From Bacteroidales bacterium (GTDB lineage Bacteria > Bacteroidota > Bacteroidia > Bacteroidales > P3): 64,000 nucleotides of DNA. The stretch covers positions 114,889 to 178,888 of the forward strand of contig JAFVBC010000008.1 in assembly GCA_017480185.1 (NCBI GenBank). Direction: 5' to 3'. Under the pieces are notes generated by a model, which saw only the letters and a program-made list of their open reading frames with translations, searched no databases and was not told the DNA's origin. A program made the position numbers and the translations under genes. Positions within the stretch are counted from its first letter, which is position 1. Each line of letters opens with the position of its first letter. This document shows, in pieces, positions 1-64,000 of this stretch.

Positions 1-363
1 ATAAGCTTTTCCAACATACACATAACCAGCCTCGTTGGGGGTGGTGTGGTAGTACATATTGATCAGTGGGGTATAGCCTTTATTGCGGAAATAGAACTGA
101 GCTAAACCAACACGGTTCTCAATAGTATCGGCCGAGATGTATTTGAAAGTAGCGGCTTGTGGAGCAAAAGTCGAGTCTGCCCATGAGATTTGAAGTGTAC
201 CTTGATCGGGAGTGTCGGGTGTCGGTGGGGTTGGGGGTTGAGGATTAACGTTACCACCGTTGTTGCCACCATTGCCTGGTTCTTCTTCAGGATCGTTACC
301 GCAAGCCACAACCAAAGTGGTAGCCAAAATAGCAACGCCTAAAAATTTGAAAATGTTTTTCAT
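1..363 (-). CDS. Lipoprotein, N-terminal part; gene continues past the window start
   Basis: Reverse-strand ATG at 363-361. Translation MKNIFKFLGVAILATTLVVACGNDPEEEPGNGGNNGG... has a signal peptide with an LVVAC lipobox, then a Gly/Asn/Pro-rich linker. The frame stays open to base 1. Not in the ORF track because it is truncated. Confidence 0.55.
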   Translation of the reverse strand, partial: MKNIFKFLGVAILATTLVVACGNDPEEEPGNGGNNGGNVNPQPPTPPTPDTPDQGTLQISWADSTFAPQAATFKYISADTIENRVGLAQFYFRNKGYTPLINMYYHTTPNEAGYVYVGKAY

Positions 364-541
364 GTTTTAATGTTTTAGGTTAGATTATTTCTGTAATGTA
401 TTCATTCCTAATCTTTGGGCAAAGATACGAAGAAAACGCCGAAAAAGTATAAAAAATGTGGTTGTAATTTGTTATATGATGTTAAAATACTGTAATGTAA
501 TGGTTTGGTCGGAAGTGGTGAGGCCAATTTAGGCTCATGTG

Positions 542-931
542 TTAGTCTATTTTTATTTGGCCTGTACCAATCTCTTTTGGGCTTATGCTATCAAGAATTC
601 GCACTACTTCTTTGTGTATTTCGAAATATTTGTCGGGGTGTTCGGAATAGTAGAAAAGGCTTCGTTCAACCTCTTCGCGCGACAGATGTTGTGATTCAAG
701 CAGGCGATCATAGGCCGATATTATCTCATCGTTTATTGAGTCGAATGTAAAATTAGTCTCAACCGCGTAGAACCCTTCCAGCTGATAAGCTTGCGTTAGA
801 AAGTTTACCATGTCATGGTGGTCAAGGATGCCGTCGGGAAGTCGGTTCCTATGGCAAGCAACTGAAATGCAACATGCGCATAGCAGTGCCAGTGTAAATA
901 TTCTGTGTGCAACCGATTTAGGCATGGTCAT
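542..931 (-). CDS. Small lipoprotein, function unknown; possibly DUF4296-like
   Basis: 129-aa ORF. N-terminus MTMPKSVAHRIFTLALLCACCISVAC is a lipoprotein signal peptide. No enzymatic motif seen. Confidence 0.5.
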   Translation of the reverse strand: MTMPKSVAHRIFTLALLCACCISVACHRNRLPDGILDHHDMVNFLTQAYQLEGFYAVETNFTFDSINDEIISAYDRLLESQHLSREEVERSLFYYSEHPDKYFEIHKEVVRILDSISPKEIGTGQIKID

Positions 932-977
932 GTATTGCTAAAAAAAATCCCCCGTAGATGGCGGTGGATTTTGCGTG

Positions 978-1052
978 TGGGAGTAACTGGGTTCGAACCA
1001 GTGACCTCCTGCTTGTAAGGCAGGCGCTCTGAACCAGCTGAGCTATACTCCC
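978..1052 (-). tRNA. tRNA-Val, anticodon TAC
   Basis: Reverse complement reads GGGAGTATAGCTCAGCTGGTTCAGAGCGCCTGCCTTACAAGCAGGAGGTCACTGGTTCGAACCCAGTTACTCCCA (75 nt). It has GTATAGCTCAGCTGG in the D-arm and GGTTCGAACCC in the T-arm. The anticodon stem CCTGC/GCAGG encloses loop CTTACAA, giving anticodon UAC. CCA is not encoded. Confidence 0.85.
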
Positions 1053-1135
1053 TCTCTTTTCGTTTGCAAAGGTACGTCTTTTTATGTTACTGGCAAAAAA
1101 AATGTTTCTGATAAATTGGTAAGTGCTAATAATCA

Positions 1136-1172
1136 TTGAAAAAAAAGAGAGCCGACGCTATGTCGGCTCTCT
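1136..1172 (-). terminator. Rho-independent terminator downstream of lipoprotein gene 1193..1633
   Basis: Minus strand reads GAGAGCCGAC-atagc-GTCGGCTCTC, a 10-bp GC-rich stem, followed by TTTTTTTT. Confidence 0.55.
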
Positions 1173-1192
1173 TAAACAAGTCTCGCTTAAAC

Positions 1193-1633
1193 TTATTTTT
1201 GTTTACGACCAGTTGAAGATGTTCCAACATTGCCTTGCACATTGTTGGGGTCAACTGCGTTAACAGCGGCTTGAGCAGCTGCATTGGCAACTTTACGACC
1301 AGTCGATGAGGTGTTGGTGTTGCCTTGCACGTTGTTGGGGTCAATAGCGTTGCCAGCCTCCGAGATAGCGGCTTCGGCAGCGGCAGTACCAGCGGCTACG
1401 GCCACTTCTTTCACAGTGGCTTTCTTGGTAGTGGCCTGCTTCTTAACGGGCTCGTCGTTTACCACTTCGACTACATCTTCGGCGATGGTGTCAACTATCT
1501 CGTCGACTACAGTCTCGATAGCGGTGGTGTCTTCCTCAGGAAGTTCAACTTCGGTGTTGGCTTTGCTCTTGCAAGCAACGGTCAAACCCATGGCGATGAC
1601 TGCTATAGCAGCCAGTCTGAACATTTTCTTCAT
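1193..1633 (-). CDS. Lipoprotein with an acidic region and a duplicated C-terminal motif
   Basis: 146-aa ORF. N-terminus MKKMFRLAAIAVIAMGLTVAC is a lipobox signal. The C-terminus carries two copies of A(I/V)DPNNVQGN(T/V)..TSSTGRK. The duplication is also visible at nucleotide level around 1200-1330. Confidence 0.55.
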   Translation of the reverse strand: MKKMFRLAAIAVIAMGLTVACKSKANTEVELPEEDTTAIETVVDEIVDTIAEDVVEVVNDEPVKKQATTKKATVKEVAVAAGTAAAEAAISEAGNAIDPNNVQGNTNTSSTGRKVANAAAQAAVNAVDPNNVQGNVGTSSTGRKQK

Positions 1634-1674
1634 TTTTCTATTCTTTTTGCTTATTTGCTATTTCTTTGTGTTGA

Positions 1675-2232
1675 TTAGCGAGTAAGAGCTTGATTTCTTA
1701 CTTTGACCTCCAAAGTAGCCTCAACCACATTGCTCAAGTCGTGTTCACCGTCCCAAGCGTCGTAGTTGAACATGGTGGCCTCAATGTCGGCCGACACATT
1801 CAAGTTGTCAGCGTCAAATTCGGTAACCTTAATTTCGCATTTCTTTGTCCACCAGTCGGGAGTGGTAGCATTGTCTTTGTAGTAGGTGAGTTCAGAAATG
1901 TTCTCGTTGAAAGTGGTCAAAGCGGGGATTTCATAGTATACACCCAAAGAGTCGGTCTGCTCGGTAGCTGTAACAGTGGCTTTGAAAGTCTTTTCCTTGC
2001 CAAGGAAACTGGTGCACAATGCGGGATTGTGGCCAGCGGTTTCGTTTGCAAAAATGTAAACAAAGCCAGTGGGGAGGAGTTTTGCACTGATAGCATCACT
2101 TGCAGCAGCCCATTCGGTGCCAGCAAACGTTACGTTTACGCCGTCGGGAGTCTCGTCATCTTTTTTGCAAGCGGTAAACAGCATGCTACCAGCCAGCATG
2201 GCCACGGCCATCAGTTTGAATGTGTTTTTCAT
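1675..2232 (-). CDS. Lipoprotein, function unknown
   Basis: The ORF-track ORF 1675..2361 has a long unlikely leader. The internal ATG at 2232 gives MKNTFKLMAVAMLAGSMLFTAC, a lipoprotein signal, and a 185-aa product. Confidence 0.5.
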   Translation of the reverse strand: MKNTFKLMAVAMLAGSMLFTACKKDDETPDGVNVTFAGTEWAAASDAISAKLLPTGFVYIFANETAGHNPALCTSFLGKEKTFKATVTATEQTDSLGVYYEIPALTTFNENISELTYYKDNATTPDWWTKKCEIKVTEFDADNLNVSADIEATMFNYDAWDGEHDLSNVVEATLEVKVRNQALTR

Positions 2233-2376
2233 GTTGTTGATTTGTTTTAAGTTAATTATTCGTTTCTTGGTATAATTTCTATCCTTACGAAGTGCAAAGT
2301 TACTTTTTTTTTGTGTAGTCGGAAATAAAAGCTTTGCTTTAAGTTTTTTTAACGTTGACAAATAGTGTCGGACGTG

Positions 2377-3474
2377 TCAACGCTTAATATCGAGCGCGTC
2401 GCGCAGACCGCTCCCCACCAGCATAAAGGCCAATACAATGAGCATTATTGCTGCTCCAGGTAGCAATGCCAGATAGGCACTGTCGAGCATCAAGTAGCCA
2501 TAGTTCTCCTTTACCATCATACCCCACGATGGGGTCGGCGGTTGCACGCCGATGCCGAGAAAACTCAATCCGGCTTCGAGTAGTATGGCGCTTGCAAAAT
2601 TTGAGGCAGCTATGACCACTACTGCACCTGCCGTGTTGGGCAGTATGTGGCGCACGATGATGCGTAGTGGGCGGTAGCCCAGTGCTCGGGCGGCTTCGAC
2701 ATATTCTTTCTCTTTCAGCGACATCACTTCGCCACGCACCACACGTGCCACGTCGACCCACATGGTCAAACCCACGGCCACGAATATTTGCCAAAATCCT
2801 TTGCCCAAAGCAAAGGTTATGGCTATCACGAGTAGCACCGTCGGTATAGACCACACCACGTTTATGAGCCACATGATGGCATTGTCGACCCATCCACCAA
2901 AGTAGGCTGCTGCTGCTCCAAGGGTTATGCCAATGACCAACGCAATTATAATGGCTATGAATCCTACCGATAGGCTCACCCTCGAGCCAATCATGAGCAT
3001 GCTGGCCACATCGCGTCCAAAGGCATCGGTGCCAAGCATAAAGGTACGATGTTTAATGCCGACCACTTCGCTGTTTGCCCATGCCAAACGTTGCCCAGCC
3101 ATCGAGAAGGCTACAGTGCTGTCGGCCTCTTGGTTCACACTCTGCACAGGTACAGCGGTGTAGGGCAACGGGGCTCCGTGAATCAAGGTGCTTATCCACG
3201 ATGGGCGTGGCTTGTCGGAGAGCGAGTTGTGCAGACAAACAAACGTTGCCTTGCTACCTGGTTTAAGTGTGGCCAACTCAAGATATTGCTGATTGCAGTG
3301 TGGGGTGTGGTCGGGAGTGATGATATAGCCCATTATCGACATGATTGAGAAGAGGGCAATCACCACCAGTCCCGACACAGCGAGTGGGTTGCGGCAAAAC
3401 TTGCGCCATGCCAGTTGGTCAAGCGACAATCCAACCAGCGCGTCAACGCGTCGTTTTCTTTTCTGCTGCAACAT
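2377..3474 (-). CDS. ABC transporter permease, oligopeptide/dipeptide OppC/DppC family
   Basis: 365-aa polytopic protein. It carries the ABC permease EAA-like signature region EAARALGYRPLRIIVRHILPNTAGAVVVIAASNFASAILLEAGLSFLGIG. Confidence 0.8.
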   Translation of the reverse strand: MLQQKRKRRVDALVGLSLDQLAWRKFCRNPLAVSGLVVIALFSIMSIMGYIITPDHTPHCNQQYLELATLKPGSKATFVCLHNSLSDKPRPSWISTLIHGAPLPYTAVPVQSVNQEADSTVAFSMAGQRLAWANSEVVGIKHRTFMLGTDAFGRDVASMLMIGSRVSLSVGFIAIIIALVIGITLGAAAAYFGGWVDNAIMWLINVVWSIPTVLLVIAITFALGKGFWQIFVAVGLTMWVDVARVVRGEVMSLKEKEYVEAARALGYRPLRIIVRHILPNTAGAVVVIAASNFASAILLEAGLSFLGIGVQPPTPSWGMMVKENYGYLMLDSAYLALLPGAAIMLIVLAFMLVGSGLRDALDIKR

Positions 3475-3500
3475 GGCAAGAGGGCTGTGTTGAGGTAAGA

Positions 3501-3818
3501 CTACATCAGCCCGAGTTCAACCTTTGCGTCGTCGCTCATGCGGTCGGTGCTCCATGGTGGGTCGAACGTCAGCTGCACGTCTACGCTTTTCACCTCGTTG
3601 ATATAACCTATCATCTGTTTCACTTCCATAAAGAGGTATTCGCTCTCGGGACAATCGGGGGCGGTCATTGTCATCAGCACGCGCACGTTGTACTCGTCGT
3701 CAATGGCAATGTCGTACACCAGTCCGAGGTCGTATATGTTGACTGGTATCTCGGGGTCGTAAATCGAGCGCAGGCAGTTCACCACTGCGTCGTTAATCAT
3801 CTCTTTTGTTATGGTCAT
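3501..3818 (-). CDS. DUF59/MIP18-family Fe-S assembly protein (SufT-like)
   Basis: 105 aa containing ...DPEIPVNIYDLGLVYDI..., typical of DUF59. Its start overlaps the upstream SufE stop in an ATGA arrangement. Confidence 0.75.
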   Translation of the reverse strand: MTITKEMINDAVVNCLRSIYDPEIPVNIYDLGLVYDIAIDDEYNVRVLMTMTAPDCPESEYLFMEVKQMIGYINEVKSVDVQLTFDPPWSTDRMSDDAKVELGLM

Positions 3819-4261
3819 TGCTCGGACGATGTTTGATTGGTCGGTTGTTTCATCGAGTAGGCCAGGGCATACATTTTCATTTGCTTCACCATCGAAGTGA
3901 GGCCGTTAGAGCGTGTGGGCGACAGATGTTCGCGCAGCCCTATGGCATCGATAAACGACAGGTCGGCGTTCATAATATCGGACGGCGTCTGCCCATCCAG
4001 CACACGAATCAGCAGCGTGATGATGCCACGAGTGATGAGGGCATCGCTGTCGGCCTGAAAAAAGAGGCGGCCATCGCGATAGTCGCAGTTCAGCCACACC
4101 CTCGATTGGCATCCTTTAATCAGGTTGGCTTCGGTTTTGTGGCGTTCGTCGATGGTGGGACAGTCTTTGCCCAAGTCGATCAGATAGGCATACTTGTCGA
4201 GCCACTCATCGAAGTTGGCAAACTCGTCAATCACCTGTTGGGCTATTTCGTTGGTTGTCAT
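3815..4261 (-). CDS. sufE: Cysteine desulfuration protein SufE
   Basis: 148 aa with the conserved SufE active-site region LIKGCQSRVWL. Translationally coupled to the DUF59 gene. Confidence 0.8.
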   Translation of the reverse strand: MTTNEIAQQVIDEFANFDEWLDKYAYLIDLGKDCPTIDERHKTEANLIKGCQSRVWLNCDYRDGRLFFQADSDALITRGIITLLIRVLDGQTPSDIMNADLSFIDAIGLREHLSPTRSNGLTSMVKQMKMYALAYSMKQPTNQTSSEQ

Positions 4262-4287
4262 TGTTGAAAAGGGATGAACTGTGGGTT

Positions 4288-5433
4288 TTATTTAGGTGCT
4301 TTTTTTACCAACACGTAGGCTGCCACGGCAAATACCAATTGTGGCAACAGTACGGCCATAAAAGGCGAGAGGTTGCCGTTGATGGCAAACGTGGAGGTGA
4401 TTTTCATAAAGAATATGTAGGCAAACGCCAGGGTGATGCCCACGGCCAAGTGCATGCCCATGCCACCGCGTGTTTTGCGTGAGGCTACGGCCACGCCTAT
4501 TATAGACATTATGATTATAGCCAACGGCGTCATAAGCCGCTGGTAGAGTTCGATCTCGGCCTCTTTCACCAGTCCTGTTCCACGCTGTCGCTCGCGAGCA
4601 ATGTGCTGCCACAGCCGCGGTGTGGTCATGGTCTCGATGCGCTGCGCTTTTATGTCGAAGTCGGCATCGGTCAGTCCAAGATGCTGTTCGGCATAGGCTT
4701 TGAAACTGAGGCTCTCCACTCCGTCGGCACCAATGGTGCGATTGGCATAGTTGCTGCACTGCCATAATTGGCGCGTAGTGTCGAAGGTGATGATGTCGGC
4801 GGTTTGGCGTTGCAGCAGATGTCCGTAGTCGTCGAACGATTCGATGCGCACCTTGTGGCCACGATGCTGACGCACGTCGTAGCTGTCGGCATAAACCAGG
4901 GTGTGGCTGTCGGCTTGAAAGTGGATGTCGCTGTAGTAGTTTGTGGCGCGTTTCTTTACGTAGTGTTCTTCAAAATCAAACAATGTGCGGTTCGACACAG
5001 GGATAACAAAGTTGCCCAACACCAACACCAGTGCCGCCACCACCAGTGAGCCGTGCATGTAGGGACGCAACATGCGCTTGTAACTGATGCCTGCTCCCAG
5101 AATGGCTATCACCTCGGTGTTGGTGGCCATTTTTGAGGTAAAGAAAATGACCGATATGAATACAAACAGCGGACTGAACAGATTGACAAACCCTGGCAGG
5201 AAGTTCAGATAGTATTGAAACACAATCTTGTCGAGTGGAGCGTGGTGCGACAAAAAGTCGTCGAGCTTTTCCGAGAGGTCGAACGTGATGATGATGACGA
5301 TGATGAGCGCCATGGCCAGCAGGAACGTCTTGATGTATTTCAGCAAGATGTAGCGGTCAATGCGGTTGTAGTGCAGGCGACTCATGCTATGGTTGCAGGG
5401 TTGAATATCAATCTTGTAGGTGTTATGCCCCAT
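4288..5433 (-). CDS. LptF/LptG-family permease (YjgP/YjgQ)
   Basis: Polytopic membrane protein with N-terminus ...RIDRYILLKYIKTFLLAMALIIVIIITF..., characteristic of LptF/G. The ORF-track start at 5442 is TTG. The first ATG is at 5433 and another is at 5385, so the start is uncertain. Confidence 0.8.
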   Translation of the reverse strand: MGHNTYKIDIQPCNHSMSRLHYNRIDRYILLKYIKTFLLAMALIIVIIITFDLSEKLDDFLSHHAPLDKIVFQYYLNFLPGFVNLFSPLFVFISVIFFTSKMATNTEVIAILGAGISYKRMLRPYMHGSLVVAALVLVLGNFVIPVSNRTLFDFEEHYVKKRATNYYSDIHFQADSHTLVYADSYDVRQHRGHKVRIESFDDYGHLLQRQTADIITFDTTRQLWQCSNYANRTIGADGVESLSFKAYAEQHLGLTDADFDIKAQRIETMTTPRLWQHIARERQRGTGLVKEAEIELYQRLMTPLAIIIMSIIGVAVASRKTRGGMGMHLAVGITLAFAYIFFMKITSTFAINGNLSPFMAVLLPQLVFAVAAYVLVKKAPK

Positions 5434-5511
5434 TGCGGACAATCACCGCAAAGTTACTCTTTTTTCGCAAACGCCTATTGCTATCTGTTTTGGGGCACAT
5501 CATGTAGGCTG

Positions 5512-5613
5512 CATGTAGGGGGCAAGTAAGGCCGTTCTTCAGTTGTTCTTCAGTCAACGACTGAAGAACAACTGAAGAACGACTGAAGAAATGCCTTAGT
5601 TGATCCCTACTTG
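5512..5613. repeat. Intergenic nested palindromic repeat, copy A; right arm degenerate
   Basis: catgtaggg-ggCAAGTAAGGCCGTTCTTCAGttGTTCTTCAGTCAACGACTGAAGAAcaACTGAAGAACGACTGAAGAAatgccttagttgat-ccctacttg. The same element recurs at 28925..29026 and 41464..41545. Confidence 0.6.
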
Positions 5614-5755
5614 ATGCTTGGTTGCACCACCAATGTTTCATTCACGTAGGTTAAGCAATGTGTGTTTGTTGCAAAGACTCACGGGGTAGCCATCGAGGCT
5701 TGCAAAAAACAGGGGTGCGCAAAATATGTGTGTGCGGCGCGCGTTATGTAACCGT

Positions 5756-8700
5756 ATGCACCCATTTGTTATATGCAAGGCCTCGGCAGGGGCGGGCAAG
5801 ACGTTCACCCTTGTCAAGGAGTATCTGCGTTTTGTGCTTCAGGGCGACGAGCAGGGCATAGCGCGACGATTTCGGTCGGTGCTTGCTGTTACCTTTACCA
5901 ACAAGGCCACCAACGAGATGAAAGAGCGCGTGCTGCGCGAAGTGGATGCTATTGCCACCATGCCCATAGGGGGCGAATTGACGGGAATGGGACGTGCTCT
6001 TTACGAGAGCATGCTCGAACAAGAGCCCTCGCTCGGACCCGACCAGTTGCGCAGTCGAGCCGAAAGGCTGCGATCAATAATCCTGCACCACTATTCCGAC
6101 CTTTCGGTCTATACCATCGACTCGTTTATGCACCGCATTGTGCGCACTTTTGCCCAAGATCTTGATCAGCCTGTCAATTTCGACCTTATGGTTGATTCTG
6201 ACGATATGCTCAGCCATGCCGTCGAGCAGTTGATGGATAAAGTGGGGCAAGAGGGGAACGAACAACTGACAGCTCTGGTGGTCGACTATGCCTCAAACAT
6301 GATGCAGGATGGGAGCCCGTTCGACATCGAGCGGCGCTTGGGCGAACTGGGTACCGAGTTGCTCACCGAGCGTGGCGAACAAAACGTGCGTCGGCTGACG
6401 CAGTTGTCGTTGCCCGACTTCCGACAGTTGGCTCGGCGTTATGCCGCATATTGTCGTCGGTATGAGTCCGAGGTGCGCTCGGTGGCAAAACAGATGGTGC
6501 AGTGGGCCGCTGAGCATGGGGTGGAGGTGAGTATGACGGTGCAGAAGTCGCGCGGATGGTTGGCCTTTGTGTCCGAACTTGCTGTAGGACGCATAAAAAA
6601 GCCCTCGGCTACGCTGATGAAGGCTTTGCAAACTCACGACATGCTTGACAAGAAGTTGCCACCCGACACGCAGGCCAATCTGAACCCAACGCTGCCAGAT
6701 TTGTTCGCGCTTGCCGACAAGTTGCTTGCCCTTATGGACGAGCAATACGTGAACTATCAGACGGCCAAACTGGTGTTGAAGAATATGCACGTAGAGGCTT
6801 TGCTCGGAGCTCTCGACCACGAACTGCAACAATACCTTCGCGAAACCGGCACCCTGCACATATCGTCGTTCAACAAATTGATAAATCGGGTTGTGGAAAA
6901 CGAACCTGCCCCATTCCTTTTCGAACGACTTGGCAATCGTTATAGGCATGTGTTGATAGACGAGTTTCAAGACACATCGGTGCTGCAATGGCACAACATG
7001 GTGCCCTTGATGGAGAACGGTGTGGCCGAGGGACACGGTTCGATGGTGGTGGGCGACGGTAAACAGGCCATTTATCGCTTCCGTCAAGGTGATGTGCAAC
7101 AGTTTATAGACCTGCCCCATGTGCGCAACATGGCATCGCAACATGGCACGCTGGCTGTGGCGGGCAACTTTGAACACACACGACTGGTGGGCAACTTCCG
7201 CACGGCAAGGCAGGTGGTTGAGTTTAACAACGGTTTCTTTTCGTGGTTGGTGAGACATCGGTATGCCGACAACGACCTGGCCTCGGCTGTATATTTGGGA
7301 CACGACCCCTCGGGGCAATTGCTCCCCGTCGGCAGCGAGGAACTGCGACAAACGCCATGCAGCCCACAAGAAGGTTGCGTCACGATAGACTATGCCCCCA
7401 AGGGCGACGTTGACGCCCTGTGTGGCGCTGTGCTTGCACGGGCCGAGGAGTTGGTGGGCAAGCGCGGTTTCGCTCCCCACGAGGTGATGATCCTAACCCA
7501 TCGCAATCGCGATTTGGCACTGGTGGCCGACTATATGGCTGCCAACAGCACCATTCCTACCACCTCGGCCGAGACACTTTTGTTGCGCAATAGCGACGCC
7601 GTCATGGCGGTGGTGGAAGCCTTGCGTGTGCTTGCCAATCCTGCCGACCGAGTGTCGGCTGTGGCCGTGTGTTTCCATCTCGACCGTCTTGGCTTGATTG
7701 GTGAAGGCGTTGCCGAACGCATTGCGGCCGATGCCTCAATAAACATTGACGGATGGTTGGCTGCATGTGTGCCTCCGATCGATTTCAATATACGCTATCT
7801 TTCATCGCTCGACCTTTACGATTGTTGCGAACACATCATCCGACGCCTACGTCTCGGTGGTGTCGACACCCCATATTTGGCCGCTTTCCTAAACAAAGTG
7901 GCCACCTTTGCATCGCATCGCGACTGCTCAATACAGGCTTTCCTGGAATGGTTCGACAGTAAGAAAGAGCTCAGCGCCTCAACATCGGACAACCTTGATG
8001 CGGTGAAACTAATGACCATTCATAAGGCCAAAGGACTTGAAGCACCGGCAGTGATAGCCCTGTTTCGCAACCACACAGCACGTGCAAAAGCCTTGTGGGT
8101 CGATGTGCCTCCAATTGACGACGAGGCTGTGCAGTTGCCCGTGGCTAATCTGACGTTGGCTAAAGAGAGTTCCACACTCTTTGATGCCGACAGACAGCAC
8201 GAGGAAGAGATGCAGGCTGTTGATGCACTGAACATGGCCTACGTGGCTTTGACACGCCCACGTGAACGGCTGTGTGTTGTGCTTGAAGAGGGCTCGGAAA
8301 AGGGAAAAAACGAAGTGATGGCCGACCTGATGAAAGCCTTTGTTGAAGAGTGCAAGCCCGAAATGGGCAATGTGGAGGCTTCGCGCACGGCTGTGGCACA
8401 AGCCCCCAAGAGCGACATTACCGAAGTTGAGCAATTGAGCTATGCCGATTGGACTACAAAAGTGCGTGTGGCCTCGCCGACCGAACAGCGCCTGGACGAT
8501 GTTAGAGCAGAGGCAATACGCTTCGGACAGCATGCCCACGATTTGCTGTCTGGTATAAAGAATATTGATAATGTGAGCAGTGCGCTTGAAGAGTTTTTTG
8601 CTTTGCACAACATTGCCGATGGCGAACAGCAGCGACTGAACGACCTTGTGGCAAGGGTTACCACCGACAAATTGTGCCAAGACTTTTTTGCCGCAGATGC

Positions 8701-8935
8701 CGAAGTGCTTAACGAGTGTGAATTTGTGGCCGACGGACACCTGCTGCGCCCCGATAGGGTGGTTATCAAGGAGGGTAAATGCTTGGTTGTTGACTATAAG
8801 ACTGGGGCAGAAATGGCCGACCATGCACTGCAGGTTAGACAATATTGCGAGGCAATGAAGCGCATGGGATATGATGAGGTTTCGGGATGGATAGTTTATC
8901 TGATGCCCGATGTGAAGGTGGTGCAATGCGCTTGA
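5756..8935 (+). CDS. UvrD-family helicase fused to a PD-(D/E)XK (RecB-type) nuclease; AddA/RecB-like
   Basis: SF1 helicase motifs are present. Motif I is KASAGAGKTFTL, motif II is VLIDEFQDTS and motif III is GDGKQAIYRFRQGD. Motifs V and VI are TIHKAKGLEAP and YVALTRPRERL. The C-terminal nuclease motif is CEFVADGHLLRPDRV...CLVVDYKTG. Preferred start is the ATG at 5756 (MHPFVICKASAGAGKTF). The ORF track starts 10 codons earlier at 5726. Confidence 0.8.
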   Translation: MHPFVICKASAGAGKTFTLVKEYLRFVLQGDEQGIARRFRSVLAVTFTNKATNEMKERVLREVDAIATMPIGGELTGMGRALYESMLEQEPSLGPDQLRSRAERLRSIILHHYSDLSVYTIDSFMHRIVRTFAQDLDQPVNFDLMVDSDDMLSHAVEQLMDKVGQEGNEQLTALVVDYASNMMQDGSPFDIERRLGELGTELLTERGEQNVRRLTQLSLPDFRQLARRYAAYCRRYESEVRSVAKQMVQWAAEHGVEVSMTVQKSRGWLAFVSELAVGRIKKPSATLMKALQTHDMLDKKLPPDTQANLNPTLPDLFALADKLLALMDEQYVNYQTAKLVLKNMHVEALLGALDHELQQYLRETGTLHISSFNKLINRVVENEPAPFLFERLGNRYRHVLIDEFQDTSVLQWHNMVPLMENGVAEGHGSMVVGDGKQAIYRFRQGDVQQFIDLPHVRNMASQHGTLAVAGNFEHTRLVGNFRTARQVVEFNNGFFSWLVRHRYADNDLASAVYLGHDPSGQLLPVGSEELRQTPCSPQEGCVTIDYAPKGDVDALCGAVLARAEELVGKRGFAPHEVMILTHRNRDLALVADYMAANSTIPTTSAETLLLRNSDAVMAVVEALRVLANPADRVSAVAVCFHLDRLGLIGEGVAERIAADASINIDGWLAACVPPIDFNIRYLSSLDLYDCCEHIIRRLRLGGVDTPYLAAFLNKVATFASHRDCSIQAFLEWFDSKKELSASTSDNLDAVKLMTIHKAKGLEAPAVIALFRNHTARAKALWVDVPPIDDEAVQLPVANLTLAKESSTLFDADRQHEEEMQAVDALNMAYVALTRPRERLCVVLEEGSEKGKNEVMADLMKAFVEECKPEMGNVEASRTAVAQAPKSDITEVEQLSYADWTTKVRVASPTEQRLDDVRAEAIRFGQHAHDLLSGIKNIDNVSSALEEFFALHNIADGEQQRLNDLVARVTTDKLCQDFFAADAEVLNECEFVADGHLLRPDRVVIKEGKCLVVDYKTGAEMADHALQVRQYCEAMKRMGYDEVSGWIVYLMPDVKVVQCA

Positions 8936-9054
8936 AAAGGACAAATGTTTCAACAATTATTTGTTGGTAAAAGAAAAAAAGCATAATTTAGCATCTGAAA
9001 AAGTGGTGTAGACACGGTCTACTATTGTTGATTAAACGATTAAAAGACAAAGAT

Positions 9055-9741
9055 ATGGAACTGAAGAAAAATCCGAAAGCCGACCTTGAAAAACGTCGAG
9101 GCTTGTACCTCGAAATAGGGTTGGTGGTGATTTTGGGTATTTCGCTCATCGCGCTTGAGATTAAGAACTACGACGAAGAGACTATTGTGGTGGAACAGCG
9201 TACTGCCGTTGACGAAATTGAAGACGTGGTGATCCAAACCGATGTTCAAGAAACTCCGCCGCCACCTCCACCAGAAGCTCCAGAGGTTACTACCGAGTTT
9301 GAAATTGTGGACGACGAAGCCGAGATTCAGAATGAGTTGCACGTTGATGCCGAGGTGAAGGAAGACACTCGTAACGTGGAGATAGTGAAAGTTGAGGTGG
9401 AAGAAGAAGAGGAGGAGGTAGAGGAAGAAATTTTCCAAGTGGTGGAGAGCGCTCCAGAGTTCCCAGGTGGCGAAGGCGAGATGTACAAGTACTTTGCGCA
9501 GAACATTAAATACCCCTCTCTGGCTCGGGAAAATGGCATCACTGGTAGAGTGTATGTGACGTTTGTGGTTGAGAAGGATGGTAGCATAGCCAACCCCCGT
9601 GTGTTGCGTGACATTGGAGGCGGATGCGGTGCCGAGGCTGTGCGTGTGGTTAAATCGATGCCTAAATGGAATCCTGGAAAGCAACGTGGAAAAGCTGTGC
9701 GTGTGCAGTTTAACCTGCCTGTAAGCTTCCAGTTGCAGTAA
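9055..9741 (+). CDS. TonB-family energy transducer
   Basis: N-terminal TM helix LYLEIGLVVILGISLIAL. Pro-rich linker ETPPPPPPEAPE and a Glu-rich stretch. The TonB C-terminal domain reads APEFPGGEGEMYKYFAQNIKYPSLARENGITGRVYVTFVVEKDGSI...NLPVSF. The ORF-track start 9025 is TTG. The ATG at 9055 is preferred. Confidence 0.8.
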   Translation: MELKKNPKADLEKRRGLYLEIGLVVILGISLIALEIKNYDEETIVVEQRTAVDEIEDVVIQTDVQETPPPPPPEAPEVTTEFEIVDDEAEIQNELHVDAEVKEDTRNVEIVKVEVEEEEEEVEEEIFQVVESAPEFPGGEGEMYKYFAQNIKYPSLARENGITGRVYVTFVVEKDGSIANPRVLRDIGGGCGAEAVRVVKSMPKWNPGKQRGKAVRVQFNLPVSFQLQ

Positions 9742-9766
9742 ACAAGAATAACCAATTGTACCCCAA

Positions 9767-9801
9767 GAAGCAGAGACAGTAATTGTTTCTGCTTCTTTTT
9801 T
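9767..9801 (+). terminator. Rho-independent terminator after the tonB-like gene
   Basis: GAAGCAGAGACA-gtaat-TGTTTCTGCTTC, a 12-bp stem with one mismatch, followed by TTTTTT. Confidence 0.55.
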
Positions 9802-9871
9802 GAATGCTTTAATGGGGTGATTATCCGAGCCGATAGACTGGCGTGTGGATTGACAATGTAAGAAACGGAAG

Positions 9872-11797
9872 ATGATAAGTGTTAACAACCTGTCGGTGCA
9901 TTTCACGGGCACCGATCTGTTTTCTAACGTTACGTTTAATATCTCCGACCATGAAAGGATCGGATTGGTGGGGATGAATGGCAGTGGGAAGTCGACACTG
10001 TTGAAGATATTGTGTGGAGCGCAAGAGGCGGAAAGTGGCACGGTGGTGGTTGCATCGGGGCAGACGGTGGGCTATCTGCCACAGGAGATGCTACCAGATG
10101 CGGTGGGAACGGTGATTGAAGAGACGATGACTGCATTTAGGCAAATTGACGTTATTGAAGCCGAACTGGAACGCACCACCAACGAGATTGCGCAAAGAGA
10201 CGACTATCACACGGCCGAGTACATGAGGTTGTTGGAACATCATAATGACCTTTCTGAACGCCTTAACATACTTGGAGGCAACAAACGCCGTGAAGCTGCC
10301 GAGAAAATATTGTTGGGACTGGGGTTTAAGCACGAAGAGTTTGAAAGACGGGTGGCAGAATTTAGCGGTGGATGGCAGATGCGAGTGGAGTTGGCTAAAC
10401 TGCTTTTGAAGCATCCCGACTTTTTGCTGCTTGACGAACCTACGAACCATCTTGATATTGAGTCGATAATATGGTTGGAGAATTATCTGACGACATATAG
10501 CGGTGCGGTGGTGCTGGTGAGCCACGATAGGACTTTTCTTGACAATATAACCAAGCGAACCATAGAGATTACGGCAGGACGGATATACGACTATAGATGT
10601 TCATATTCCGACTATGTGGTGCAGATGCAAGAACGCAGAGCCTCGCAGATGGCACAGCTGACGAGTCAGCAACGACAGATTGCACAGATTGAGGCTTTTA
10701 TTGAGAGGTTTAGATACAAGGCAACAAAGTCGAAACAGGTGCAGAGCCGAGTGAAGATGCTGGAAAAGATGGAAATGATCGAGGTGGATGAGGTGTCGTC
10801 GGAAAGCATTCATTTTAGGTTTCCACCAGCTCCACACAGTGGCAAGATTGTGGTTGAAACAAAGGGCTTGGGTAAAAAGTATGGCGAACATGTGGTGTTT
10901 GACGGAGTTGATATGCTCGTAACGTCGGGACAAAAGATTGCTTTTGTGGGAAGAAATGGAGAAGGGAAGTCGACCATGGCAAAGATTATTGTGGGCGAGA
11001 TTGCCGATTACGAGGGCTCGTTTAGGCTCGGGCAGGGAGTGGTGTTGGGCTATTATGCCCAAAATCAGGCTGCTATGCTCGACTTGAACAAGACGGTTTT
11101 TGAAACTATAGACGATGTGGCGCAGGGCGACATTCGTCCTAAAATTAGAAATATACTGGGCAGTTTCCTTTTCTCGAATGAGGATATAGACAAGAAGGTA
11201 CGTGTGTTGTCGGGCGGCGAGAAAGCGAGATTGGCTTTGGCAAAGTTGCTCCTTACGCCATCGAACTTGCTTATACTTGACGAGCCTACAAACCATCTTG
11301 ACATGAACTCGAAAGATGTGTTGAAGAATGCTCTGTTACAATACAGCGGTACGCTAATTGTGGTGAGCCACGACCGCGATTTTTTGCAGGGGTTGAGTGA
11401 GGACTTATTCGAATTTAGAAATGGTGGTGTGCATGAGTTTAAGGGCGATATGACCGAGTTTGTGGAGTGGAGAAGAAAAAGTGTAGCTGAGGAAGAGGCA
11501 ATGTCGGACGCAAAAGCCAGGACGACTGTGCGACAAGAAGCCTCGGAAGGGAAGCGTGCGTATGAGCGAAGTAAGGAAGAAGAACGCGAGCGTCGCCGTT
11601 TGCAGAATATTGTTGACAAGAAGGAAAAAGAGATTGAACAGGCAGAGGAAATCTTGCAACAAATGGAGAAAGAGTTGAGCGATAAGCCTCAACAAGAGCA
11701 CTCGTTCTTTGAAAGATATAATAAACTGAAAGAGAACTTGGCTGTGCTGATGAATGAGTGGGAAGAGGCTGTCATTGCAGTTGAGGAGCGAGTGTAG
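9872..11797 (+). CDS. ABC-F family ATPase (Uup/YheS/EttA-like), two ABC cassettes, no TM domain
   Basis: 641 aa with two Walker A motifs, GMNGSGKST and GRNGEGKST, and two LSGG signature motifs. A charged coiled-coil C-terminal tail follows. Confidence 0.85.
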   Translation: MISVNNLSVHFTGTDLFSNVTFNISDHERIGLVGMNGSGKSTLLKILCGAQEAESGTVVVASGQTVGYLPQEMLPDAVGTVIEETMTAFRQIDVIEAELERTTNEIAQRDDYHTAEYMRLLEHHNDLSERLNILGGNKRREAAEKILLGLGFKHEEFERRVAEFSGGWQMRVELAKLLLKHPDFLLLDEPTNHLDIESIIWLENYLTTYSGAVVLVSHDRTFLDNITKRTIEITAGRIYDYRCSYSDYVVQMQERRASQMAQLTSQQRQIAQIEAFIERFRYKATKSKQVQSRVKMLEKMEMIEVDEVSSESIHFRFPPAPHSGKIVVETKGLGKKYGEHVVFDGVDMLVTSGQKIAFVGRNGEGKSTMAKIIVGEIADYEGSFRLGQGVVLGYYAQNQAAMLDLNKTVFETIDDVAQGDIRPKIRNILGSFLFSNEDIDKKVRVLSGGEKARLALAKLLLTPSNLLILDEPTNHLDMNSKDVLKNALLQYSGTLIVVSHDRDFLQGLSEDLFEFRNGGVHEFKGDMTEFVEWRRKSVAEEEAMSDAKARTTVRQEASEGKRAYERSKEEERERRRLQNIVDKKEKEIEQAEEILQQMEKELSDKPQQEHSFFERYNKLKENLAVLMNEWEEAVIAVEERV

Positions 11798-13109
11798 CCT
11801 TGAGCGCTTGTTTGGTTGAGGGGGTGATGCGATAGCGATGGTCGATGCGCAAACCTACAACCCACAGAATGTGGTCGTTGTTGTCGGTGAGTACGCACAC
11901 ACGCTGTTTCTCAATTGGATTTAGTTTTAGGTCTTTAAGAAAATCGCTAACCAGTCGTTGGTGGTGCATGCCAAACGGTTGGAATTTGTCAGCAGCTCGC
12001 CATCTTCTTATGCGACACGGCATGGCAAAGGTTGAGATGTCGAGATAGGCGACAGCGCTTTTCTTTATTTCTTCGGTAGACTGGATGTCGGTTGCGTTTA
12101 TTGTGTCGAAAAGAATGTTGGGTGAGGTCTCGTTCTGTGAAGGCGAGATGATAAACTGGTTTTTATCAATGGCTAAGGTGTGGGTGGGGGAGAGGAATTG
12201 CTTACCTTTTGTGGTAGAGCAGTTGTTGAGAATGTCTGAAACTATACTGCTATTGAATCCATAGGGGCGGATGAGTTCGAAAAGAAGAGTGTTTGGAGAG
12301 GGAGATTCAATGATTGGCGCAATGGGAAGAAGGGTGTAGCATTCACCGTAAAGTCCGATTATTGAGGATGTAAGTGTTTGTCTGAGTTGTGAGATGTGCT
12401 GTGTGTAGATTTTTTCAATCTCGGAAAGTCGCTGGATGTTTGCCTGCATCGTGTTGTCGATGGCTGGGTAGAGCTCGCGCAAAAGAGGCATTAGGAGATG
12501 TCTGATTTGGTTACGTCGGCTATCGAGTTCGGCATTGGTTAAGTCCTCATCGAAGGGGATATTGTGAGCCTCAATGTAGTGTGTTATCTCGTCTCTACTA
12601 AAACAGAGCATCGGGCGAATTAAGCGATAAGAACCATGAGCGGAGGAGTGGTGAGAAGTGGGGAGTATTCCATGTAGACCACTGATGCCTGTGCCACGGA
12701 AAAGGTTGAGGAAAAATGTTTCGCAGGAGTCGTCTTTGTGGTGGGCGGTGGCTACGCATGTGTAGCCATGTGTCTGACAGAGTGAGCCGAAATAGTTGTA
12801 CCGTAGGTCGCGTGCCGCTTCTTCAATAGAAAGATGATTGTCGGATGCATACTGACGGGTTGGGAAGACGACGGTGTGGAATGGAACATGGAGCGATTGT
12901 GCAAGATCTTTGACATGTGCTTGTTCAATATCACAAGCCCCAGGACGCAACTGGAAGTTGCAGTGTGCTATGGCGAAGTTGTGGTGGGTGAGACTAAAAA
13001 GGTGAGCCATGGCAACGGAGTCGCGCCCTCCGCTAACGGCCAGCAGCACCTTGTCGTCTTCAGAGACAAGGTGCTGCTGGCGGATGTAGTCGGTGAATGT
13101 GTGCAACAT
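11772..13109 (-). CDS. tilS: tRNA(Ile)-lysidine synthetase
   Basis: 445 aa with the PP-loop LLAVSGGRDSVAMAHLF near the N-terminus. Its 3' end overlaps the convergent ABC-F gene by 26 nt. Its start ATG shares a base with the stop of the upstream giant gene. Confidence 0.85.
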   Translation of the reverse strand: MLHTFTDYIRQQHLVSEDDKVLLAVSGGRDSVAMAHLFSLTHHNFAIAHCNFQLRPGACDIEQAHVKDLAQSLHVPFHTVVFPTRQYASDNHLSIEEAARDLRYNYFGSLCQTHGYTCVATAHHKDDSCETFFLNLFRGTGISGLHGILPTSHHSSAHGSYRLIRPMLCFSRDEITHYIEAHNIPFDEDLTNAELDSRRNQIRHLLMPLLRELYPAIDNTMQANIQRLSEIEKIYTQHISQLRQTLTSSIIGLYGECYTLLPIAPIIESPSPNTLLFELIRPYGFNSSIVSDILNNCSTTKGKQFLSPTHTLAIDKNQFIISPSQNETSPNILFDTINATDIQSTEEIKKSAVAYLDISTFAMPCRIRRWRAADKFQPFGMHHQRLVSDFLKDLKLNPIEKQRVCVLTDNNDHILWVVGLRIDHRYRITPSTKQALKATLAPQLQ

Positions 13110-16100
13110 TATCGCAGAATCATCTTTTTCATTTTCTTGTCGCCGTCTACCTCGATACCATAGTAGTATATTCCAGTAGGATAACTGTCCATATTGATGG
13201 TTATGGCATGGTCGCCAGCTGGGTAGAACTGGTTGCTCTCGTAGACCTTCTTACCCATTATATCCATAATAAACAGGCTGACGTTGGCCGAGTTGGGGAT
13301 GGAGAATGGTATCACTGTGTTGTTTGAGAATGGGTTGGGATAGTTTTGCCCAAGGTCAAGTTCGGAGGTGGATAGGGTGGGTACTCCTTCGACATAGTTC
13401 ACCACTTCAACCACAGAAGTTTGATTGTTATCGGTGTTCATCACGTCGATGGCCAAAATGAAACGTCCAGTGCCGATGTACCTGCGTAGCGGACTCTTTT
13501 CTATCTTGGTGGGGAACTGTAGTGTGGCACTTTGACCAGGATCAATCTGGCGGCGGATGTTGTAGGAAAGATTGGTGCCATTGACAGTGCCACGAAGCTG
13601 CAGTGTTCGAGTGGAGTCGAGCGCAAGGTTGCCGACATTGGTTACTTTGATAAACACACGGCAGTCGGGGTTGGCGTTTTCTTCAACAATTACCTTGTCT
13701 ACGGCAAGGTCGAAGTATTGCTCAACCACACGGTTTGTAGTGTCGTTGCTACGGTCGTTGTCGTTGTTTATGTGAACATATCCACTCAATGTGCGGTATC
13801 CAGTTGAGCGCATGGGAAGAACGACATTGAAGAGGTGCGAGGCTGTGGAAAGAGCAGGTATTGGAAGATCTCGATAGTATGTCTCTCGAACCATTGTTGT
13901 TGTATCATTATCGATCCAGAATCCAACATCGAAGTTGTTGGCACCACGAGCGCCTCTGTTTTCGATTATGAGTTCGAATTGTACGGTTCCGTGTTTCGAG
14001 GAGTCGGCTATGACACCGGCTGCAGCAATATCCATGATGGATGATATGCCGTTGATACGGTGTGTGATAGTGTCGTTGTAGATGTAGTCGTTGGAGTCGC
14101 TCTTGATGAATGCTGTTAAATCCATCATACCCATTGATGCTCTGAACTTCTTGCGGAATGTGTAGTTGAAGAATTCCATTGATTCAAGTGGACGACCAAG
14201 CATCTGATTGAAGTCTATGATTTCGACCGCACGGTCTCTGCCGTTGAAATCGAGTGTGGCTGTTGCTGTGGGAATTTCGCTTAAACCGAAGTTTCTTATT
14301 AGAATAGAGACTGCTACTTGAGTGTCGCCAGCGATGACTCGTTCAAGGGGTTGGACGAAATTGATGGCGGCAATGTCGTGATCAAGTGGCGCAATCATAA
14401 ATGTCTGTCTAAGTGTGTCGTTGTCCCAGTAGATGTCAAGAGGTTGCTGGGTAAAGGCTTCGATCTCAAACTCGGTTGGGAAATCGCTTGTTACGAGGAA
14501 TGGCGTAGTGAACGAGAACGTGTCGGTTGCGCCGGGGGCAATGTTGCATGTTATTTCGTTGATCTTTGCCAGATTTGCTCCGTAGTGAGTGTAGCCTATC
14601 TGCATGTTTCGAACGGTGTCATATCCATAGTTCTTCACAACTACTTGAGGATAGAGCTGCTCTCCAAAGCGTGGGTATTGAGGTTGTGTTATTGCTATCA
14701 CTCCCACGTCAATGGCACGTTGAGCACGGCCAATGTAGAAGTTGTCGAGAGCGCAACCATCACCGAAACTGGAGCCGGTGGATGAGCCTTCGGGTGTACG
14801 ATAAACAAATCGGAATTGCAACTTCTCTGGGAACTCAGAACTTATGTGGTTTGTAGTAGTTCGCATCCAGTAGCGGTTGTAGGTATAACCAGATGATGTG
14901 CCATCAAATACCATGTTTTCTTCATTGTTGTAGAAGGTAACCATTGAGTCGTGTTGCAGTTTTGTCCAGTGTCCTTGATAGTTTAGGTATTCAAGGTGTA
15001 GTGTGCTGTTGTTTACCAAATTGCGGAGAAGACGGAATATGATGGTGTCTGGACGGACCTGAGATATGTCAATTATTGGGCTATATAGGTAACTTGCATT
15101 ACCTCGTTTGCCTGATACAATTGGGTTGGCAAGGTCGGTAACCCATGCGTTGGGAGCAGAGTAGGCACTATAGATGACACTCTTGTGGGGCGCTCCCAGT
15201 TGCCAGTAGTTTTTAGTGTAGGCATTGCGCCCTGAAGGAGCATACCAGTAGTTGAGCGAGTCGAACATCTCGTTCATACGAAGGGTAACGGAATGGAATC
15301 GGACGTACTCGTACTCAATGTGATTGTTGGCCGTGTCGGAGTCATTGGGATAGGAGTGGAAAATCTGGACCTTGGTAACTCCGTAGGGGAAGTGGAAGTA
15401 GGGTAGGGTGATGACCATACCAGAATTCGATGCGAGATTGCCAGTCCATGTGCGGCGTACGAATTGCGAAGAGTCGGGATTGTCTGCCTCAAACATACAC
15501 ATGTATTCAAATTCGTTTACTGGTTGAGTACCTTTGTTGTATACGTAGAACGATACCGATGCAGAATCGTCATCAGGAATAGAGAACTTGCGTGGGGAGA
15601 CTATTCGAGTGAATGCCAGGTCTGTGCTCACGGCTTCTTTGTCAACAAATAGGAGGAAGTCTATGGCATGTCCGGAACCACTTGTTGGGCACCCTGTAGA
15701 CTCGGAGGCTCCTTCTGGTTGCACAATGACTCTCATGCGCATGTATCCATACGATGCATTGTTGGGAATGGTCAGTCGGGTGGCAAGTTTTTGTTCTGTT
15801 GCAATTACCGTGGTGGGAGAAATCACACGTTCGGTAGCATCGAAGTTTCCGGAACGATCAAGATCTATGAATACGGATATATCACCAGCTATGGGTGAAT
15901 ATATGTCGTTGATGTTGTTCAACTCCACTATTAACGAGTCTGTCATGCCGCGAGTTACGTGGAGAACTCGTTCTTCGGGATTGGGATAGTCGGCAAGGTC
16001 GGTATAGGTTCGTCCTATGCTTGAAATGTCAAAGTCTATACAGTTGAAAGATACTCGGCTAATGTCTAACATGCCTGGTTCGAAATTGCTGCCAGGCACG

Positions 16101-19100
16101 CACAGCGCTGCACTGGGAGATATGGAAGTGAACCCATACTGTTGCCCCGGATCTGTATTGCCTCCATTGTAAGGCATTCTTAAAGTGTCGTTTCGTCTAA
16201 CATCATCGTTGGCAAGGTCAGTCCACACTTTCAATGTATAGGCTTGTGCTGTAGTGGGCGAGTTGGTCATTAAAAGAGAGTCGAATGTGTAAATAACCGT
16301 TTGCCCTGGTTGTATGCTGCCTGGGTATGTTTCTGTGACTGTTTGTAGAACGGCGTTGTTGCGACGTAGTTGATAAGCCAGTGGGAAGTTGGATTGTGTC
16401 TGTGTACCGTAGTTGATAATTCTTAAGCGTACAGTGTCGTTTTGCATATAAACCCTGTTGCCGAGAGGTGCAATTATAGCCTCAACGCTCAAATCATTCG
16501 GCATTGGAGGAGCTACGGATACTCTTACAGGGGAGAATTTACTTGTACAGTTTTTCGCGCTTATACAGTTGAGATAGTACACAGAGTCGTGGAAGAATTG
16601 AGGCGTATTATTCCACCATCTTGATGTATTATAGTTGGCGTTTGTATAGAATGGATTTGAAAGGGTGTCTCTATACCATCTCACAGCAAGTGGAGTGCTG
16701 GGTAGGTTGTCTTGTGAAGAACGAACTCTTCCCCATGTTCCGTATGCAAAAGTTGTGTCAAATCCGTGTGGCGGGTTAGGTGTGTAGAATGCATCTACGA
16801 TGGGAGATGATGTTTGGGAGAGAGTTGTAGCATTGTTGTCGGTGAGAATATCGTAGAGATGTTTGCACCAACCATCAACACGTACCTTAATGTTGAGTAA
16901 GGTGTCTGTAGGATAAAGATTAGCTTTTCGTACAAACTCAAACACTTTTGTTTCATTCTCGATTATTGGCTCTGTCAGGATTATTGTTTCCTCAACGGTG
17001 TCAATCATGGTCCGAATGTTTATTTTGTTAGCGTTTAAGTTGGTTGTAGCACATGATGGGTAGTAACCTTGTGTATGGTACCCGATACGTATAGAGTCAC
17101 CAGGCAGGAATTGCTTGAACCCAACATTCTTTAGGGTTATCTGAATAACCGCCTCCTCTAAATTACAACCGGAGGGAACTATCATTCTTGTAGCCTCAAG
17201 GTTGTATGCAGGAGCCAAGTAAACAGGAGTCTTCATGTAGTTGTCTTCCATGTTATCATCTTCTCCGATAATCACTTCTACATGAATCATGTGAGTATCT
17301 ATTATCCCAAGAGGTGATGGAACAAGAATAGAGTCCATAAACAACTCTCCAGCAGGAACATTATACAGTGTTTTTGTGATGCTTTGGGATATCCTTGCTC
17401 CAGTTGTGTCTCTATAGTTGGTCATGTATGCGTACCACTGCACGGTACTCTCCATAGAGTTGCCGTTGTTGTAGAATAGCACTTTTACAAGGATGGAATC
17501 AGATTCAATATTAAGAGGGTTATTCCTATTTTCTGGCATCTTCGGCGATTCAATCTTGACAATTGTCATGTCGTGTGCATTACGTTGCATCTCGTGTGCA
17601 CCTATTGTTGGCGCCGGGATTTGGGGGCGAGTATTACCATCAATGTCATCTATAACATCTGGGTTATATTGCGCTTTTGTAACAAAGTTGGTCATAACCA
17701 GATGCAGGTTGGTATCATTCACAAAGTAAGGCGCTTCTTCAAGCGACCGAATATCCATGTTGTTTCTAGTTTGCAGAGTATCCAGGTTGTTGATGAATTG
17801 GCTATTCCATAATGCTAATACATTGCCTTCAGTGTAGTATGCGTTGTAGTTTGATGTGGTGATACCTTCACCATTACGAACATCATAGGCAAATCCCGAA
17901 CCGTAGTTTGCCAAGATATTATTCATAATAATTAGGTGAGAGTTTGTTGCACCTGAATACAGAGAACTCGACATCGTGTTATACTGATTGGCTCCAGTTG
18001 CGTTTATTCTTACTGTGTTGAAGCAAATATTAACGTAGGCACTGCTGGAATCAATCCTGATGCCATTTGGCTGCTCTGAAAGGTTTTGGGCTGGATTGCA
18101 GTTGTGTTGGCAGGAAATCATGTTGTTGGAAACTCTTCCCCATTGTTGATTGATACCAACAATGTTGGAAAGTTTTATGCCGCTTTTACCTCCGTTCATA
18201 GCATCTATTAGGTAAATCTGATTCTTGGATATTAAGAATTTACCTGTTGTATTGGCAATATATACACCAGCTAAATTTCTATTGCTGCGTATCATGCCAG
18301 ACGTTATATAGTTGCCACTAATTTCTAATCCAGAAAGTCCTCTCAGGTTAATACCGTGGAAAGTGAAGTTTTGAAGAGTGTTGTTGGATATGGTTATGTT
18401 TTGGTAGTTTTGAATAGCCCCTGCATGGTGAATGGAGTAGTAACCACTGTCAATCACATTGTTCTCCACGTTGAGTTTTGATACATTCCCATTCAGGACA
18501 ATGCACGATGAGTTAAAGTTGTCTAATGTTCCTTTGACTGTAAGATGGCTATTTCTTACTACAATATTGGACGCATTTTGTATGACGAGGACATCTCCAA
18601 ACTGTACTGTTGGTGGACGAGAAACCAAATGAAGCCTATCTAATATCACATTAGATGCACCATTAAGTTTCAGCACGTAATTATTGGCTTGTGTTGTGGC
18701 TACACGCAAGAATACGCTATCGTTTTCCCCATGGAAAGTGAGAGTATTGTTTGTAGACGACCCCTCAATATTTCCAAGATAGATTTGCTCGGTGTATACT
18801 CCAGGACGAATATCAATTCTGACAGGACCTGCTATACCGACAACATTTAATGTATCAATGAGTTTGGAGAATCTATCAAAGTCTGGTGTCTGTCCGCCAA
18901 CGGTATAGACACCACCGCAGAACCTAACTTTGAACAAACGGCTTAACGTGTCGTTATTGTGAACATCGTCGTTTTCGGCAATTACGTATGCGTGCACAAA
19001 GTGTCTACCTGGTTCAAGCGGCAGCGAAAATAAGGGTAACGTAACGGAGTCTCCACCATGTAATACATTTGTATAAGCTATAGTATCTTTTCGGGCAGCA

Positions 19101-22100
19101 TTATCAACGTAGTAAACAATTTTTGCATTGTTTAGATTGCCAAGGCCAAGGTTACTGATAGTTATAGGTAAGGACACGTTTCCACATGAAGCGTAGGTGG
19201 CGGTGTCATACCCATTGGGCCATGAAATACAAGCGTCAATTTGTGGTGTACCAATAGGCGTGATGCGTATGTTAGTACGAGGGCCTTCGCATGCATAGTC
19301 CGTACCTGTTAATCTAATGTCGGGACGTTTATCAGATTGGGGTAGACCATTGCTAACATACCCTAATAGTGATGGGCTCACGCTATTGTTCGTTGCAATG
19401 TATAGAACACTATTTGCCCTTGTATTGTAGGTAGACTGTATGCCAGATGTTATTGCAGCGGTGTTTTGCATTGCCACTTGAACAACAACGTTGCTCGTAC
19501 CATCCCAAATTATAGGTGTGTCAAATTCGTGTTTTACCCACTTATGATTGTTCCTCTTGTAAAATCTCAAGTTGCTTCTGTACATGACTTGACTTACAGG
19601 TTTCCATGAGTTTCTTGCTGCGAAAAAGGTATCGGTAGTAAGCCCCATGTGTATATAGAAGTCTGCGACTGTTATTGAGTCAATTCGAGTGACCACATTC
19701 ACATCACATAGCGAGTCTTGATAGAATGCCACCGCACTAATTGGCCCGGGCTGTAACCCCATGGCAGTCAGTTCGGCAGCTGTGTATATATATTGTTGTT
19801 TGCTTAATTTATTATAGGTTTGAAACGCAGAAGGGTATTCAGTCTTGGTCGTTTTAGTTTGAGTGTTTCCAAGTTGTTTCTCAGACTTAGTCATCGCCAT
19901 ATAACTCACACCAATCGTTCCCTCGGTATATCTGTTTCCTGTTATAAATGTATACCCAGTGTCAGAGACATTTCCGTCGAAATTATACCATAGAGGCATT
20001 GCATTAGAAGGTGCTGTTATTGTTATTGTATCAGATGTGCCATAGTTTATGGTGCGGTTCGTTGTTACTACAGGTGCCGATGGTGTGAAGTTTACAAACG
20101 TAGAGCCCGATGTCGTGTCGTTTTCTGGTCTATGGTCGTCGGCTACGTTCGAAGACCACACTTTGACAAAGAATGTGCTATCGTATGACACATTCATGTT
20201 TAGCTTGGTATTGAACGTATATATTAAACTATCTCCAGCAGCAATGGGTGTAGTTACAAGTTCACTGACTGTAGCCCCACCTCCATTGTAGTTTAGGGTA
20301 TATCTATTCACCGTAACAGTACCGTAGTTATGAACGGTTACGGTTATGTCTTCAAGCCCCAGACCACAGCCTGTGGGCAACTGCAAATTATCAAGTTCAA
20401 GATCGGTACTGGGGGCTCGTGTTACAACCACATGTGCCGTCCCTTTGTCTCCAGGACAGCCATTGCCGGTAAACATCATAATGCTTGAGTCAACCTCGCC
20501 CAGTGTCATTCTTCGTTCGTTCGAGGCTGCAACCCAGTCAGTAGAGTCGCCGTTAAACGCCACGCGAATGAAACCACTCACATACGAACTGGTTATGGGA
20601 ACTCCTTGAGACCCCCATACATAACTTGGAATATTCAAATCCGCCCATTTAAGTGGTAAGGCCGAGCCAGCCGTCACCAAGTCTTTGAATGCTACAGCAT
20701 CCTCAATTACTCCTTCACGGCGGTAAACAAACCCCAAATTATTATTGTCGGCCATAACCAGTGTCGCTCCGGCATATATGGTTTTTTCTGGATTTACTGG
20801 TGTAGACGCGGACGGAACCAAGTATTGTACCGTCATAGACTGCCCAGGTTGTAGAGTTATGCCAGTAAAACCACATATCTTATTGTTGAGCAATGATGAT
20901 GTTGAAATGGTTTGTAGCGTATCGCGAGTAAGATTTGCTGGAGCATCACCCACATTGGTAATTTGGGCAACAACTCTCACACTTGAAGCCAACCAATCGG
21001 GATATGGTTCGGTAAGACCGACGTAGGAAGTACCTACTCCTCTAAACAATTGTATTTGGGTCAGTCTTACAACAGGCACCTGGCGTCTTTGCTCCATGAA
21101 GAAGTCTTGCGTTACGCGCAAAGGATCGGTAATAAGAGTGTCGCCTATATGCATTGGCACAGTGTCTGTTATGTTTCTGTACCAGTACAATGTTGAACGT
21201 TTCTTTGGTGCTGTTGGATCACTATATACGGCCCACATGTTAATGCCAGCGGTGGGAACAATCGTATCTCTTTCAAAGTATTCAACGCTCGACTCTATTC
21301 TTGTGGGTGCAGTGGCATGATAGCGACTGATCACAGCCAAATCCATCGTGTCGTTTGTCTTGTTGGGATCGCTGGTCGAAGAAACCCAAATACGCATAGC
21401 GTAGGTGCTGTCTTTAAGGCCATTGGGAGGCATTGTTAAGCGTATGCCTGTATTTATGTTGACTGTGTCGTCAGAGTTAATTGTCTGCGTTACGGTAGCA
21501 TACTGTTCGGCATTGTTGTTTATTTTGCAGCCTATACGCAGCGTTGTACCACCGTAGGTATAGCGGTTACTACCAGTGTTGGCCACTTGTAAAATCAGTT
21601 CAGTGTTATTCTCTATTGCGCAGTTGTCTTCAAGTGGTTGCAGCAAAGCTATTGGCTCAAAGTCATATTGCAAAGTGGCAAACTCAAATGCTCCAGCACA
21701 TGGCCGAGAGGCATCTCTCGCCGTGCCAAACATATCTGTCGTTACTTGTGAAATAGGAGTGGCCAACCCCTTTATGACGCGAATATATGTCCTCAAATCA
21801 ACGGGAGTTGAGTTTAAGAAACCAGGATTGGCAGATTGTGATGCATCATCTTCGGTTACTGCCGATTGCCATGCCGCCAAGTCGTCAAACGAAACACCTG
21901 TACGGCGGTTTAGAGTATATCCATTTGAGAAGTACAGGTTGTGATTAACCAAATTGCCATTATCGGCTGGGGCCAAGTAATTGAATGCATAGTTCACGTC
22001 GTCCATGCATGCGACTATGTTGTTCATAAAACGGCAGTTGGTCATCGTCCCTCCACCAAATGTAGCAGCTGCCGTACTTGTACGCTCTCGTGCTGTCAGT

Positions 22101-24943
22101 TTCACCGAGTTGTACACCACGTCAATCCAATTTCCTTGAATGATATTGAATGGGGTGGTGATTTGTGTCGAAAGGCCATCGTCGTTACACACAATCATGT
22201 TGTTTGCAATCAACGCCCTATTGGCCGAAGTGCCTTCCACCGAACTGACACCCAGTGCTCCTGCACCATGCGAGGTGTACAATTTGTTTCCAGTAAAGCG
22301 AACTGTGCCGTCGCATTGATACAGCAGAGCAACGTAACTTGAGTTGCTGCTCACATCAGTCATCTCGCAGTTGCTGATGGTCAGATTCGATTGATTTGCC
22401 GCATATAAGGCATTGGAGGTTTGCCCATCAAAGACACAATTGTTTATCAACTGATTTTGTGATTTCTGGCTGACATCAAGGCCGACAAGGTTAACTCCAA
22501 TGTTTCCGCCGTGGAATGTACAGCCCACGACTTTAAGGCTACTCGCCGAACTGCCGTTTATCAAAGCGTTGATAGTCAGCGATGCATTGGGCGAATCAAT
22601 GCTGTCTGTGAATGTGCAGTCAAGGAATTGGCAGTCGCTACTTGTGCCACTCAACTGCACCATGTTGGTCATCGCGTTGCGTGTACGGTAGAAGTTGAGA
22701 TTTCTAAAACGTATGTGGTTTGCCTGTGTAAGGTCAATCAATGCCGACATGTCCCCTTCAAGGTTGGTAATATTTACCGTTGTGTTCGGTGCACCTTGCA
22801 GAAGCAGATAGTTGCGGGTCGACAAACCTGGTATTGTTGGCACGGTAAATCCGTTGTAAGTGCCGGGCGCCAGAGTTACTATCAGCGAATCGCTAATTCC
22901 ACACAGGCTTAATGCATTGAGAAACTGTTCTATTGTCTCATAGTCAGATGTGGGTGTACCTACGGTGCGTGTGCCGTGCATTGCTCCTGCACACACCACA
23001 AAGTCGGTGGCACTGGTGTCGTTGAACGGTTCATGGTCGCGCCATTGTACACTTGCCGAGGTCAATGTGTCTTCAACCCAAGCTTTCATAGAGTGGTAAC
23101 CTGCGGCGAGTTGAAGCGTGTTGCATACCTCAACGGCTATGCTGTCTCCACCGTTTATTGTCCCTGTCCAGTCAAAGTGTCCGCTGATGGTCTCATCCAC
23201 CAGGTAGGAAATTCGTATTGCATTAACAGGATTTGCACCGTAGTTTTTGAGCCACACTACCAGACGTTCGTTGGGTTGATTGGTCATGGCGGTAGTAGCG
23301 TTTGGATAACTAAAACCGCTCACCCCCATGTCATAAACCAAAGGCATATTCTTTTGCGCTCCAAAACTGAAGGCCGCACGATCGTCCGACACGTCATCGC
23401 CCATCGGTATGCCAGTATAGGCATTGTAGCCGTATGCAGCGGCACCATCGTAAACGTATATTGTTTTTTTTGTTGATGGCGCAGCTATTGTCCTTATCGG
23501 AGTGGCTGCACCATCATCATCGCCGTCGTAGATTATGTGCATCAAAATGTCTTTACCTGCATAGAAGAAAGTGTCGGTAAAGTTTATTGTTTGTTGTGTA
23601 CCTGCACCAACAGCCGATGAAACAAACGTGGTGTCGTACACCACCTGCATATACGACGTTGTGAACTTCCTCGTGGTGGCATCCGATTCGTAATTGTTCG
23701 GTATGTTCTTCATCCAAATTTGGAAATTCGGACGGCGTTGAGTGCTGCTGACGTTGGTGGCAACCGTATAGGTGAGCGAGGTTATTCCTCCCGCTTTATA
23801 TCCTGCATTGGCCAGCAAAGCCGAGTCGTACACCATCTCGCAGCGCATGTCAGCATTGCCCGAAAATGGGAAATACTCGCTCCTGCGGTTGTTGTTATCA
23901 CCAAGTAGAGTGGGTGAATTAGACGACCATGCTTGACCACGCACGCAACGGTAGGTTACGAAAGAGCCTGCAGCGTTTGGATACGACACTTCGTTGTGGT
24001 TTGTGGTGGCATCTTTCACTTGGCAGTAGAAGTCCATAAGTGTGTCATAACCCATAAAGGGCACGCGGTAGGTAAATTCGCCTGCCGATGAGGCTACCGG
24101 ACTCATGGTCTGTTTTGTCCAAATCGAGTCGCTCGACTTGCGATAGAAAATAAACACCGAGTCGGCAGCTATACCTTGCGACACCGATGTGGTAGCACGC
24201 AGTGATACTCGTGCACCACGGCTACTGGGGTGATCTCCGCCATCGGGGTAACACAGCATCTTGATGCGTGGCGACACTATTTGGTTTTGGCTGGCGCGGA
24301 CGCGAATGTTGTCAATCCACCAACTCGTTCCAGTGGCGTTGCCTGTTGATGTCTTCTTCTTGGTAACGAATTTGAATATCAGTTTACGGTCGGATTGAGG
24401 TACGCTTGCCGTCAGAATACTGTTAAGGTCAAAACGTTCGCTCTTCCAGTTGTCGTTAGTGGGAGTGCGCAGGTTCACCCAGTCGGAATAAACCTCCTTA
24501 TTGAACGTACCGATGCTGGTAAACACCGTGCTGTACACTTCGCGGTCGGTGTTATAGTTTTGCGAGGTCAGTTGCTGCCAACGAGTGTCGGGGTCGCGAG
24601 CCAACTTCACATATATCACGCCAACCATAACGTCGCTACCGCTGTTGGTGGCAATGTTGTTGATGTGGTCGAACTCAAGGGTTATGAAACGCAACTGCGT
24701 GTTTTGAGTGAAGTCTATCGTGTCAAGAAACAACTCCACATCATTGTCTCGGCTTTGCGTCAGCTTTATACACTGTGAGCCACTGGCGGCAATGCTATTG
24801 TCTGTACTGTAGGTTCCAGTAGCGTTCCAGTTGGTCGGCGAACCTGGTTCAAAGCCCTGATAGAACATTTCAAAAACCTGTCCGTGGGCAGTAAGGCTCA
24901 TTAGCGTGGCAATCACACATAAAATTGTGAGTCGACGTTTCAT
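13109..24943 (-). CDS. Giant secreted cell-surface protein (about 3,944 aa) with parallel beta-helix modules and a T9SS C-terminal sorting domain
   Basis: N-terminal signal peptide MKRRLTILCVIATLMSLTAHGQ from the ATG at 24943. The ORF-track start 24988 is GTG. Two long stretches of PbH1-like beta-helix repeats, for example NNTLQNFTFHGINLRGLSGLEISGNYITSG. The C-terminus ...LGQNYPNPFSNNTVIPFSIPNSANVSLFIMDIMGKKVYESNQFYPAGDHAITINMDSYPTGIYYYGIEVDG matches the Por_Secre_tail (T9SS type A CTD) pattern. One uninterrupted 11.8-kb frame. Confidence 0.85.
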   Translation of the reverse strand: MKRRLTILCVIATLMSLTAHGQVFEMFYQGFEPGSPTNWNATGTYSTDNSIAASGSQCIKLTQSRDNDVELFLDTIDFTQNTQLRFITLEFDHINNIATNSGSDVMVGVIYVKLARDPDTRWQQLTSQNYNTDREVYSTVFTSIGTFNKEVYSDWVNLRTPTNDNWKSERFDLNSILTASVPQSDRKLIFKFVTKKKTSTGNATGTSWWIDNIRVRASQNQIVSPRIKMLCYPDGGDHPSSRGARVSLRATTSVSQGIAADSVFIFYRKSSDSIWTKQTMSPVASSAGEFTYRVPFMGYDTLMDFYCQVKDATTNHNEVSYPNAAGSFVTYRCVRGQAWSSNSPTLLGDNNNRRSEYFPFSGNADMRCEMVYDSALLANAGYKAGGITSLTYTVATNVSSTQRRPNFQIWMKNIPNNYESDATTRKFTTSYMQVVYDTTFVSSAVGAGTQQTINFTDTFFYAGKDILMHIIYDGDDDGAATPIRTIAAPSTKKTIYVYDGAAAYGYNAYTGIPMGDDVSDDRAAFSFGAQKNMPLVYDMGVSGFSYPNATTAMTNQPNERLVVWLKNYGANPVNAIRISYLVDETISGHFDWTGTINGGDSIAVEVCNTLQLAAGYHSMKAWVEDTLTSASVQWRDHEPFNDTSATDFVVCAGAMHGTRTVGTPTSDYETIEQFLNALSLCGISDSLIVTLAPGTYNGFTVPTIPGLSTRNYLLLQGAPNTTVNITNLEGDMSALIDLTQANHIRFRNLNFYRTRNAMTNMVQLSGTSSDCQFLDCTFTDSIDSPNASLTINALINGSSASSLKVVGCTFHGGNIGVNLVGLDVSQKSQNQLINNCVFDGQTSNALYAANQSNLTISNCEMTDVSSNSSYVALLYQCDGTVRFTGNKLYTSHGAGALGVSSVEGTSANRALIANNMIVCNDDGLSTQITTPFNIIQGNWIDVVYNSVKLTARERTSTAAATFGGGTMTNCRFMNNIVACMDDVNYAFNYLAPADNGNLVNHNLYFSNGYTLNRRTGVSFDDLAAWQSAVTEDDASQSANPGFLNSTPVDLRTYIRVIKGLATPISQVTTDMFGTARDASRPCAGAFEFATLQYDFEPIALLQPLEDNCAIENNTELILQVANTGSNRYTYGGTTLRIGCKINNNAEQYATVTQTINSDDTVNINTGIRLTMPPNGLKDSTYAMRIWVSSTSDPNKTNDTMDLAVISRYHATAPTRIESSVEYFERDTIVPTAGINMWAVYSDPTAPKKRSTLYWYRNITDTVPMHIGDTLITDPLRVTQDFFMEQRRQVPVVRLTQIQLFRGVGTSYVGLTEPYPDWLASSVRVVAQITNVGDAPANLTRDTLQTISTSSLLNNKICGFTGITLQPGQSMTVQYLVPSASTPVNPEKTIYAGATLVMADNNNLGFVYRREGVIEDAVAFKDLVTAGSALPLKWADLNIPSYVWGSQGVPITSSYVSGFIRVAFNGDSTDWVAASNERRMTLGEVDSSIMMFTGNGCPGDKGTAHVVVTRAPSTDLELDNLQLPTGCGLGLEDITVTVHNYGTVTVNRYTLNYNGGGATVSELVTTPIAAGDSLIYTFNTKLNMNVSYDSTFFVKVWSSNVADDHRPENDTTSGSTFVNFTPSAPVVTTNRTINYGTSDTITITAPSNAMPLWYNFDGNVSDTGYTFITGNRYTEGTIGVSYMAMTKSEKQLGNTQTKTTKTEYPSAFQTYNKLSKQQYIYTAAELTAMGLQPGPISAVAFYQDSLCDVNVVTRIDSITVADFYIHMGLTTDTFFAARNSWKPVSQVMYRSNLRFYKRNNHKWVKHEFDTPIIWDGTSNVVVQVAMQNTAAITSGIQSTYNTRANSVLYIATNNSVSPSLLGYVSNGLPQSDKRPDIRLTGTDYACEGPRTNIRITPIGTPQIDACISWPNGYDTATYASCGNVSLPITISNLGLGNLNNAKIVYYVDNAARKDTIAYTNVLHGGDSVTLPLFSLPLEPGRHFVHAYVIAENDDVHNNDTLSRLFKVRFCGGVYTVGGQTPDFDRFSKLIDTLNVVGIAGPVRIDIRPGVYTEQIYLGNIEGSSTNNTLTFHGENDSVFLRVATTQANNYVLKLNGASNVILDRLHLVSRPPTVQFGDVLVIQNASNIVVRNSHLTVKGTLDNFNSSCIVLNGNVSKLNVENNVIDSGYYSIHHAGAIQNYQNITISNNTLQNFTFHGINLRGLSGLEISGNYITSGMIRSNRNLAGVYIANTTGKFLISKNQIYLIDAMNGGKSGIKLSNIVGINQQWGRVSNNMISCQHNCNPAQNLSEQPNGIRIDSSSAYVNICFNTVRINATGANQYNTMSSSLYSGATNSHLIIMNNILANYGSGFAYDVRNGEGITTSNYNAYYTEGNVLALWNSQFINNLDTLQTRNNMDIRSLEEAPYFVNDTNLHLVMTNFVTKAQYNPDVIDDIDGNTRPQIPAPTIGAHEMQRNAHDMTIVKIESPKMPENRNNPLNIESDSILVKVLFYNNGNSMESTVQWYAYMTNYRDTTGARISQSITKTLYNVPAGELFMDSILVPSPLGIIDTHMIHVEVIIGEDDNMEDNYMKTPVYLAPAYNLEATRMIVPSGCNLEEAVIQITLKNVGFKQFLPGDSIRIGYHTQGYYPSCATTNLNANKINIRTMIDTVEETIILTEPIIENETKVFEFVRKANLYPTDTLLNIKVRVDGWCKHLYDILTDNNATTLSQTSSPIVDAFYTPNPPHGFDTTFAYGTWGRVRSSQDNLPSTPLAVRWYRDTLSNPFYTNANYNTSRWWNNTPQFFHDSVYYLNCISAKNCTSKFSPVRVSVAPPMPNDLSVEAIIAPLGNRVYMQNDTVRLRIINYGTQTQSNFPLAYQLRRNNAVLQTVTETYPGSIQPGQTVIYTFDSLLMTNSPTTAQAYTLKVWTDLANDDVRRNDTLRMPYNGGNTDPGQQYGFTSISPSAALCVPGSNFEPGMLDISRVSFNCIDFDISSIGRTYTDLADYPNPEERVLHVTRGMTDSLIVELNNINDIYSPIAGDISVFIDLDRSGNFDATERVISPTTVIATEQKLATRLTIPNNASYGYMRMRVIVQPEGASESTGCPTSGSGHAIDFLLFVDKEAVSTDLAFTRIVSPRKFSIPDDDSASVSFYVYNKGTQPVNEFEYMCMFEADNPDSSQFVRRTWTGNLASNSGMVITLPYFHFPYGVTKVQIFHSYPNDSDTANNHIEYEYVRFHSVTLRMNEMFDSLNYWYAPSGRNAYTKNYWQLGAPHKSVIYSAYSAPNAWVTDLANPIVSGKRGNASYLYSPIIDISQVRPDTIIFRLLRNLVNNSTLHLEYLNYQGHWTKLQHDSMVTFYNNEENMVFDGTSSGYTYNRYWMRTTTNHISSEFPEKLQFRFVYRTPEGSSTGSSFGDGCALDNFYIGRAQRAIDVGVIAITQPQYPRFGEQLYPQVVVKNYGYDTVRNMQIGYTHYGANLAKINEITCNIAPGATDTFSFTTPFLVTSDFPTEFEIEAFTQQPLDIYWDNDTLRQTFMIAPLDHDIAAINFVQPLERVIAGDTQVAVSILIRNFGLSEIPTATATLDFNGRDRAVEIIDFNQMLGRPLESMEFFNYTFRKKFRASMGMMDLTAFIKSDSNDYIYNDTITHRINGISSIMDIAAAGVIADSSKHGTVQFELIIENRGARGANNFDVGFWIDNDTTTMVRETYYRDLPIPALSTASHLFNVVLPMRSTGYRTLSGYVHINNDNDRSNDTTNRVVEQYFDLAVDKVIVEENANPDCRVFIKVTNVGNLALDSTRTLQLRGTVNGTNLSYNIRRQIDPGQSATLQFPTKIEKSPLRRYIGTGRFILAIDVMNTDNNQTSVVEVVNYVEGVPTLSTSELDLGQNYPNPFSNNTVIPFSIPNSANVSLFIMDIMGKKVYESNQFYPAGDHAITINMDSYPTGIYYYGIEVDGDKKMKKMILR

Positions 24944-25032
24944 ATACTGTGTTTTTATATTTCGGTGTATTTCAGTTTGTTGTTGCACAAAACGTGAGCC
25001 GAAATATGCATTTCAGCCCATTCGCGCAATGT

Positions 25033-25040
25033 GCAAATAT
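25033..25040 (-). promoter_or_regulatory. Candidate Bacteroidetes -7 promoter box (TAnnTTTG) for the giant gene
   Basis: Minus strand reads TATATTTG immediately downstream of the rlmB terminator T-run. That leaves a 5'UTR of roughly 90 nt before the ATG at 24943. Motif match only. Confidence 0.3.
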
Positions 25041-25070
25041 ATAAAAAAGACGACATAATGTCGCCTTTTT
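25041..25070 (-). terminator. Rho-independent terminator after rlmB
   Basis: Minus strand reads AGGCGACA-tta-TGTCGTCT, a 7-8 bp stem with one G:U pair, followed by TTTTTTATAT. Confidence 0.45.
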
Positions 25071-25119
25071 CTCAAAAAATGTTTTTTTTAACTTTTGGGG
25101 AGGTGTGGTGCACGCACGA

Positions 25120-25869
25120 CTATTCGTTGCGTTGCGACAGCGCCTCATACATGAATACCCCAGCTGCCACCGACACATTTAGCGATTGCACTTCGCCCAT
25201 GATGGGCAGTTTTGCTCTTATGTCGCTCATTTTCAGTAGGTCGTTGCTTATGCCGTGTTCCTCGTTACCCATTATCAGCAGGGTGGGCTTGCCGAAGTCA
25301 ACCTGTCTGTAGTTCATGGCTGCTTTCTCCGATGCCGCCACCACCTGCATGCCGTATTGTTTGGCTACATTGATGGTGGTTTTCAGATTGTCTTCTCGGC
25401 AAACGGGCAAGCGTAGCAGTGCACCCGAAGAAGTCTTTATAGCATCTTGATTTAGTTGTGCGCTGCCATGGGCAGGCACCACAATGGCGTGCACACCAGC
25501 GCACTCGGCCGTGCGGGCAATGGCTCCGATGTTGCGCACGTCGGTTATGTGGTCGAGCATCACCACAAAGGGTACCTCTCCCTGCTCTTCAAGGCTGGGA
25601 ATGAGGTCGATGAAATTTCTGTATGTCACTGTAGCCATAGTGGCCACAACCCCTTGATGGTTGCCTCTAATCAGGCGGTCGAGCTTTTCTGCTGGCACAT
25701 ACTGTATGGGTATCGAGGCACGCTGTAAGCAGTTGCGCAACTGTGCCACGAGTTCGCCCGAAAGGCCTGCTTGCAGCATCACTTTGTCAATGCGTTTACC
25801 TGCTTCAAGGGCTTCCATCACTGGGCGCAACCCATAGACAATCTGTGGTTTACTATTGCTGTTTTCCAT
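25120..25869 (-). CDS. rlmB: 23S rRNA (guanosine-2'-O)-methyltransferase RlmB (SpoU/TrmH family)
   Basis: 249 aa with an N-terminal substrate-binding region and a C-terminal SpoU methylase fold. Motifs include ...[24 protein letters not shown]... and ...[11 protein letters not shown]... Confidence 0.8.
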
Positions 25870-26503
25870 CTTTTATCACAATTGTTCGGTCGGTCATTGT
25901 GGCCAGTTCTTCGTTATGGGTAACAATGACGAATGTTTGTTTGTAGGTGTCGCGCAGTTGGAAGAAAAGGTCGTGCAACTGGCTAGCATGCACCGAGTCG
26001 AGATTGCCCGAGGGTTCATCGGCCAACACCACGTCGGGGCAATTCATCAGAGCGCGAGCCACCGCCACCCGTTGTTGTTCGCCACCCGAAAGCTGCGATG
26101 GTTTGTGCTCGGCACGATTTGATAGGTTCATAAAGTCGAGCAACTCCAGTGCCCGTTGTCGCGCCTGTTTCATGGGTGTGCCGTTTATTAGTGCAGGCAG
26201 GCACACGTTCTCTGCAGCGGTGAATTCGGGCAGTAGGTGGTGGGCTTGGAATACAAATCCTATGTGTTTGTTGCGAAATGCAGTCAGTTTGTTGTCAGAC
26301 AGTTGGGTTATGTCGGTGTCGTTGTAGAGCACTTGGCCGCTATCAGGGCGGTCAAGCGTGCCGAGTATTTGTAGCAGGGTGGTCTTTCCTGCTCCCGACG
26401 GGCCCACTATGGCCACAACCTCGCCGCTATTGATGCCTATGTCTATGTCTTGAAGTACGTGCAACGAGCCGTACCATTTGTTTATTCCTGTGGCTTTTAT
26501 CAT
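25853..26503 (-). CDS. ABC transporter ATP-binding protein, LolD/FtsE-like
   Basis: 216 aa. Walker A is [11 protein letters not shown], signature is [15 protein letters not shown] and Walker B is [15 protein letters not shown] overlap with the hutI stop. Confidence 0.8.
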
Positions 26504-27741
26504 TGTTCCTTGCCGTTTAGAAATGCTCGTTCCACTTTGTTCTCGCCATAGCTGTAGGGCAAGTATTCAAGTGTTGGTACGGGTTTGGTGATGAAGAAGT
26601 TGGCTTTCTTGCCTACGGCAATGCTACCTGCCATGTGGCTCACCCCCATGGCGTAGGCCGTGTTAAGGGTGGTGGCGTTGATTGCCTCTTCGGGCAGTAG
26701 CCGATAGTTGATGCATGCCATAGAGAGTATGAGCTGCATGTTGACACTTGGCGACGAGCCTGGGTTGCAGTCGGAGGCCATAGCCACACCCAGTCCAGCA
26801 TCGATCATTGTGCGTGCTGGGGCGAATGGCATGTTGAGGAAAAAGGCAGCACCGGGCAGTATGGTTGGCATGGTGGCACTGCCTTGCAGGGCTGCAATCT
26901 CGTCGGCACCCGTGTATTCAAGGTGGTCGCAGCTCAAGGCGTTCCATTTCACGGCACACTGTATGCCACCGCTGCAGGCCAGTTCGTTGGCGTGTATTTT
27001 TGCACGCATACCGTGTTTGGCACCTGCTTCGAGCATGCGCTCTGTCTCGGCCACGGTGAAAAATCCTCGGTCGCAGAAAACGTCGATAAAGTCGGCCAAT
27101 CCTTCGTCGGCTGCTTGGGGTATCATGCGGTCGACTACGAGGTCGACAAAGGCCTCCTGCCGCCCTCGGTATTCAAGGGGTATGCCGTGGGCTCCCAGTA
27201 GCGTAGCCCTCACCACCAGTGGGGCTGTCTCTTTTATGTGGCGCACCACACGCAACATCTTCATCTCGGCCTCGACGGTCATGCCGTAGCCCGATTTTAT
27301 TTCCACCGCACCAGTACCCAACTTCGTCATTTGGGCTATGCGCAGCATGGCATCGTCGTAGAGTTCTTGTTCAGAGGCTTGCTGCACCCGCAGCGCACTG
27401 TTGAGTATGCCTCCACCACGTTGGGCTATCTCTTCGTAGCTCAAGCCGCGTATTTTGTCGACATATTCTATCTCACGACTGCCGGCGTAGACCAGATGGG
27501 TGTGCGAGTCGCAGAACGATGGCATTACCATTCGCCCCGATGCATCTATCTCACGGTCAAAGTGTTCGACGTTGAGGCGTGGGTCAGACATCGAGCCAAA
27601 GGCTTCGATAGTGTCGTCGGCGATGATTAAGAATGCGTTGGCAATATTGTCAAGGTGGCTCATTTCGCTGCCTTGAACGCGCGTCCGAGCCACCAACTCG
27701 GTGTTGATGAGCAGTTTTATGTTCTTTACCAGTGTGCGCAT
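26500..27741 (-). CDS. hutI: Imidazolonepropionase
   Basis: 413-aa amidohydrolase. Metal-binding region [20 protein letters not shown] and overall collinearity with HutI. Confidence 0.8.
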
Positions 27742-27769
27742 AGATTGAAAGTTGGTGTTAAACAGCTGT

Positions 27770-28789
27770 TTACAGGTCGAGCAATTGCTGGTTGCCCCCT
27801 TTGAATTTGCCCAAGTGGCGGTAGGCAGCTTCGGTGGCTTCGCGCCCTCGTGGGGTGCGCATCAGGTAGCCCTCTTGAATCAAGTAGGGCTCGTATACCT
27901 CTTCCACCGTGCCTGCGTCTTCGCCCACGGCGGTGGCTATAGTGCCCACACCCACTGGGCCACCCTTGAATTTTTCGATGATGGTACTCAATATGCGAAT
28001 GTCCATCTCGTCAAGTCCGTTGCGATCTACGTTAAGGGCTTGCAGTGCATAGCGAGCAATGTCGAGGGTGATGGTGCCATCGCCTTTCACCTGGGCAAAG
28101 TCGCGCACCCGTCGCAGCAAGCGGTTGGCTATACGGGGGGTGCCACGACTGCGACGCGCTATCTCGATGGCGCTCTCGCCAGTTATCTTCACCCCCAGCA
28201 ATCCCGCCGAGCGGTTGACAATGGAGGTGAGCGTTGGGGCATCGTAGTATTCCAGCCGACAGTTTATGCCGAAGCGTGCTCGCAGAGGGGCGGTGAGCAT
28301 ACCACTACGAGTGGTGGCACCAATCAGTGTGAAAGGCTTCAGCCGCAGCTGTACACTGCGTGCCGCTGGGCCACTCTCTATCATGATGTCTATCCTAAAA
28401 TCCTCCATCGCCGAGTAGAGATACTCCTCCACCACTGGCGACAGACGATGAATCTCGTCAATGAAAAGCACATCGTTTTCGGCCAACGAGGTGAGCAATC
28501 CAGCCAAGTCGCCAGGCTTGTCGAGCACCGGCCCACTGGTGGTTTTAATGCTGACACCCAACTCGTTGGCAATGATGTTGCTCAACGTTGTCTTACCCAA
28601 TCCCGGCGGACCGTAAAGCAACACGTGGTCAAGGGGTTCGCCACGCTCTTTTGCTGCACTGACAAACACCTTTAGGTTCTCCACCACCTGGTGTTGACCA
28701 GCAAAACTGTCGAAGCCCGACGGACGCAACGCCCGTTCAATATCGCGTTCCTGCACACTGGTGTGGCTGGCATCTAAACTGTCGTTCAT
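27770..28789 (-). CDS. ruvB: Holliday junction branch-migration helicase RuvB
   Basis: 339 aa. Walker A is [20 protein letters not shown]. RuvB-specific N-, middle and winged-helix domains are collinear. Confidence 0.9.
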
Positions 28790-28924
28790 GGCGCAAAATT
28801 ACGAAAAATATCGGTGATAGGATCTCTGCGAGCGGTGGGAAGTATATGAAGTGCAATCGGTCAATAGAAGTGGCTGATTGAGTGGCGGAAAGAAAGATAG
28901 TATAGGGCAGAAGCCAGCAGGTGG

Positions 28925-29026
28925 CAAGTAGGGCTCAAGTAAGGCCGTTCTTCAGTATTTCTTCAGTCAACGACTGAAGAAATACTGAAGAACGACTGAA
29001 GAACAGCCGAAGTTGATCCCTACATG
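28925..29026. repeat. Intergenic nested palindromic repeat, copy B; right arm degenerate
   Basis: caagtaggg-ctCAAGTAAGGCCGTTCTTCAGtaTTTCTTCAGTCAACGACTGAAGAAatACTGAAGAACGACTGAAGAAcagccgaagttgat-ccctacatg. Same family as 5512..5613 and 41464..41545. Confidence 0.6.
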
Positions 29027-29073
29027 ATGGTTAGTTTTTTTTTGCGTGGCTGTTTTTTTTTAGTGGACGTTTA

Positions 29074-29327
29074 CCCACCCCTAACCCCTCCGAGGAGGGG
29101 AAGAAAATGAGGGTCGCAGGTGTGCTATAAAAACCTCCCCTCCCAGGAGGGAAAGAGAATGAGGGTTAATCTCAGTCGGGGAAGAAGATGAGGGATGCAG
29201 GTGTGCTATAAAAAACCTCCCCTCCTGGGAGGGGATAAAGGGGTGGGGTAGATGAGTTAGTTTTCGAGTGTACTATGCTGTGTGATAACCCACCCCTAAC
29301 CCCTCCGAGGAGGGGAAGGAAATGGGG
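29074..29327. repeat. Cluster of GC-tract hairpin repeats (CCCCTCC-N4-GGAGGGG) containing a G-quadruplex motif
   Basis: Four hairpin units at about 29085, 29139, 29220 and 29300. Two near-identical direct repeats, cccacccctaacccctccgaggaggggaag and gcaggtgtgctataaaaa(a)cctcccctcc. A canonical PQS, GGGAGGGGATAAAGGGGTGGGG, lies at 29228-29249. No ORF is supported. The 80-aa ORF 29172..29414 is a repeat artefact. Confidence 0.55.
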
Positions 29328-29428
29328 ACTTCTCTTTCCGTCTACTTTTTCTTTGCTCTGATGCAATAAATCACAACTTTTCATCGTTACACCGCAAAAA
29401 CATATCTGCAACAAAACTCATTCCGAAA

Positions 29429-30268
29429 ATGAAACCTATCATTGTTGGAACCGACTTTTCCGAAGGATCGTACTTGGCTTTAGAACTGGCTGTTGATGTG
29501 GCCAATCGTATGCAAACCGGTATAGTGCTGGTGTGGGCTAAACGCGAAAAGAAATTGTTTAGCAACGACCAGTTGGATGTTATGACCAACCTGGCCAATG
29601 AGAAATTGCGCGAGCTGTGCGCTAAGTTTCGTCCTGCTATGCGATACGGTGAGATTAGCAGTATGATTGAAAACGGTCGAGTGTCGACGGTTATAAGTAA
29701 TTTGGTGAAACGTCTTGAGGCTCCGTTAGTAGTTGTGGGTACAAACGGTGCATCGGGTTTTGAAAAGTACTGGATGGGTAGTCAGGCTGTGCGCATAGTG
29801 CAAGATAGTCCGTGCCCAGTGCTAACCATCCGTCAGGGATATGACTTCCACAAGAAGTTGGAACGCATAGTGGTACCCATTCGTGTTAATGCCAACTCGC
29901 GTCAGAAAGTGGCTCCTGCTACAGGTGTGGCAAGAATATTTGGCTCATCGCTCCACATACTGGGACTGTATGACATGAAAGATCAGGAGACCTCTTTGCG
30001 CACGTTTGTACAGCAAAGTGAAGAATATGCACAACGGCATGGCGTTGAAGCTGTGAGTGTGGTTCGTCCCTACTCAAACTATTGCGACACACTGCTTGAG
30101 TATGCCGACGAAATATCGGCCGACATGTTGGTGGTGAATACCGAGCAAGACCGCATTATCTCGCAGATGTTTCTGGGTACCAATGCCCAGCAGGTGGTCA
30201 ACCGCTCGCAGATACCAGTGTTGAGCATACACCCTGCCGATTTCATCAACGTTGCTTCAAGGGTGTGA
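29429..30268 (+). CDS. Universal stress protein (tandem UspA domains)
   Basis: 279 aa with two Usp-like halves. N-terminus MKPIIVGTDFSEGSYLALELA. The ATP-binding glycine motif VVGTNGASGFEKYWMGS is present. Confidence 0.8.
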   Translation: MKPIIVGTDFSEGSYLALELAVDVANRMQTGIVLVWAKREKKLFSNDQLDVMTNLANEKLRELCAKFRPAMRYGEISSMIENGRVSTVISNLVKRLEAPLVVVGTNGASGFEKYWMGSQAVRIVQDSPCPVLTIRQGYDFHKKLERIVVPIRVNANSRQKVAPATGVARIFGSSLHILGLYDMKDQETSLRTFVQQSEEYAQRHGVEAVSVVRPYSNYCDTLLEYADEISADMLVVNTEQDRIISQMFLGTNAQQVVNRSQIPVLSIHPADFINVASRV

Positions 30269-31524
30269 GTAGTTCGGACTACGATGTGGTGGTGGTGGGA
30301 GGTGGTGCCAGTGGCATGATGGCTGCGCTGACTGCAGCCGATCGTGGGCGACGGGTGCTGCTGATTGAGAAGATGGATCAAGCAGGGCGTAAGTTGCGCA
30401 TAACAGGCAAGGGTCGTTGCAATCTGACCAACACAGCCTCCTTGCGCGACACGCTGACACATATAGGCTCCGACGCTCGTTTCTTGCGCAATGCCTACGC
30501 TCGTTTTTTCAATCGTGAGTTGATGCTTTTTTTTGAGCAACGCGGTGTTCCGCTGGTCGAAGAAAGGGGTGGACGTGTGTTCCCTGCATCGGGTAAATCT
30601 CTTGATGTGTTTCTTGCCCTGATAAAAAGTCTTGAACAACACGAGCTTGTAACCATAAAGAAACCCGTTGCGGTGCGTCGGGTTGAGACTTTGGCCACAC
30701 CCGACGGCGTGCAGACTACTGGTGTGGTGTTGGCCAACGGTAGCCGAATTGGTTGTCGACAGGTGATATTGGCCACAGGTGGTTTGTCGTACCCTACAAC
30801 AGGCTCTACTGGGGCGGGATTGCGCATGGCAACGGAAACGGGTCATAGGGTGGTGGATACGGTGCCTTCGTTGGTGGCTCTGAAATGTGCAGAACCAGTG
30901 CTGCCCGACCTTGTTGGCTTTCAACTGCGCAATGTGCAGCTACGGGTTACCGACGGCGGGCATCGCGAGTTGTGCCGTCTGTTTGGCGAAATGACTTTCC
31001 TTAACGATGCTTTAGCAGGACCCATAGTGCTCAGTGCAAGTCGATTGGTGTCGAGGAAGTTGCACGACGGCGAGCAGTTGTTGGCAACAATAGACCTAAA
31101 GCCAGCCCTTGATGTTAAACAGCTTGACCGTCGTTTGCTTACCGATATTGATGCCAACGGTAAACGCCTGTTTAACGATGCGTTGCGCATGTGGCTGCCC
31201 GCCGAGTTGGTACCCCTGGCACTGAAGAGTTTGCATATTGAGTACTACAAGAGGCTGCATCAAATCAGTGGCGATGAACGCCGACGTTTGGTTGCGTGGC
31301 TTAAAGCAGTGCCATTTACCCTTGTTGGCACTCGCGATTGGAATGAGGCTATAGTAACACAAGGCGGTGTGGCTCTTGACCAGGTTGATCCTCGTACTAT
31401 GCAGTCGCGGCTGGTAAAGGGTTTGTATTTTGTCGGCGAAATGCTTGACCTTGATGCTGATACCGGAGGTTACAACTTGCAGATTGCTTTCTCGACAGGA
31501 CATGCTGCTGGTGAGGCTGTGTAG
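30265..31524 (+). CDS. NAD(P)/FAD-dependent oxidoreductase, HI0933/BaiN (aminoacetone-oxidase-like) family
   Basis: 419 aa. N-terminal FAD-binding GxGxxG motif DVVVVGGGASGMMAA. The start is GTG at 30265, overlapping the usp stop by 4 nt. Confidence 0.8.
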   Translation: MSSSDYDVVVVGGGASGMMAALTAADRGRRVLLIEKMDQAGRKLRITGKGRCNLTNTASLRDTLTHIGSDARFLRNAYARFFNRELMLFFEQRGVPLVEERGGRVFPASGKSLDVFLALIKSLEQHELVTIKKPVAVRRVETLATPDGVQTTGVVLANGSRIGCRQVILATGGLSYPTTGSTGAGLRMATETGHRVVDTVPSLVALKCAEPVLPDLVGFQLRNVQLRVTDGGHRELCRLFGEMTFLNDALAGPIVLSASRLVSRKLHDGEQLLATIDLKPALDVKQLDRRLLTDIDANGKRLFNDALRMWLPAELVPLALKSLHIEYYKRLHQISGDERRRLVAWLKAVPFTLVGTRDWNEAIVTQGGVALDQVDPRTMQSRLVKGLYFVGEMLDLDADTGGYNLQIAFSTGHAAGEAV

Positions 31525-31684
31525 TTAAAGTGAGTGCGAAAGAATAAAATGGATTGAAGTAAAAATCCAATTACAACATTAAAAGAGGGGAATTTTCGCT
31601 TTTTTTTTGGGGGGTAGTATGCAGATAATCAGGTGTTTATACTGATTGTTGCGATGCCTACTTGTATTTCTTATTACTTATTGT

Positions 31685-31692
31685 TACCTTTG
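31685..31692 (+). promoter_or_regulatory. Candidate -7 promoter box (TACCTTTG, matching TAnnTTTG) for the 31.7-38.7 kb operon
   Basis: Sits about 33 nt upstream of the first in-frame ATG (31725) after a 200-bp non-coding gap. Motif match only. Confidence 0.3.
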
Positions 31693-31724
31693 CCACAGGA
31701 ATAATAACTATTACTTCTTTTCTT

Positions 31725-32993
31725 ATGGCAATTATAGATATGGTAAGATGGACTCCCCAAGAGGGTGAGGCTGTCTATGCTTTTCGTTTTCCAGAGACTA
31801 ACCTCAGCACCTATACACAGTTGGTGGTGTATGAGTCGCAGCAAGCGTTGCTTTTTTCTAAAGGTCAATTGTTGGGTAAGTTCGGTCCGGGTAAACATAC
31901 ACTCAACACCGAAAACCTTCCGCTGTTGCGGTCTTTGTTTGGTATACCTTTTGGTGGCAAAAACCCATTCACGGCCGAGATATGGTTTGTGAACCTGTTG
32001 CAACCAGCTAATCTTGAATGGCAAACGGGTAGCATGTCGGTACATGATGCCGACTATAACACTTTCCTGCCGTTGGAGGCTAAAGGACGTTATGGTGTCC
32101 GTGTAGCCGATGCTGAGAGGTTTCTGACGAAGTTGGTTATCCCCCACGCACAATACACCCAAACCGACCTCACCGACCAGTGCTATGGCGAGTTTGTCAA
32201 CAAGACAAAGTCTGCAGTGGTGGGCTATATGACGCAAAATAGGGTGGGGTATAAACAAGTGTCGGCTCATCTCGATAGTTTGTCGACGTTTTTGAGAAGC
32301 AACTTGACTGAGTTTTGGAATGGCTATGGTATAGAGTTGTCGCAGTTCTATATCACGGAGATTGACATTGACACCACAACAGAAGAGGGTCGCCGAGTGA
32401 AGGCTGCCATTGCCGAGCAAGCCGAAATGAGCATCACAGGCCACACCTGGCAGCAGGGACGCATGTTCGACACCGCCCAGGATGCACTGAGTGGTATGGG
32501 AAATGGTCAAGGGGGTATATTGGGTGGCTTGATGGCCATAGGCATGATGGGAGGTCTGCAAGGTGGCAACAGTGCTCATCTGATGACGCCGAACAACAGT
32601 CAACCCACGTTTGGTCAGCCACAGCAGCAAAATGGTATGGGCGCCCCAGTTGGTGGAGGTCAGATGCCTCGTCCAGCATCGGTGTTCTGCTCTAATTGTG
32701 GAAAGCAGTTCTCTACTACGTCGCAGTTCTGCCCCAATTGTGGCCATAAATACAATCCATGTCCCAATTGTGGTCGCGACAATGATGAAAAAGCAAAACG
32801 CTGCACTGGTTGTGGTACAAGGTTGAATGCCGATAGCGAGCGATGCCCTCATTGTGGGGCCCCTGTGTCACAGGGTAGTACATTCTGTAGCTCGTGTGGC
32901 AAGCCAATGCTCATAGGCGATGTGTGCGAACGTTGTCATGCACCATTGCCGCCGTCGGTGAAGTTTTGTCCCAATTGCGGGCATCGCAGGTAG
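31725..32993 (+). CDS. SPFH/band-7 (flotillin-like, COG4260-type) protein with a Gly/Met-rich linker and four C-terminal zinc ribbons
   Basis: The N-terminal roughly 250 aa, MAIIDMVRWTPQEGEAVYAFRFP...KHTLNTENLPLL..., matches the SPFH family typified by B. subtilis YdjI. A disordered GMGNGQGGILGGLMAIGMMGG region follows. Four CxxC...CxxC ribbons follow: CSNCG..CPNCG, CPNCG..CTGCG, CPHCG..CSSCG and CERCH..CPNCG. The ORF-track start 31662 is TTG, so the ATG at 31725 is preferred. Confidence 0.75.
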   Translation: MAIIDMVRWTPQEGEAVYAFRFPETNLSTYTQLVVYESQQALLFSKGQLLGKFGPGKHTLNTENLPLLRSLFGIPFGGKNPFTAEIWFVNLLQPANLEWQTGSMSVHDADYNTFLPLEAKGRYGVRVADAERFLTKLVIPHAQYTQTDLTDQCYGEFVNKTKSAVVGYMTQNRVGYKQVSAHLDSLSTFLRSNLTEFWNGYGIELSQFYITEIDIDTTTEEGRRVKAAIAEQAEMSITGHTWQQGRMFDTAQDALSGMGNGQGGILGGLMAIGMMGGLQGGNSAHLMTPNNSQPTFGQPQQQNGMGAPVGGGQMPRPASVFCSNCGKQFSTTSQFCPNCGHKYNPCPNCGRDNDEKAKRCTGCGTRLNADSERCPHCGAPVSQGSTFCSSCGKPMLIGDVCERCHAPLPPSVKFCPNCGHRR

Positions 32994-33038
32994 TGCACCT
33001 AAGATATTTAATTCCCACTCAAACTAAACAATAGGTAT

Positions 33039-33737
33039 ATGGCACGTAAAATCTTTTCGTGGGTGGCTTTAGTATTGCTTGAAGCTGTCTTGATTACGTC
33101 GTTTATAATTTTCGGTTCGGCAATGCCAACGGGTGTGCTGGTAACGGATATTGTTGTGTCAACAATAATCTTGGCATTACTCTTCATAGACATTATGATG
33201 CCGTGGCACACTGCCAACGATGGGGCTACGCAGCATCTGGGAGCAATGGGCGTGAGGTGGGTGGTAACAATTGTCTATGCCGTTGCCGCTATTGCTGTTA
33301 TGGTGTTGATGCAAAACTACTCGTTTACCACGCAGTTGCTCGTTCAGGGCGGTTTGCTCGCCGTGATGCTACTTGGCATGGCTGGTGTGTTTTCGAGCAA
33401 GGAAAAAATAGGACAGGTGTATCAACAGGAGTCAACCCAATTGAGCGACCGTGAGCAAGTACGTAGCGCTTGGCACACCACCGTAGAGAAGTTGATTGAT
33501 GGGCAGGGGATGCCAGAAGATGTTATAGAACGAGTAAAGGTTGTTGCTGAACAACTGCGGTATGTGTCGCCTTCGAATAGTGCACAGGCAAAGGAACTGG
33601 ACGAACAGTTGATTGCTTGCGCAGAGTCCCTGCGTAGGATGTCGGTGGACTATGAATTGAACAAAGAACGTGTTGCGGCGTATATAGACAAGGCGATGCG
33701 TCTGATTGAACAACGTAAAAGTGCATTTTCACGCTAA
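33039..33737 (+). CDS. Integral membrane protein (4 predicted TM helices plus a C-terminal helical cytoplasmic domain), function unknown
   Basis: 232 aa. Four hydrophobic segments in the first 125 aa and a charged helical tail. 45 nt downstream of the SPFH gene on the same strand. Confidence 0.55.
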   Translation: MARKIFSWVALVLLEAVLITSFIIFGSAMPTGVLVTDIVVSTIILALLFIDIMMPWHTANDGATQHLGAMGVRWVVTIVYAVAAIAVMVLMQNYSFTTQLLVQGGLLAVMLLGMAGVFSSKEKIGQVYQQESTQLSDREQVRSAWHTTVEKLIDGQGMPEDVIERVKVVAEQLRYVSPSNSAQAKELDEQLIACAESLRRMSVDYELNKERVAAYIDKAMRLIEQRKSAFSR

Positions 33738-33765
33738 TATTATCATAAACTAAAAAAAACAAAGT

Positions 33766-35754
33766 ATGCCCGGAAAGATTTTTCCCGAATCGGCCAATAT
33801 CTATCAAGATAAGGCTAAAGTGCTGTTTAACTATTACAGCCAAATGGCAGAGAAGATAGTGGCAGAAGAAGAACGTATAGAAGGCGAGATCTCCAAGCTT
33901 GAGAGTCTGCGCAAAGAAAAAGAACAGTCGTTGAGTAAACTCCTCATTCCGCTAATTATTCCATTTGCAATACTTATCGTCCCTATCTTTATTTATCTTG
34001 TTAAGAAGAAAAATCTGACAAAGGAAATTGCAGAGATAGACGTTAGACTTGACGAGTTTAGAAAACAACACAAAGAGATATTCCGCGATTATAAAGTTAA
34101 TAAACTTGGTGTCGCTTATGTGCCAGTTGCAGAACAGATAAAATACGAGGACAAAAGCTTCATTGTTGACTATACCAATTCGGTTAAAGAATCGAAGGTT
34201 ACACTTCAAATGTCTAACCAAAATGACCTTCTGGTACAGACTATCAATGAGATTGATAACTTGTCGGCCGATGCTCCTGTTACAGAAAGTTCGAATGAGA
34301 TAGAAACAGTTGAGACCGATGATTACTCGACATCAATTCAACAGATTAACCAACACGACTATTTTGGCAAGTTAGAGCGTTCGCTTCGCACTATAGGTTT
34401 CTGCCTTGACGATCTTGATGTCTCGTCGGTCAGTCTACCGTTGGTTGGTGAGGAGTCGGAATATCTTGGGTTCCTGCGTGAATATGCAACTGATGAAGTC
34501 CCCGAGGGCGCTCCTGTTGTGAAAGTATTCGACAAAGAGAGGTTCGAAAAGAGTATAAACAAGTTCCAAGAGTTGAATCGACTCAAAGACTCGTTGTCAA
34601 ATAAGACAGCCCAGTTTGAAGATGTGTTGAAAAACCTAATGGTGACTATGGCGCATTCAGTTCAGACTATATCGGCATTAAAGGTAGCCTCGGCAGACAA
34701 GGTGATATTCGAGTCAAATAAGTTGCTATATCAAATACTTAAAGCTCCATATAACCACTATTCGCCCCTGCTTGAGCACGATGAGATTGAGCGTATTCGT
34801 CAGGAGAAGTTCGACTTTACTGAAGATGTTCAAGGGTACGTGCCGTTCCAATTGAAGGAAAGTTCGAGGGTGAAATATAATTTGATAACTGGTATGTGGA
34901 CTGCTGAAGATGGTACAACCACGACAGTTCCTTTTGGTGTGCACCAAATATATGAGGAAATTGTGGCACCGGTGGTTCAAAATCTGATGCGCGAAACACG
35001 CATTGAACGCCTTAAAATATACAATCACATCAAAGATCAGAAGATTAGTTATTTGAATAAATGGAATCAAGATACCGATGCTTTCTACCGCGACAATAGG
35101 TCGGAGAGTAATAAGATAATCTCGGCCATGCAAGAAAGTCTACGTGAGTATACAGCTGCATATAACACGCTGGTATCTTTGCAACGTACAGAAGCCAACA
35201 TGGCTAAATCTGGTGGCGAACTTGATTCTACTTTGGTTGAGAGTAGCGACAATGTTGCAGAGACTGCAATGGCATTCGAAACACAGTCGCAGCAGTTCAA
35301 ACAGATTCAAAGCCAGTTTGAGGAGTATATGGATCGCTTGCAAGAGGACATCCGAGAGAAGGGCGAGAAGTTTGGCCATGTGGAATACTACGATGCTAAA
35401 TTGAGAGACGGTCATTCTAACGAAGAAGCTGTGGCTGCAGGTGAGGTAAATCAACTGGATAGCCGTCGCAAACCTTTGGCAGCAGCTAATCCACTTTTGG
35501 CTAAGACTGCCGAGATGTTGCCCACCCCCAATATTGATGAAATTACCTACGAATACCTTGAACTTGACCTTCCATCTCTTGCCAATGATGCATTGAATAG
35601 TCTTGGGGAAAAGGTTGAGGTGCTGCAACCAGAGGAAGAAACTTCTGAGGAGCTCAATGCAGAGGTTGATAATACCAGCGAAGTAAGCGTGGAAAATGAG
35701 GCAGTACAAGCAAACGACGATGAGGCTGCAGACGACACAGAGTCGGAGCAATAA
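33766..35754 (+). CDS. 662-aa protein with N-terminal coiled coil, one TM helix and a large acidic-tailed domain, function unknown
   Basis: Residues 1-55 are coiled-coil-like (EEERIEGEISKLESLRKEKEQ). The TM segment is LLIPLIIPFAILIVPIFIYLV. The protein ends in an acidic tail EEETSEELNAEVDNTSE...DDTESEQ. No P-loop or other catalytic motif was found. AT-rich codon usage. Confidence 0.55.
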   Translation: MPGKIFPESANIYQDKAKVLFNYYSQMAEKIVAEEERIEGEISKLESLRKEKEQSLSKLLIPLIIPFAILIVPIFIYLVKKKNLTKEIAEIDVRLDEFRKQHKEIFRDYKVNKLGVAYVPVAEQIKYEDKSFIVDYTNSVKESKVTLQMSNQNDLLVQTINEIDNLSADAPVTESSNEIETVETDDYSTSIQQINQHDYFGKLERSLRTIGFCLDDLDVSSVSLPLVGEESEYLGFLREYATDEVPEGAPVVKVFDKERFEKSINKFQELNRLKDSLSNKTAQFEDVLKNLMVTMAHSVQTISALKVASADKVIFESNKLLYQILKAPYNHYSPLLEHDEIERIRQEKFDFTEDVQGYVPFQLKESSRVKYNLITGMWTAEDGTTTTVPFGVHQIYEEIVAPVVQNLMRETRIERLKIYNHIKDQKISYLNKWNQDTDAFYRDNRSESNKIISAMQESLREYTAAYNTLVSLQRTEANMAKSGGELDSTLVESSDNVAETAMAFETQSQQFKQIQSQFEEYMDRLQEDIREKGEKFGHVEYYDAKLRDGHSNEEAVAAGEVNQLDSRRKPLAAANPLLAKTAEMLPTPNIDEITYEYLELDLPSLANDALNSLGEKVEVLQPEEETSEELNAEVDNTSEVSVENEAVQANDDEAADDTESEQ

Positions 35755-35788
35755 AGAATGTCAAAGTAGAAAGAAAGGACATTAAACT

Positions 35789-36700
35789 ATGGCAAGTATA
35801 GATTGTGTTGTCGACACCCAGCCGATGGCGCGTGAGATAGACAAAGTGTCTCACAATGTTAATCAGACCAAGAATGCCGTCATAGCAATGCAGATGGCGG
35901 TTATACAGGCAGAAAAAGAGGCCTCCGACCATGTGTGTAGCAAGGTTAACCTCGGTTTCTACACCATGATTCGCTCTCAAATATCGCAGAAGATGGCCAA
36001 ATTGCAAAGCGATGTAGACTCATTGCTTATGCAGTTGTCTTATCAACAAAAGCAATTGATGGCTATCAAAATGCGTATGGAACGCGATTATAACATGTTG
36101 CTTGTTAGGTACAACAAGCTTTTCAATGGGCTCAATCAAAACCTAAAGCAGCGTGTATACGAACTCGACCGTCCCACAATGGATTTTGCAGAAAACCAAG
36201 TGGAGCACATTACCAATCGTACAAAACTCATGACTGCTACCGTACCCTTGGGACAAACCGAGTCGGTCAGCCAAAGTCAGAAGATACTGGCTTCTAATGC
36301 CAAGTATCAAAGCAAGCGAGTCATCGATTCCATGACACGTTTCCTTTCCGATTTCAACGAACAGCGCCAACTCACTTCTACCATTCTGCTGGAAGGGAAA
36401 GCTCAGAATGGAGAGTGGTCGGTACCTGTTATTGTCATGCAGTCAAACGTCGATAAAAATGGCACATTGGTAGACCGCGTGTTGGTGAACGAGAATGCAA
36501 TGAGCACATCGATGCAACAGGCCGTTCGCAACACCTTCTCTGCTACCTCCGATGGTTTAGAGTGGAAGACAGCAACCCAGCCCGACAAAGAAACATCCAA
36601 CGAGTTTGCCAAACTTGTGGAGCGGTCCAATTTGAGCGACCGTGTAAAAAATCTTGTGTCGGAGATGTATCGTAACAACAATTATGCAACGCTTAAATAG
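35789..36700 (+). CDS. Coiled-coil cytoplasmic protein, paralogue 1 of a tandem pair, function unknown
   Basis: 303 aa. Alignable over its full length with the next gene, for example GFYTMIRSQISQ...MERDYN...LDRPTMDF against GFFKTVRSDISQ...MEVDYN...LDAPAFNF. No signal peptide or TM. Confidence 0.55.
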   Translation: MASIDCVVDTQPMAREIDKVSHNVNQTKNAVIAMQMAVIQAEKEASDHVCSKVNLGFYTMIRSQISQKMAKLQSDVDSLLMQLSYQQKQLMAIKMRMERDYNMLLVRYNKLFNGLNQNLKQRVYELDRPTMDFAENQVEHITNRTKLMTATVPLGQTESVSQSQKILASNAKYQSKRVIDSMTRFLSDFNEQRQLTSTILLEGKAQNGEWSVPVIVMQSNVDKNGTLVDRVLVNENAMSTSMQQAVRNTFSATSDGLEWKTATQPDKETSNEFAKLVERSNLSDRVKNLVSEMYRNNNYATLK

Positions 36701-36709
36701 CTCCCAGTC

Positions 36710-37720
36710 ATGAGTTACACAAGATCAGTTACAAAGACCATTGCAGTGCATTACTCGGGCTCGGTGAGTTATCCTGCTTCGCAAAATGGTGGCACTGTAG
36801 GATACAGTGGCACTGCCTACGAAAGCGTAACCGTGAATGTACATGTCGACACCCAATCTTTTGATGCCTCGACCGATCAGTGCGCTGGCAAGGTAGGGGT
36901 GCTGACAGGCGCAGTCGTTGCAACAAACGAAGCCCAAGTACTTTCCATCCGCGAAAACTCCAAAAAGGTGGGGCAGACCCTCATCAACGGTTTTTTCAAA
37001 ACGGTTCGCTCCGACATCAGTCAGCAAATAAACGAGCTGAAGAACATCGTTGAAGCAACTTTGCTCAAACTGCAGAGCGATGCCAAACGTTGCAACGAGA
37101 TGCAGCGTCAGATGGAGGTCGACTACAACCGCAAGTGTGTGCAATACATGCACATCTTTGACGATTTAGACAAAGAATTGCACAACCGTATAGTCAATCT
37201 TGATGCTCCCGCTTTCAATTTTGGTCGCGATGTCGACACCGTAAATTCGCGTCTTACCACAACCGATATGGTACCCGTGGTGGCTGTCTCTGGTGGCGAG
37301 AATATGCGTTTGCAAACGCAACTCTCGGTTACTGCCACCAAGCAGCGCGCTTACGATGCCATGGGCAAAGCGCGCCAATTCCTGCAAGTACAGAAAAATG
37401 CAGCCGATGCCATTGCCACCAACACCATTGCCGATGCCCCTCAGGGGCAGATACACCTACCTGTGTGCTACATCGAAGTGGTGAATGAACAAGACTGCCT
37501 TGAACGAAGTATAGAATGTTGCGACAAAATCGATGGCAACGCGCGTAAGATGTTGAGCGATCAGTTGCATAAAACCCAGTTTCCCAAAGCCAAAGAGGCA
37601 GAAAGTAACAAGGTACTCATGTATTTCAAAGAGGCTGTTGCACAGCGCCTCTCGGGAGGTAACGAACACGACGAACGTGTGTGCGAACAAATCATGAAAT
37701 TGTATAACAACAATCAATAG
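36710..37720 (+). CDS. Coiled-coil cytoplasmic protein, paralogue 2 with a roughly 40-aa N-terminal extension, function unknown
   Basis: 336 aa. Starts 9 nt after paralogue 1. Conserved blocks VDTQ, GF(Y/F)..(I/V)RS.ISQ and ME.DYN are shared with the upstream gene. Confidence 0.55.
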   Translation: MSYTRSVTKTIAVHYSGSVSYPASQNGGTVGYSGTAYESVTVNVHVDTQSFDASTDQCAGKVGVLTGAVVATNEAQVLSIRENSKKVGQTLINGFFKTVRSDISQQINELKNIVEATLLKLQSDAKRCNEMQRQMEVDYNRKCVQYMHIFDDLDKELHNRIVNLDAPAFNFGRDVDTVNSRLTTTDMVPVVAVSGGENMRLQTQLSVTATKQRAYDAMGKARQFLQVQKNAADAIATNTIADAPQGQIHLPVCYIEVVNEQDCLERSIECCDKIDGNARKMLSDQLHKTQFPKAKEAESNKVLMYFKEAVAQRLSGGNEHDERVCEQIMKLYNNNQ

Positions 37721-37727
37721 TAAGAAA

Positions 37728-38702
37728 ATGAAAGAACTTAAAGAAATAAGATTCAACGATAACAATGTGCTTTTGAAAGACAACCTAGTCAAGGGTCCAA
37801 TCATACCCGAACAGGTCTCTGAACTGACGCGCGACATCACCATCCAAGCCGACACCATTGTCGAGGGTGCAATTTATGCCCACCGACTTGAGGTGCAGAA
37901 TGGCGAGTGTGTGGTTAAGGGAGCAGTGTTTACCCAACTTGAGCTATATGTCAATGCCGATGCAAAGGGCAGTGTAACCTTTGAAAAGAGTGTGGGCTCG
38001 GTTGATAGCATTGTGTCGCGTGCATCTGGTTGCACCCTCTCGTTCATGTCCGACATCAACGCTCACAGTGTAACCCTCTACAACGCCTATGTGGCGGGTA
38101 GCATCTATGCCGATGAGGTGGTTCTTGAAAACTGTGTGGTTGTTGGAGGTGTGTTTGCATCACAGGGACTCGACATCAACAACTGTATTTTGGGCACATT
38201 TAACGCTCCCACAGTAAACATGTCTGGGTCAATCTTCCTGCTTTTGCCCTCGGCATTTTCGATAGAGAAAGCAGTTGTCGACCCCTCATGCAAGTTTTAT
38301 AACCTCAGTTTGGCCGACCTTGGGGCACTGTACAAAGGGTTGCCACAGGCCGAAAATTCGGGCAAGGTGAAACTTGATGTCGATGCCGACGAGGTAAAAA
38401 CAACCCTTTCTAACGACGAAATACAGAAAACCATTCGTAGCTATACCGTGGTTGGGAAAGTGTTGGCAGCAGATTTAATCGACACCGATAAGTTCCAAAA
38501 CCACTTCCTTATTGCAGCAGCATCGCTTGGCCCGCAGCTGTTGAAAACCTACGACTTGGGGACTGATAAGGGTGGCACTGCAGCAATGCTCACACCCGAG
38601 CGTATTCGCACCTTCTTTTTCGACATTCTTCATGGCAAGATAGAAGTGCAAGACATTGACGGACACTTTAGTATTAGCGATATAGCCCAACGCTACAAGT
38701 AG
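37728..38702 (+). CDS. Beta-helix-like repeat protein (Toastrack/bactofilin-like fold suspected), function unknown
   Basis: 324 aa. The central 200 aa show a short periodic pattern of alternating hydrophobics and Gly/Asn/Asp turns (ITIQADTIVEGAIYAHRLEVQNGECVVKGAVFTQLELYVNADAKGSVTF...). That pattern is typical of single-stranded beta-helices. Last gene before the strong terminator. Confidence 0.5.
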   Translation: MKELKEIRFNDNNVLLKDNLVKGPIIPEQVSELTRDITIQADTIVEGAIYAHRLEVQNGECVVKGAVFTQLELYVNADAKGSVTFEKSVGSVDSIVSRASGCTLSFMSDINAHSVTLYNAYVAGSIYADEVVLENCVVVGGVFASQGLDINNCILGTFNAPTVNMSGSIFLLLPSAFSIEKAVVDPSCKFYNLSLADLGALYKGLPQAENSGKVKLDVDADEVKTTLSNDEIQKTIRSYTVVGKVLAADLIDTDKFQNHFLIAAASLGPQLLKTYDLGTDKGGTAAMLTPERIRTFFFDILHGKIEVQDIDGHFSISDIAQRYK

Positions 38703-38724
38703 TCGTTCTTCATGTCGTGTCTAA

Positions 38725-38765
38725 ACGGGTGCGGTGGCAAAGATGCCACCGCACCCGTTTTTTAT
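38725..38765 (+). terminator. Strong rho-independent terminator closing the 31.7-38.7 kb operon
   Basis: ACGGGTGCGGTGGCA-aaga-TGCCACCGCACCCGT, a perfect 15-bp stem, followed by TTTTTTATTG. The ORF-track start (GTG 38734) of the next gene lies inside this hairpin and is therefore unlikely. Confidence 0.7.
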
Positions 38766-38811
38766 TGTCGAACAAAGCAATAATGACCTGTGTTTTGGGT
38801 TACTATACGCG

Positions 38812-40704
38812 ATGAACACGGCCAACTATTTCGCACAGTTGCGCAACCTTGTCGACAGCGAGCACCAGACCGAGACGCAAGAATTCGTGCAGCAGATTGC
38901 TAACCTCTGCCCCGACGGCACTGGCAAGATAGCACGCCCATCGTGTCGCTACCCTGTCCGTCTGATAGATGAGCGTCGCAACGCAATGAATCAATTTGTG
39001 TTGGGGGTGCTTTTTGATGCCGATAGCGACGATATTGAGCCCGATTTTGAACCAGGCAAGGCGGTTGTGTTTTTCTACTTTAATGGTGCTGAAGCCGTGG
39101 TTGCCACTGTAGCGGTGCAGGTTGAACGTGCCGATGCCAATGGTCTCGCTGTTATTGTTGCTCCCTCGGTGATGCAGCAACTGCAATCCTTGTCGGCACG
39201 CCATTTGCTTGGTATTCATCTGGCAGTCGACGACACTTCTTACCGTGTCATGCGCGATGCCCTGTCGGTAGCATCACAGGCCGACCGCAAAAGCTTCGTT
39301 GCTTTGCGCAACGTGCTTATTGGTGCCGTAGCGCCGACTCGTTCGCCACAACCCACACTTTCTTTTTCTTGGCTCAATGCTGCGCAGAACGCCGCCATAC
39401 AGATGGTGGCCGAGGCGCACGAGGTGGCCATTGTGCATGGACCTCCAGGCACGGGCAAAACCACAACACTGGTTGAGGCCATCATAGAGACACTTCGCCG
39501 CGAGCCTCAAGTGCTGGTGTGTGCCCCAAGTAATGCCGCTGTCGACTGGATTAGCGAGCAACTCATGCGACGTGGTGTGGCTGTGTTGCGGTTGGGAAAC
39601 CCTCTACGTGTGAGCGACACCATGCTGGAATGCAGCTACGAGCAACGTTATGTGGCTCATCCTGATTATCATGAGCTTTGGAATATTCGTCGTCGGCTGC
39701 ATGAGCAAAACGATGGCGAAACCGCACAACGGCTGAGACATCGACAGACCGAACTTGAGATAAAAATAGAGAACGACCTTTACGACCAGGCGCGAGTGGT
39801 GAGTGCCACCCTTGCTGGTGCCGCTATGCGTCTGCCCACTGGAAGGCGATTTGCCACACTTTTTATCGACGAGGCGGCTCAAGCCCTCGAACCCCTCTGC
39901 TGGGCAGCCCTGCTGCGCGCCGACCGTGTGGTCATGGGGGGCGACCATCAGCAGTTGCCACCTACGGTGAAAAGCATCAGTGCCGCCCGACAGGGATTGT
40001 CGACAACCCTAATGCAAAAGGTGGCTCAGTTGTGGCCCAATAGCGTATCTCTGCTCGACACCCAATATCGCATGCATGCCGACATTATGCAGTTTTCGTC
40101 GCAGTGGTTCTATGGCGGCCTACTGAAAGCACATCCGTCGGTAGCCGACCGCTTGGTTTCGCCAATCGACACCCCTCTGGTTTGGGTCGACACCAGCCGT
40201 TTGGGACTGGGCGAGCGCACAGGTGGGCATACGTCGCTGAGCAACATGGGCGAGGCTCGCTTGGTGATTCACACTCTGCGCGACTATATTGAGAGTCTTA
40301 CCCCCACCCTTATCGAAAGTCAACGCACCGATTTTGGCATCATCACCCCCTACCGCAGTCAGGCACGACTGTTGCGACGATTGCTGAAAATGCAACACTT
40401 CTTTCGTCGTTTGAAAGGCCTTATCACGGTGGGGACGGTCGACGGCTTCCAGGGGCGAGAGCGCGACGTTATAATCATCAGCCTGGTGCGCGACAACGAC
40501 AGCCACACCATTGGCTTTATGCGCGATTTGCGACGCATGAACGTGGCTATGACAAGGGCACGCATGAAACTTATCATCGTTGGCAACGCCACCACACTTG
40601 CCTCCAACAGGTTTTATGCTCGGTTGGCACAATATGTTGAAAAACAAGGAAAATTTATAACACTTACACCCTATGAAGACAGTCAAAAAGAAAACCCAGC
40701 TTGA
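38812..40704 (+). CDS. SF1B helicase of the Upf1/IGHMBP2 (DNA2/NAM7) family
   Basis: Motif I is VHGPPGTGKTTTL, motif II is FIDEAAQ and motif III is GDHQQLPP. Motif IV is YRMH, motif V is TVDGFQGRERDVIIIS and motif VI is VAMTRARMKLIIVGN. A roughly 200-aa N-terminal beta-barrel-like domain precedes the helicase. The first ATG after the terminator is at 38812 (MNTANYF...). Confidence 0.8.
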   Translation: MNTANYFAQLRNLVDSEHQTETQEFVQQIANLCPDGTGKIARPSCRYPVRLIDERRNAMNQFVLGVLFDADSDDIEPDFEPGKAVVFFYFNGAEAVVATVAVQVERADANGLAVIVAPSVMQQLQSLSARHLLGIHLAVDDTSYRVMRDALSVASQADRKSFVALRNVLIGAVAPTRSPQPTLSFSWLNAAQNAAIQMVAEAHEVAIVHGPPGTGKTTTLVEAIIETLRREPQVLVCAPSNAAVDWISEQLMRRGVAVLRLGNPLRVSDTMLECSYEQRYVAHPDYHELWNIRRRLHEQNDGETAQRLRHRQTELEIKIENDLYDQARVVSATLAGAAMRLPTGRRFATLFIDEAAQALEPLCWAALLRADRVVMGGDHQQLPPTVKSISAARQGLSTTLMQKVAQLWPNSVSLLDTQYRMHADIMQFSSQWFYGGLLKAHPSVADRLVSPIDTPLVWVDTSRLGLGERTGGHTSLSNMGEARLVIHTLRDYIESLTPTLIESQRTDFGIITPYRSQARLLRRLLKMQHFFRRLKGLITVGTVDGFQGRERDVIIISLVRDNDSHTIGFMRDLRRMNVAMTRARMKLIIVGNATTLASNRFYARLAQYVEKQGKFITLTPYEDSQKENPA

Positions 40705-41407
40705 ACGTGTCGTATTGCTCGGTGTGGCTCTGTTTGCATCAGCAACCGTTTGGGGACAGACCAATGTGCAAGAGATGTACGACTTTAATCGTGGCCACTT
40801 GGTAACAACCGTCGAGGCTTTCCACGCCGACCCCTGGGGCAATACGTTTCTTTTCACCGACATCTACCACCCTGCCGACGTCGATGTCCCCACATCGTTC
40901 TACACCGAGATTGGACGCACCATAAGCATCGGTCAAACAGGTTGGGGCATTCATCTTGAATGGAACGGCGGAAACTTTGCCAACAACGCATTTATGGCCG
41001 GTGTGGATTATTCAATTCACAATGCCGACTTTAGCAACGTCTTCACCTTCCGCCTTATGTACAAGCATGTGCAGGGGGGCACCATGATTTCGCCTTTGCA
41101 GGCCACATTTGTGTGGAATATGAACGGTCTGTTCGGGGTGCAAGGACTGCAGTTTACGGGCAACATTGACTGGTGGCACGAAGAGGTCGCCTTTCCCGGG
41201 CACGAGCCAAACAAAGTGGGGGTATTCCTGTCCGAGCCACAGGTGTGGTACAACATAGGCAGACACTTTGGTTGCCCCAACCTTAACGTGGGAGGCGAGC
41301 TGCGCATAGGCTACAACTTTGCTGGCAACTGGCACAGTGGTGCCGACTTCGAACTTAACCGTGGGTTTGCAGTCGCTCCATGTCTTGGAGCCAAGTGGGC
41401 ATTCTGA
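40673..41407 (+). CDS. Secreted outer-membrane beta-barrel-like protein, function unknown
   Basis: 244 aa. Signal peptide MKTVKKKTQLERVVLLGVALFASATVWGQ. Aromatic/Gly-rich alternating pattern and a C-terminal ...GAKWAF typical of OM beta-barrels. Overlaps the helicase 3' end by 32 nt in another frame. Confidence 0.5.
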   Translation: MKTVKKKTQLERVVLLGVALFASATVWGQTNVQEMYDFNRGHLVTTVEAFHADPWGNTFLFTDIYHPADVDVPTSFYTEIGRTISIGQTGWGIHLEWNGGNFANNAFMAGVDYSIHNADFSNVFTFRLMYKHVQGGTMISPLQATFVWNMNGLFGVQGLQFTGNIDWWHEEVAFPGHEPNKVGVFLSEPQVWYNIGRHFGCPNLNVGGELRIGYNFAGNWHSGADFELNRGFAVAPCLGAKWAF

Positions 41408-41463
41408 TTTCGAGGCGTAAGAGGATGCCTTGATGGGCGCCTCACAAACACATTATCTTCGCA

Positions 41464-41545
41464 TCAAGTAAGGCCGTTCTTCAGTCGTTCTTCAGTCAAC
41501 GACTGAAGAACAACTGAAGAACGACTGAAGAACGGCCTTACTTGA
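41464..41545. repeat. Intergenic nested palindromic repeat, copy C; near-perfect 82-bp palindrome
   Basis: TCAAGTAAGGCCGTTCTTCAGtcGTTCTTCAGTCAACGACTGAAGAACaaCTGAAGAACgaCTGAAGAACGGCCTTACTTGA. It has perfect 21-bp outer arms. Inner arms are 2x GTTCTTCAG and 3x CTGAAGAAC around a CAAC centre. Confidence 0.65.
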
Positions 41546-41672
41546 TACCTATTTGACACACTGCTGATGGTTACTTCCAACACCCTATTCGTAGTGGTAG
41601 AGTTGGGATGGGACAAAATCGAACGGCATCGCCCACACAATAATCCTTGCCGCTATCCGTTTTTGGTGAAAG

Positions 41673-42590
41673 ATGATAACTCCTCCGTTTTTGAAAAAGG
41701 GCGATGCTGTGGGCTTGGTGGCAACGGCTCGGGCTGTCGACGAGAGCATTGTTGAGGCAGCTCGTAACGTCTTTGAATCGTGGGGTCTGCGGGTTGTGGT
41801 GCCCGACGATGTGTATGCGCAGTATGGCCAGTTGGCAGGCGACGACAACCTTCGCGCTTGTGCCATGCAGAGCATGCTGGACGACGACAGTGTGCGCGCT
41901 GTTGTGGCTCTGCGGGGTGGCTATGGCACGGTGCGAATCATAGACCGTTTGGACTTTTCGCGATTTATGCAAAATCCCAAATGGCTGGTTGGTTACAGCG
42001 ACTTTACGGTGATGCACTGCCATTTGCAGCAGGTGCTTGGTGTGGAGTCGATCCATGCCGTGATGCCAGTCAATTTTCCAGAATGCGACGACGATAGTGT
42101 GGCTCTGTGCTCGTTGCGTCGTGCGCTGTTTGGCGAAGCTGACTGTTATGAGGTTGAGCCATCGGCCATCAATCGAGAGGGTACGGCCGAAGGCGTTGTG
42201 GTTGGGGGAAATTTGTCGGTGATTTATAGTCTGCTGGGGTCGGTTTCGGCACCCGACACACGAGGAAAAATACTGCTTGTAGAAGATCTTGACGAGTATA
42301 TCTACCACATTGACCGCATGATGCAAAACCTGTTGCGCAACGGCATGCTCGATGGTTTGCAAGGACTGATAGTGGGTGGGCTCACTCAGATGCACGACAA
42401 TGCTATGCCCTTTGGCCGAACGGCTCGGCAGGTGGTGCGCGACGCTGTTGAGAGGTTTAACTACCCAGTGCTTTTCGATGCTCCGTTTGGCCATATTGGA
42501 GCCAGTAACCGTGCACTTCTTTTAGGCTCAAACATAAGGCTCGAAAGTAGCACCGACAAGATGTGTCATATAACACCTGTGGCATGCTGA
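41673..42590 (+). CDS. ldcA: LD-carboxypeptidase (peptidase S66, muramoyltetrapeptide carboxypeptidase)
   Basis: 305 aa with conserved blocks LKKGDAVGLVA, ALRGGYGTVRI and VGYSDFTVMH that include the catalytic Ser-containing motif. Confidence 0.8.
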   Translation: MITPPFLKKGDAVGLVATARAVDESIVEAARNVFESWGLRVVVPDDVYAQYGQLAGDDNLRACAMQSMLDDDSVRAVVALRGGYGTVRIIDRLDFSRFMQNPKWLVGYSDFTVMHCHLQQVLGVESIHAVMPVNFPECDDDSVALCSLRRALFGEADCYEVEPSAINREGTAEGVVVGGNLSVIYSLLGSVSAPDTRGKILLVEDLDEYIYHIDRMMQNLLRNGMLDGLQGLIVGGLTQMHDNAMPFGRTARQVVRDAVERFNYPVLFDAPFGHIGASNRALLLGSNIRLESSTDKMCHITPVAC

Positions 42591-43906
42591 CAGTGTTTGT
42601 TCCCAAACTTACCAACAGGGTGGGCTACACGTTGAAGGTGTTGTTCACTCGGTTGATGCGTGTTGACTATTGCATCACCACCGACGCTGCTCATTTTGCC
42701 ACCCTCACCACACCGACGCTCTGTTATGCGCCAGAGAGGGTAGGGCAGGGAGTGTACCTAAAAAGTTGTAACCTGCTGTTTTCCACCACTATCGAAGAGC
42801 AACGGTTGCAGTGTAGAAAAGAGGCCGACGGGGTGATAATGTTTCCTGTCTATGGCGGTGGAACCGACTTGCCCTTCGACCCGTTGGCGGCCATTTTCTT
42901 CATGATAAGTCGTTACGAGGAGTATCTGCCATTCAAACTTGACGCTCATGGGCGCTTTGGTGTGCAACAGAGCGTGGCTTACCGCGAGGACTTTGTGATG
43001 CAGCCTGTTGTTGAACAATGGGGAGAACGCATTGCCGAGTTGCTGCGCCGCCATTTCCCAGAACTGAAAATTGTGCACCGACAATTCATGTATTTGCAAA
43101 CAATCGATATTGATGCGGCGTGGTGCTATAAGCACAAGGGGTTTGGACGCAACATGGCAGGATTGGTGCGCGACGCTGTGAAACCCAACTCATGGCCACG
43201 TGTTGTGCAACGGCTGAGGGTTATGTTGCGGCGTGAACCCGACCCATTTGACACCTACGACTTCATAATCAGCCATAGTCCGCGTAAAGTGGGTGGCCAT
43301 CTGTTGTTTTTTGCTTTGGTGGCCGACTACGACCACTATGATAAACCCATATCGCATCTTGAGCCACATCTGCGCCACTTGATGATGCATCTCGGCGACT
43401 ATGCAAAGATTGGTCTGCACCCGGGCTACTACACCATGGAGCAGCCATCGCAATTTGATGTTGAAAAACAGCGGCTTGAGGCTATGTTGCACCGCAATGT
43501 GCTTCGCTCGCGGTTTCATTATCTCCGCATGCGATTGCCATACGCCTACCGCATACTGTTGCACGCAGGTGTGCAAACCGACTATTCAATGGGCTTTGCC
43601 GACGGTAGTGGCTTTAGGGCGGGCATAAGCATTGCTTACCCTTTTTTTGATTTGGAACGAGATATTGAAACCACGCTTGATATACAGCCATTTTGCACAA
43701 TGGACACGTCGCAGCGGATGTATCAAGGCTTAACGGCCGACGAGGCGGTGCAGCAGAGCAGGTCGTTGATTGATGAACTGAAAACTACGGGCGGTACGTT
43801 CTGCTCGGTGTGCCACAATCAAAATCTTTCGGCTTTTGAGGGGTGGGAACCCTGGCGAGAGGCATATGCAGATGTGGCAAAATATGCCATTGCTGCTATG
43901 CAATGA
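42584..43906 (+). CDS. Hypothetical protein, possibly polysaccharide-deacetylase-family-like
   Basis: Preferred ATG at 42584 (MLTVFVPKLTNRVGYTLKVLF...) rather than the GTG at 42563. This N-terminus resembles Bacteroidales proteins annotated as polysaccharide deacetylase family. I cannot verify the catalytic motifs. Confidence 0.45.
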   Translation: MLTVFVPKLTNRVGYTLKVLFTRLMRVDYCITTDAAHFATLTTPTLCYAPERVGQGVYLKSCNLLFSTTIEEQRLQCRKEADGVIMFPVYGGGTDLPFDPLAAIFFMISRYEEYLPFKLDAHGRFGVQQSVAYREDFVMQPVVEQWGERIAELLRRHFPELKIVHRQFMYLQTIDIDAAWCYKHKGFGRNMAGLVRDAVKPNSWPRVVQRLRVMLRREPDPFDTYDFIISHSPRKVGGHLLFFALVADYDHYDKPISHLEPHLRHLMMHLGDYAKIGLHPGYYTMEQPSQFDVEKQRLEAMLHRNVLRSRFHYLRMRLPYAYRILLHAGVQTDYSMGFADGSGFRAGISIAYPFFDLERDIETTLDIQPFCTMDTSQRMYQGLTADEAVQQSRSLIDELKTTGGTFCSVCHNQNLSAFEGWEPWREAYADVAKYAIAAMQ

Positions 43907-43922
43907 ACTGTATGATAATTAG

Positions 43923-44453
43923 TTGATGCCTATGATTAACTATAAGCAAAAACTTGCGCCGATAAGGGCGTTTGTGTTCGACTTTGATGGTGTGATGACC
44001 AATGGCGATGTGTGGATTACGCCCGATGGGCAAACCATGCGTCGCGGAAGTAGCAAAGATGGCTATGCTTTGCAATATGCGGTGCGTCAAGGCTACCATG
44101 TGGCCGTGATAACTGGTGCCAACGCTCAATGCATAGAACATAGGATGCGCTCGTTGGGGGTGGAAGACGTGTTTACTGGTTGTGCCGATAAACGTCGGGC
44201 TTATAATGCCTTTTTGAATAAATATGGACTGAAAGATGAGGAGGTGCTGTGCATGGGCGACGACATTCCCGACCTACCCTTGTTGCGCCTTGTAGGGGTG
44301 GCAACCTGCCCGGCCGATGCTGCTGTTGAGGTTAAAGAAAGGGTTGATTATATCTCTTTGTTGGAAGGTGGTAAGGGCTGTGTGCGCGATGTGATAGAAC
44401 AGGTGATGCGTCTGCATGGCAAGTGGATGTCCGACCAGGCTGAGATATGGTAA
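43923..44453 (+). CDS. kdsC: 3-deoxy-D-manno-octulosonate-8-phosphate phosphatase (HAD-IIIA)
   Basis: 176 aa. HAD motif I is VFDFDGVMTNG. The C-terminus has GDDIPDLP and a conserved KGG motif. Confidence 0.8.
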   Translation: MMPMINYKQKLAPIRAFVFDFDGVMTNGDVWITPDGQTMRRGSSKDGYALQYAVRQGYHVAVITGANAQCIEHRMRSLGVEDVFTGCADKRRAYNAFLNKYGLKDEEVLCMGDDIPDLPLLRLVGVATCPADAAVEVKERVDYISLLEGGKGCVRDVIEQVMRLHGKWMSDQAEIW

Positions 44454-45232
44454 GGCGCATTTTGTTGACTGCACTGATGTGCGTGATGGTGGCGGTGTGC
44501 GCCGAGGCGCAGAACTACTCTGTCAACGACACCACTACGGAGTACCCCAACAAGGGCACTTTCTATCACGACCGCTTTGAGGGACGAAAAACAGCCTCGG
44601 GCGAGGTGTTTGATCAGAACAAATTCACCGCAGCCCACTGGAGGATAAAACTTGGAACGATGATTCTTGTAACCAATAGAAACAGCGGGAAGCAGGTGAT
44701 AGTAAAGGTGAACGACCGTTGCCCTAAACACGGGGTGATAGACCTCAGCCATCGTGCCGCTGTTAGTATTGGCATAAAAGGTTGTCAGCCTGTAACAGTG
44801 AGGATTTTGCCCTCAGGATATGAGGAACGATGGATGGCTCAGGACACTGTGTTTGACTCGGTTAGTTCACGTTTGGTAAAACTTGCCTCTCCGCAATCTG
44901 CAGCGCGCAAAGAATCCAAAACGGAAAAACTAACCGAAAAAGACAAGTCAGAAGAAAAAGTAGACCTTGAAAAAGATAGTATAGTATCAAAGTTAGAACC
45001 CTCGGTTAACTGCAGAATTGTGCTGTGCACTGTCGCGTCGCACAGTGAGGCATTCGACAAGGTGCAATCCCTGCCCGAATTATATCGGCAACGGGTTATT
45101 GTTGAACCGATTGACTCGTCGGAGCAACTTGACTTAATCCTACCGTTGACGCTGCCACTGAGTAGGGCTCGGGAACTGGCCAAGGCATTGTCCCACACTT
45201 TCGGTCAGTGTAAGTTGGAGGTGAATGATTGA
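44447..45232 (+). CDS. rlpA: Septal ring lytic transglycosylase RlpA-family protein (DPBB domain plus C-terminal SPOR domain)
   Basis: Signal peptide, then DPBB core ...GEVFDQNKFTAAHWRIKLGTMILVTNRNSGKQVIVKVNDRCP... A C-terminal SPOR-like roughly 80 aa follows. 7-nt overlap with kdsC. Confidence 0.75.
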   Translation: MVRRILLTALMCVMVAVCAEAQNYSVNDTTTEYPNKGTFYHDRFEGRKTASGEVFDQNKFTAAHWRIKLGTMILVTNRNSGKQVIVKVNDRCPKHGVIDLSHRAAVSIGIKGCQPVTVRILPSGYEERWMAQDTVFDSVSSRLVKLASPQSAARKESKTEKLTEKDKSEEKVDLEKDSIVSKLEPSVNCRIVLCTVASHSEAFDKVQSLPELYRQRVIVEPIDSSEQLDLILPLTLPLSRARELAKALSHTFGQCKLEVND

Positions 45233-45294
45233 AAATAGAGTGTGCACAACGGTTTTGGACTGCAAAAAAAAATAAACAAATAGAGAAATATTTA

Positions 45295-45302
45295 TATCTT
45301 TG
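45295..45302 (+). promoter_or_regulatory. Candidate -7 promoter box (TATCTTTG) for the porPKLMN operon
   Basis: Perfect TAnnTTTG match 45 nt upstream of the porP ATG, in a 114-bp non-coding gap. Confidence 0.3.
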
Positions 45303-45346
45303 CACATTCATACCCATGTGAATAAATTGCGAATGATTTATTAAGC

Positions 45347-46420
45347 ATGAGTTTTGAATGTGTTGAAAAACAATATATTGTGTTGCCGGTCGACAGACAT
45401 CAAGTGCGCAGGCAAAGGCTGAAATTGATTGTTGTTTCGGCTCTTGTGATGCTATTTGCCCCTTGCGTAAAAGCGCAGAACGAGGGTCAATACACGCATT
45501 TTATGTTTAATCGGTTGAGTTATAACCCGGCCTACGCAGGCAGTTCGGGCTCAATATCGCTCACGGCTTTATATCGCAATCAGTGGATGGGTTTGACTCT
45601 GCAGCCCACGGTGTTGGGTGAGGAAGCAGGAACGACACCAACCAATATGCTTTTCAGTTTTGATATGCCAGTGTCGGTGTTGCATGGCGGTTTGGGCTTG
45701 ACTGTGAATTCAGAAAAGTATGGATTCCACAACAACTTGAATATCGACATTGATTATGCTTTCAGAATTTTTTGGGGACCTGGCAATTTGGCTGCAGCAA
45801 TAGAAGCAAATCTGTATAGTTACCAGTTTGATAAAAGCAATCTGCATGGGTCGAGCGACCTTTCGGGGCGTATACTTGACCCGACTGTCACTACAACCGA
45901 CCCCGTGCTTGGAGGGAGCGAGTCGTCGTTTATGATTGATTTTTCGACAGGTTTGTACTATCAAGTGCCCAGTGTTTACTATGTTAGCCTGTCGGTAAAG
46001 AATCTGCTTGGCTCTTCGAATGATGATTTGGGAGTTAAAAATGTGCGTACGCTTTATCTTATGGCTGGATATGAGTACAACTTCCCCTATAACCCATCGT
46101 TCACAATTAAGCCATCAATGCTTGTAAAGGCTGCAGGCTTTTCGGCTTTTCAAGCGGATGTGGCCTGTTTGATTGATTATGAGAACATTTTTTGGGGTGG
46201 ACTTGGCTATCGTTGGGGAGATGCTTTCACTTTCATGGGTGGTTTGAACTTCTTGAAAGTGATGCAGGTGGGCATCGCTTACGACCTAACCACATCGAGG
46301 CTCGGCTTTGGTGGAGGACGGAGTATTGGGTCGGCAGAGATATATTTGAATGCAAGTTTCCAAATAACAATACCAAAGAAAGCACCGTCGGTTAATAGGA
46401 ACACCAGATACTTGTTGTGA
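45347..46420 (+). CDS. porP: T9SS membrane protein PorP/SprF family
   Basis: The N-terminal mature region ...QNEGQYTHFMFNRLSYNPAYAGSSG matches the PorP/SprF signature (Q..QFSQYMFN....NPAYAG). 357 aa from the ATG at 45347. An in-frame GTG at 45404 would give a cleaner signal peptide VRRQRLKLIVVSALVMLFAPCVKA. Confidence 0.7.
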   Translation: MSFECVEKQYIVLPVDRHQVRRQRLKLIVVSALVMLFAPCVKAQNEGQYTHFMFNRLSYNPAYAGSSGSISLTALYRNQWMGLTLQPTVLGEEAGTTPTNMLFSFDMPVSVLHGGLGLTVNSEKYGFHNNLNIDIDYAFRIFWGPGNLAAAIEANLYSYQFDKSNLHGSSDLSGRILDPTVTTTDPVLGGSESSFMIDFSTGLYYQVPSVYYVSLSVKNLLGSSNDDLGVKNVRTLYLMAGYEYNFPYNPSFTIKPSMLVKAAGFSAFQADVACLIDYENIFWGGLGYRWGDAFTFMGGLNFLKVMQVGIAYDLTTSRLGFGGGRSIGSAEIYLNASFQITIPKKAPSVNRNTRYLL

Positions 46421-46485
46421 AAAAAGACGGTGAAAATGAAACATTTTTGAGAAAAACCCGTTTAGAAAACAAAAACCAGGATAAT

Positions 46486-47847
46486 ATGAAGAAGTTGTTT
46501 TTCATTCTCGCAGCGTCGACAGCAATGCTCTGCGCTTGCAGTTCTTCCAATAATGGAGAACTGACAGGTGTGGCCAATCGCCCTTACTTTGAGGATATTG
46601 ACCTCAAGGGAATGGTGTTTGTCAACCAAGGAAATTACACCATGGGCGCTGGTACACAAGATGTGACCTACGGCAAGACAACGCAGCCCCGCAAAATGCA
46701 GATTGAGTCATTCTTTATGGATGAAACCGAGATTACAAACAATGAATATCGTCAGTTTGTATATGCTGTGCGCGACTCGGTGGCCCGTCGCATTCTTGGA
46801 GATGCTGGTATCGATGGCTTTATCATTGAAGAAGATAAGTATGGTGAGCCACTTGATCCACCCATCTTGAACTATAAGACAAAAATTAACTTCAATGATG
46901 TTGATGTGCGTCAGGCGTTGATCGACGGTGGTTTCTATGTCACTGATATTAACCATCGTAAGGCTCTTGATGTGTCGAAGATGAATTATGAGTATTATTT
47001 CATCGATTATAATGATGTCTCGAAGAAGGAAAACGGTGTGAATGCTCGCGCCGAACATAAGGGCACTTCGTTCGCCGTTCGTCCAAAAGGATTGAACAAT
47101 CGTGCTTCTCAAATTCAGAGGGAGTATGTGAATATCTACCCCGACACACTTTGCTGGGTCCACGACTATGCTTACAGCATGAATGAGGACTATACTCGTA
47201 ACTACTTCTCGTCGCCAGCTTATGACAATTACCCTGTTGTCGGTGTGAGTTGGAGACAGGCTAAAGCTTTCTGCGTATGGCGCTCGAACATGCTGAATCA
47301 GTATCTTGAGAATATCGACTATTCGCAACTTAATGACTTCCGTCTGCCGACCGAGAGTGAATGGGAGTTTGCTGCCCGTGGTGGAATTGCTGCTCAAAGT
47401 TATCCTTGGGGCGGACCGTACGTGAGAAATCCCAATGGCTGTTTCTTGGCAAACTATGAACCTTTGAGAGGCGCTTACGACGACGATGGTGGTGTCCGCA
47501 CACTCATGGTTGGCCACTATGCTCCTAATGACTATGGCTTGTATGATATGGCTGGTAACGTCAGTGAGTGGTGTTTGGATGCCTATAATGAGTCAACGTA
47601 CATTGTCGCAAACGCTATTACCCCCTACTATAATTACGATGCGAAAGACGATGATCCACTGGCTATGAAACGCAAAGTGGTTAGAGGTGGTAGTTGGAAA
47701 GACCAAAAGTACTATATCCAAGTTCAAACTCGCACCTACGAGTTTATGGATACTGCAAAATGTTACATTGGTTTCCGTTGCGTGCAGCCTTATTTGGGTC
47801 GTGTGAAGGGTGATAACCTACGCACAGCTTCAAACGTGGCGAGATAA
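46486..47847 (+). CDS. porK: T9SS lipoprotein PorK/GldK (formylglycine-generating-enzyme-like fold)
   Basis: Lipoprotein signal MKKLFFILAASTAMLCAC at the ATG at 46486. The ORF-track start 46417 is GTG. FGE/SUMF1-like C-terminal motifs include VVRGGSWKD. Confidence 0.8.
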   Translation: MKKLFFILAASTAMLCACSSSNNGELTGVANRPYFEDIDLKGMVFVNQGNYTMGAGTQDVTYGKTTQPRKMQIESFFMDETEITNNEYRQFVYAVRDSVARRILGDAGIDGFIIEEDKYGEPLDPPILNYKTKINFNDVDVRQALIDGGFYVTDINHRKALDVSKMNYEYYFIDYNDVSKKENGVNARAEHKGTSFAVRPKGLNNRASQIQREYVNIYPDTLCWVHDYAYSMNEDYTRNYFSSPAYDNYPVVGVSWRQAKAFCVWRSNMLNQYLENIDYSQLNDFRLPTESEWEFAARGGIAAQSYPWGGPYVRNPNGCFLANYEPLRGAYDDDGGVRTLMVGHYAPNDYGLYDMAGNVSEWCLDAYNESTYIVANAITPYYNYDAKDDDPLAMKRKVVRGGSWKDQKYYIQVQTRTYEFMDTAKCYIGFRCVQPYLGRVKGDNLRTASNVAR

Positions 47848-47911
47848 GATAATCTCAAAAGCTTATATTGAATAACATAATCTATTAACAACTATAAACA
47901 AAAGCTAAATT

Positions 47912-48805
47912 ATGAGTTTTATTAACAGGCTCGTTCGTAGTAAAGCATACAAAACATTCATGGGATACCTTTATGGTATCGGTGCTGCCGTTGTGATTGT
48001 GGGTGCTCTGTTCAAAATTAACCACTGGCCTGGTGCAACGTTAATGCTTATTATGGGTATGGGTACAGAGGCTGTTATATTCGTTCTATCTTCGTTTGAG
48101 CCGCCACATAAGGAGTGGGACTGGAGTTTGGTGTACCCCGAATTGGCTGGCATGATTGAACAGCCAGGAGGTGAAGGCTTGAATGTTGAACCAATGGTTG
48201 ACGAGAATGGTAATATTATTGAAAATGCAGAAGGCGAGGTGGCTCAACCTGTGAGTAAGGATCCTCTTACGGCACAACTTGATAAAATGCTCGAAGATGC
48301 TAATATCAGTCCCGAACTCATTGACCGTTTAGGCCAGGGAATGCAGAATCTTGCTGAAAGTGCCAATTCTATGAACAATATGGCGACAGCTACTGCTGCT
48401 ACTGACAAGTTTGTAAGCAATATGGATGGTGTTGCCGATCAGGCTGGTAAGTTGTTGCAAAGCATGCAAGGCGCACCTGAAGCAGTCTCTACGCTCTCTT
48501 CTATCTATCAGGAAACAGCCCAATCGTTGAATGGGGAAATATCCTATGTTGATGAGATGAAGAAGATGACCGCAAGTTTGAGCTCGATCAATGCAATGTA
48601 TGAGATGCAGATAAACAATGCTTCTACACAGTTGACATTGAACAAAGAGTTTGAGGAGAAAATGGGTACGATGCTTAGCAACTTCACGGATTCAGCCGAT
48701 GGTATCATGAAGTATAAAGAACAAGTAGATGCCCTGACTCGCAAGGTGGCTGAATTGAACAACGTGTATGGTAACATGTTGGCTGCTATGCAGACAAGAA
48801 TATAG
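47912..48805 (+). CDS. porL: T9SS/gliding motility protein PorL/GldL
   Basis: 297 aa. Two N-terminal TM helices (YGIGAAVVIVGALFKI, ATLMLIMGMGTEAVIFVLSSF) then a cytoplasmic helical domain. Operon position between porK and porM. Confidence 0.75.
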   Translation: MSFINRLVRSKAYKTFMGYLYGIGAAVVIVGALFKINHWPGATLMLIMGMGTEAVIFVLSSFEPPHKEWDWSLVYPELAGMIEQPGGEGLNVEPMVDENGNIIENAEGEVAQPVSKDPLTAQLDKMLEDANISPELIDRLGQGMQNLAESANSMNNMATATAATDKFVSNMDGVADQAGKLLQSMQGAPEAVSTLSSIYQETAQSLNGEISYVDEMKKMTASLSSINAMYEMQINNASTQLTLNKEFEEKMGTMLSNFTDSADGIMKYKEQVDALTRKVAELNNVYGNMLAAMQTRI

Positions 48806-48854
48806 AGAGAGAAAGACAACAACACACCTAACGCACAGCTAAACTAGATTTAAT

Positions 48855-50519
48855 ATGGGTGCAACAAACTGCCCGGAGACCCCGAGGCAAAAGATGATTA
48901 CGATGATGTACCTTGTGTACACCGCCCTGCTGGCTCTGAACGTCTCTGCAGCTGTCATTGATGGATTTAAGAACGTGGGTAACGTTATGCAGTTGTCGAA
49001 TGAGACTGTACAGGCAAAGGTGGACGATACTTTTGAAAACTTTAAGAGGGCTTATGATAACAGTCCAGATAAGGTGAGGGAGAAGTATCAGAATGCACAG
49101 ACGGTACAGGCATTGACCAACGATTTGATAAGTTATATTGATAGTATTGAGTATACTTATATCGCTAAAACAACTAAAGGCGCCAAGGGCGAATTCCCTC
49201 CAAAATCTGGTAATAAATTTGATATCAAGTTTATTGATGCCAACGGTAATTATCTGCTTGACAGTGTGAAGAAGGTGATGGATATGTCCGGTTTCTCGTG
49301 GTTCAATGATAAGCAGTTGGAAAACAATAATGATCCTACCAGTTTCTTTTATGGGAAAGGCGATGTGGTTAATGGTCATGCTGTTGGATTGAAAGAAAGG
49401 GTGATTGAGTATAAGGCACAGATACGAAAGATTCTTGGTGCAGACTCGTTGCATGTGAAGTTGGGCCTAAATGTTGAGGATACTTTCTATAGCAAGGACG
49501 GAAAAGAAGAATCGTGGGAGAAGCATCATTTCAATGAGGTGGTTTCTGGTGCAGCACTTGTGACCTTAACTCAGATGAAGACGGAGGCTATGAATGCCGA
49601 GTATGACGCTGTGAACTTTCTATATAAACAGGTAAGTTCTGGCGACCACTCGTTTGATAAACTGACACTTATCGGAAGAGCAAAGAGTGGATATATTCTG
49701 CAAGGTGGAACGTATGAGGCCGATTTTTACGTTGGTGCTTACGACTCGAAACAGGCTTTTACAGGAACGGTGAATGGTCAGACATTGAGTAATACGGACT
49801 CTGGTTCGTTGCATTACAGGACGGTTTGTAACTCTGTTGGTCTGCAAAAGGTGAATGTGTCAGCCACCGTGAAAGGACCGAATGGAGATGAAACAATAAC
49901 CTATTCGGATAATTACTACGTAGCTAAACCAGCGGCTGTCGTATCTTTGGACAATATGCAGGTGCTTTATGCAGGTATTGAAAATCCTATTACGGTGTCG
50001 GTCCCTGGCGTAGATAGCCGCAACCTCAAGGTTTATATAAAAGAGGGAAAGGGGAAACTGGCAAATGGTGATGGTGAAGGAAAGTATTTGGTTACCCCCG
50101 ATGTTGGTGGAAAGAAGATGGTGATTGGCGTGGATGCAATGATAGACAAGAAGCAAACTAACATGGGAGACAATGTGTATAAGGTTAGGGATATTCCTGA
50201 TCCTACGATTACGGTTGGTCAGTTTGCTAATGGGGCAAATGTAGCAAAGAGCGATTTCAGTGATGGTATGCAGGTACGTGCGAGTTTCCAGAAAGGATTT
50301 GAGTTTAAGCTCTCCAAAGGTGCGATGAGTATTAGATCAATAGAGGTAAGCGTGGGTAATAAGAGCCCTGTTACTGTAAATGGAGCAGCTTTCTCCCCCG
50401 ATATTATTTCAGCTATTAAAAAGGCTAACCGTGGTGATAAACTGTATGTTACTGCCCATGTAAAGATGCCTTCGGGTACTACGAGTGTTGCATACTGCGT
50501 ATTCACAATAAAGAAGTAA
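48855..50519 (+). CDS. porM: T9SS/gliding motility protein PorM/GldM
   Basis: The N-terminus MGATNCPETPRQKMITMMYLVYTALLALNVS matches the conserved GldM start (PRQKMI.LMYLV...ALN.S). 554 aa with a single N-terminal TM and a periplasmic multi-domain body. Confidence 0.8.
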   Translation: MGATNCPETPRQKMITMMYLVYTALLALNVSAAVIDGFKNVGNVMQLSNETVQAKVDDTFENFKRAYDNSPDKVREKYQNAQTVQALTNDLISYIDSIEYTYIAKTTKGAKGEFPPKSGNKFDIKFIDANGNYLLDSVKKVMDMSGFSWFNDKQLENNNDPTSFFYGKGDVVNGHAVGLKERVIEYKAQIRKILGADSLHVKLGLNVEDTFYSKDGKEESWEKHHFNEVVSGAALVTLTQMKTEAMNAEYDAVNFLYKQVSSGDHSFDKLTLIGRAKSGYILQGGTYEADFYVGAYDSKQAFTGTVNGQTLSNTDSGSLHYRTVCNSVGLQKVNVSATVKGPNGDETITYSDNYYVAKPAAVVSLDNMQVLYAGIENPITVSVPGVDSRNLKVYIKEGKGKLANGDGEGKYLVTPDVGGKKMVIGVDAMIDKKQTNMGDNVYKVRDIPDPTITVGQFANGANVAKSDFSDGMQVRASFQKGFEFKLSKGAMSIRSIEVSVGNKSPVTVNGAAFSPDIISAIKKANRGDKLYVTAHVKMPSGTTSVAYCVFTIKK

Positions 50520-50542
50520 AAACAATAGTAATACATATCGTT

Positions 50543-51421
50543 ATGAAGAAGTTAATGTTAGGTTTGTTTGCCATTCTTTCTTTGGGTTATGGTGTCAATG
50601 CTCAAAGTATTGTTGATGCAGAAGATGGGACTAATCCAAACGATTTTTACCAGACTGGCATCGTTGTTGGCAAAAGGGCCATGCCTTATCCTTACTTGCG
50701 TGAGAGCGATGTAGTATGGAAAATGCTTGTGTGGCGCAAGATAGACTTCAATGAAAGTTTTAACCAATTCTTTTATTTCCCTGTTGATCAGGACAAGAAC
50801 ACGCAGGGGCGTATCAGCCTTGTAAATCTTATAATCAATGCTGCCAAGAATGGTAGTTTTGAGGTGTATGAGGACGATGATATGAAAGTGCCTCAAGACT
50901 TGGAAAAAGCAATTGCAGGCTTGAACGGACAACGCAAGACAACCGAGTATGGTGAGGAGGATGAGTTTGGTGATGTGGAGGAAAAAGAGGTTATTTCACC
51001 CGACCCATTTGATGCAGGCTCTGTAAAAACAGCCATGCTCAAAGAGTGCTGGTATATTGATAAGCAAGACACACGTCAGAAAGTGAGAATCGTCGGACTT
51101 GCTTTCAGTTATAGAAAAAACATGGTGCGTGCTGGTCAGGAAGAGGAAACCCAAGCCGAGTCGTTTTGGATACCGATGAATCACATGACTGTGCGACAAG
51201 TGTTGGTGAATGCTAATGCTTTTGACGAAAACAATGACGTAGCTGAGCGTTCGTACGACGATGTGTTTATTCAAAGGTACTTCGATAGTTATATAACCAG
51301 AAAGTCAAATAAGTTCAACCGTCGTATAGATGAATATCTGACAGGAGAAGATGCGATAGTGCAGTCGCAAATGATAGAAGAAGAGTTATTCAACATTGAG
51401 TCGGATATGTGGGAATATTGA
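50543..51421 (+). CDS. porN: T9SS/gliding motility protein PorN/GldN
   Basis: 292 aa. Signal peptide MKKLMLGLFAILSLGYGVNAQ. GldN-family blocks include VVWKMLVWRKID..E.FNQFFYFP and KQDTRQ. Operon position after porM. Confidence 0.75.
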   Translation: MKKLMLGLFAILSLGYGVNAQSIVDAEDGTNPNDFYQTGIVVGKRAMPYPYLRESDVVWKMLVWRKIDFNESFNQFFYFPVDQDKNTQGRISLVNLIINAAKNGSFEVYEDDDMKVPQDLEKAIAGLNGQRKTTEYGEEDEFGDVEEKEVISPDPFDAGSVKTAMLKECWYIDKQDTRQKVRIVGLAFSYRKNMVRAGQEEETQAESFWIPMNHMTVRQVLVNANAFDENNDVAERSYDDVFIQRYFDSYITRKSNKFNRRIDEYLTGEDAIVQSQMIEEELFNIESDMWEY

Positions 51422-51446
51422 TGTGTGAAACTTTGAAACCAAACAA

Positions 51447-51487
51447 AGAGAGTTAAGAGAGAGATACTCTTAACTCTCTTCTATTTT
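51447..51487 (+). terminator. Rho-independent terminator between porN and its paralogue
   Basis: AGAGAGTTAAGAG-agagata-CTCTTAACTCTCT, a perfect 13-bp stem, followed by TCTATTTTAATT. Confidence 0.55.
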
Positions 51488-51491
51488 AATT

Positions 51492-52367
51492 ATGCACAGG
51501 CCAGGTTTGTTTCTATGCTGTTTCTTTTTTGCGTTTTGTGCTTCGTCCGTGGCACAACAAGAAATACGTACGGCCAACGACTTCTATGAAAGAAATATTG
51601 TTAAAACACAGCGCGCTATCCGTTACCCATTTATTCGTCAGTCTGATGTGGTGTGGTCAGTAGCTATTTGGAAAAAGATTGAGGTAAGCGAGGCGTTTAA
51701 TCAGTTTTTTTATTTCCCGATAGATCCGAGTGCTGATTCTACAGAAAAAAGTTTGGCCAACATATTGTGGGATGCTGTAGCAGCCGACGAAATCCCCATC
51801 TATGAGGATGAGCAAATGGATGTGCCATTGGATAATCTGGCTTTTGTAAAACGCATGACTAAACCGGATACCCTAATGTTGGAAATTGGTTATGACGATG
51901 ACTTTAACGAAGAGTATGAGACGGTAGTGAAAAGTCATGACTTTGATGGTGCGGAAGTTCTACAATACACGTTCAGGGAGGTGTGGTTTATCGGGAAACA
52001 AGATACGAGACAAGACTCACGTCGGATATCATTGGCTCCGATGCGCGCTGCTTATAGGCGTCTTGGTAAGAGCGATGAGGAAATATACCTTGGTATGCAA
52101 CCTCTATTCTGGGTACCCATGCTAAATCCTCGTGTCCGTGACTTACTGGCAAGATATGAAGCACGAACTGAAGAGGTGAATATGGCTGCTTGGCCTTCAT
52201 GGGACTTTATTTTTGTCAACCAACATTATGAGGCATATGTTGTTAGGAAGTCGAATACTTTCGATCGTGATATATCTCGCTATTTGACAGGTGAGGATGT
52301 GCTGTTTGAGGCTTCAGAAATAGAAGCGAAAGTGTTTGAAATAGAGAATGACATGTGGGATTATTGA
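51492..52367 (+). CDS. PorN/GldN paralogue (GldO-like second copy)
   Basis: 291 aa. Clearly homologous to the preceding gene, for example YPFIRQSDVVWSVAIWKKIEVSEAFNQFFYFP against YPYLRESDVVWKMLVWRKIDFNESFNQFFYFP. Both end in E.DMW(D/E)Y. It has its own signal peptide. Confidence 0.7.
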   Translation: MHRPGLFLCCFFFAFCASSVAQQEIRTANDFYERNIVKTQRAIRYPFIRQSDVVWSVAIWKKIEVSEAFNQFFYFPIDPSADSTEKSLANILWDAVAADEIPIYEDEQMDVPLDNLAFVKRMTKPDTLMLEIGYDDDFNEEYETVVKSHDFDGAEVLQYTFREVWFIGKQDTRQDSRRISLAPMRAAYRRLGKSDEEIYLGMQPLFWVPMLNPRVRDLLARYEARTEEVNMAAWPSWDFIFVNQHYEAYVVRKSNTFDRDISRYLTGEDVLFEASEIEAKVFEIENDMWDY

Positions 52368-52444
52368 TTTCTCTTTTGGGAGGGATCGAGCTCTTTTGGC
52401 TGTATTATAGCATGTGTTCATGTTATGAAGTATGGTGCGTATGT

Positions 52445-53878
52445 TTATACTGGCCAAGTTATCTCTCGTCGTTGTGCTAAGAATCGGAGTGAGAGGATTA
52501 TGCAGATGCATCCAACCCACAGGAGGATGCTGAATATAGGCGACGTAGATGTGATGACTATATTGGCATGTGGCCATTGAGACACGGTAGTGGACACAAG
52601 TTGGGTGAAATCAAGGAGTGGCATGAGGAATAATTGACTAAAACTGCATGGGGCAATCATATAAAGCAACGATGCACCAACCAGTAAACTTGCCATCGGA
52701 ACAATTATAACATTGGCTACGAGAAAGTATGGTAATAAGTTGTGAAAGATAGTGGCAGTGATGGGTAGGGTTGAGATATATGCCACGGTACTGACAGCCA
52801 TATAACGCATGATTTTATTTTCGATTTTATTGAAAAATGGAGAACAACAAAGTAGTCCTCCAACAGCAGCATAGGAGAGTTGCCACCCTGTATCAAATAG
52901 CAATTGTGGGGAATTCGCGAGTGTGATGATGGCCGTTAGGGCAAGTATGTTGAGGCTTGAGGTACGACGACCTATGACGCGAGCTATTATGAAGCACGAA
53001 ATCATTAGTGCGGCGCGTATTGAAGATGGAGCTGCGCCAGAAATGGCTACAAATATCCATACCAGTGCAAATTGCACAGAACCTTTTAACGCCCTTCCTC
53101 GTCTTGTGCGAGGCAAGAAAAAAAGCATTGCCTCTACCAAAGCTGCCACTATCCCGACATGAAGCCCCGACACTGCTAATAAGTGACTAATGCCAGCATC
53201 CTTAAAAGCCTTATACGTGGGGGGGGCAATTTCGGACTTCCACCCCAGCACGAGTGCAGCGGATATTGCAGTCTTTTGGTCATCCATCGGTCCGCGGTGC
53301 ATTCTTTGTAGCAAAGAAACTCGGATGTCTTCACATCGTTTGCGGAGGTTTGGTGACATACATACGTATATTGTATCTATGGCAGTTGAGTAAATGTACA
53401 TTTGTTTTCTGTGAGAGAGAAGTAATCCATTAGCCAGTAGCGTATCACCATAGTACAGTGTTGGCTGGGCATGAAGGCTATCGGTGGTGATGAAGAGGTG
53501 TAATTGCCCACAGGTAGAGCGGCCGTCAATGCTTTCCACGTTGGCTTGTGCCTGTATGCGTTGGCCTGTAAAATATGGCGTTGTCGTAAGACGCAGTGTG
53601 GCCGTGTGGCGACCATCTGCAAAGTGGGTGTAGTGATTGACTTTGTTTATAGGTTCAGATATGTGTCCAATCAGCATGCCGATAGAGCTAAATAGTAGCA
53701 CTATGCAAAGCATTGTAGTTCGCGGTGGTGCATTAAAAGTTAGGCATAGGCCTATGGCAACAACAGATAAAGCCAACGGCAGCATTATCCATGCTGTAGC
53801 CATTGACGTGAGGAAATGTTGCAAAAAAATACCTATGATAAATGCCAAAGCTGGAGGCACCAGTGGCATACTACGCAT
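52445..53878 (-). CDS. comEC: ComEC/Rec2-family membrane protein; short form lacking the metallo-beta-lactamase domain
   Basis: 477 aa with a DUF4131-like N-terminus and a competence-domain TM core ...GISHLLAVSGLHVGIVAALV... Confidence 0.75.
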   Translation of the reverse strand: MRSMPLVPPALAFIIGIFLQHFLTSMATAWIMLPLALSVVAIGLCLTFNAPPRTTMLCIVLLFSSIGMLIGHISEPINKVNHYTHFADGRHTATLRLTTTPYFTGQRIQAQANVESIDGRSTCGQLHLFITTDSLHAQPTLYYGDTLLANGLLLSHRKQMYIYSTAIDTIYVCMSPNLRKRCEDIRVSLLQRMHRGPMDDQKTAISAALVLGWKSEIAPPTYKAFKDAGISHLLAVSGLHVGIVAALVEAMLFFLPRTRRGRALKGSVQFALVWIFVAISGAAPSSIRAALMISCFIIARVIGRRTSSLNILALTAIITLANSPQLLFDTGWQLSYAAVGGLLCCSPFFNKIENKIMRYMAVSTVAYISTLPITATIFHNLLPYFLVANVIIVPMASLLVGASLLYMIAPCSFSQLFLMPLLDFTQLVSTTVSQWPHANIVITSTSPIFSILLWVGCICIILSLRFLAQRREITWPV

Positions 53879-54518
53879 CGTGGTTGAGAATAAGTTTTTC
53901 GGCTACTATTTTGGGTACATAGTGAATGCCGTTTTCTCGGTAATATGAGTGATTTTGTTCTGGACTAATGGAAGTGAGTGCAATGCGATCAATGCCTTTG
54001 CCAATGGCCAGTATCATGAGTGGGCGTAATGCAATGCTGAATGTTTTCTGTACTTTTTCGGCGTTGAATGCACCAATTGTCAATGCGTTTAGGCCCATCT
54101 CTACGGCTTTAAGCATCATGCTTTGTAAGGCAATGCCGAGATCAATATCAATAAGGCGGTCTTCGTCTACTGTTGCACAGCAGATGATGAATGCTTCGGG
54201 CTCTGTATTTGGTAGTGGTAGGTGCAGTTGAGGTAGAGCGGCTCCCAATTTTATGAGAGGCAGCAATTCGCGTCCGCCTGTGTTATAGGTTAGCAAATGA
54301 AAACGTAAGGCCTGTCGATTGCAGCCACTTGGAATGCGACTGCATACGCTGACGATACGTTCCAATTCAGCACGACTTACTTTGTATGAGGATAGGAAAG
54401 CCCGATGACTGCGGTTGCGCAGCAGCAAATCATCTACGGTATGTCCGATGCTTTTTACTTTAGGTCTTGATGCCCCAAGCGTCTCTTCATATCTTTTTTC
54501 GAGGTAATTGTCGGCCAT
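53871..54518 (-). CDS. Nitroreductase-family protein
   Basis: 215 aa containing ...RSHRAF... and collinear with the nitroreductase fold. Confidence 0.7.
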   Translation of the reverse strand: MADNYLEKRYEETLGASRPKVKSIGHTVDDLLLRNRSHRAFLSSYKVSRAELERIVSVCSRIPSGCNRQALRFHLLTYNTGGRELLPLIKLGAALPQLHLPLPNTEPEAFIICCATVDEDRLIDIDLGIALQSMMLKAVEMGLNALTIGAFNAEKVQKTFSIALRPLMILAIGKGIDRIALTSISPEQNHSYYRENGIHYVPKIVAEKLILNHDA

Positions 54519-54544
54519 GTTTATAAGTTCTTACGGTGGAGGTT

Positions 54545-55567
54545 TTAATTTTGACGGTTAGCTGTGTATGTGCGCCAGCGATCTATGCAGGTCTGTATGT
54601 CGGCTGGCAGCGGACAAGCAAAATGCATTGTTTTACCAGTGGTGGGGTGAACAAAACCCAAAGTGGTTGCGTGCAATGCCTGTCGGGGCAATATTTGAAA
54701 GCAATTCTGTACAAATTGCTTGTATTTTGTAAATGTTGTACCTTTCAGGATAACATCTCCACCATAGGCACTGTCGTTAAAAAGAGGGTGCCCAATGTGG
54801 CGCATGTGAGCACGTATTTGGTGTGTACGCCCTGTTTCAAGGCGACACGATATGAGGGAAACGTAACCAAAACGTTCTTCAACATGCCAGTGGGTTACAG
54901 CATGTTTACCTCGTTTTAGCTCATCTGGTATGTCATCTTCATCAGGATAGACACACATAACACGCCTGTCTTGAGGAGATCGACCAATGCGCCCAACTAT
55001 TGTGCCATCATTGTCGGTAAAGTCGCCCCACACAAGGGCAAGGTATTTGCGCTCGGTGGTATGATCAAAAAATTGTTTTGCTAAAAACACCTGCGCCTCT
55101 TCGTTTTTTGCCACCAGTAGCAATCCTGAAGTATCCTTATCAATGCGGTGTACCAAGAACGGTTTTGATGAGGTACCTTGCATGTGGAAAAGCAAACCGT
55201 TCAGTAACGTGCCAGTGAAATTGCCAACACCAGGATGTACAACCAGTCCGGCTGGTTTGTTGACAACTATCACATCATTGTCTTCATATACAACGTCAAT
55301 AGCGATAGGCTCTGGGCGTATGTCAAGTTCATGTGGGGGCTCGGGCAGCAGGACACTTATCTCGTCCAGTGGTTTAACCTTATAGTTAGCCTTTGCCGTA
55401 TGGCCGTTCACAACAATACAACCAGCATGTGTGGCTGCTTGAATTTTGTTGCGCGACACCCCTGATAATTTCTCTTGCAGAAATTTGTCTATACGAAGGG
55501 GTGTTTGCCCTCGGTCAACAACTATGTGGTGATGTTCGTAGAGGTCTTGTTGGTCGTCAGTAATCAT
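54545..55567 (-). CDS. rluD: RluA/RluD-family 23S rRNA pseudouridine synthase (S4 domain plus catalytic domain)
   Basis: N-terminal S4 RNA-binding region RIDKFLQEKLSGVSRNKIQ. Catalytic motif HRIDKDTSGLLLVAKN. Its start abuts the stop of the upstream T9SS-cargo gene. Confidence 0.85.
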   Translation of the reverse strand: MITDDQQDLYEHHHIVVDRGQTPLRIDKFLQEKLSGVSRNKIQAATHAGCIVVNGHTAKANYKVKPLDEISVLLPEPPHELDIRPEPIAIDVVYEDNDVIVVNKPAGLVVHPGVGNFTGTLLNGLLFHMQGTSSKPFLVHRIDKDTSGLLLVAKNEEAQVFLAKQFFDHTTERKYLALVWGDFTDNDGTIVGRIGRSPQDRRVMCVYPDEDDIPDELKRGKHAVTHWHVEERFGYVSLISCRLETGRTHQIRAHMRHIGHPLFNDSAYGGDVILKGTTFTKYKQFVQNCFQILPRQALHATTLGFVHPTTGKTMHFACPLPADIQTCIDRWRTYTANRQN

Positions 55568-57439
55568 TCAATGTTGTACGATAAATTTCAGCAAATGAAA
55601 GGATTTATCTGTAGATTGCACACGTGCAAAATACATCCCACTGGGTAGGTGTGAGACGACAATCCCATTATCAGAACCAATTGTACTTATGACTTGTCGA
55701 CCGGTTAGGTCGAAGATTTGTATTTGTGAGTGGAGCAGTATGTCGGAAAAAAAGATACTATTCGATGCAATGGTTGGATGCAACTGCGGAATAGTGGCTG
55801 TTTGCGGATGGGCAATGCCGAGGGTGGAGCGCCCTAAATGTGGCCGCATGAGTAGCGATCCGCTGAGAATGCTTTGCTGCCAATCAGTGCCTGTTAAATA
55901 AAAAATATTGGTCGAAGAATTGAAGCTACGGTCAAACCCCAGGTTGATAAAGTCGTTGTTGCTTTGCTCAAAGCCTACATATATCGTTCCACTCACGGCC
56001 TGCGGACGCTCAAGTTCGTAGCGATAAAGGCCGTCGTTACTGGCAAAAAGAGGACGACGTGCTTCTTGGTCGCGGTAGATGGCATTGCCAGGCCTACCAT
56101 TGTTGTCGTCCCAAATGGTTAGATAAAATGGTATAGTTTCATTTTCTTGCTGTATGGTGCGATTAAAACCTATGGATATGGCAAATATTGTATCGGGGAA
56201 ATTGAGAGGGAAACGATAGGCTAAAAACATACGACTGGCAGTCGATGTGAGACCAAAACCATTCTCGGCGGATCCATCGTCGTAGGCATAGTAGTCATCA
56301 AATACCTGTAATGTACTCATGGTGTCGTTTTGTGGGTATGAGTCGCCACCCACCCCCTCTTTTATAGAATGCAATATTGTGTAGGTCGTAGGGGCCGACA
56401 TTGTGGGGAAAGCGTAGGCAATTGGAGGATGGGCATGGGCACTGTCTGATTGATAGCCGTGTTGTGGGCGAAAAGGGGGAGCGTTGGTGTATCCGCCGGT
56501 GTAGTGGTACAACGTATCGGCATGGCTGTTAATGATATAATAATCGTATATTGATGCCAGTGTTGATGTGTATAAATTTGTGATAACGAGGTCAAAGTGA
56601 GGCGCCATATCGGCAGAGGTGTATTGTCGCCATGGCATTGCACGGAAATATTTTAACGGAGGTGTGGCTGGCTGTACGAAAGCCACATCGTGGGGGAAGG
56701 GAAAGGCTGTAGTGGTGCGCTGTTTGTCAACCAAGATGTAGTCAATGTTCCATTGGTCGCAGTTTCCTCGCATACCGCGTTTGTTGTCATTTGCAAGACT
56801 GCAATAGTTTCGGAAACGAAACTGAAATGCGCTATCAAGCAGCAAAGGATTGTCTATTTTCAGTACTACATATTGCCACGTTTCGCCTGTTTGAGCCAAT
56901 AGTGTATCAACGCTTATTCCAGGTGTACTCCATGCTTTCTGCCACGATATCTGTTGTGCAGAGCGCACCTCCAACACCAACGAGTCGGTAGCATCTGGCG
57001 CATCGCCCACAAGTTCCCACCTGTTACCGTGGCCACCTCCTGGGAGATAAAAGAAACTGAATACCACCGAGTCGGCAATGGTCAGTCCTTGCAAGTTTAT
57101 AGGCCGTGAAAGAAGGGTATCAGCAGGGAATGGTGTTGTGCTGGCCTGTGGGTATAGCTGACCATCGGCACCCATGGCATCCAATGTCGCCATGCCGATG
57201 GTGGGGGGCAATTGTCCGTAGCCTGTATTGACTGTCGCCTGATTGTTCATCCACAGTGTGGATGAAAGACTGTTGCGTGGCGACGAAAAATCATCAAAAA
57301 AAGGCAGTTCTACAGCCGACGTGTTTTTTGTACTCCATACGACATTGGGCGATGTAAACTGTAGCGGACAAAGTATTTCCTGCCCAAATGTTAATAGTGG
57401 GGAAATAAGAAGCACAGCAAGGACAACTTTCCTTACCAT
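55568..57439 (-). CDS. Secreted protein with a T9SS C-terminal sorting domain, function unknown
   Basis: 623 aa. Signal peptide MVRKVVLAVLLISPLLTFGQ. C-terminus ...IQIFDLTGRQVISTIGSDNGIVVSHLPSGMYFARVQSTDKSFHLLKFIVQH fits the Por_Secre_tail pattern. Confidence 0.75.
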   Translation of the reverse strand: MVRKVVLAVLLISPLLTFGQEILCPLQFTSPNVVWSTKNTSAVELPFFDDFSSPRNSLSSTLWMNNQATVNTGYGQLPPTIGMATLDAMGADGQLYPQASTTPFPADTLLSRPINLQGLTIADSVVFSFFYLPGGGHGNRWELVGDAPDATDSLVLEVRSAQQISWQKAWSTPGISVDTLLAQTGETWQYVVLKIDNPLLLDSAFQFRFRNYCSLANDNKRGMRGNCDQWNIDYILVDKQRTTTAFPFPHDVAFVQPATPPLKYFRAMPWRQYTSADMAPHFDLVITNLYTSTLASIYDYYIINSHADTLYHYTGGYTNAPPFRPQHGYQSDSAHAHPPIAYAFPTMSAPTTYTILHSIKEGVGGDSYPQNDTMSTLQVFDDYYAYDDGSAENGFGLTSTASRMFLAYRFPLNFPDTIFAISIGFNRTIQQENETIPFYLTIWDDNNGRPGNAIYRDQEARRPLFASNDGLYRYELERPQAVSGTIYVGFEQSNNDFINLGFDRSFNSSTNIFYLTGTDWQQSILSGSLLMRPHLGRSTLGIAHPQTATIPQLHPTIASNSIFFSDILLHSQIQIFDLTGRQVISTIGSDNGIVVSHLPSGMYFARVQSTDKSFHLLKFIVQH

Positions 57440-58317
57440 TCCCTGTCAAGATAGTTGTCCACCTCGTCGGGTGTTGGCCGACCGTCATTTATAAATTCAA
57501 GGTCTTCAATTTTACTTGAGTCTACCTTAAAGTCGTTTATCATTTTGGCAATATCGTTGTCGTCGGCATCAATATACCATAGTTCAATGGCAGTTCCGAG
57601 TGGGTATTTTGACCCCCCTGTGTAGTCTGGCTCTTGTCTGTACACTACTGCTGCCGACTTGTCTCTGACTCCATTAAAGTGTTCGACACCAGTGTTGAAC
57701 GAGGCTGTCAGGATGTCCCGTCGGGCCTGTTGCTGATTTTTACCTATAACAAATGGTACGGTACTTCGGCTGTCCCCCTCCCCGAGGCCTACAACGAGGT
57801 CAACCCTTGAATTTTTCTTCATTTTTTGACCCGTGCTGACAGGTTTCCCATTTTGGGTTTGTTCGAGGACGTTGTTTTTATACGGGTCGGAAACAAACTT
57901 CAGTCTACCTGCATCAAGACCACAATTACGCAACTCTGACACTGCTTGTCGCACGGTGAGTCCAATTAAATCGGGCATTATAGCATCGCCAGCATCGGCA
58001 GCGGTAATGGTAATGTAGACCTTTCGTCCGCTTTTTATCCATGTGTCGGCTTTAGGATCTTGCGTCAATATTACGCCCGGGTCAGTCCCCTTTTGGTATA
58101 CAGAATCCATTACGACAAAGTGCAGCCCTATATTGTCGGTTGCTTTGGCATCCTCAAGTGTCGTCCCTACCATGTCTGGGATTTGGTATTCGTGTCCCTG
58201 ACGGGCATAAATCCTTATAAAAATAAACACCACGATGAGCACTGCCACCGATATGCCGAGCATAATTAGCAAGTGAAGCACCCACGGAAAACGTTTGAAA
58301 AACTTTTCTTTCGCCAT
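57433..58317 (-). CDS. PASTA domain-containing membrane protein
   Basis: 294 aa. N-terminal TM (WVLHLLIMLGISVAVLIVVFIFI) then repeated PASTA-like units (IPDMVGTTLEDAKA..., MPDLIGLTVRQAVSELRNCGL..., VPFVIGKNQQQARRDIL...). Confidence 0.75.
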   Translation of the reverse strand: MAKEKFFKRFPWVLHLLIMLGISVAVLIVVFIFIRIYARQGHEYQIPDMVGTTLEDAKATDNIGLHFVVMDSVYQKGTDPGVILTQDPKADTWIKSGRKVYITITAADAGDAIMPDLIGLTVRQAVSELRNCGLDAGRLKFVSDPYKNNVLEQTQNGKPVSTGQKMKKNSRVDLVVGLGEGDSRSTVPFVIGKNQQQARRDILTASFNTGVEHFNGVRDKSAAVVYRQEPDYTGGSKYPLGTAIELWYIDADDNDIAKMINDFKVDSSKIEDLEFINDGRPTPDEVDNYLDREW

Positions 58318-58369
58318 ATATTCAAATCGGTAACGTCGTGTACAAGGCTTTTATTGTGCAAAGTTGGTT

Positions 58370-59680
58370 CTAATCAGCAAGCTTGCCAATCAATGTTGCT
58401 GCCGTGCAACTCTCTACAATCGTACGTCGATAAGTGCCAGGAATAGCATCTCTCTTATCAAACACAATCACCTTGTTTTGGCTGTTTCGGCCAAACAGCT
58501 GACTTTTGTTCCTGTGAGAAACTCCCTCAACCAGCACTTCATATTCGCGCCCAATTTCTTTTTGGTTATTCTCAAGAGCAATCTCACCCTGCAATTTAAT
58601 TATCTCATTCAGGCGACGTGTCTTTTCTTCCTCGCCAACATCATCGTGCATGTGTCTATGGGCGTAGGTGTTTGGTCGCATGGAGTATTTGAACATATAA
58701 GCGTAGTCGTAGCGCACTTGGCGAAAGAGGTCGAGGGTTGCCTGGTGGTCGTCGAGTGTTTCACCGCAAAAACCTGCTATCACGTCGGTTGTGATGGAAC
58801 AGTCGGGAATATATTTCCGTATGGCATCAACTCTCTCAAGATACCACTCAATGGTGTAGTGGCGGTTCATGGCTTTGAGCATGTGATTGCTGCCGCTCTG
58901 AACTGGCAGATGAATACAGCGGCAGATATTGCTGTGTGCAGCCATTGCTTGCAGCAGTTTATCGCTCAAGTCTTTGGGATGCGACGTGGCAAAACGAACC
59001 CTTAAATCGGGCGAGATGGCTGCAACGTCTTCAATCAGTTGAGGAAAGTCATAGTTATCGCAGTTATAAGAGTTGACGTTCTGTCCCAATAGGGTTACTT
59101 CTCGGTAGCCCTGTTGCCACAGCTTCCGCGCCTCGTCAACTATTGTTTGTGGCTGACGACTGCGTTCTCTTCCTCGGGTGTAGGGCACCACGCAGTAGGT
59201 GCAATAGTTTTGGCAGCCACGCATTATGGAAATATAGGCCGAAATCCCATTACTCGCCAGCCTCACTGGTTCTATGTCGGCATAAGTCTCTGTCTGACTC
59301 AATTCGGTCTCGGCTGCTTTTTGCCCCTGTCGCACCTGCTGCAATATTGAGGGCAACTGCCTGTATGCGTCGGGCCCAACCACAAACGACACATTCTCTT
59401 CTTCGCTCATAAGTTGGCTTTGCAGCCTCTCAGCCATACAACCCAGTATGCCAATGCGCATTTGTCTACGCTTGTTTTGCTGGGCTTTCAACTCTCTCAC
59501 ACGGTGTCTTACCCGCTGTTCGGCATTGTCGCGTATGGCACACGTGTTTATAAGTACAAAATCGGCTTGCTCTATGTCGTCTGTTAGGGCATAGTTGTTG
59601 GTCTTCAATATCGCACCTACGACTTCGCTATCGGCAAAATTCATTTGGCAGCCGTAGGTTTCAATCAGCACTTTCTCCAT
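58370..59680 (-). CDS. miaB: Radical-SAM methylthiotransferase, MiaB family
   Basis: 436 aa. N-terminal MTTase domain ETYGCQMNFADSE. The radical SAM cysteine triad lies in SIMRGCQNYCTYCVVP. A C-terminal TRAM-like domain is present. Confidence 0.8.
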   Translation of the reverse strand: MEKVLIETYGCQMNFADSEVVGAILKTNNYALTDDIEQADFVLINTCAIRDNAEQRVRHRVRELKAQQNKRRQMRIGILGCMAERLQSQLMSEEENVSFVVGPDAYRQLPSILQQVRQGQKAAETELSQTETYADIEPVRLASNGISAYISIMRGCQNYCTYCVVPYTRGRERSRQPQTIVDEARKLWQQGYREVTLLGQNVNSYNCDNYDFPQLIEDVAAISPDLRVRFATSHPKDLSDKLLQAMAAHSNICRCIHLPVQSGSNHMLKAMNRHYTIEWYLERVDAIRKYIPDCSITTDVIAGFCGETLDDHQATLDLFRQVRYDYAYMFKYSMRPNTYAHRHMHDDVGEEEKTRRLNEIIKLQGEIALENNQKEIGREYEVLVEGVSHRNKSQLFGRNSQNKVIVFDKRDAIPGTYRRTIVESCTAATLIGKLAD

Positions 59681-59733
59681 TTAGAGGTTTGGTGTTCAAT
59701 TGGTTTTGTCCTGTACACTACAGGCCTTTTAAG

Positions 59734-59774
59734 CACAAAAGTACATTTTTTAGAGCGGAATGTGTACTTTTGTG
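59734..59774. promoter_or_regulatory. 12-bp perfect inverted repeat in the miaB / 59777 divergent intergenic region; candidate operator or 5'UTR hairpin
   Basis: CACAAAAGTACA-(17 nt)-TGTACTTTTGTG ends 2 nt before the GTG start at 59777. Confidence 0.35.
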
Positions 59775-59776
59775 GG

Positions 59777-61021
59777 GTGAAAAAGTTACTTTTTTTCTTG
59801 CTTGTTGCGTGTTGCATTGTTGGCGCAGAAGCGCAGCATGCTACCGATTCGGTCGCTGCACCCTGGGTTAAAAGCATTTTTCTTACCCGACAAGGCATCG
59901 ATCTTGAACCTCCTATATTGACGGTTGGTTCGACTGAACAACTTGATTTGCAGTTCGATATTCTGGTCGAACAGCCAATAGCCTTGCGCTACACCATCGT
60001 GCATTGCGATGCCAACTGGGAGGTCGACGACCTTCTTCCATCCGATTTTATGACAGGGTTTGAGAGTGAGGTGATAGAACAATACGACTTTTCTTTCACC
60101 ACACTCACACCGTTCGTTCACTACAGGCAGACGTTACCAGCTCGGTATTCCACATTTACCCATTCTGGCAACTACGCCCTGCGGGTGTTTATCGACGAGC
60201 ATCCAGATAGCATTCTTTTCGTTAGGCGGTTTTATGTAACCGAGCAGGCTTTGGATGTCAACGCCACCATTGGGCGCCCTGTCGATGGACTGTCCATCGA
60301 GCGGCGGCAGCAAGTCGACGTTTGTCTTTCTTCCGACGATGTTTTGCCCAACCCTCAATATGTAAAGGTAAAGGTTCAGCAAAACGGACGCACCGACAAC
60401 GAGCGTCTTTTGCAGTTCTCGGGCTACAATCGCGATGGCATGTGCTACCGCCAACGTGAGGCTAATGTGTTTTGGGGCGGTAACAATTTTAGATATTTCG
60501 ATGTGAGCAACCTGCGGACACCAGCATATAACGTGCAACAAATATCCGACTATGGAGGCGAACTATTAGCTCTTTTGCGCCCCGACGAGAATCGTTCGCG
60601 CAACCATTTTGTGAGCCAAACCACATTGAACGGGGGGATGAAGGTGAACGCTTTCGATCGGAGCAACAAAACTCTTGAAGCCGATTATGTGTGGGTCGGA
60701 TTCTCTTTACCCGCCACTACTCCCTACCTTGATGGTAGCGTGCACGTGGTTGGGCAGTTGACCGACTGGCGCATCGACAGCACAAGTCGCATGGACTACG
60801 ACCCCCACTTGCGAGCCTACACCAAACGTCTGCTTCTTAAGCAGGGCTACTATTCCTATCAACTTCTTTTCTTGCCCGTAGACACCACCGAGGGCGTAAC
60901 CTCGCGCATTGAGGGCGACCATTTTCAAGCCCCCAATATCTACACCGTTTACGTCTACCTGCGTCAGCCTTCCGACCTCGCCGACCGCCTTGTGGCGGTT
61001 AAGCGAGTGGCCGTCCGATAA
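59777..61021 (+). CDS. Secreted hypothetical protein
   Basis: The ORF-track ORF starts at 59645 inside miaB. The in-frame GTG at 59777 gives VKKLLFFLLVACCIVGAEAQ, a signal peptide, and a 414-aa product. No catalytic motif recognised. The start call is uncertain. Confidence 0.5.
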   Translation: MKKLLFFLLVACCIVGAEAQHATDSVAAPWVKSIFLTRQGIDLEPPILTVGSTEQLDLQFDILVEQPIALRYTIVHCDANWEVDDLLPSDFMTGFESEVIEQYDFSFTTLTPFVHYRQTLPARYSTFTHSGNYALRVFIDEHPDSILFVRRFYVTEQALDVNATIGRPVDGLSIERRQQVDVCLSSDDVLPNPQYVKVKVQQNGRTDNERLLQFSGYNRDGMCYRQREANVFWGGNNFRYFDVSNLRTPAYNVQQISDYGGELLALLRPDENRSRNHFVSQTTLNGGMKVNAFDRSNKTLEADYVWVGFSLPATTPYLDGSVHVVGQLTDWRIDSTSRMDYDPHLRAYTKRLLLKQGYYSYQLLFLPVDTTEGVTSRIEGDHFQAPNIYTVYVYLRQPSDLADRLVAVKRVAVR

Positions 61022-61027
61022 GGACTG

Positions 61028-62239
61028 CTAAACGCATGTCAGCAACACCATCAGCTGTGCGGTCAACACCCGTAGAAACATGGATAGGGGATAGACCGTC
61101 GTATAGGCTATGCTGGCTTGGCTGCCACCGCAAATATCGTTGCTGTAGGCCAGTGCTGGGGGGTCGGTGGTAGCACCGCTTATCAAACCCGCAATAGTGA
61201 AATAACTCAATTTGCAACCCCATCGGGCAATGGCACCCACAAGCAACAATGGCACCATCGTTATCACAACGCCATAAATCACCCACAGGTAGCCTCCATT
61301 CACTATGGCTTGAATAAAACCTTGACCAGCCCCAAGCCCCACGGCAGCCATAAACATGCTTATTCCAATCTGCCGTATCATCAAGTTGGCCGACTCGGTG
61401 GTGTAGGTGTTGATGTGTAGTTTCGGACCAAAATAAGTGAGCAAAATTGACACGATCAAAGGCCCTCCTGCCAATCCTATCTTTATTGGCATGGCAATGC
61501 CGGGCACTTTCAGTGGCAGCACCCCGAGTATCACCCCCAGCATGATACCTATGAATATGAAGAAAAGGTTGGGTTGATGAGTCTTCTCGCCCATCTCGCT
61601 GTCAAGTCGTCGCTGCAGATTTATACCGTTGCGGTCGGCATTTTTTCGGTAGAGGGCATTTTCGCGGTCTATATCGATGCGAAAGAATATTCGTAGCAGG
61701 GTGATACTCAGTATGATGCCAATCACACCCAGTGGGTAAGCCACAGCGTAGCCCTGCGCAAAAAGCACGTTTGTCTCACCGTTGCTCAAATCGGCAAAGG
61801 TCTGTTGTGCTGCACCCAAGCCGGGGGTGTTGGTTGCGGCACCATACAGCACGCCCACCATAGCCACTGGCGAGGTGTGTGTCAGATGCCCGATCAGTAG
61901 TGTTATGGCGCACCCCATCACCACTATCAATGCGGCCAAGCCATTGAGCAACAGACCTCCCGAGCGGAATGCGGCAAAGAACCGTGGCCCCACCTCGATG
62001 CCTATAGAGTAGATGAAAAGTATCAGTCCAAATTCTTTAACAAACAAAGCCGTCTGCGCATCAATGGTCAGCCCCATTTGCCCTGCTGCTATTCCGGCAA
62101 ACAATATCCAGGTAACGCCCAGGTTTATATGCCCCAGCTTTATGTGGCTCAACGTAAGGCCAACGGCTATTATTAGGGTAATCACCACCAGCGAGTGTGC
62201 CACGCTGTGTTCGGTGAAAAGTTGCACAATCCAGTTCAT
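61028..62239 (-). CDS. YidE/YbjL (AspT)-family putative transporter; short form without TrkA-C domains
   Basis: 403 aa with two homologous roughly 170-aa membrane halves (GxGLxxxGLxL...GLxxxG pattern). They are joined by a roughly 45-aa charged linker. Confidence 0.7.
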   Translation of the reverse strand: MNWIVQLFTEHSVAHSLVVITLIIAVGLTLSHIKLGHINLGVTWILFAGIAAGQMGLTIDAQTALFVKEFGLILFIYSIGIEVGPRFFAAFRSGGLLLNGLAALIVVMGCAITLLIGHLTHTSPVAMVGVLYGAATNTPGLGAAQQTFADLSNGETNVLFAQGYAVAYPLGVIGIILSITLLRIFFRIDIDRENALYRKNADRNGINLQRRLDSEMGEKTHQPNLFFIFIGIMLGVILGVLPLKVPGIAMPIKIGLAGGPLIVSILLTYFGPKLHINTYTTESANLMIRQIGISMFMAAVGLGAGQGFIQAIVNGGYLWVIYGVVITMVPLLLVGAIARWGCKLSYFTIAGLISGATTDPPALAYSNDICGGSQASIAYTTVYPLSMFLRVLTAQLMVLLTCV

Positions 62240-62251
62240 TTTATCGTTGGT

Positions 62252-63628
62252 TTATTCTTGCAACACAAAGTCGGCAATGGCCTGCATCGCTTCGGTGGCA
62301 AAGGTTTCTTCAATGGTAGCATATTCCTGTGGCAGACCGCTTTGGCAGTGCTGCATAAGGTGGTTGAGGTGGGGCATCTGTATGCACATTGCGCGGTGAG
62401 TGGTCAGACTGTCAATCATCTTCAGATTGGGGTCGGGGGGCACCTGTAGGTCAAGCTCTCCAGTAATGGCCAACGTGCGACACTTCACATTGGGCAATAT
62501 CCTTGCCATGTCAATGTTTATGAATGCTTGCATCCACGGCATTTGCAACTGGTTGCGCAGGGCGTAGGCATCGGCTTTGCGCATACCTATTTTGGCTTTA
62601 GTTGGCTCATCAAGATGTGCGGTCAGGCGTTGCATGGTGGCTTGAAAGGCTTTCACGCTGGCTGTCGGTGGCATCTGCATAAGCGAGTCGATGCATGTGG
62701 TTCGAGCGTCGACAGCTGAGCTATCCATGCCCATGGCGGCATATATGGCACGGTTTTGTTGCACCATTACCTCACGTCCCGAGCATCCCTGTCCGCCCAG
62801 CATCACCAGCAGGTGCACGTCGTTGCGTTTGGCCGCCAGCATAGCCGCTATAACCGCCCCCTCGCTGTGCCCAACAATACCGCTGCGCTTGCGGTCTACG
62901 CCTTTCACCTTTAGCATGGCGCGCCACATGGCCTCGGCATCTTCGGCAAACAGGGCGGTGGTGGCACGGTCAAGATTGCCTGTTGAGCGGCCGATGCCAC
63001 GGTCGTCAAACCGTCCCACGGCAACACCGTGGCGTGTGAGATAGTCGGTGAGCACAAGAAACGGATGGTGCCCCAGCAACTCGCAGTCGCGGTTTTGTTG
63101 CCCACTGCCACTTACAAGCATCACCAAGGGGTATTTGCCTTTTGTGCTCGGCAGGGCAACGACACCGCTCATGTGTACTCGGTTGCCTTCACTGTCGGTG
63201 TAGTCGACCTCTACCTCTCGTTCCACAAACGAGTAGGGCACCTGTGGAGTTTGTGGTCGGCGCAGCGTAAACAGCGTGTCGGCTGGTGCAAACACCACCT
63301 CTTCGCGCATCACTCCCTGTCGCCAGCGACCATGCCAGCTACTGTCGGCCGAGCCATAAACCAATGTGGCTCGTAGACCAATGCCACCACACACAATGCG
63401 CAACGTGTCGCCTTGGCGCGAGTAGTCGGTTACCTGTATGGGCAACTTGCTTTGCATCGGACTGTAAAGCTCGGGTGTAGAACTGGGGGCGATGTGCATA
63501 CACAAGGCCAGCCCCGTTTGTTGGCTCCAAGCCGTCCACCAACCCGTTTGAGCAATTGCGTGATTGTGAAATACAAATGCAACTGCCAGTAGAGCAAGCA
63601 GTTTTCCTTTTTTGAGACCGAAAATCAT
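62252..63628 (-). CDS. Secreted alpha/beta-hydrolase
   Basis: 458 aa. Signal peptide MIFGLKKGKLLALLAVAFVFHNHAIAQ. Nucleophile elbow GHSEGA within ...RSGIVGHSEGAVIAAMLAA... Confidence 0.7.
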   Translation of the reverse strand: MIFGLKKGKLLALLAVAFVFHNHAIAQTGWWTAWSQQTGLALCMHIAPSSTPELYSPMQSKLPIQVTDYSRQGDTLRIVCGGIGLRATLVYGSADSSWHGRWRQGVMREEVVFAPADTLFTLRRPQTPQVPYSFVEREVEVDYTDSEGNRVHMSGVVALPSTKGKYPLVMLVSGSGQQNRDCELLGHHPFLVLTDYLTRHGVAVGRFDDRGIGRSTGNLDRATTALFAEDAEAMWRAMLKVKGVDRKRSGIVGHSEGAVIAAMLAAKRNDVHLLVMLGGQGCSGREVMVQQNRAIYAAMGMDSSAVDARTTCIDSLMQMPPTASVKAFQATMQRLTAHLDEPTKAKIGMRKADAYALRNQLQMPWMQAFINIDMARILPNVKCRTLAITGELDLQVPPDPNLKMIDSLTTHRAMCIQMPHLNHLMQHCQSGLPQEYATIEETFATEAMQAIADFVLQE

Positions 63629-63693
63629 CTTTGCAAAGATAGCGTTTTTTTTCGTGGATAATGTTGAGGCAAGCCAAGCCTTGTTTATCGCAG

Positions 63694-64000
63694 CCCCACC
63701 CCTTTATCCCCTCCCAGGAGGGGAAGTTTTTACATTCCTCACAATCCTATGAGGCGTTTCCATACAATCCTATACTCCTGATAGGGCGTATTCTCACTTT
63801 CCCTCTCACTTGGTGAGGGCTCTTTCTCTAACACCTCCCCTCCTGGGAGGGGCTGGGGGTGGGGTGAAATATGGAGTGTAGGAGGGGTGTATCGCAAGTG
63901 AGTGCATACGGCGTTGCTGTTGTAGACCCACCCCTTAATCCCCTCCCAGGGAGGGGACGTTTTTTACATTCCTCACAATCTTGTGGTATGTTTCCATGCA
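63694..64000. repeat. Second cluster of CCCCTCC/GGAGGGG hairpin repeats with a G-quadruplex motif; runs off the window end
   Basis: A roughly 75-bp unit, ccacccctt(t/a)atcccctcccagg(g)agggga(a/c)gtttttt(t)acattcctcacaatc, occurs at 63694 and 63918. Between the two units lie CCTCCCCTCCTGGGAGGGG and a PQS GGGAGGGGCTGGGGGTGGGG (63846-63867). Begins about 65 bp upstream of the hydrolase start. Confidence 0.55.

Follow-up and report, generated by a model that had tools for sequence, protein, structure and literature searches.

We found that the 64-kb window analysed here (the whole stretch of 64,000 nucleotides) ends inside what is probably a tandem mosaic array of selfish-looking, non-coding palindromic repeats, BoxC-like in build, from a family linked to DUF559 genes, of which the window would hold the first 2.3 units. 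At the level of the family, we show that this class of triplex motifs is physically coupled to DUF559 genes across phyla, in the way that REPs are coupled to RAYT genes. The elements of the cluster at the window end, which build up between genes, are of a REP/REPIN-like and BoxC/PIT-like kind, and they are not the promoter of the adjoining hydrolase gene. Taken alone it is an ordinary, if handsome, intergenic repeat, and the family-level link to DUF559 matters more.

The repeats occur at two sites only in the window, 63692-64000 and 29074-29327, which have a hairpin and G-quadruplex (G4) potential in common, and the preliminary description of a second copy of the 29074-29327 motif family at 63694-64000 was therefore correct. 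The hairpin CCCCTCCNNGGAGGGG, with at most two mismatches, is found in 8 copies in the window, all of them in 29085-29315 and 63708-63956, against an expectation of 0.09 from shuffled sequences. At the window end, two direct repeats (63692-63766 and 63924-64000; ~83% identity) are composed of two gapless 40-nt blocks, 63692-63731 pairing with 63924-63963 and 63727-63766 with 63961-64000, at 83% identity each, and an exact 20-mer, TTTTTACATTCCTCACAATC, is common to both repeats, at 63727 and 63961 (chance expectation 0.01). Between them lies an inverted copy of their GC-rich part, with 23-nt arms at 63708-63730 and 63830-63852 that are 91% complementary. These direct repeats are the ~75-bp unit that had been described as occurring twice, but the true unit measures ~235-265 bp and repeats with a period of ~232 bp. 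Using an ENA contig (L001) that is identical to the window where the two overlap, carries the same hydrolase gene and reaches 199 nt further (contig position p being window position 64200-p), we could follow the array past position 64000, as anticipated from a cluster described as cut by the window end. It continues to virtual position 64199, where unit 3 starts and the assembly breaks, so that window and contig combined display two full units and then the start of a third. The assemblies all break inside the array, which explains why assemblies of this genome break at this site.

Each unit follows the order C-box core, tail, accessory hairpin or hairpins, inverted core and a 56-60-nt spacer, termed E; the flanks are >90% identical between units, and the unit middles differ by gained or lost hairpin modules. 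Unit 1 opens with a full triplex-type core at 63696..63724 whose G-rich strand is the minus strand (TCCCCTCC-TG-GGAGGGGA-TAA-AGGGGTGG; plus strand CCACCCCTTTATCCCCTCCCAGGAGGGGA), with 8/8 triads allowed, a second loop of 3 nt and also a G-quadruplex motif at 63694-63715 on the minus strand. The unit-specific tail (AGTTTTTACATTCCTCACAATCC..., 63725..63802, plus strand) is kept between tandem units only; a T-run immediately 3' of the hairpin gives a terminator-like look on the plus strand, and a further, small hairpin (CCTCA..TGAGG) lies within the tail. An internal accessory hairpin present in both units (CTCTCACTTGGTGAGGG, 63803..63819, plus strand) is followed by the inverted partner of the first core, a full core at 63837..63864 with the plus strand as its G-rich strand (CCCCTCC-TG-GGAGGGG-CTG-GGGGTGG(GG)). 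The potential quadruplex sequence reported here earlier, GGGAGGGGCTGGGGGTGGGG, does exist, at 63845-63864 and not at 63846-63867. Spacer E (GAAATATGGAGTGTAGGAGGGGTGTATCGCAAGTGAGTGCATACGGCGTTGCTGTTGTAG, 63866..63925, plus strand) then separates this G-box from the next C-box and is itself >90% identical between units. Unit 2 is opened by a further full core at 63927..63957, G-rich on the minus strand (TCCCCTCCC-T-GGGAGGGGA-TTA-AGGGGTGGG), with 9/9 triads allowed and a G-quadruplex motif at 63927-63947 (minus strand), and the second copy of the tail (63958..64000, plus strand) is cut by the window end. On the contig, the tail of unit 2 leads into the accessory hairpin, which is followed by a hairpin-only copy (~64035-64057), a full core that is G-rich on the plus strand (64102-64127) and spacer E, before unit 3 begins at ~64190-64199. 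The sister cluster at 29075..29315, located in the divergent intergenic region between ruvB and a Usp-like gene, comprises full cores at 29075-29100 (minus), 29218-29246 (plus) and 29290-29315 (minus), with hairpin-only copies at 29137-29152.

Tandem Repeats Finder reported no repeat in positions 1-700 of the contig, because the units differ by indels. When searched against 185,579 species genomes, the tail 20-mer returned one match, a chance occurrence in an unrelated signal-peptide coding sequence of a Cytophagales MAG, and a 22-mer of spacer E had no match in JGI metagenomes; as far as these sequence searches reach, tail and spacer appear private to this lineage. Comparison of the whole unit by blastn with phage and plasmid collections matched the core alone, and a literature search with the literal repeat sequences gave no match. 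Conservation extends beyond the core into tail and spacer because the long unit was recently duplicated in tandem; the conserved tail of the preliminary description is real as an exact 20-mer shared between units, but it is owed to this duplication and was not found elsewhere in the genomes searched.

Next, we investigated the core motif. Each unit carries inverted copies of a core of ~30 nt (CCCCTCC-loop-GGAGGGG-3 nt-GGGGTGGGG). On the G-rich strand of this core, a short loop joins the pyrimidine arm CCCCTCC to the purine arm GGAGGGG, and a second loop, of 3 nt, leads on to a G-box (GGGGTGGGG). Because this G-box mirrors the purine arm, with T (or A) facing the A, every position is able to form a G.G-C, T.A-T or A.A-T triad. 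Under the ITxF definition of triplex motifs (stems of 6-15 nt, loops of 1-6 nt, at most one mismatch if the stem exceeds 7 nt), with the arm order 5'-Y-R-RH-3' and the triads G.G-C, A.A-T and T.A-T required, class II purine-motif intrastrand triplex motifs were called at 6 copies in the window and 4 in the contig; their stems measure 7-9 nt and contain 0 mismatches, and the second loop is always 3 nt long. All six in the window fall in the two clusters, with every triad allowed, compared with 0 such motifs in 200 dinucleotide-preserving shuffles. Canonical G-quadruplex motifs (four runs of G3 or longer, with gaps of 1-7 nt) number 5 in the window (shuffle mean 0.4), 4 of them in the two clusters; they are present in 4/6 full copies, those at 29075 and 29290 having three tracts only. 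Triad compatibility is therefore the better-conserved property, and the label 'hairpin/G4' for the element is fair but incomplete, hairpin and G4 being nearly iso-energetic under RNA parameters. One strand can fold as a hairpin with a reverse-Hoogsteen third strand, that is, as a class II purine-motif intrastrand triplex, with the opposite strand C-rich, and some copies could alternatively form a G-quadruplex. We infer that the core may form a triplex in vivo.

The architecture is that of the BoxC/PIT/TM_ECO elements of E. coli (Hoyne et al. 2000, as cited in PMC4666352), whose consensus is CCCTCNCCC N3-6 GGGNGAGGG N3 GGGNGAGGG with TTA or CCG as second loop, and whose oligonucleotides form a triplex rather than a G4 by NMR in vitro, and also by CD (PMC4666352). 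TM_ECO copies are always intergenic, without strand bias and often in inverted pairs (Holder et al. 2015, PMC4666352), their sites are embedded in unusually variable regions that are rearrangement hot spots, and many G/C-rich triplex motifs also exist in cyanobacteria (PMC4666352). The elements studied here likewise combine a C-rich arm, a loop, a purine arm, a 3-nt loop (often TTA) and a mirror G-rich third arm, use G.G-C triads together with T.A-T or A.A-T, and are found between genes in variable parts of the genome, on both strands without bias and in inverted pairs. Unlike in TM_ECO, the stems are CCCCTCC/GGAGGGG/GGGGTGGGG instead of CCCTCNCCC/GGGNGAGGG/GGGNGAGGG and measure 7-9 nt instead of 9-10, the host belongs to a Bacteroidales lineage, and the motif is placed inside a tandemly repeated composite unit of 235-265 bp. 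The TM_ECO consensus is not matched, the window cores conforming to CCCCTCC N2-4 GGAGGGG N3 GGGGTGG; with the TM_ECO design and a different stem sequence, the element is therefore a variant that falls outside the TM_ECO sequence family, and it appears to be a new sequence variant of BoxC-like triplex-motif repeats.

Upon searching for the exact pattern CCCACCCC-N2-5-CCCCTCC-N2-4-GGAGGGG, we found the core in 45 IMG/VR (viral) stretches and in at least 120 metagenome stretches, with contig GC content from 0.30 to 0.75 among the matches listed and with unrelated flanks. Blastn placed it at 13-16 positions on each of the Pannonibacter plasmids, where an ABC substrate-binding gene and a permease gene flank one cluster whose copies alternate in orientation, and also on Nostoc and Sphingomonas plasmids. 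Neighbouring cores form 16 '+-' pairs (C-box...hairpin / hairpin...G-box) versus 1 '-+' pair, and many apparently single cores have a decayed partner, so that the family usually takes the form of inverted doublets of ~85-110 bp. Tandem arrays of the core were also observed at the loci L053, L094, L114, L170 (period 281) and L179.

Both window clusters are intergenic and contain both core orientations. Across contigs with <50% GC, 48/63 core sites (~76%) are intergenic, compared with 25% under random placement, and the low-GC sites with both neighbours called (n = 36) divide into 30 between co-directional genes, 3 divergent and 3 convergent, many low-GC sites being situated 1-40 nt after stop codons; these positional statistics rest on crude ORF calls. 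As had been noted, both clusters begin within 50-300 bp upstream of a minus-strand gene start, cluster 2 starting 64 nt from the hydrolase ATG (63628), on its upstream side, and cluster 1 starting 285 nt upstream of ruvB (28789) and ending ~100 nt before the plus-strand Usp-like gene at 29429. A promoter-proximal regulatory element that acts, perhaps as a G4/hairpin switch, on transcription initiation of the adjoining minus-strand gene would account for these distances, and such a switch is structurally possible given that the four G-quadruplex copies overlap a hairpin arm. The window however offers only two cases, one of them in a divergent region with a plus-strand gene on its other side; 2/6 full copies are not G-quadruplex motifs; and of the 36 classified low-GC sites, 30 are located between co-directional genes and only 3 in divergent regions. 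Copies in which the hairpin is followed by a T-run face ruvB in cluster 1 and face away from the hydrolase in cluster 2, and orientation relative to the adjoining gene is therefore inconsistent. Between the hydrolase ATG and the repeats there is a 63-nt gap outside the repeat (63629..63691, minus strand), in which a box TAtcTTTG ends 5 nt before the ATG. The Bacteroidota -7 promoter consensus being TAnnTTTG, a promoter outside the repeats is therefore likely, and judged by this consensus the gap probably contains the hydrolase promoter. In E. coli, TM_ECO elements are more often upstream than downstream of ORFs (Holder et al., PMC4666352), which would favour a promoter role, but their distances to ORFs span 10-310 nt with no trend, PIT/TM_ECO elements have no preferred distance to ORFs (PMC4666352), and PIT elements had no promoter activity according to earlier work as cited there. 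We consider a promoter-proximal role very unlikely. What survives of the idea of a recurring promoter-proximal element, distinct from random sequence, is that the family is specific and recurring; no promoter bias was found among the classified sites.

That many copies in other genomes lie shortly after stop codons bears on another reading, in which the copies are host-serving elements at the RNA level (terminators or insulators, or stabilisers of mRNA 3' ends), as has been proposed for REPs. Several copies fit a hairpin-plus-T-run terminator consensus, cluster 2 having 3 on its plus strand and cluster 1 having 6 calls, which overlap one another, on its minus strand, above the 0.7-0.8 expected, and the copy downstream of DUF559 genes, described below, overlaps the DUF559 stop codon. 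Against this, none of the hairpin-plus-T-run copies in the window, and neither cluster as a whole, lies at the 3' end of a gene, T-runs are missing from many members of the core family, and PIT elements lacked terminator activity in E. coli in the earlier work that PMC4666352 cites. Neither the conserved mirror G-box nor the bracketing of DUF559 genes is accounted for in this way. As the explanation of the family an RNA-level function is unlikely, and a terminator or stabiliser role may be a secondary effect of some copies.

The regular spacing of the units, the strongly stable fold (z = -6 to -7) and the short ORFs that cross the units could also suggest small RNA genes arranged in series, an array of CRISPR-like type or repeats that encode small proteins. 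Yet Rfam at gathering thresholds returned only a tRNA located elsewhere in the window, and at permissive E-values the two clusters gave chance-level matches to miRNA and CRISPR-DR families, far below gathering scores. The inter-repeat sequences are >90% conserved between units, and conserved 'spacers' argue that the array is not a CRISPR array, a candidate we rejected. Furthermore, we saw no Bacteroidota promoter motif inside the units, and the ORFs are low-complexity read-throughs of the repeats. We rejected all three forms of this explanation as extremely improbable.

When we clustered the ORFs of 125 motif-bearing loci by family, one protein family was common to 11 of them, DUF559 (PF04480, E = 1e-26 to 1e-33); it was the only ORF family in more than 5 motif loci, a level that no Y1 transposase family reached. 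An HMM built from these sequences detected 14 DUF559 ORFs in 1.18 Mb of motif loci, 13 of which lie at most ~50 nt from an exact core (13 of 120 motif-selected loci). The arrangement is a fixed bracket: hairpin-TTA-GGGGTGGG precedes the ATG of the DUF559 gene by 3-60 nt, and at the other end CCCACCCC-TAA-hairpin adjoins the stop codon or overlaps it. Of the upstream copies 7/8 are G-rich in sense, and of the downstream copies 10/10 are C-rich in sense.

We then drew three independent samples in which loci were picked by DUF559 protein similarity and the motif was ignored. In the Bacteroidota-type sample, composed of homologues of one DUF559 protein on long contigs, all 8 of the 8 distinct contexts are bracketed by the same core, and these include positions between arsC and fumC, gatB and gatD, carA and mfd, and E2 and recG, among others. 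In the plasmid database (tblastn, 13 loci), 6 loci, from Neisseria, two Pseudanabaena, Azospirillum, Photobacterium and Sphingomonas, have a bracket or an adjoining array with different stems, 1 more is a weak case, and 6 lack the motif. Among viral contigs, 27 DUF559 loci comprised 1 strong and ~5 weak motif cases. The relaxed motif scan produced 0 false positives in the 63 kb of the window outside the clusters. In loci picked without the motif, a third arm that is mirror-symmetric to an asymmetric purine arm was found in >10 distinct sequence families, with a second loop almost always of 3 nt (for example GGGAGAAGGGGG-CAG-GGGGGATGAGGG); the mirror-versus-direct test did not discriminate on motif-selected loci, where it is uninformative because GGGGTGGGG is itself mirror-symmetric.

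The 64-kb window contains no DUF559 ORF of at least 40 aa by HMM. The slot between G-box and C-box that the gene holds in gene-bearing relatives is filled in the window array by the 56-60-nt spacer E, a correspondence of position that we treat as a slot analogy, and as judged from the sequence, the link of this array to DUF559 is one of family membership only. Among PDB entries, the profile of DUF559, a Vsr-like nuclease family of the PD-(D/E)xK fold, has a match in 3HRL (E = 5e-28) and a weak one in 3R3P (E = 2.5e-4), a homing endonuclease entry (I-Bth0305I, EDxHD family). Within the literature mentioning DUF559 we found no connection to repeats, and no paper reporting the pairing of motif and gene was found. 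DUF559 is a very large family to which, to our knowledge, no function has been assigned, and for BoxC/PIT elements, although familiar from the 1990s onwards, we know of no origin, mobility mechanism or partner protein.

E. coli K-12 carries the DUF559 gene ycjD, and TM_ECO #9 lies 168 nt downstream of it. The gene ends in ...TCA CCC TCT CCC TGA, a BoxC-like C-box plus stop codon, and part of this 3' end exists in duplicate. Among 5426 complete E. coli genomes, 3375 have the ycjD-TM segment and the others lack it; genomes without ycjD still have TM_ECO matches, and present-day copies therefore need no gene nearby. The O157:H7 locus, considered as a clean empty site for ycjD, proved to be rearranged and is not a clean excision. 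The account of TM_ECO by Holder et al. (PMC4666352) contains no mention of ycjD.

The retention of motif copies by E. coli genomes that lack ycjD could suggest a passive by-product, a structure-prone G/C-rich sequence amplified by slippage or recombination, with DUF559 genes landing or being retained near the repeats. The status of TM_ECO loci as rearrangement hot spots is in line with this, as is the growth of the present array by tandem duplication of a ~235-265 bp unit. It would have to explain, however, why a core of 27-30 nt recurs almost unchanged in different phyla although its flanks are unrelated, and why the orientation of the DUF559 bracket is fixed (8/8, 10/10, 7/8) while the stem sequences differ by clade; a shared core and a fixed bracket are hard to obtain without a specific protein-DNA relationship, and we judge a passive origin distinctly unlikely. 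Under such a specific relationship, the DUF559 nuclease would most likely recognise or nick the structured motif, and motif copies would be spread or kept by repair or recombination. The window copies, in which cores are paired in inverted orientation and the unit-specific sequence has been duplicated in tandem together with the cores, would then be gene-less, non-autonomous members. More broadly, we tentatively propose, with rather less than even confidence, that BoxC/PIT-type repeats and DUF559 form a cognate pair across bacterial phyla, the nuclease being always bracketed by its own clade-specific motif and recognising and nicking the repeats, which would spread or destabilise them; the window array would then be its gene-less colony, and the gene may lie on the unassembled side.

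Several known systems share features with these elements. REP/BIME sequences are imperfect palindromes, 20-40 bp long and headed by a conserved GTAG or CGTC, and RAYT is a Y1/HUH transposase gene flanked by REPs. Like REP, BIME and REPIN elements, the present repeats are short intergenic palindromes of alternating orientation that occur as doublets and mosaic clusters, and, as in REP-RAYT systems, inverted repeat copies stand on either side of a small nuclease gene that appears to be single-copy. They differ in having no GTAG/CGTC tag, the bases before the C-box being variable (GCAG, GTAGA, GTTTA), in the extra mirror G-box, which has no REP counterpart, and in a partner protein with the DUF559 PD-(D/E)xK fold instead of an HUH/Y1 transposase. 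MITEs are comparable in their inverted terminal copies (here ~27-30 nt), non-coding nature, length (85-270 bp) and the existence of a gene-bearing version. Unlike in MITEs, inspection of the doublet flanks revealed no consistent target-site duplication, with no clean empty sites found, no known transposase is involved, and the order of the doublet ends is opposite to that of the gene-bearing unit. Finally, the weak profile match and the placement of a small, selfish-looking gene between housekeeping genes recall Vsr-like homing endonucleases (EDxHD, I-Bth0305I, 3R3P), from which the DUF559 genes here differ in lacking an intron or intein context.

Were the cognate pair real, DUF559, including E. 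coli YcjD, would gain a function, BoxC elements would gain an origin, and the genomic instability reported around BoxC elements would be explained. The pairing is found in E. coli K-12, Bacteroidota, Cyanobacteria and Proteobacteria, so that both questions could be tested through ycjD and TM_ECO. For annotation, knowledge of the motif keeps false calls of small ORFs and of a 'G4 promoter' out of Bacteroidota MAGs. As for the gene that adjoins the array, it occupies 62252-63628 on the minus strand (Hydrolase_4 / Peptidase_S9), and its protein is listed in NCBI as alpha/beta hydrolase [Bacteroidales bacterium], with a nearest homologue at 53% identity. The Bacteroidales MAG also carries T9SS plug, GldN and Por_Secre_tail genes.

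We found that the motif of the triplex family, a BoxC-like repeat of about 30 nt, can overlap the 3′ end of a DUF559 gene, which encodes a small Vsr-like nuclease. In the locus L091 (4770-4796) the 3-nt loop of the motif is the stop codon of the DUF559 gene (ACC CAC CCC TAA), and in E. coli K-12 (L169, about 4408-4425) it is the stop codon of the family member ycjD (TCA CCC TCT CCC TGA), so that the C-box, the C-rich segment of the motif, encodes the final codons of the protein. Within the sapF-ycjD-fabI region of K-12 (L169 4041-4828), the last 45 nt at the 3′ end of ycjD are repeated downstream of its stop codon. The segment comprising ycjD and the downstream E. coli BoxC/PIT motif copy TM_ECO #9 displays presence/absence polymorphism, being found in 3375 of the 5426 complete E. 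coli genomes, and upstream of fabI O157:H7 carries other DNA instead, including a TetR gene.

Triplex-type motifs in alternating orientation also form long, regular arrays downstream of DUF559 genes; the period is ~281 bp in Neisseria gonorrhoeae (L170 1504-2199) and ~148 bp in Photobacterium (L179 1370-2251), and the organisation is similar to that of the array in the window. Most Bacteroidota-type DUF559 homologues (proteins P0121-P0240) are carried on contigs of only 0.5-3 kb, indicating that assembly often breaks off near such a gene, as it also does at the window end. In another locus (L222 1914-3417), a free-standing DUF559 gene is followed immediately downstream by a RecG helicase ORF that contains internal Pfam DUF559/MTES_1575 matches, which suggests that a DUF559 domain has been inserted in or fused to recG.

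In nine soil metagenome loci (L057, L079, L086, L090, L095, L107, L120, L121 and L125), the inverted repeat extends outward past the core, with the layout GCATTGGGACCATGAA-CCCACCCC ... GGGGTGGG-TTCATGGTCCCAATGC; the core in this subfamily is thus part of a larger palindromic element.

Upstream of the hydrolase gene, a Bacteroidota-type −7 box, TAtcTTTG (within 63629-63691, minus strand), ends just 5 nt from the ATG, which implies that the mRNA would be leaderless or near-leaderless and that the promoter would sit outside the repeats. A long, near-perfect palindrome (28934-29008; TTCTTCAGTATTTCTTCAGTCAACGACTGAAGAAATACTGAAGAA...) separates the start of ruvB from cluster 1, the repeat cluster on that side; the palindrome has no kinship with the triplex-motif family and attracts numerous spurious miRNA-like Rfam matches. 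The sole Rfam match at the gathering threshold is a tRNA gene (978-1052, minus strand). A fifth G-quadruplex motif (208-237, plus strand) bears no relation to the repeat family.
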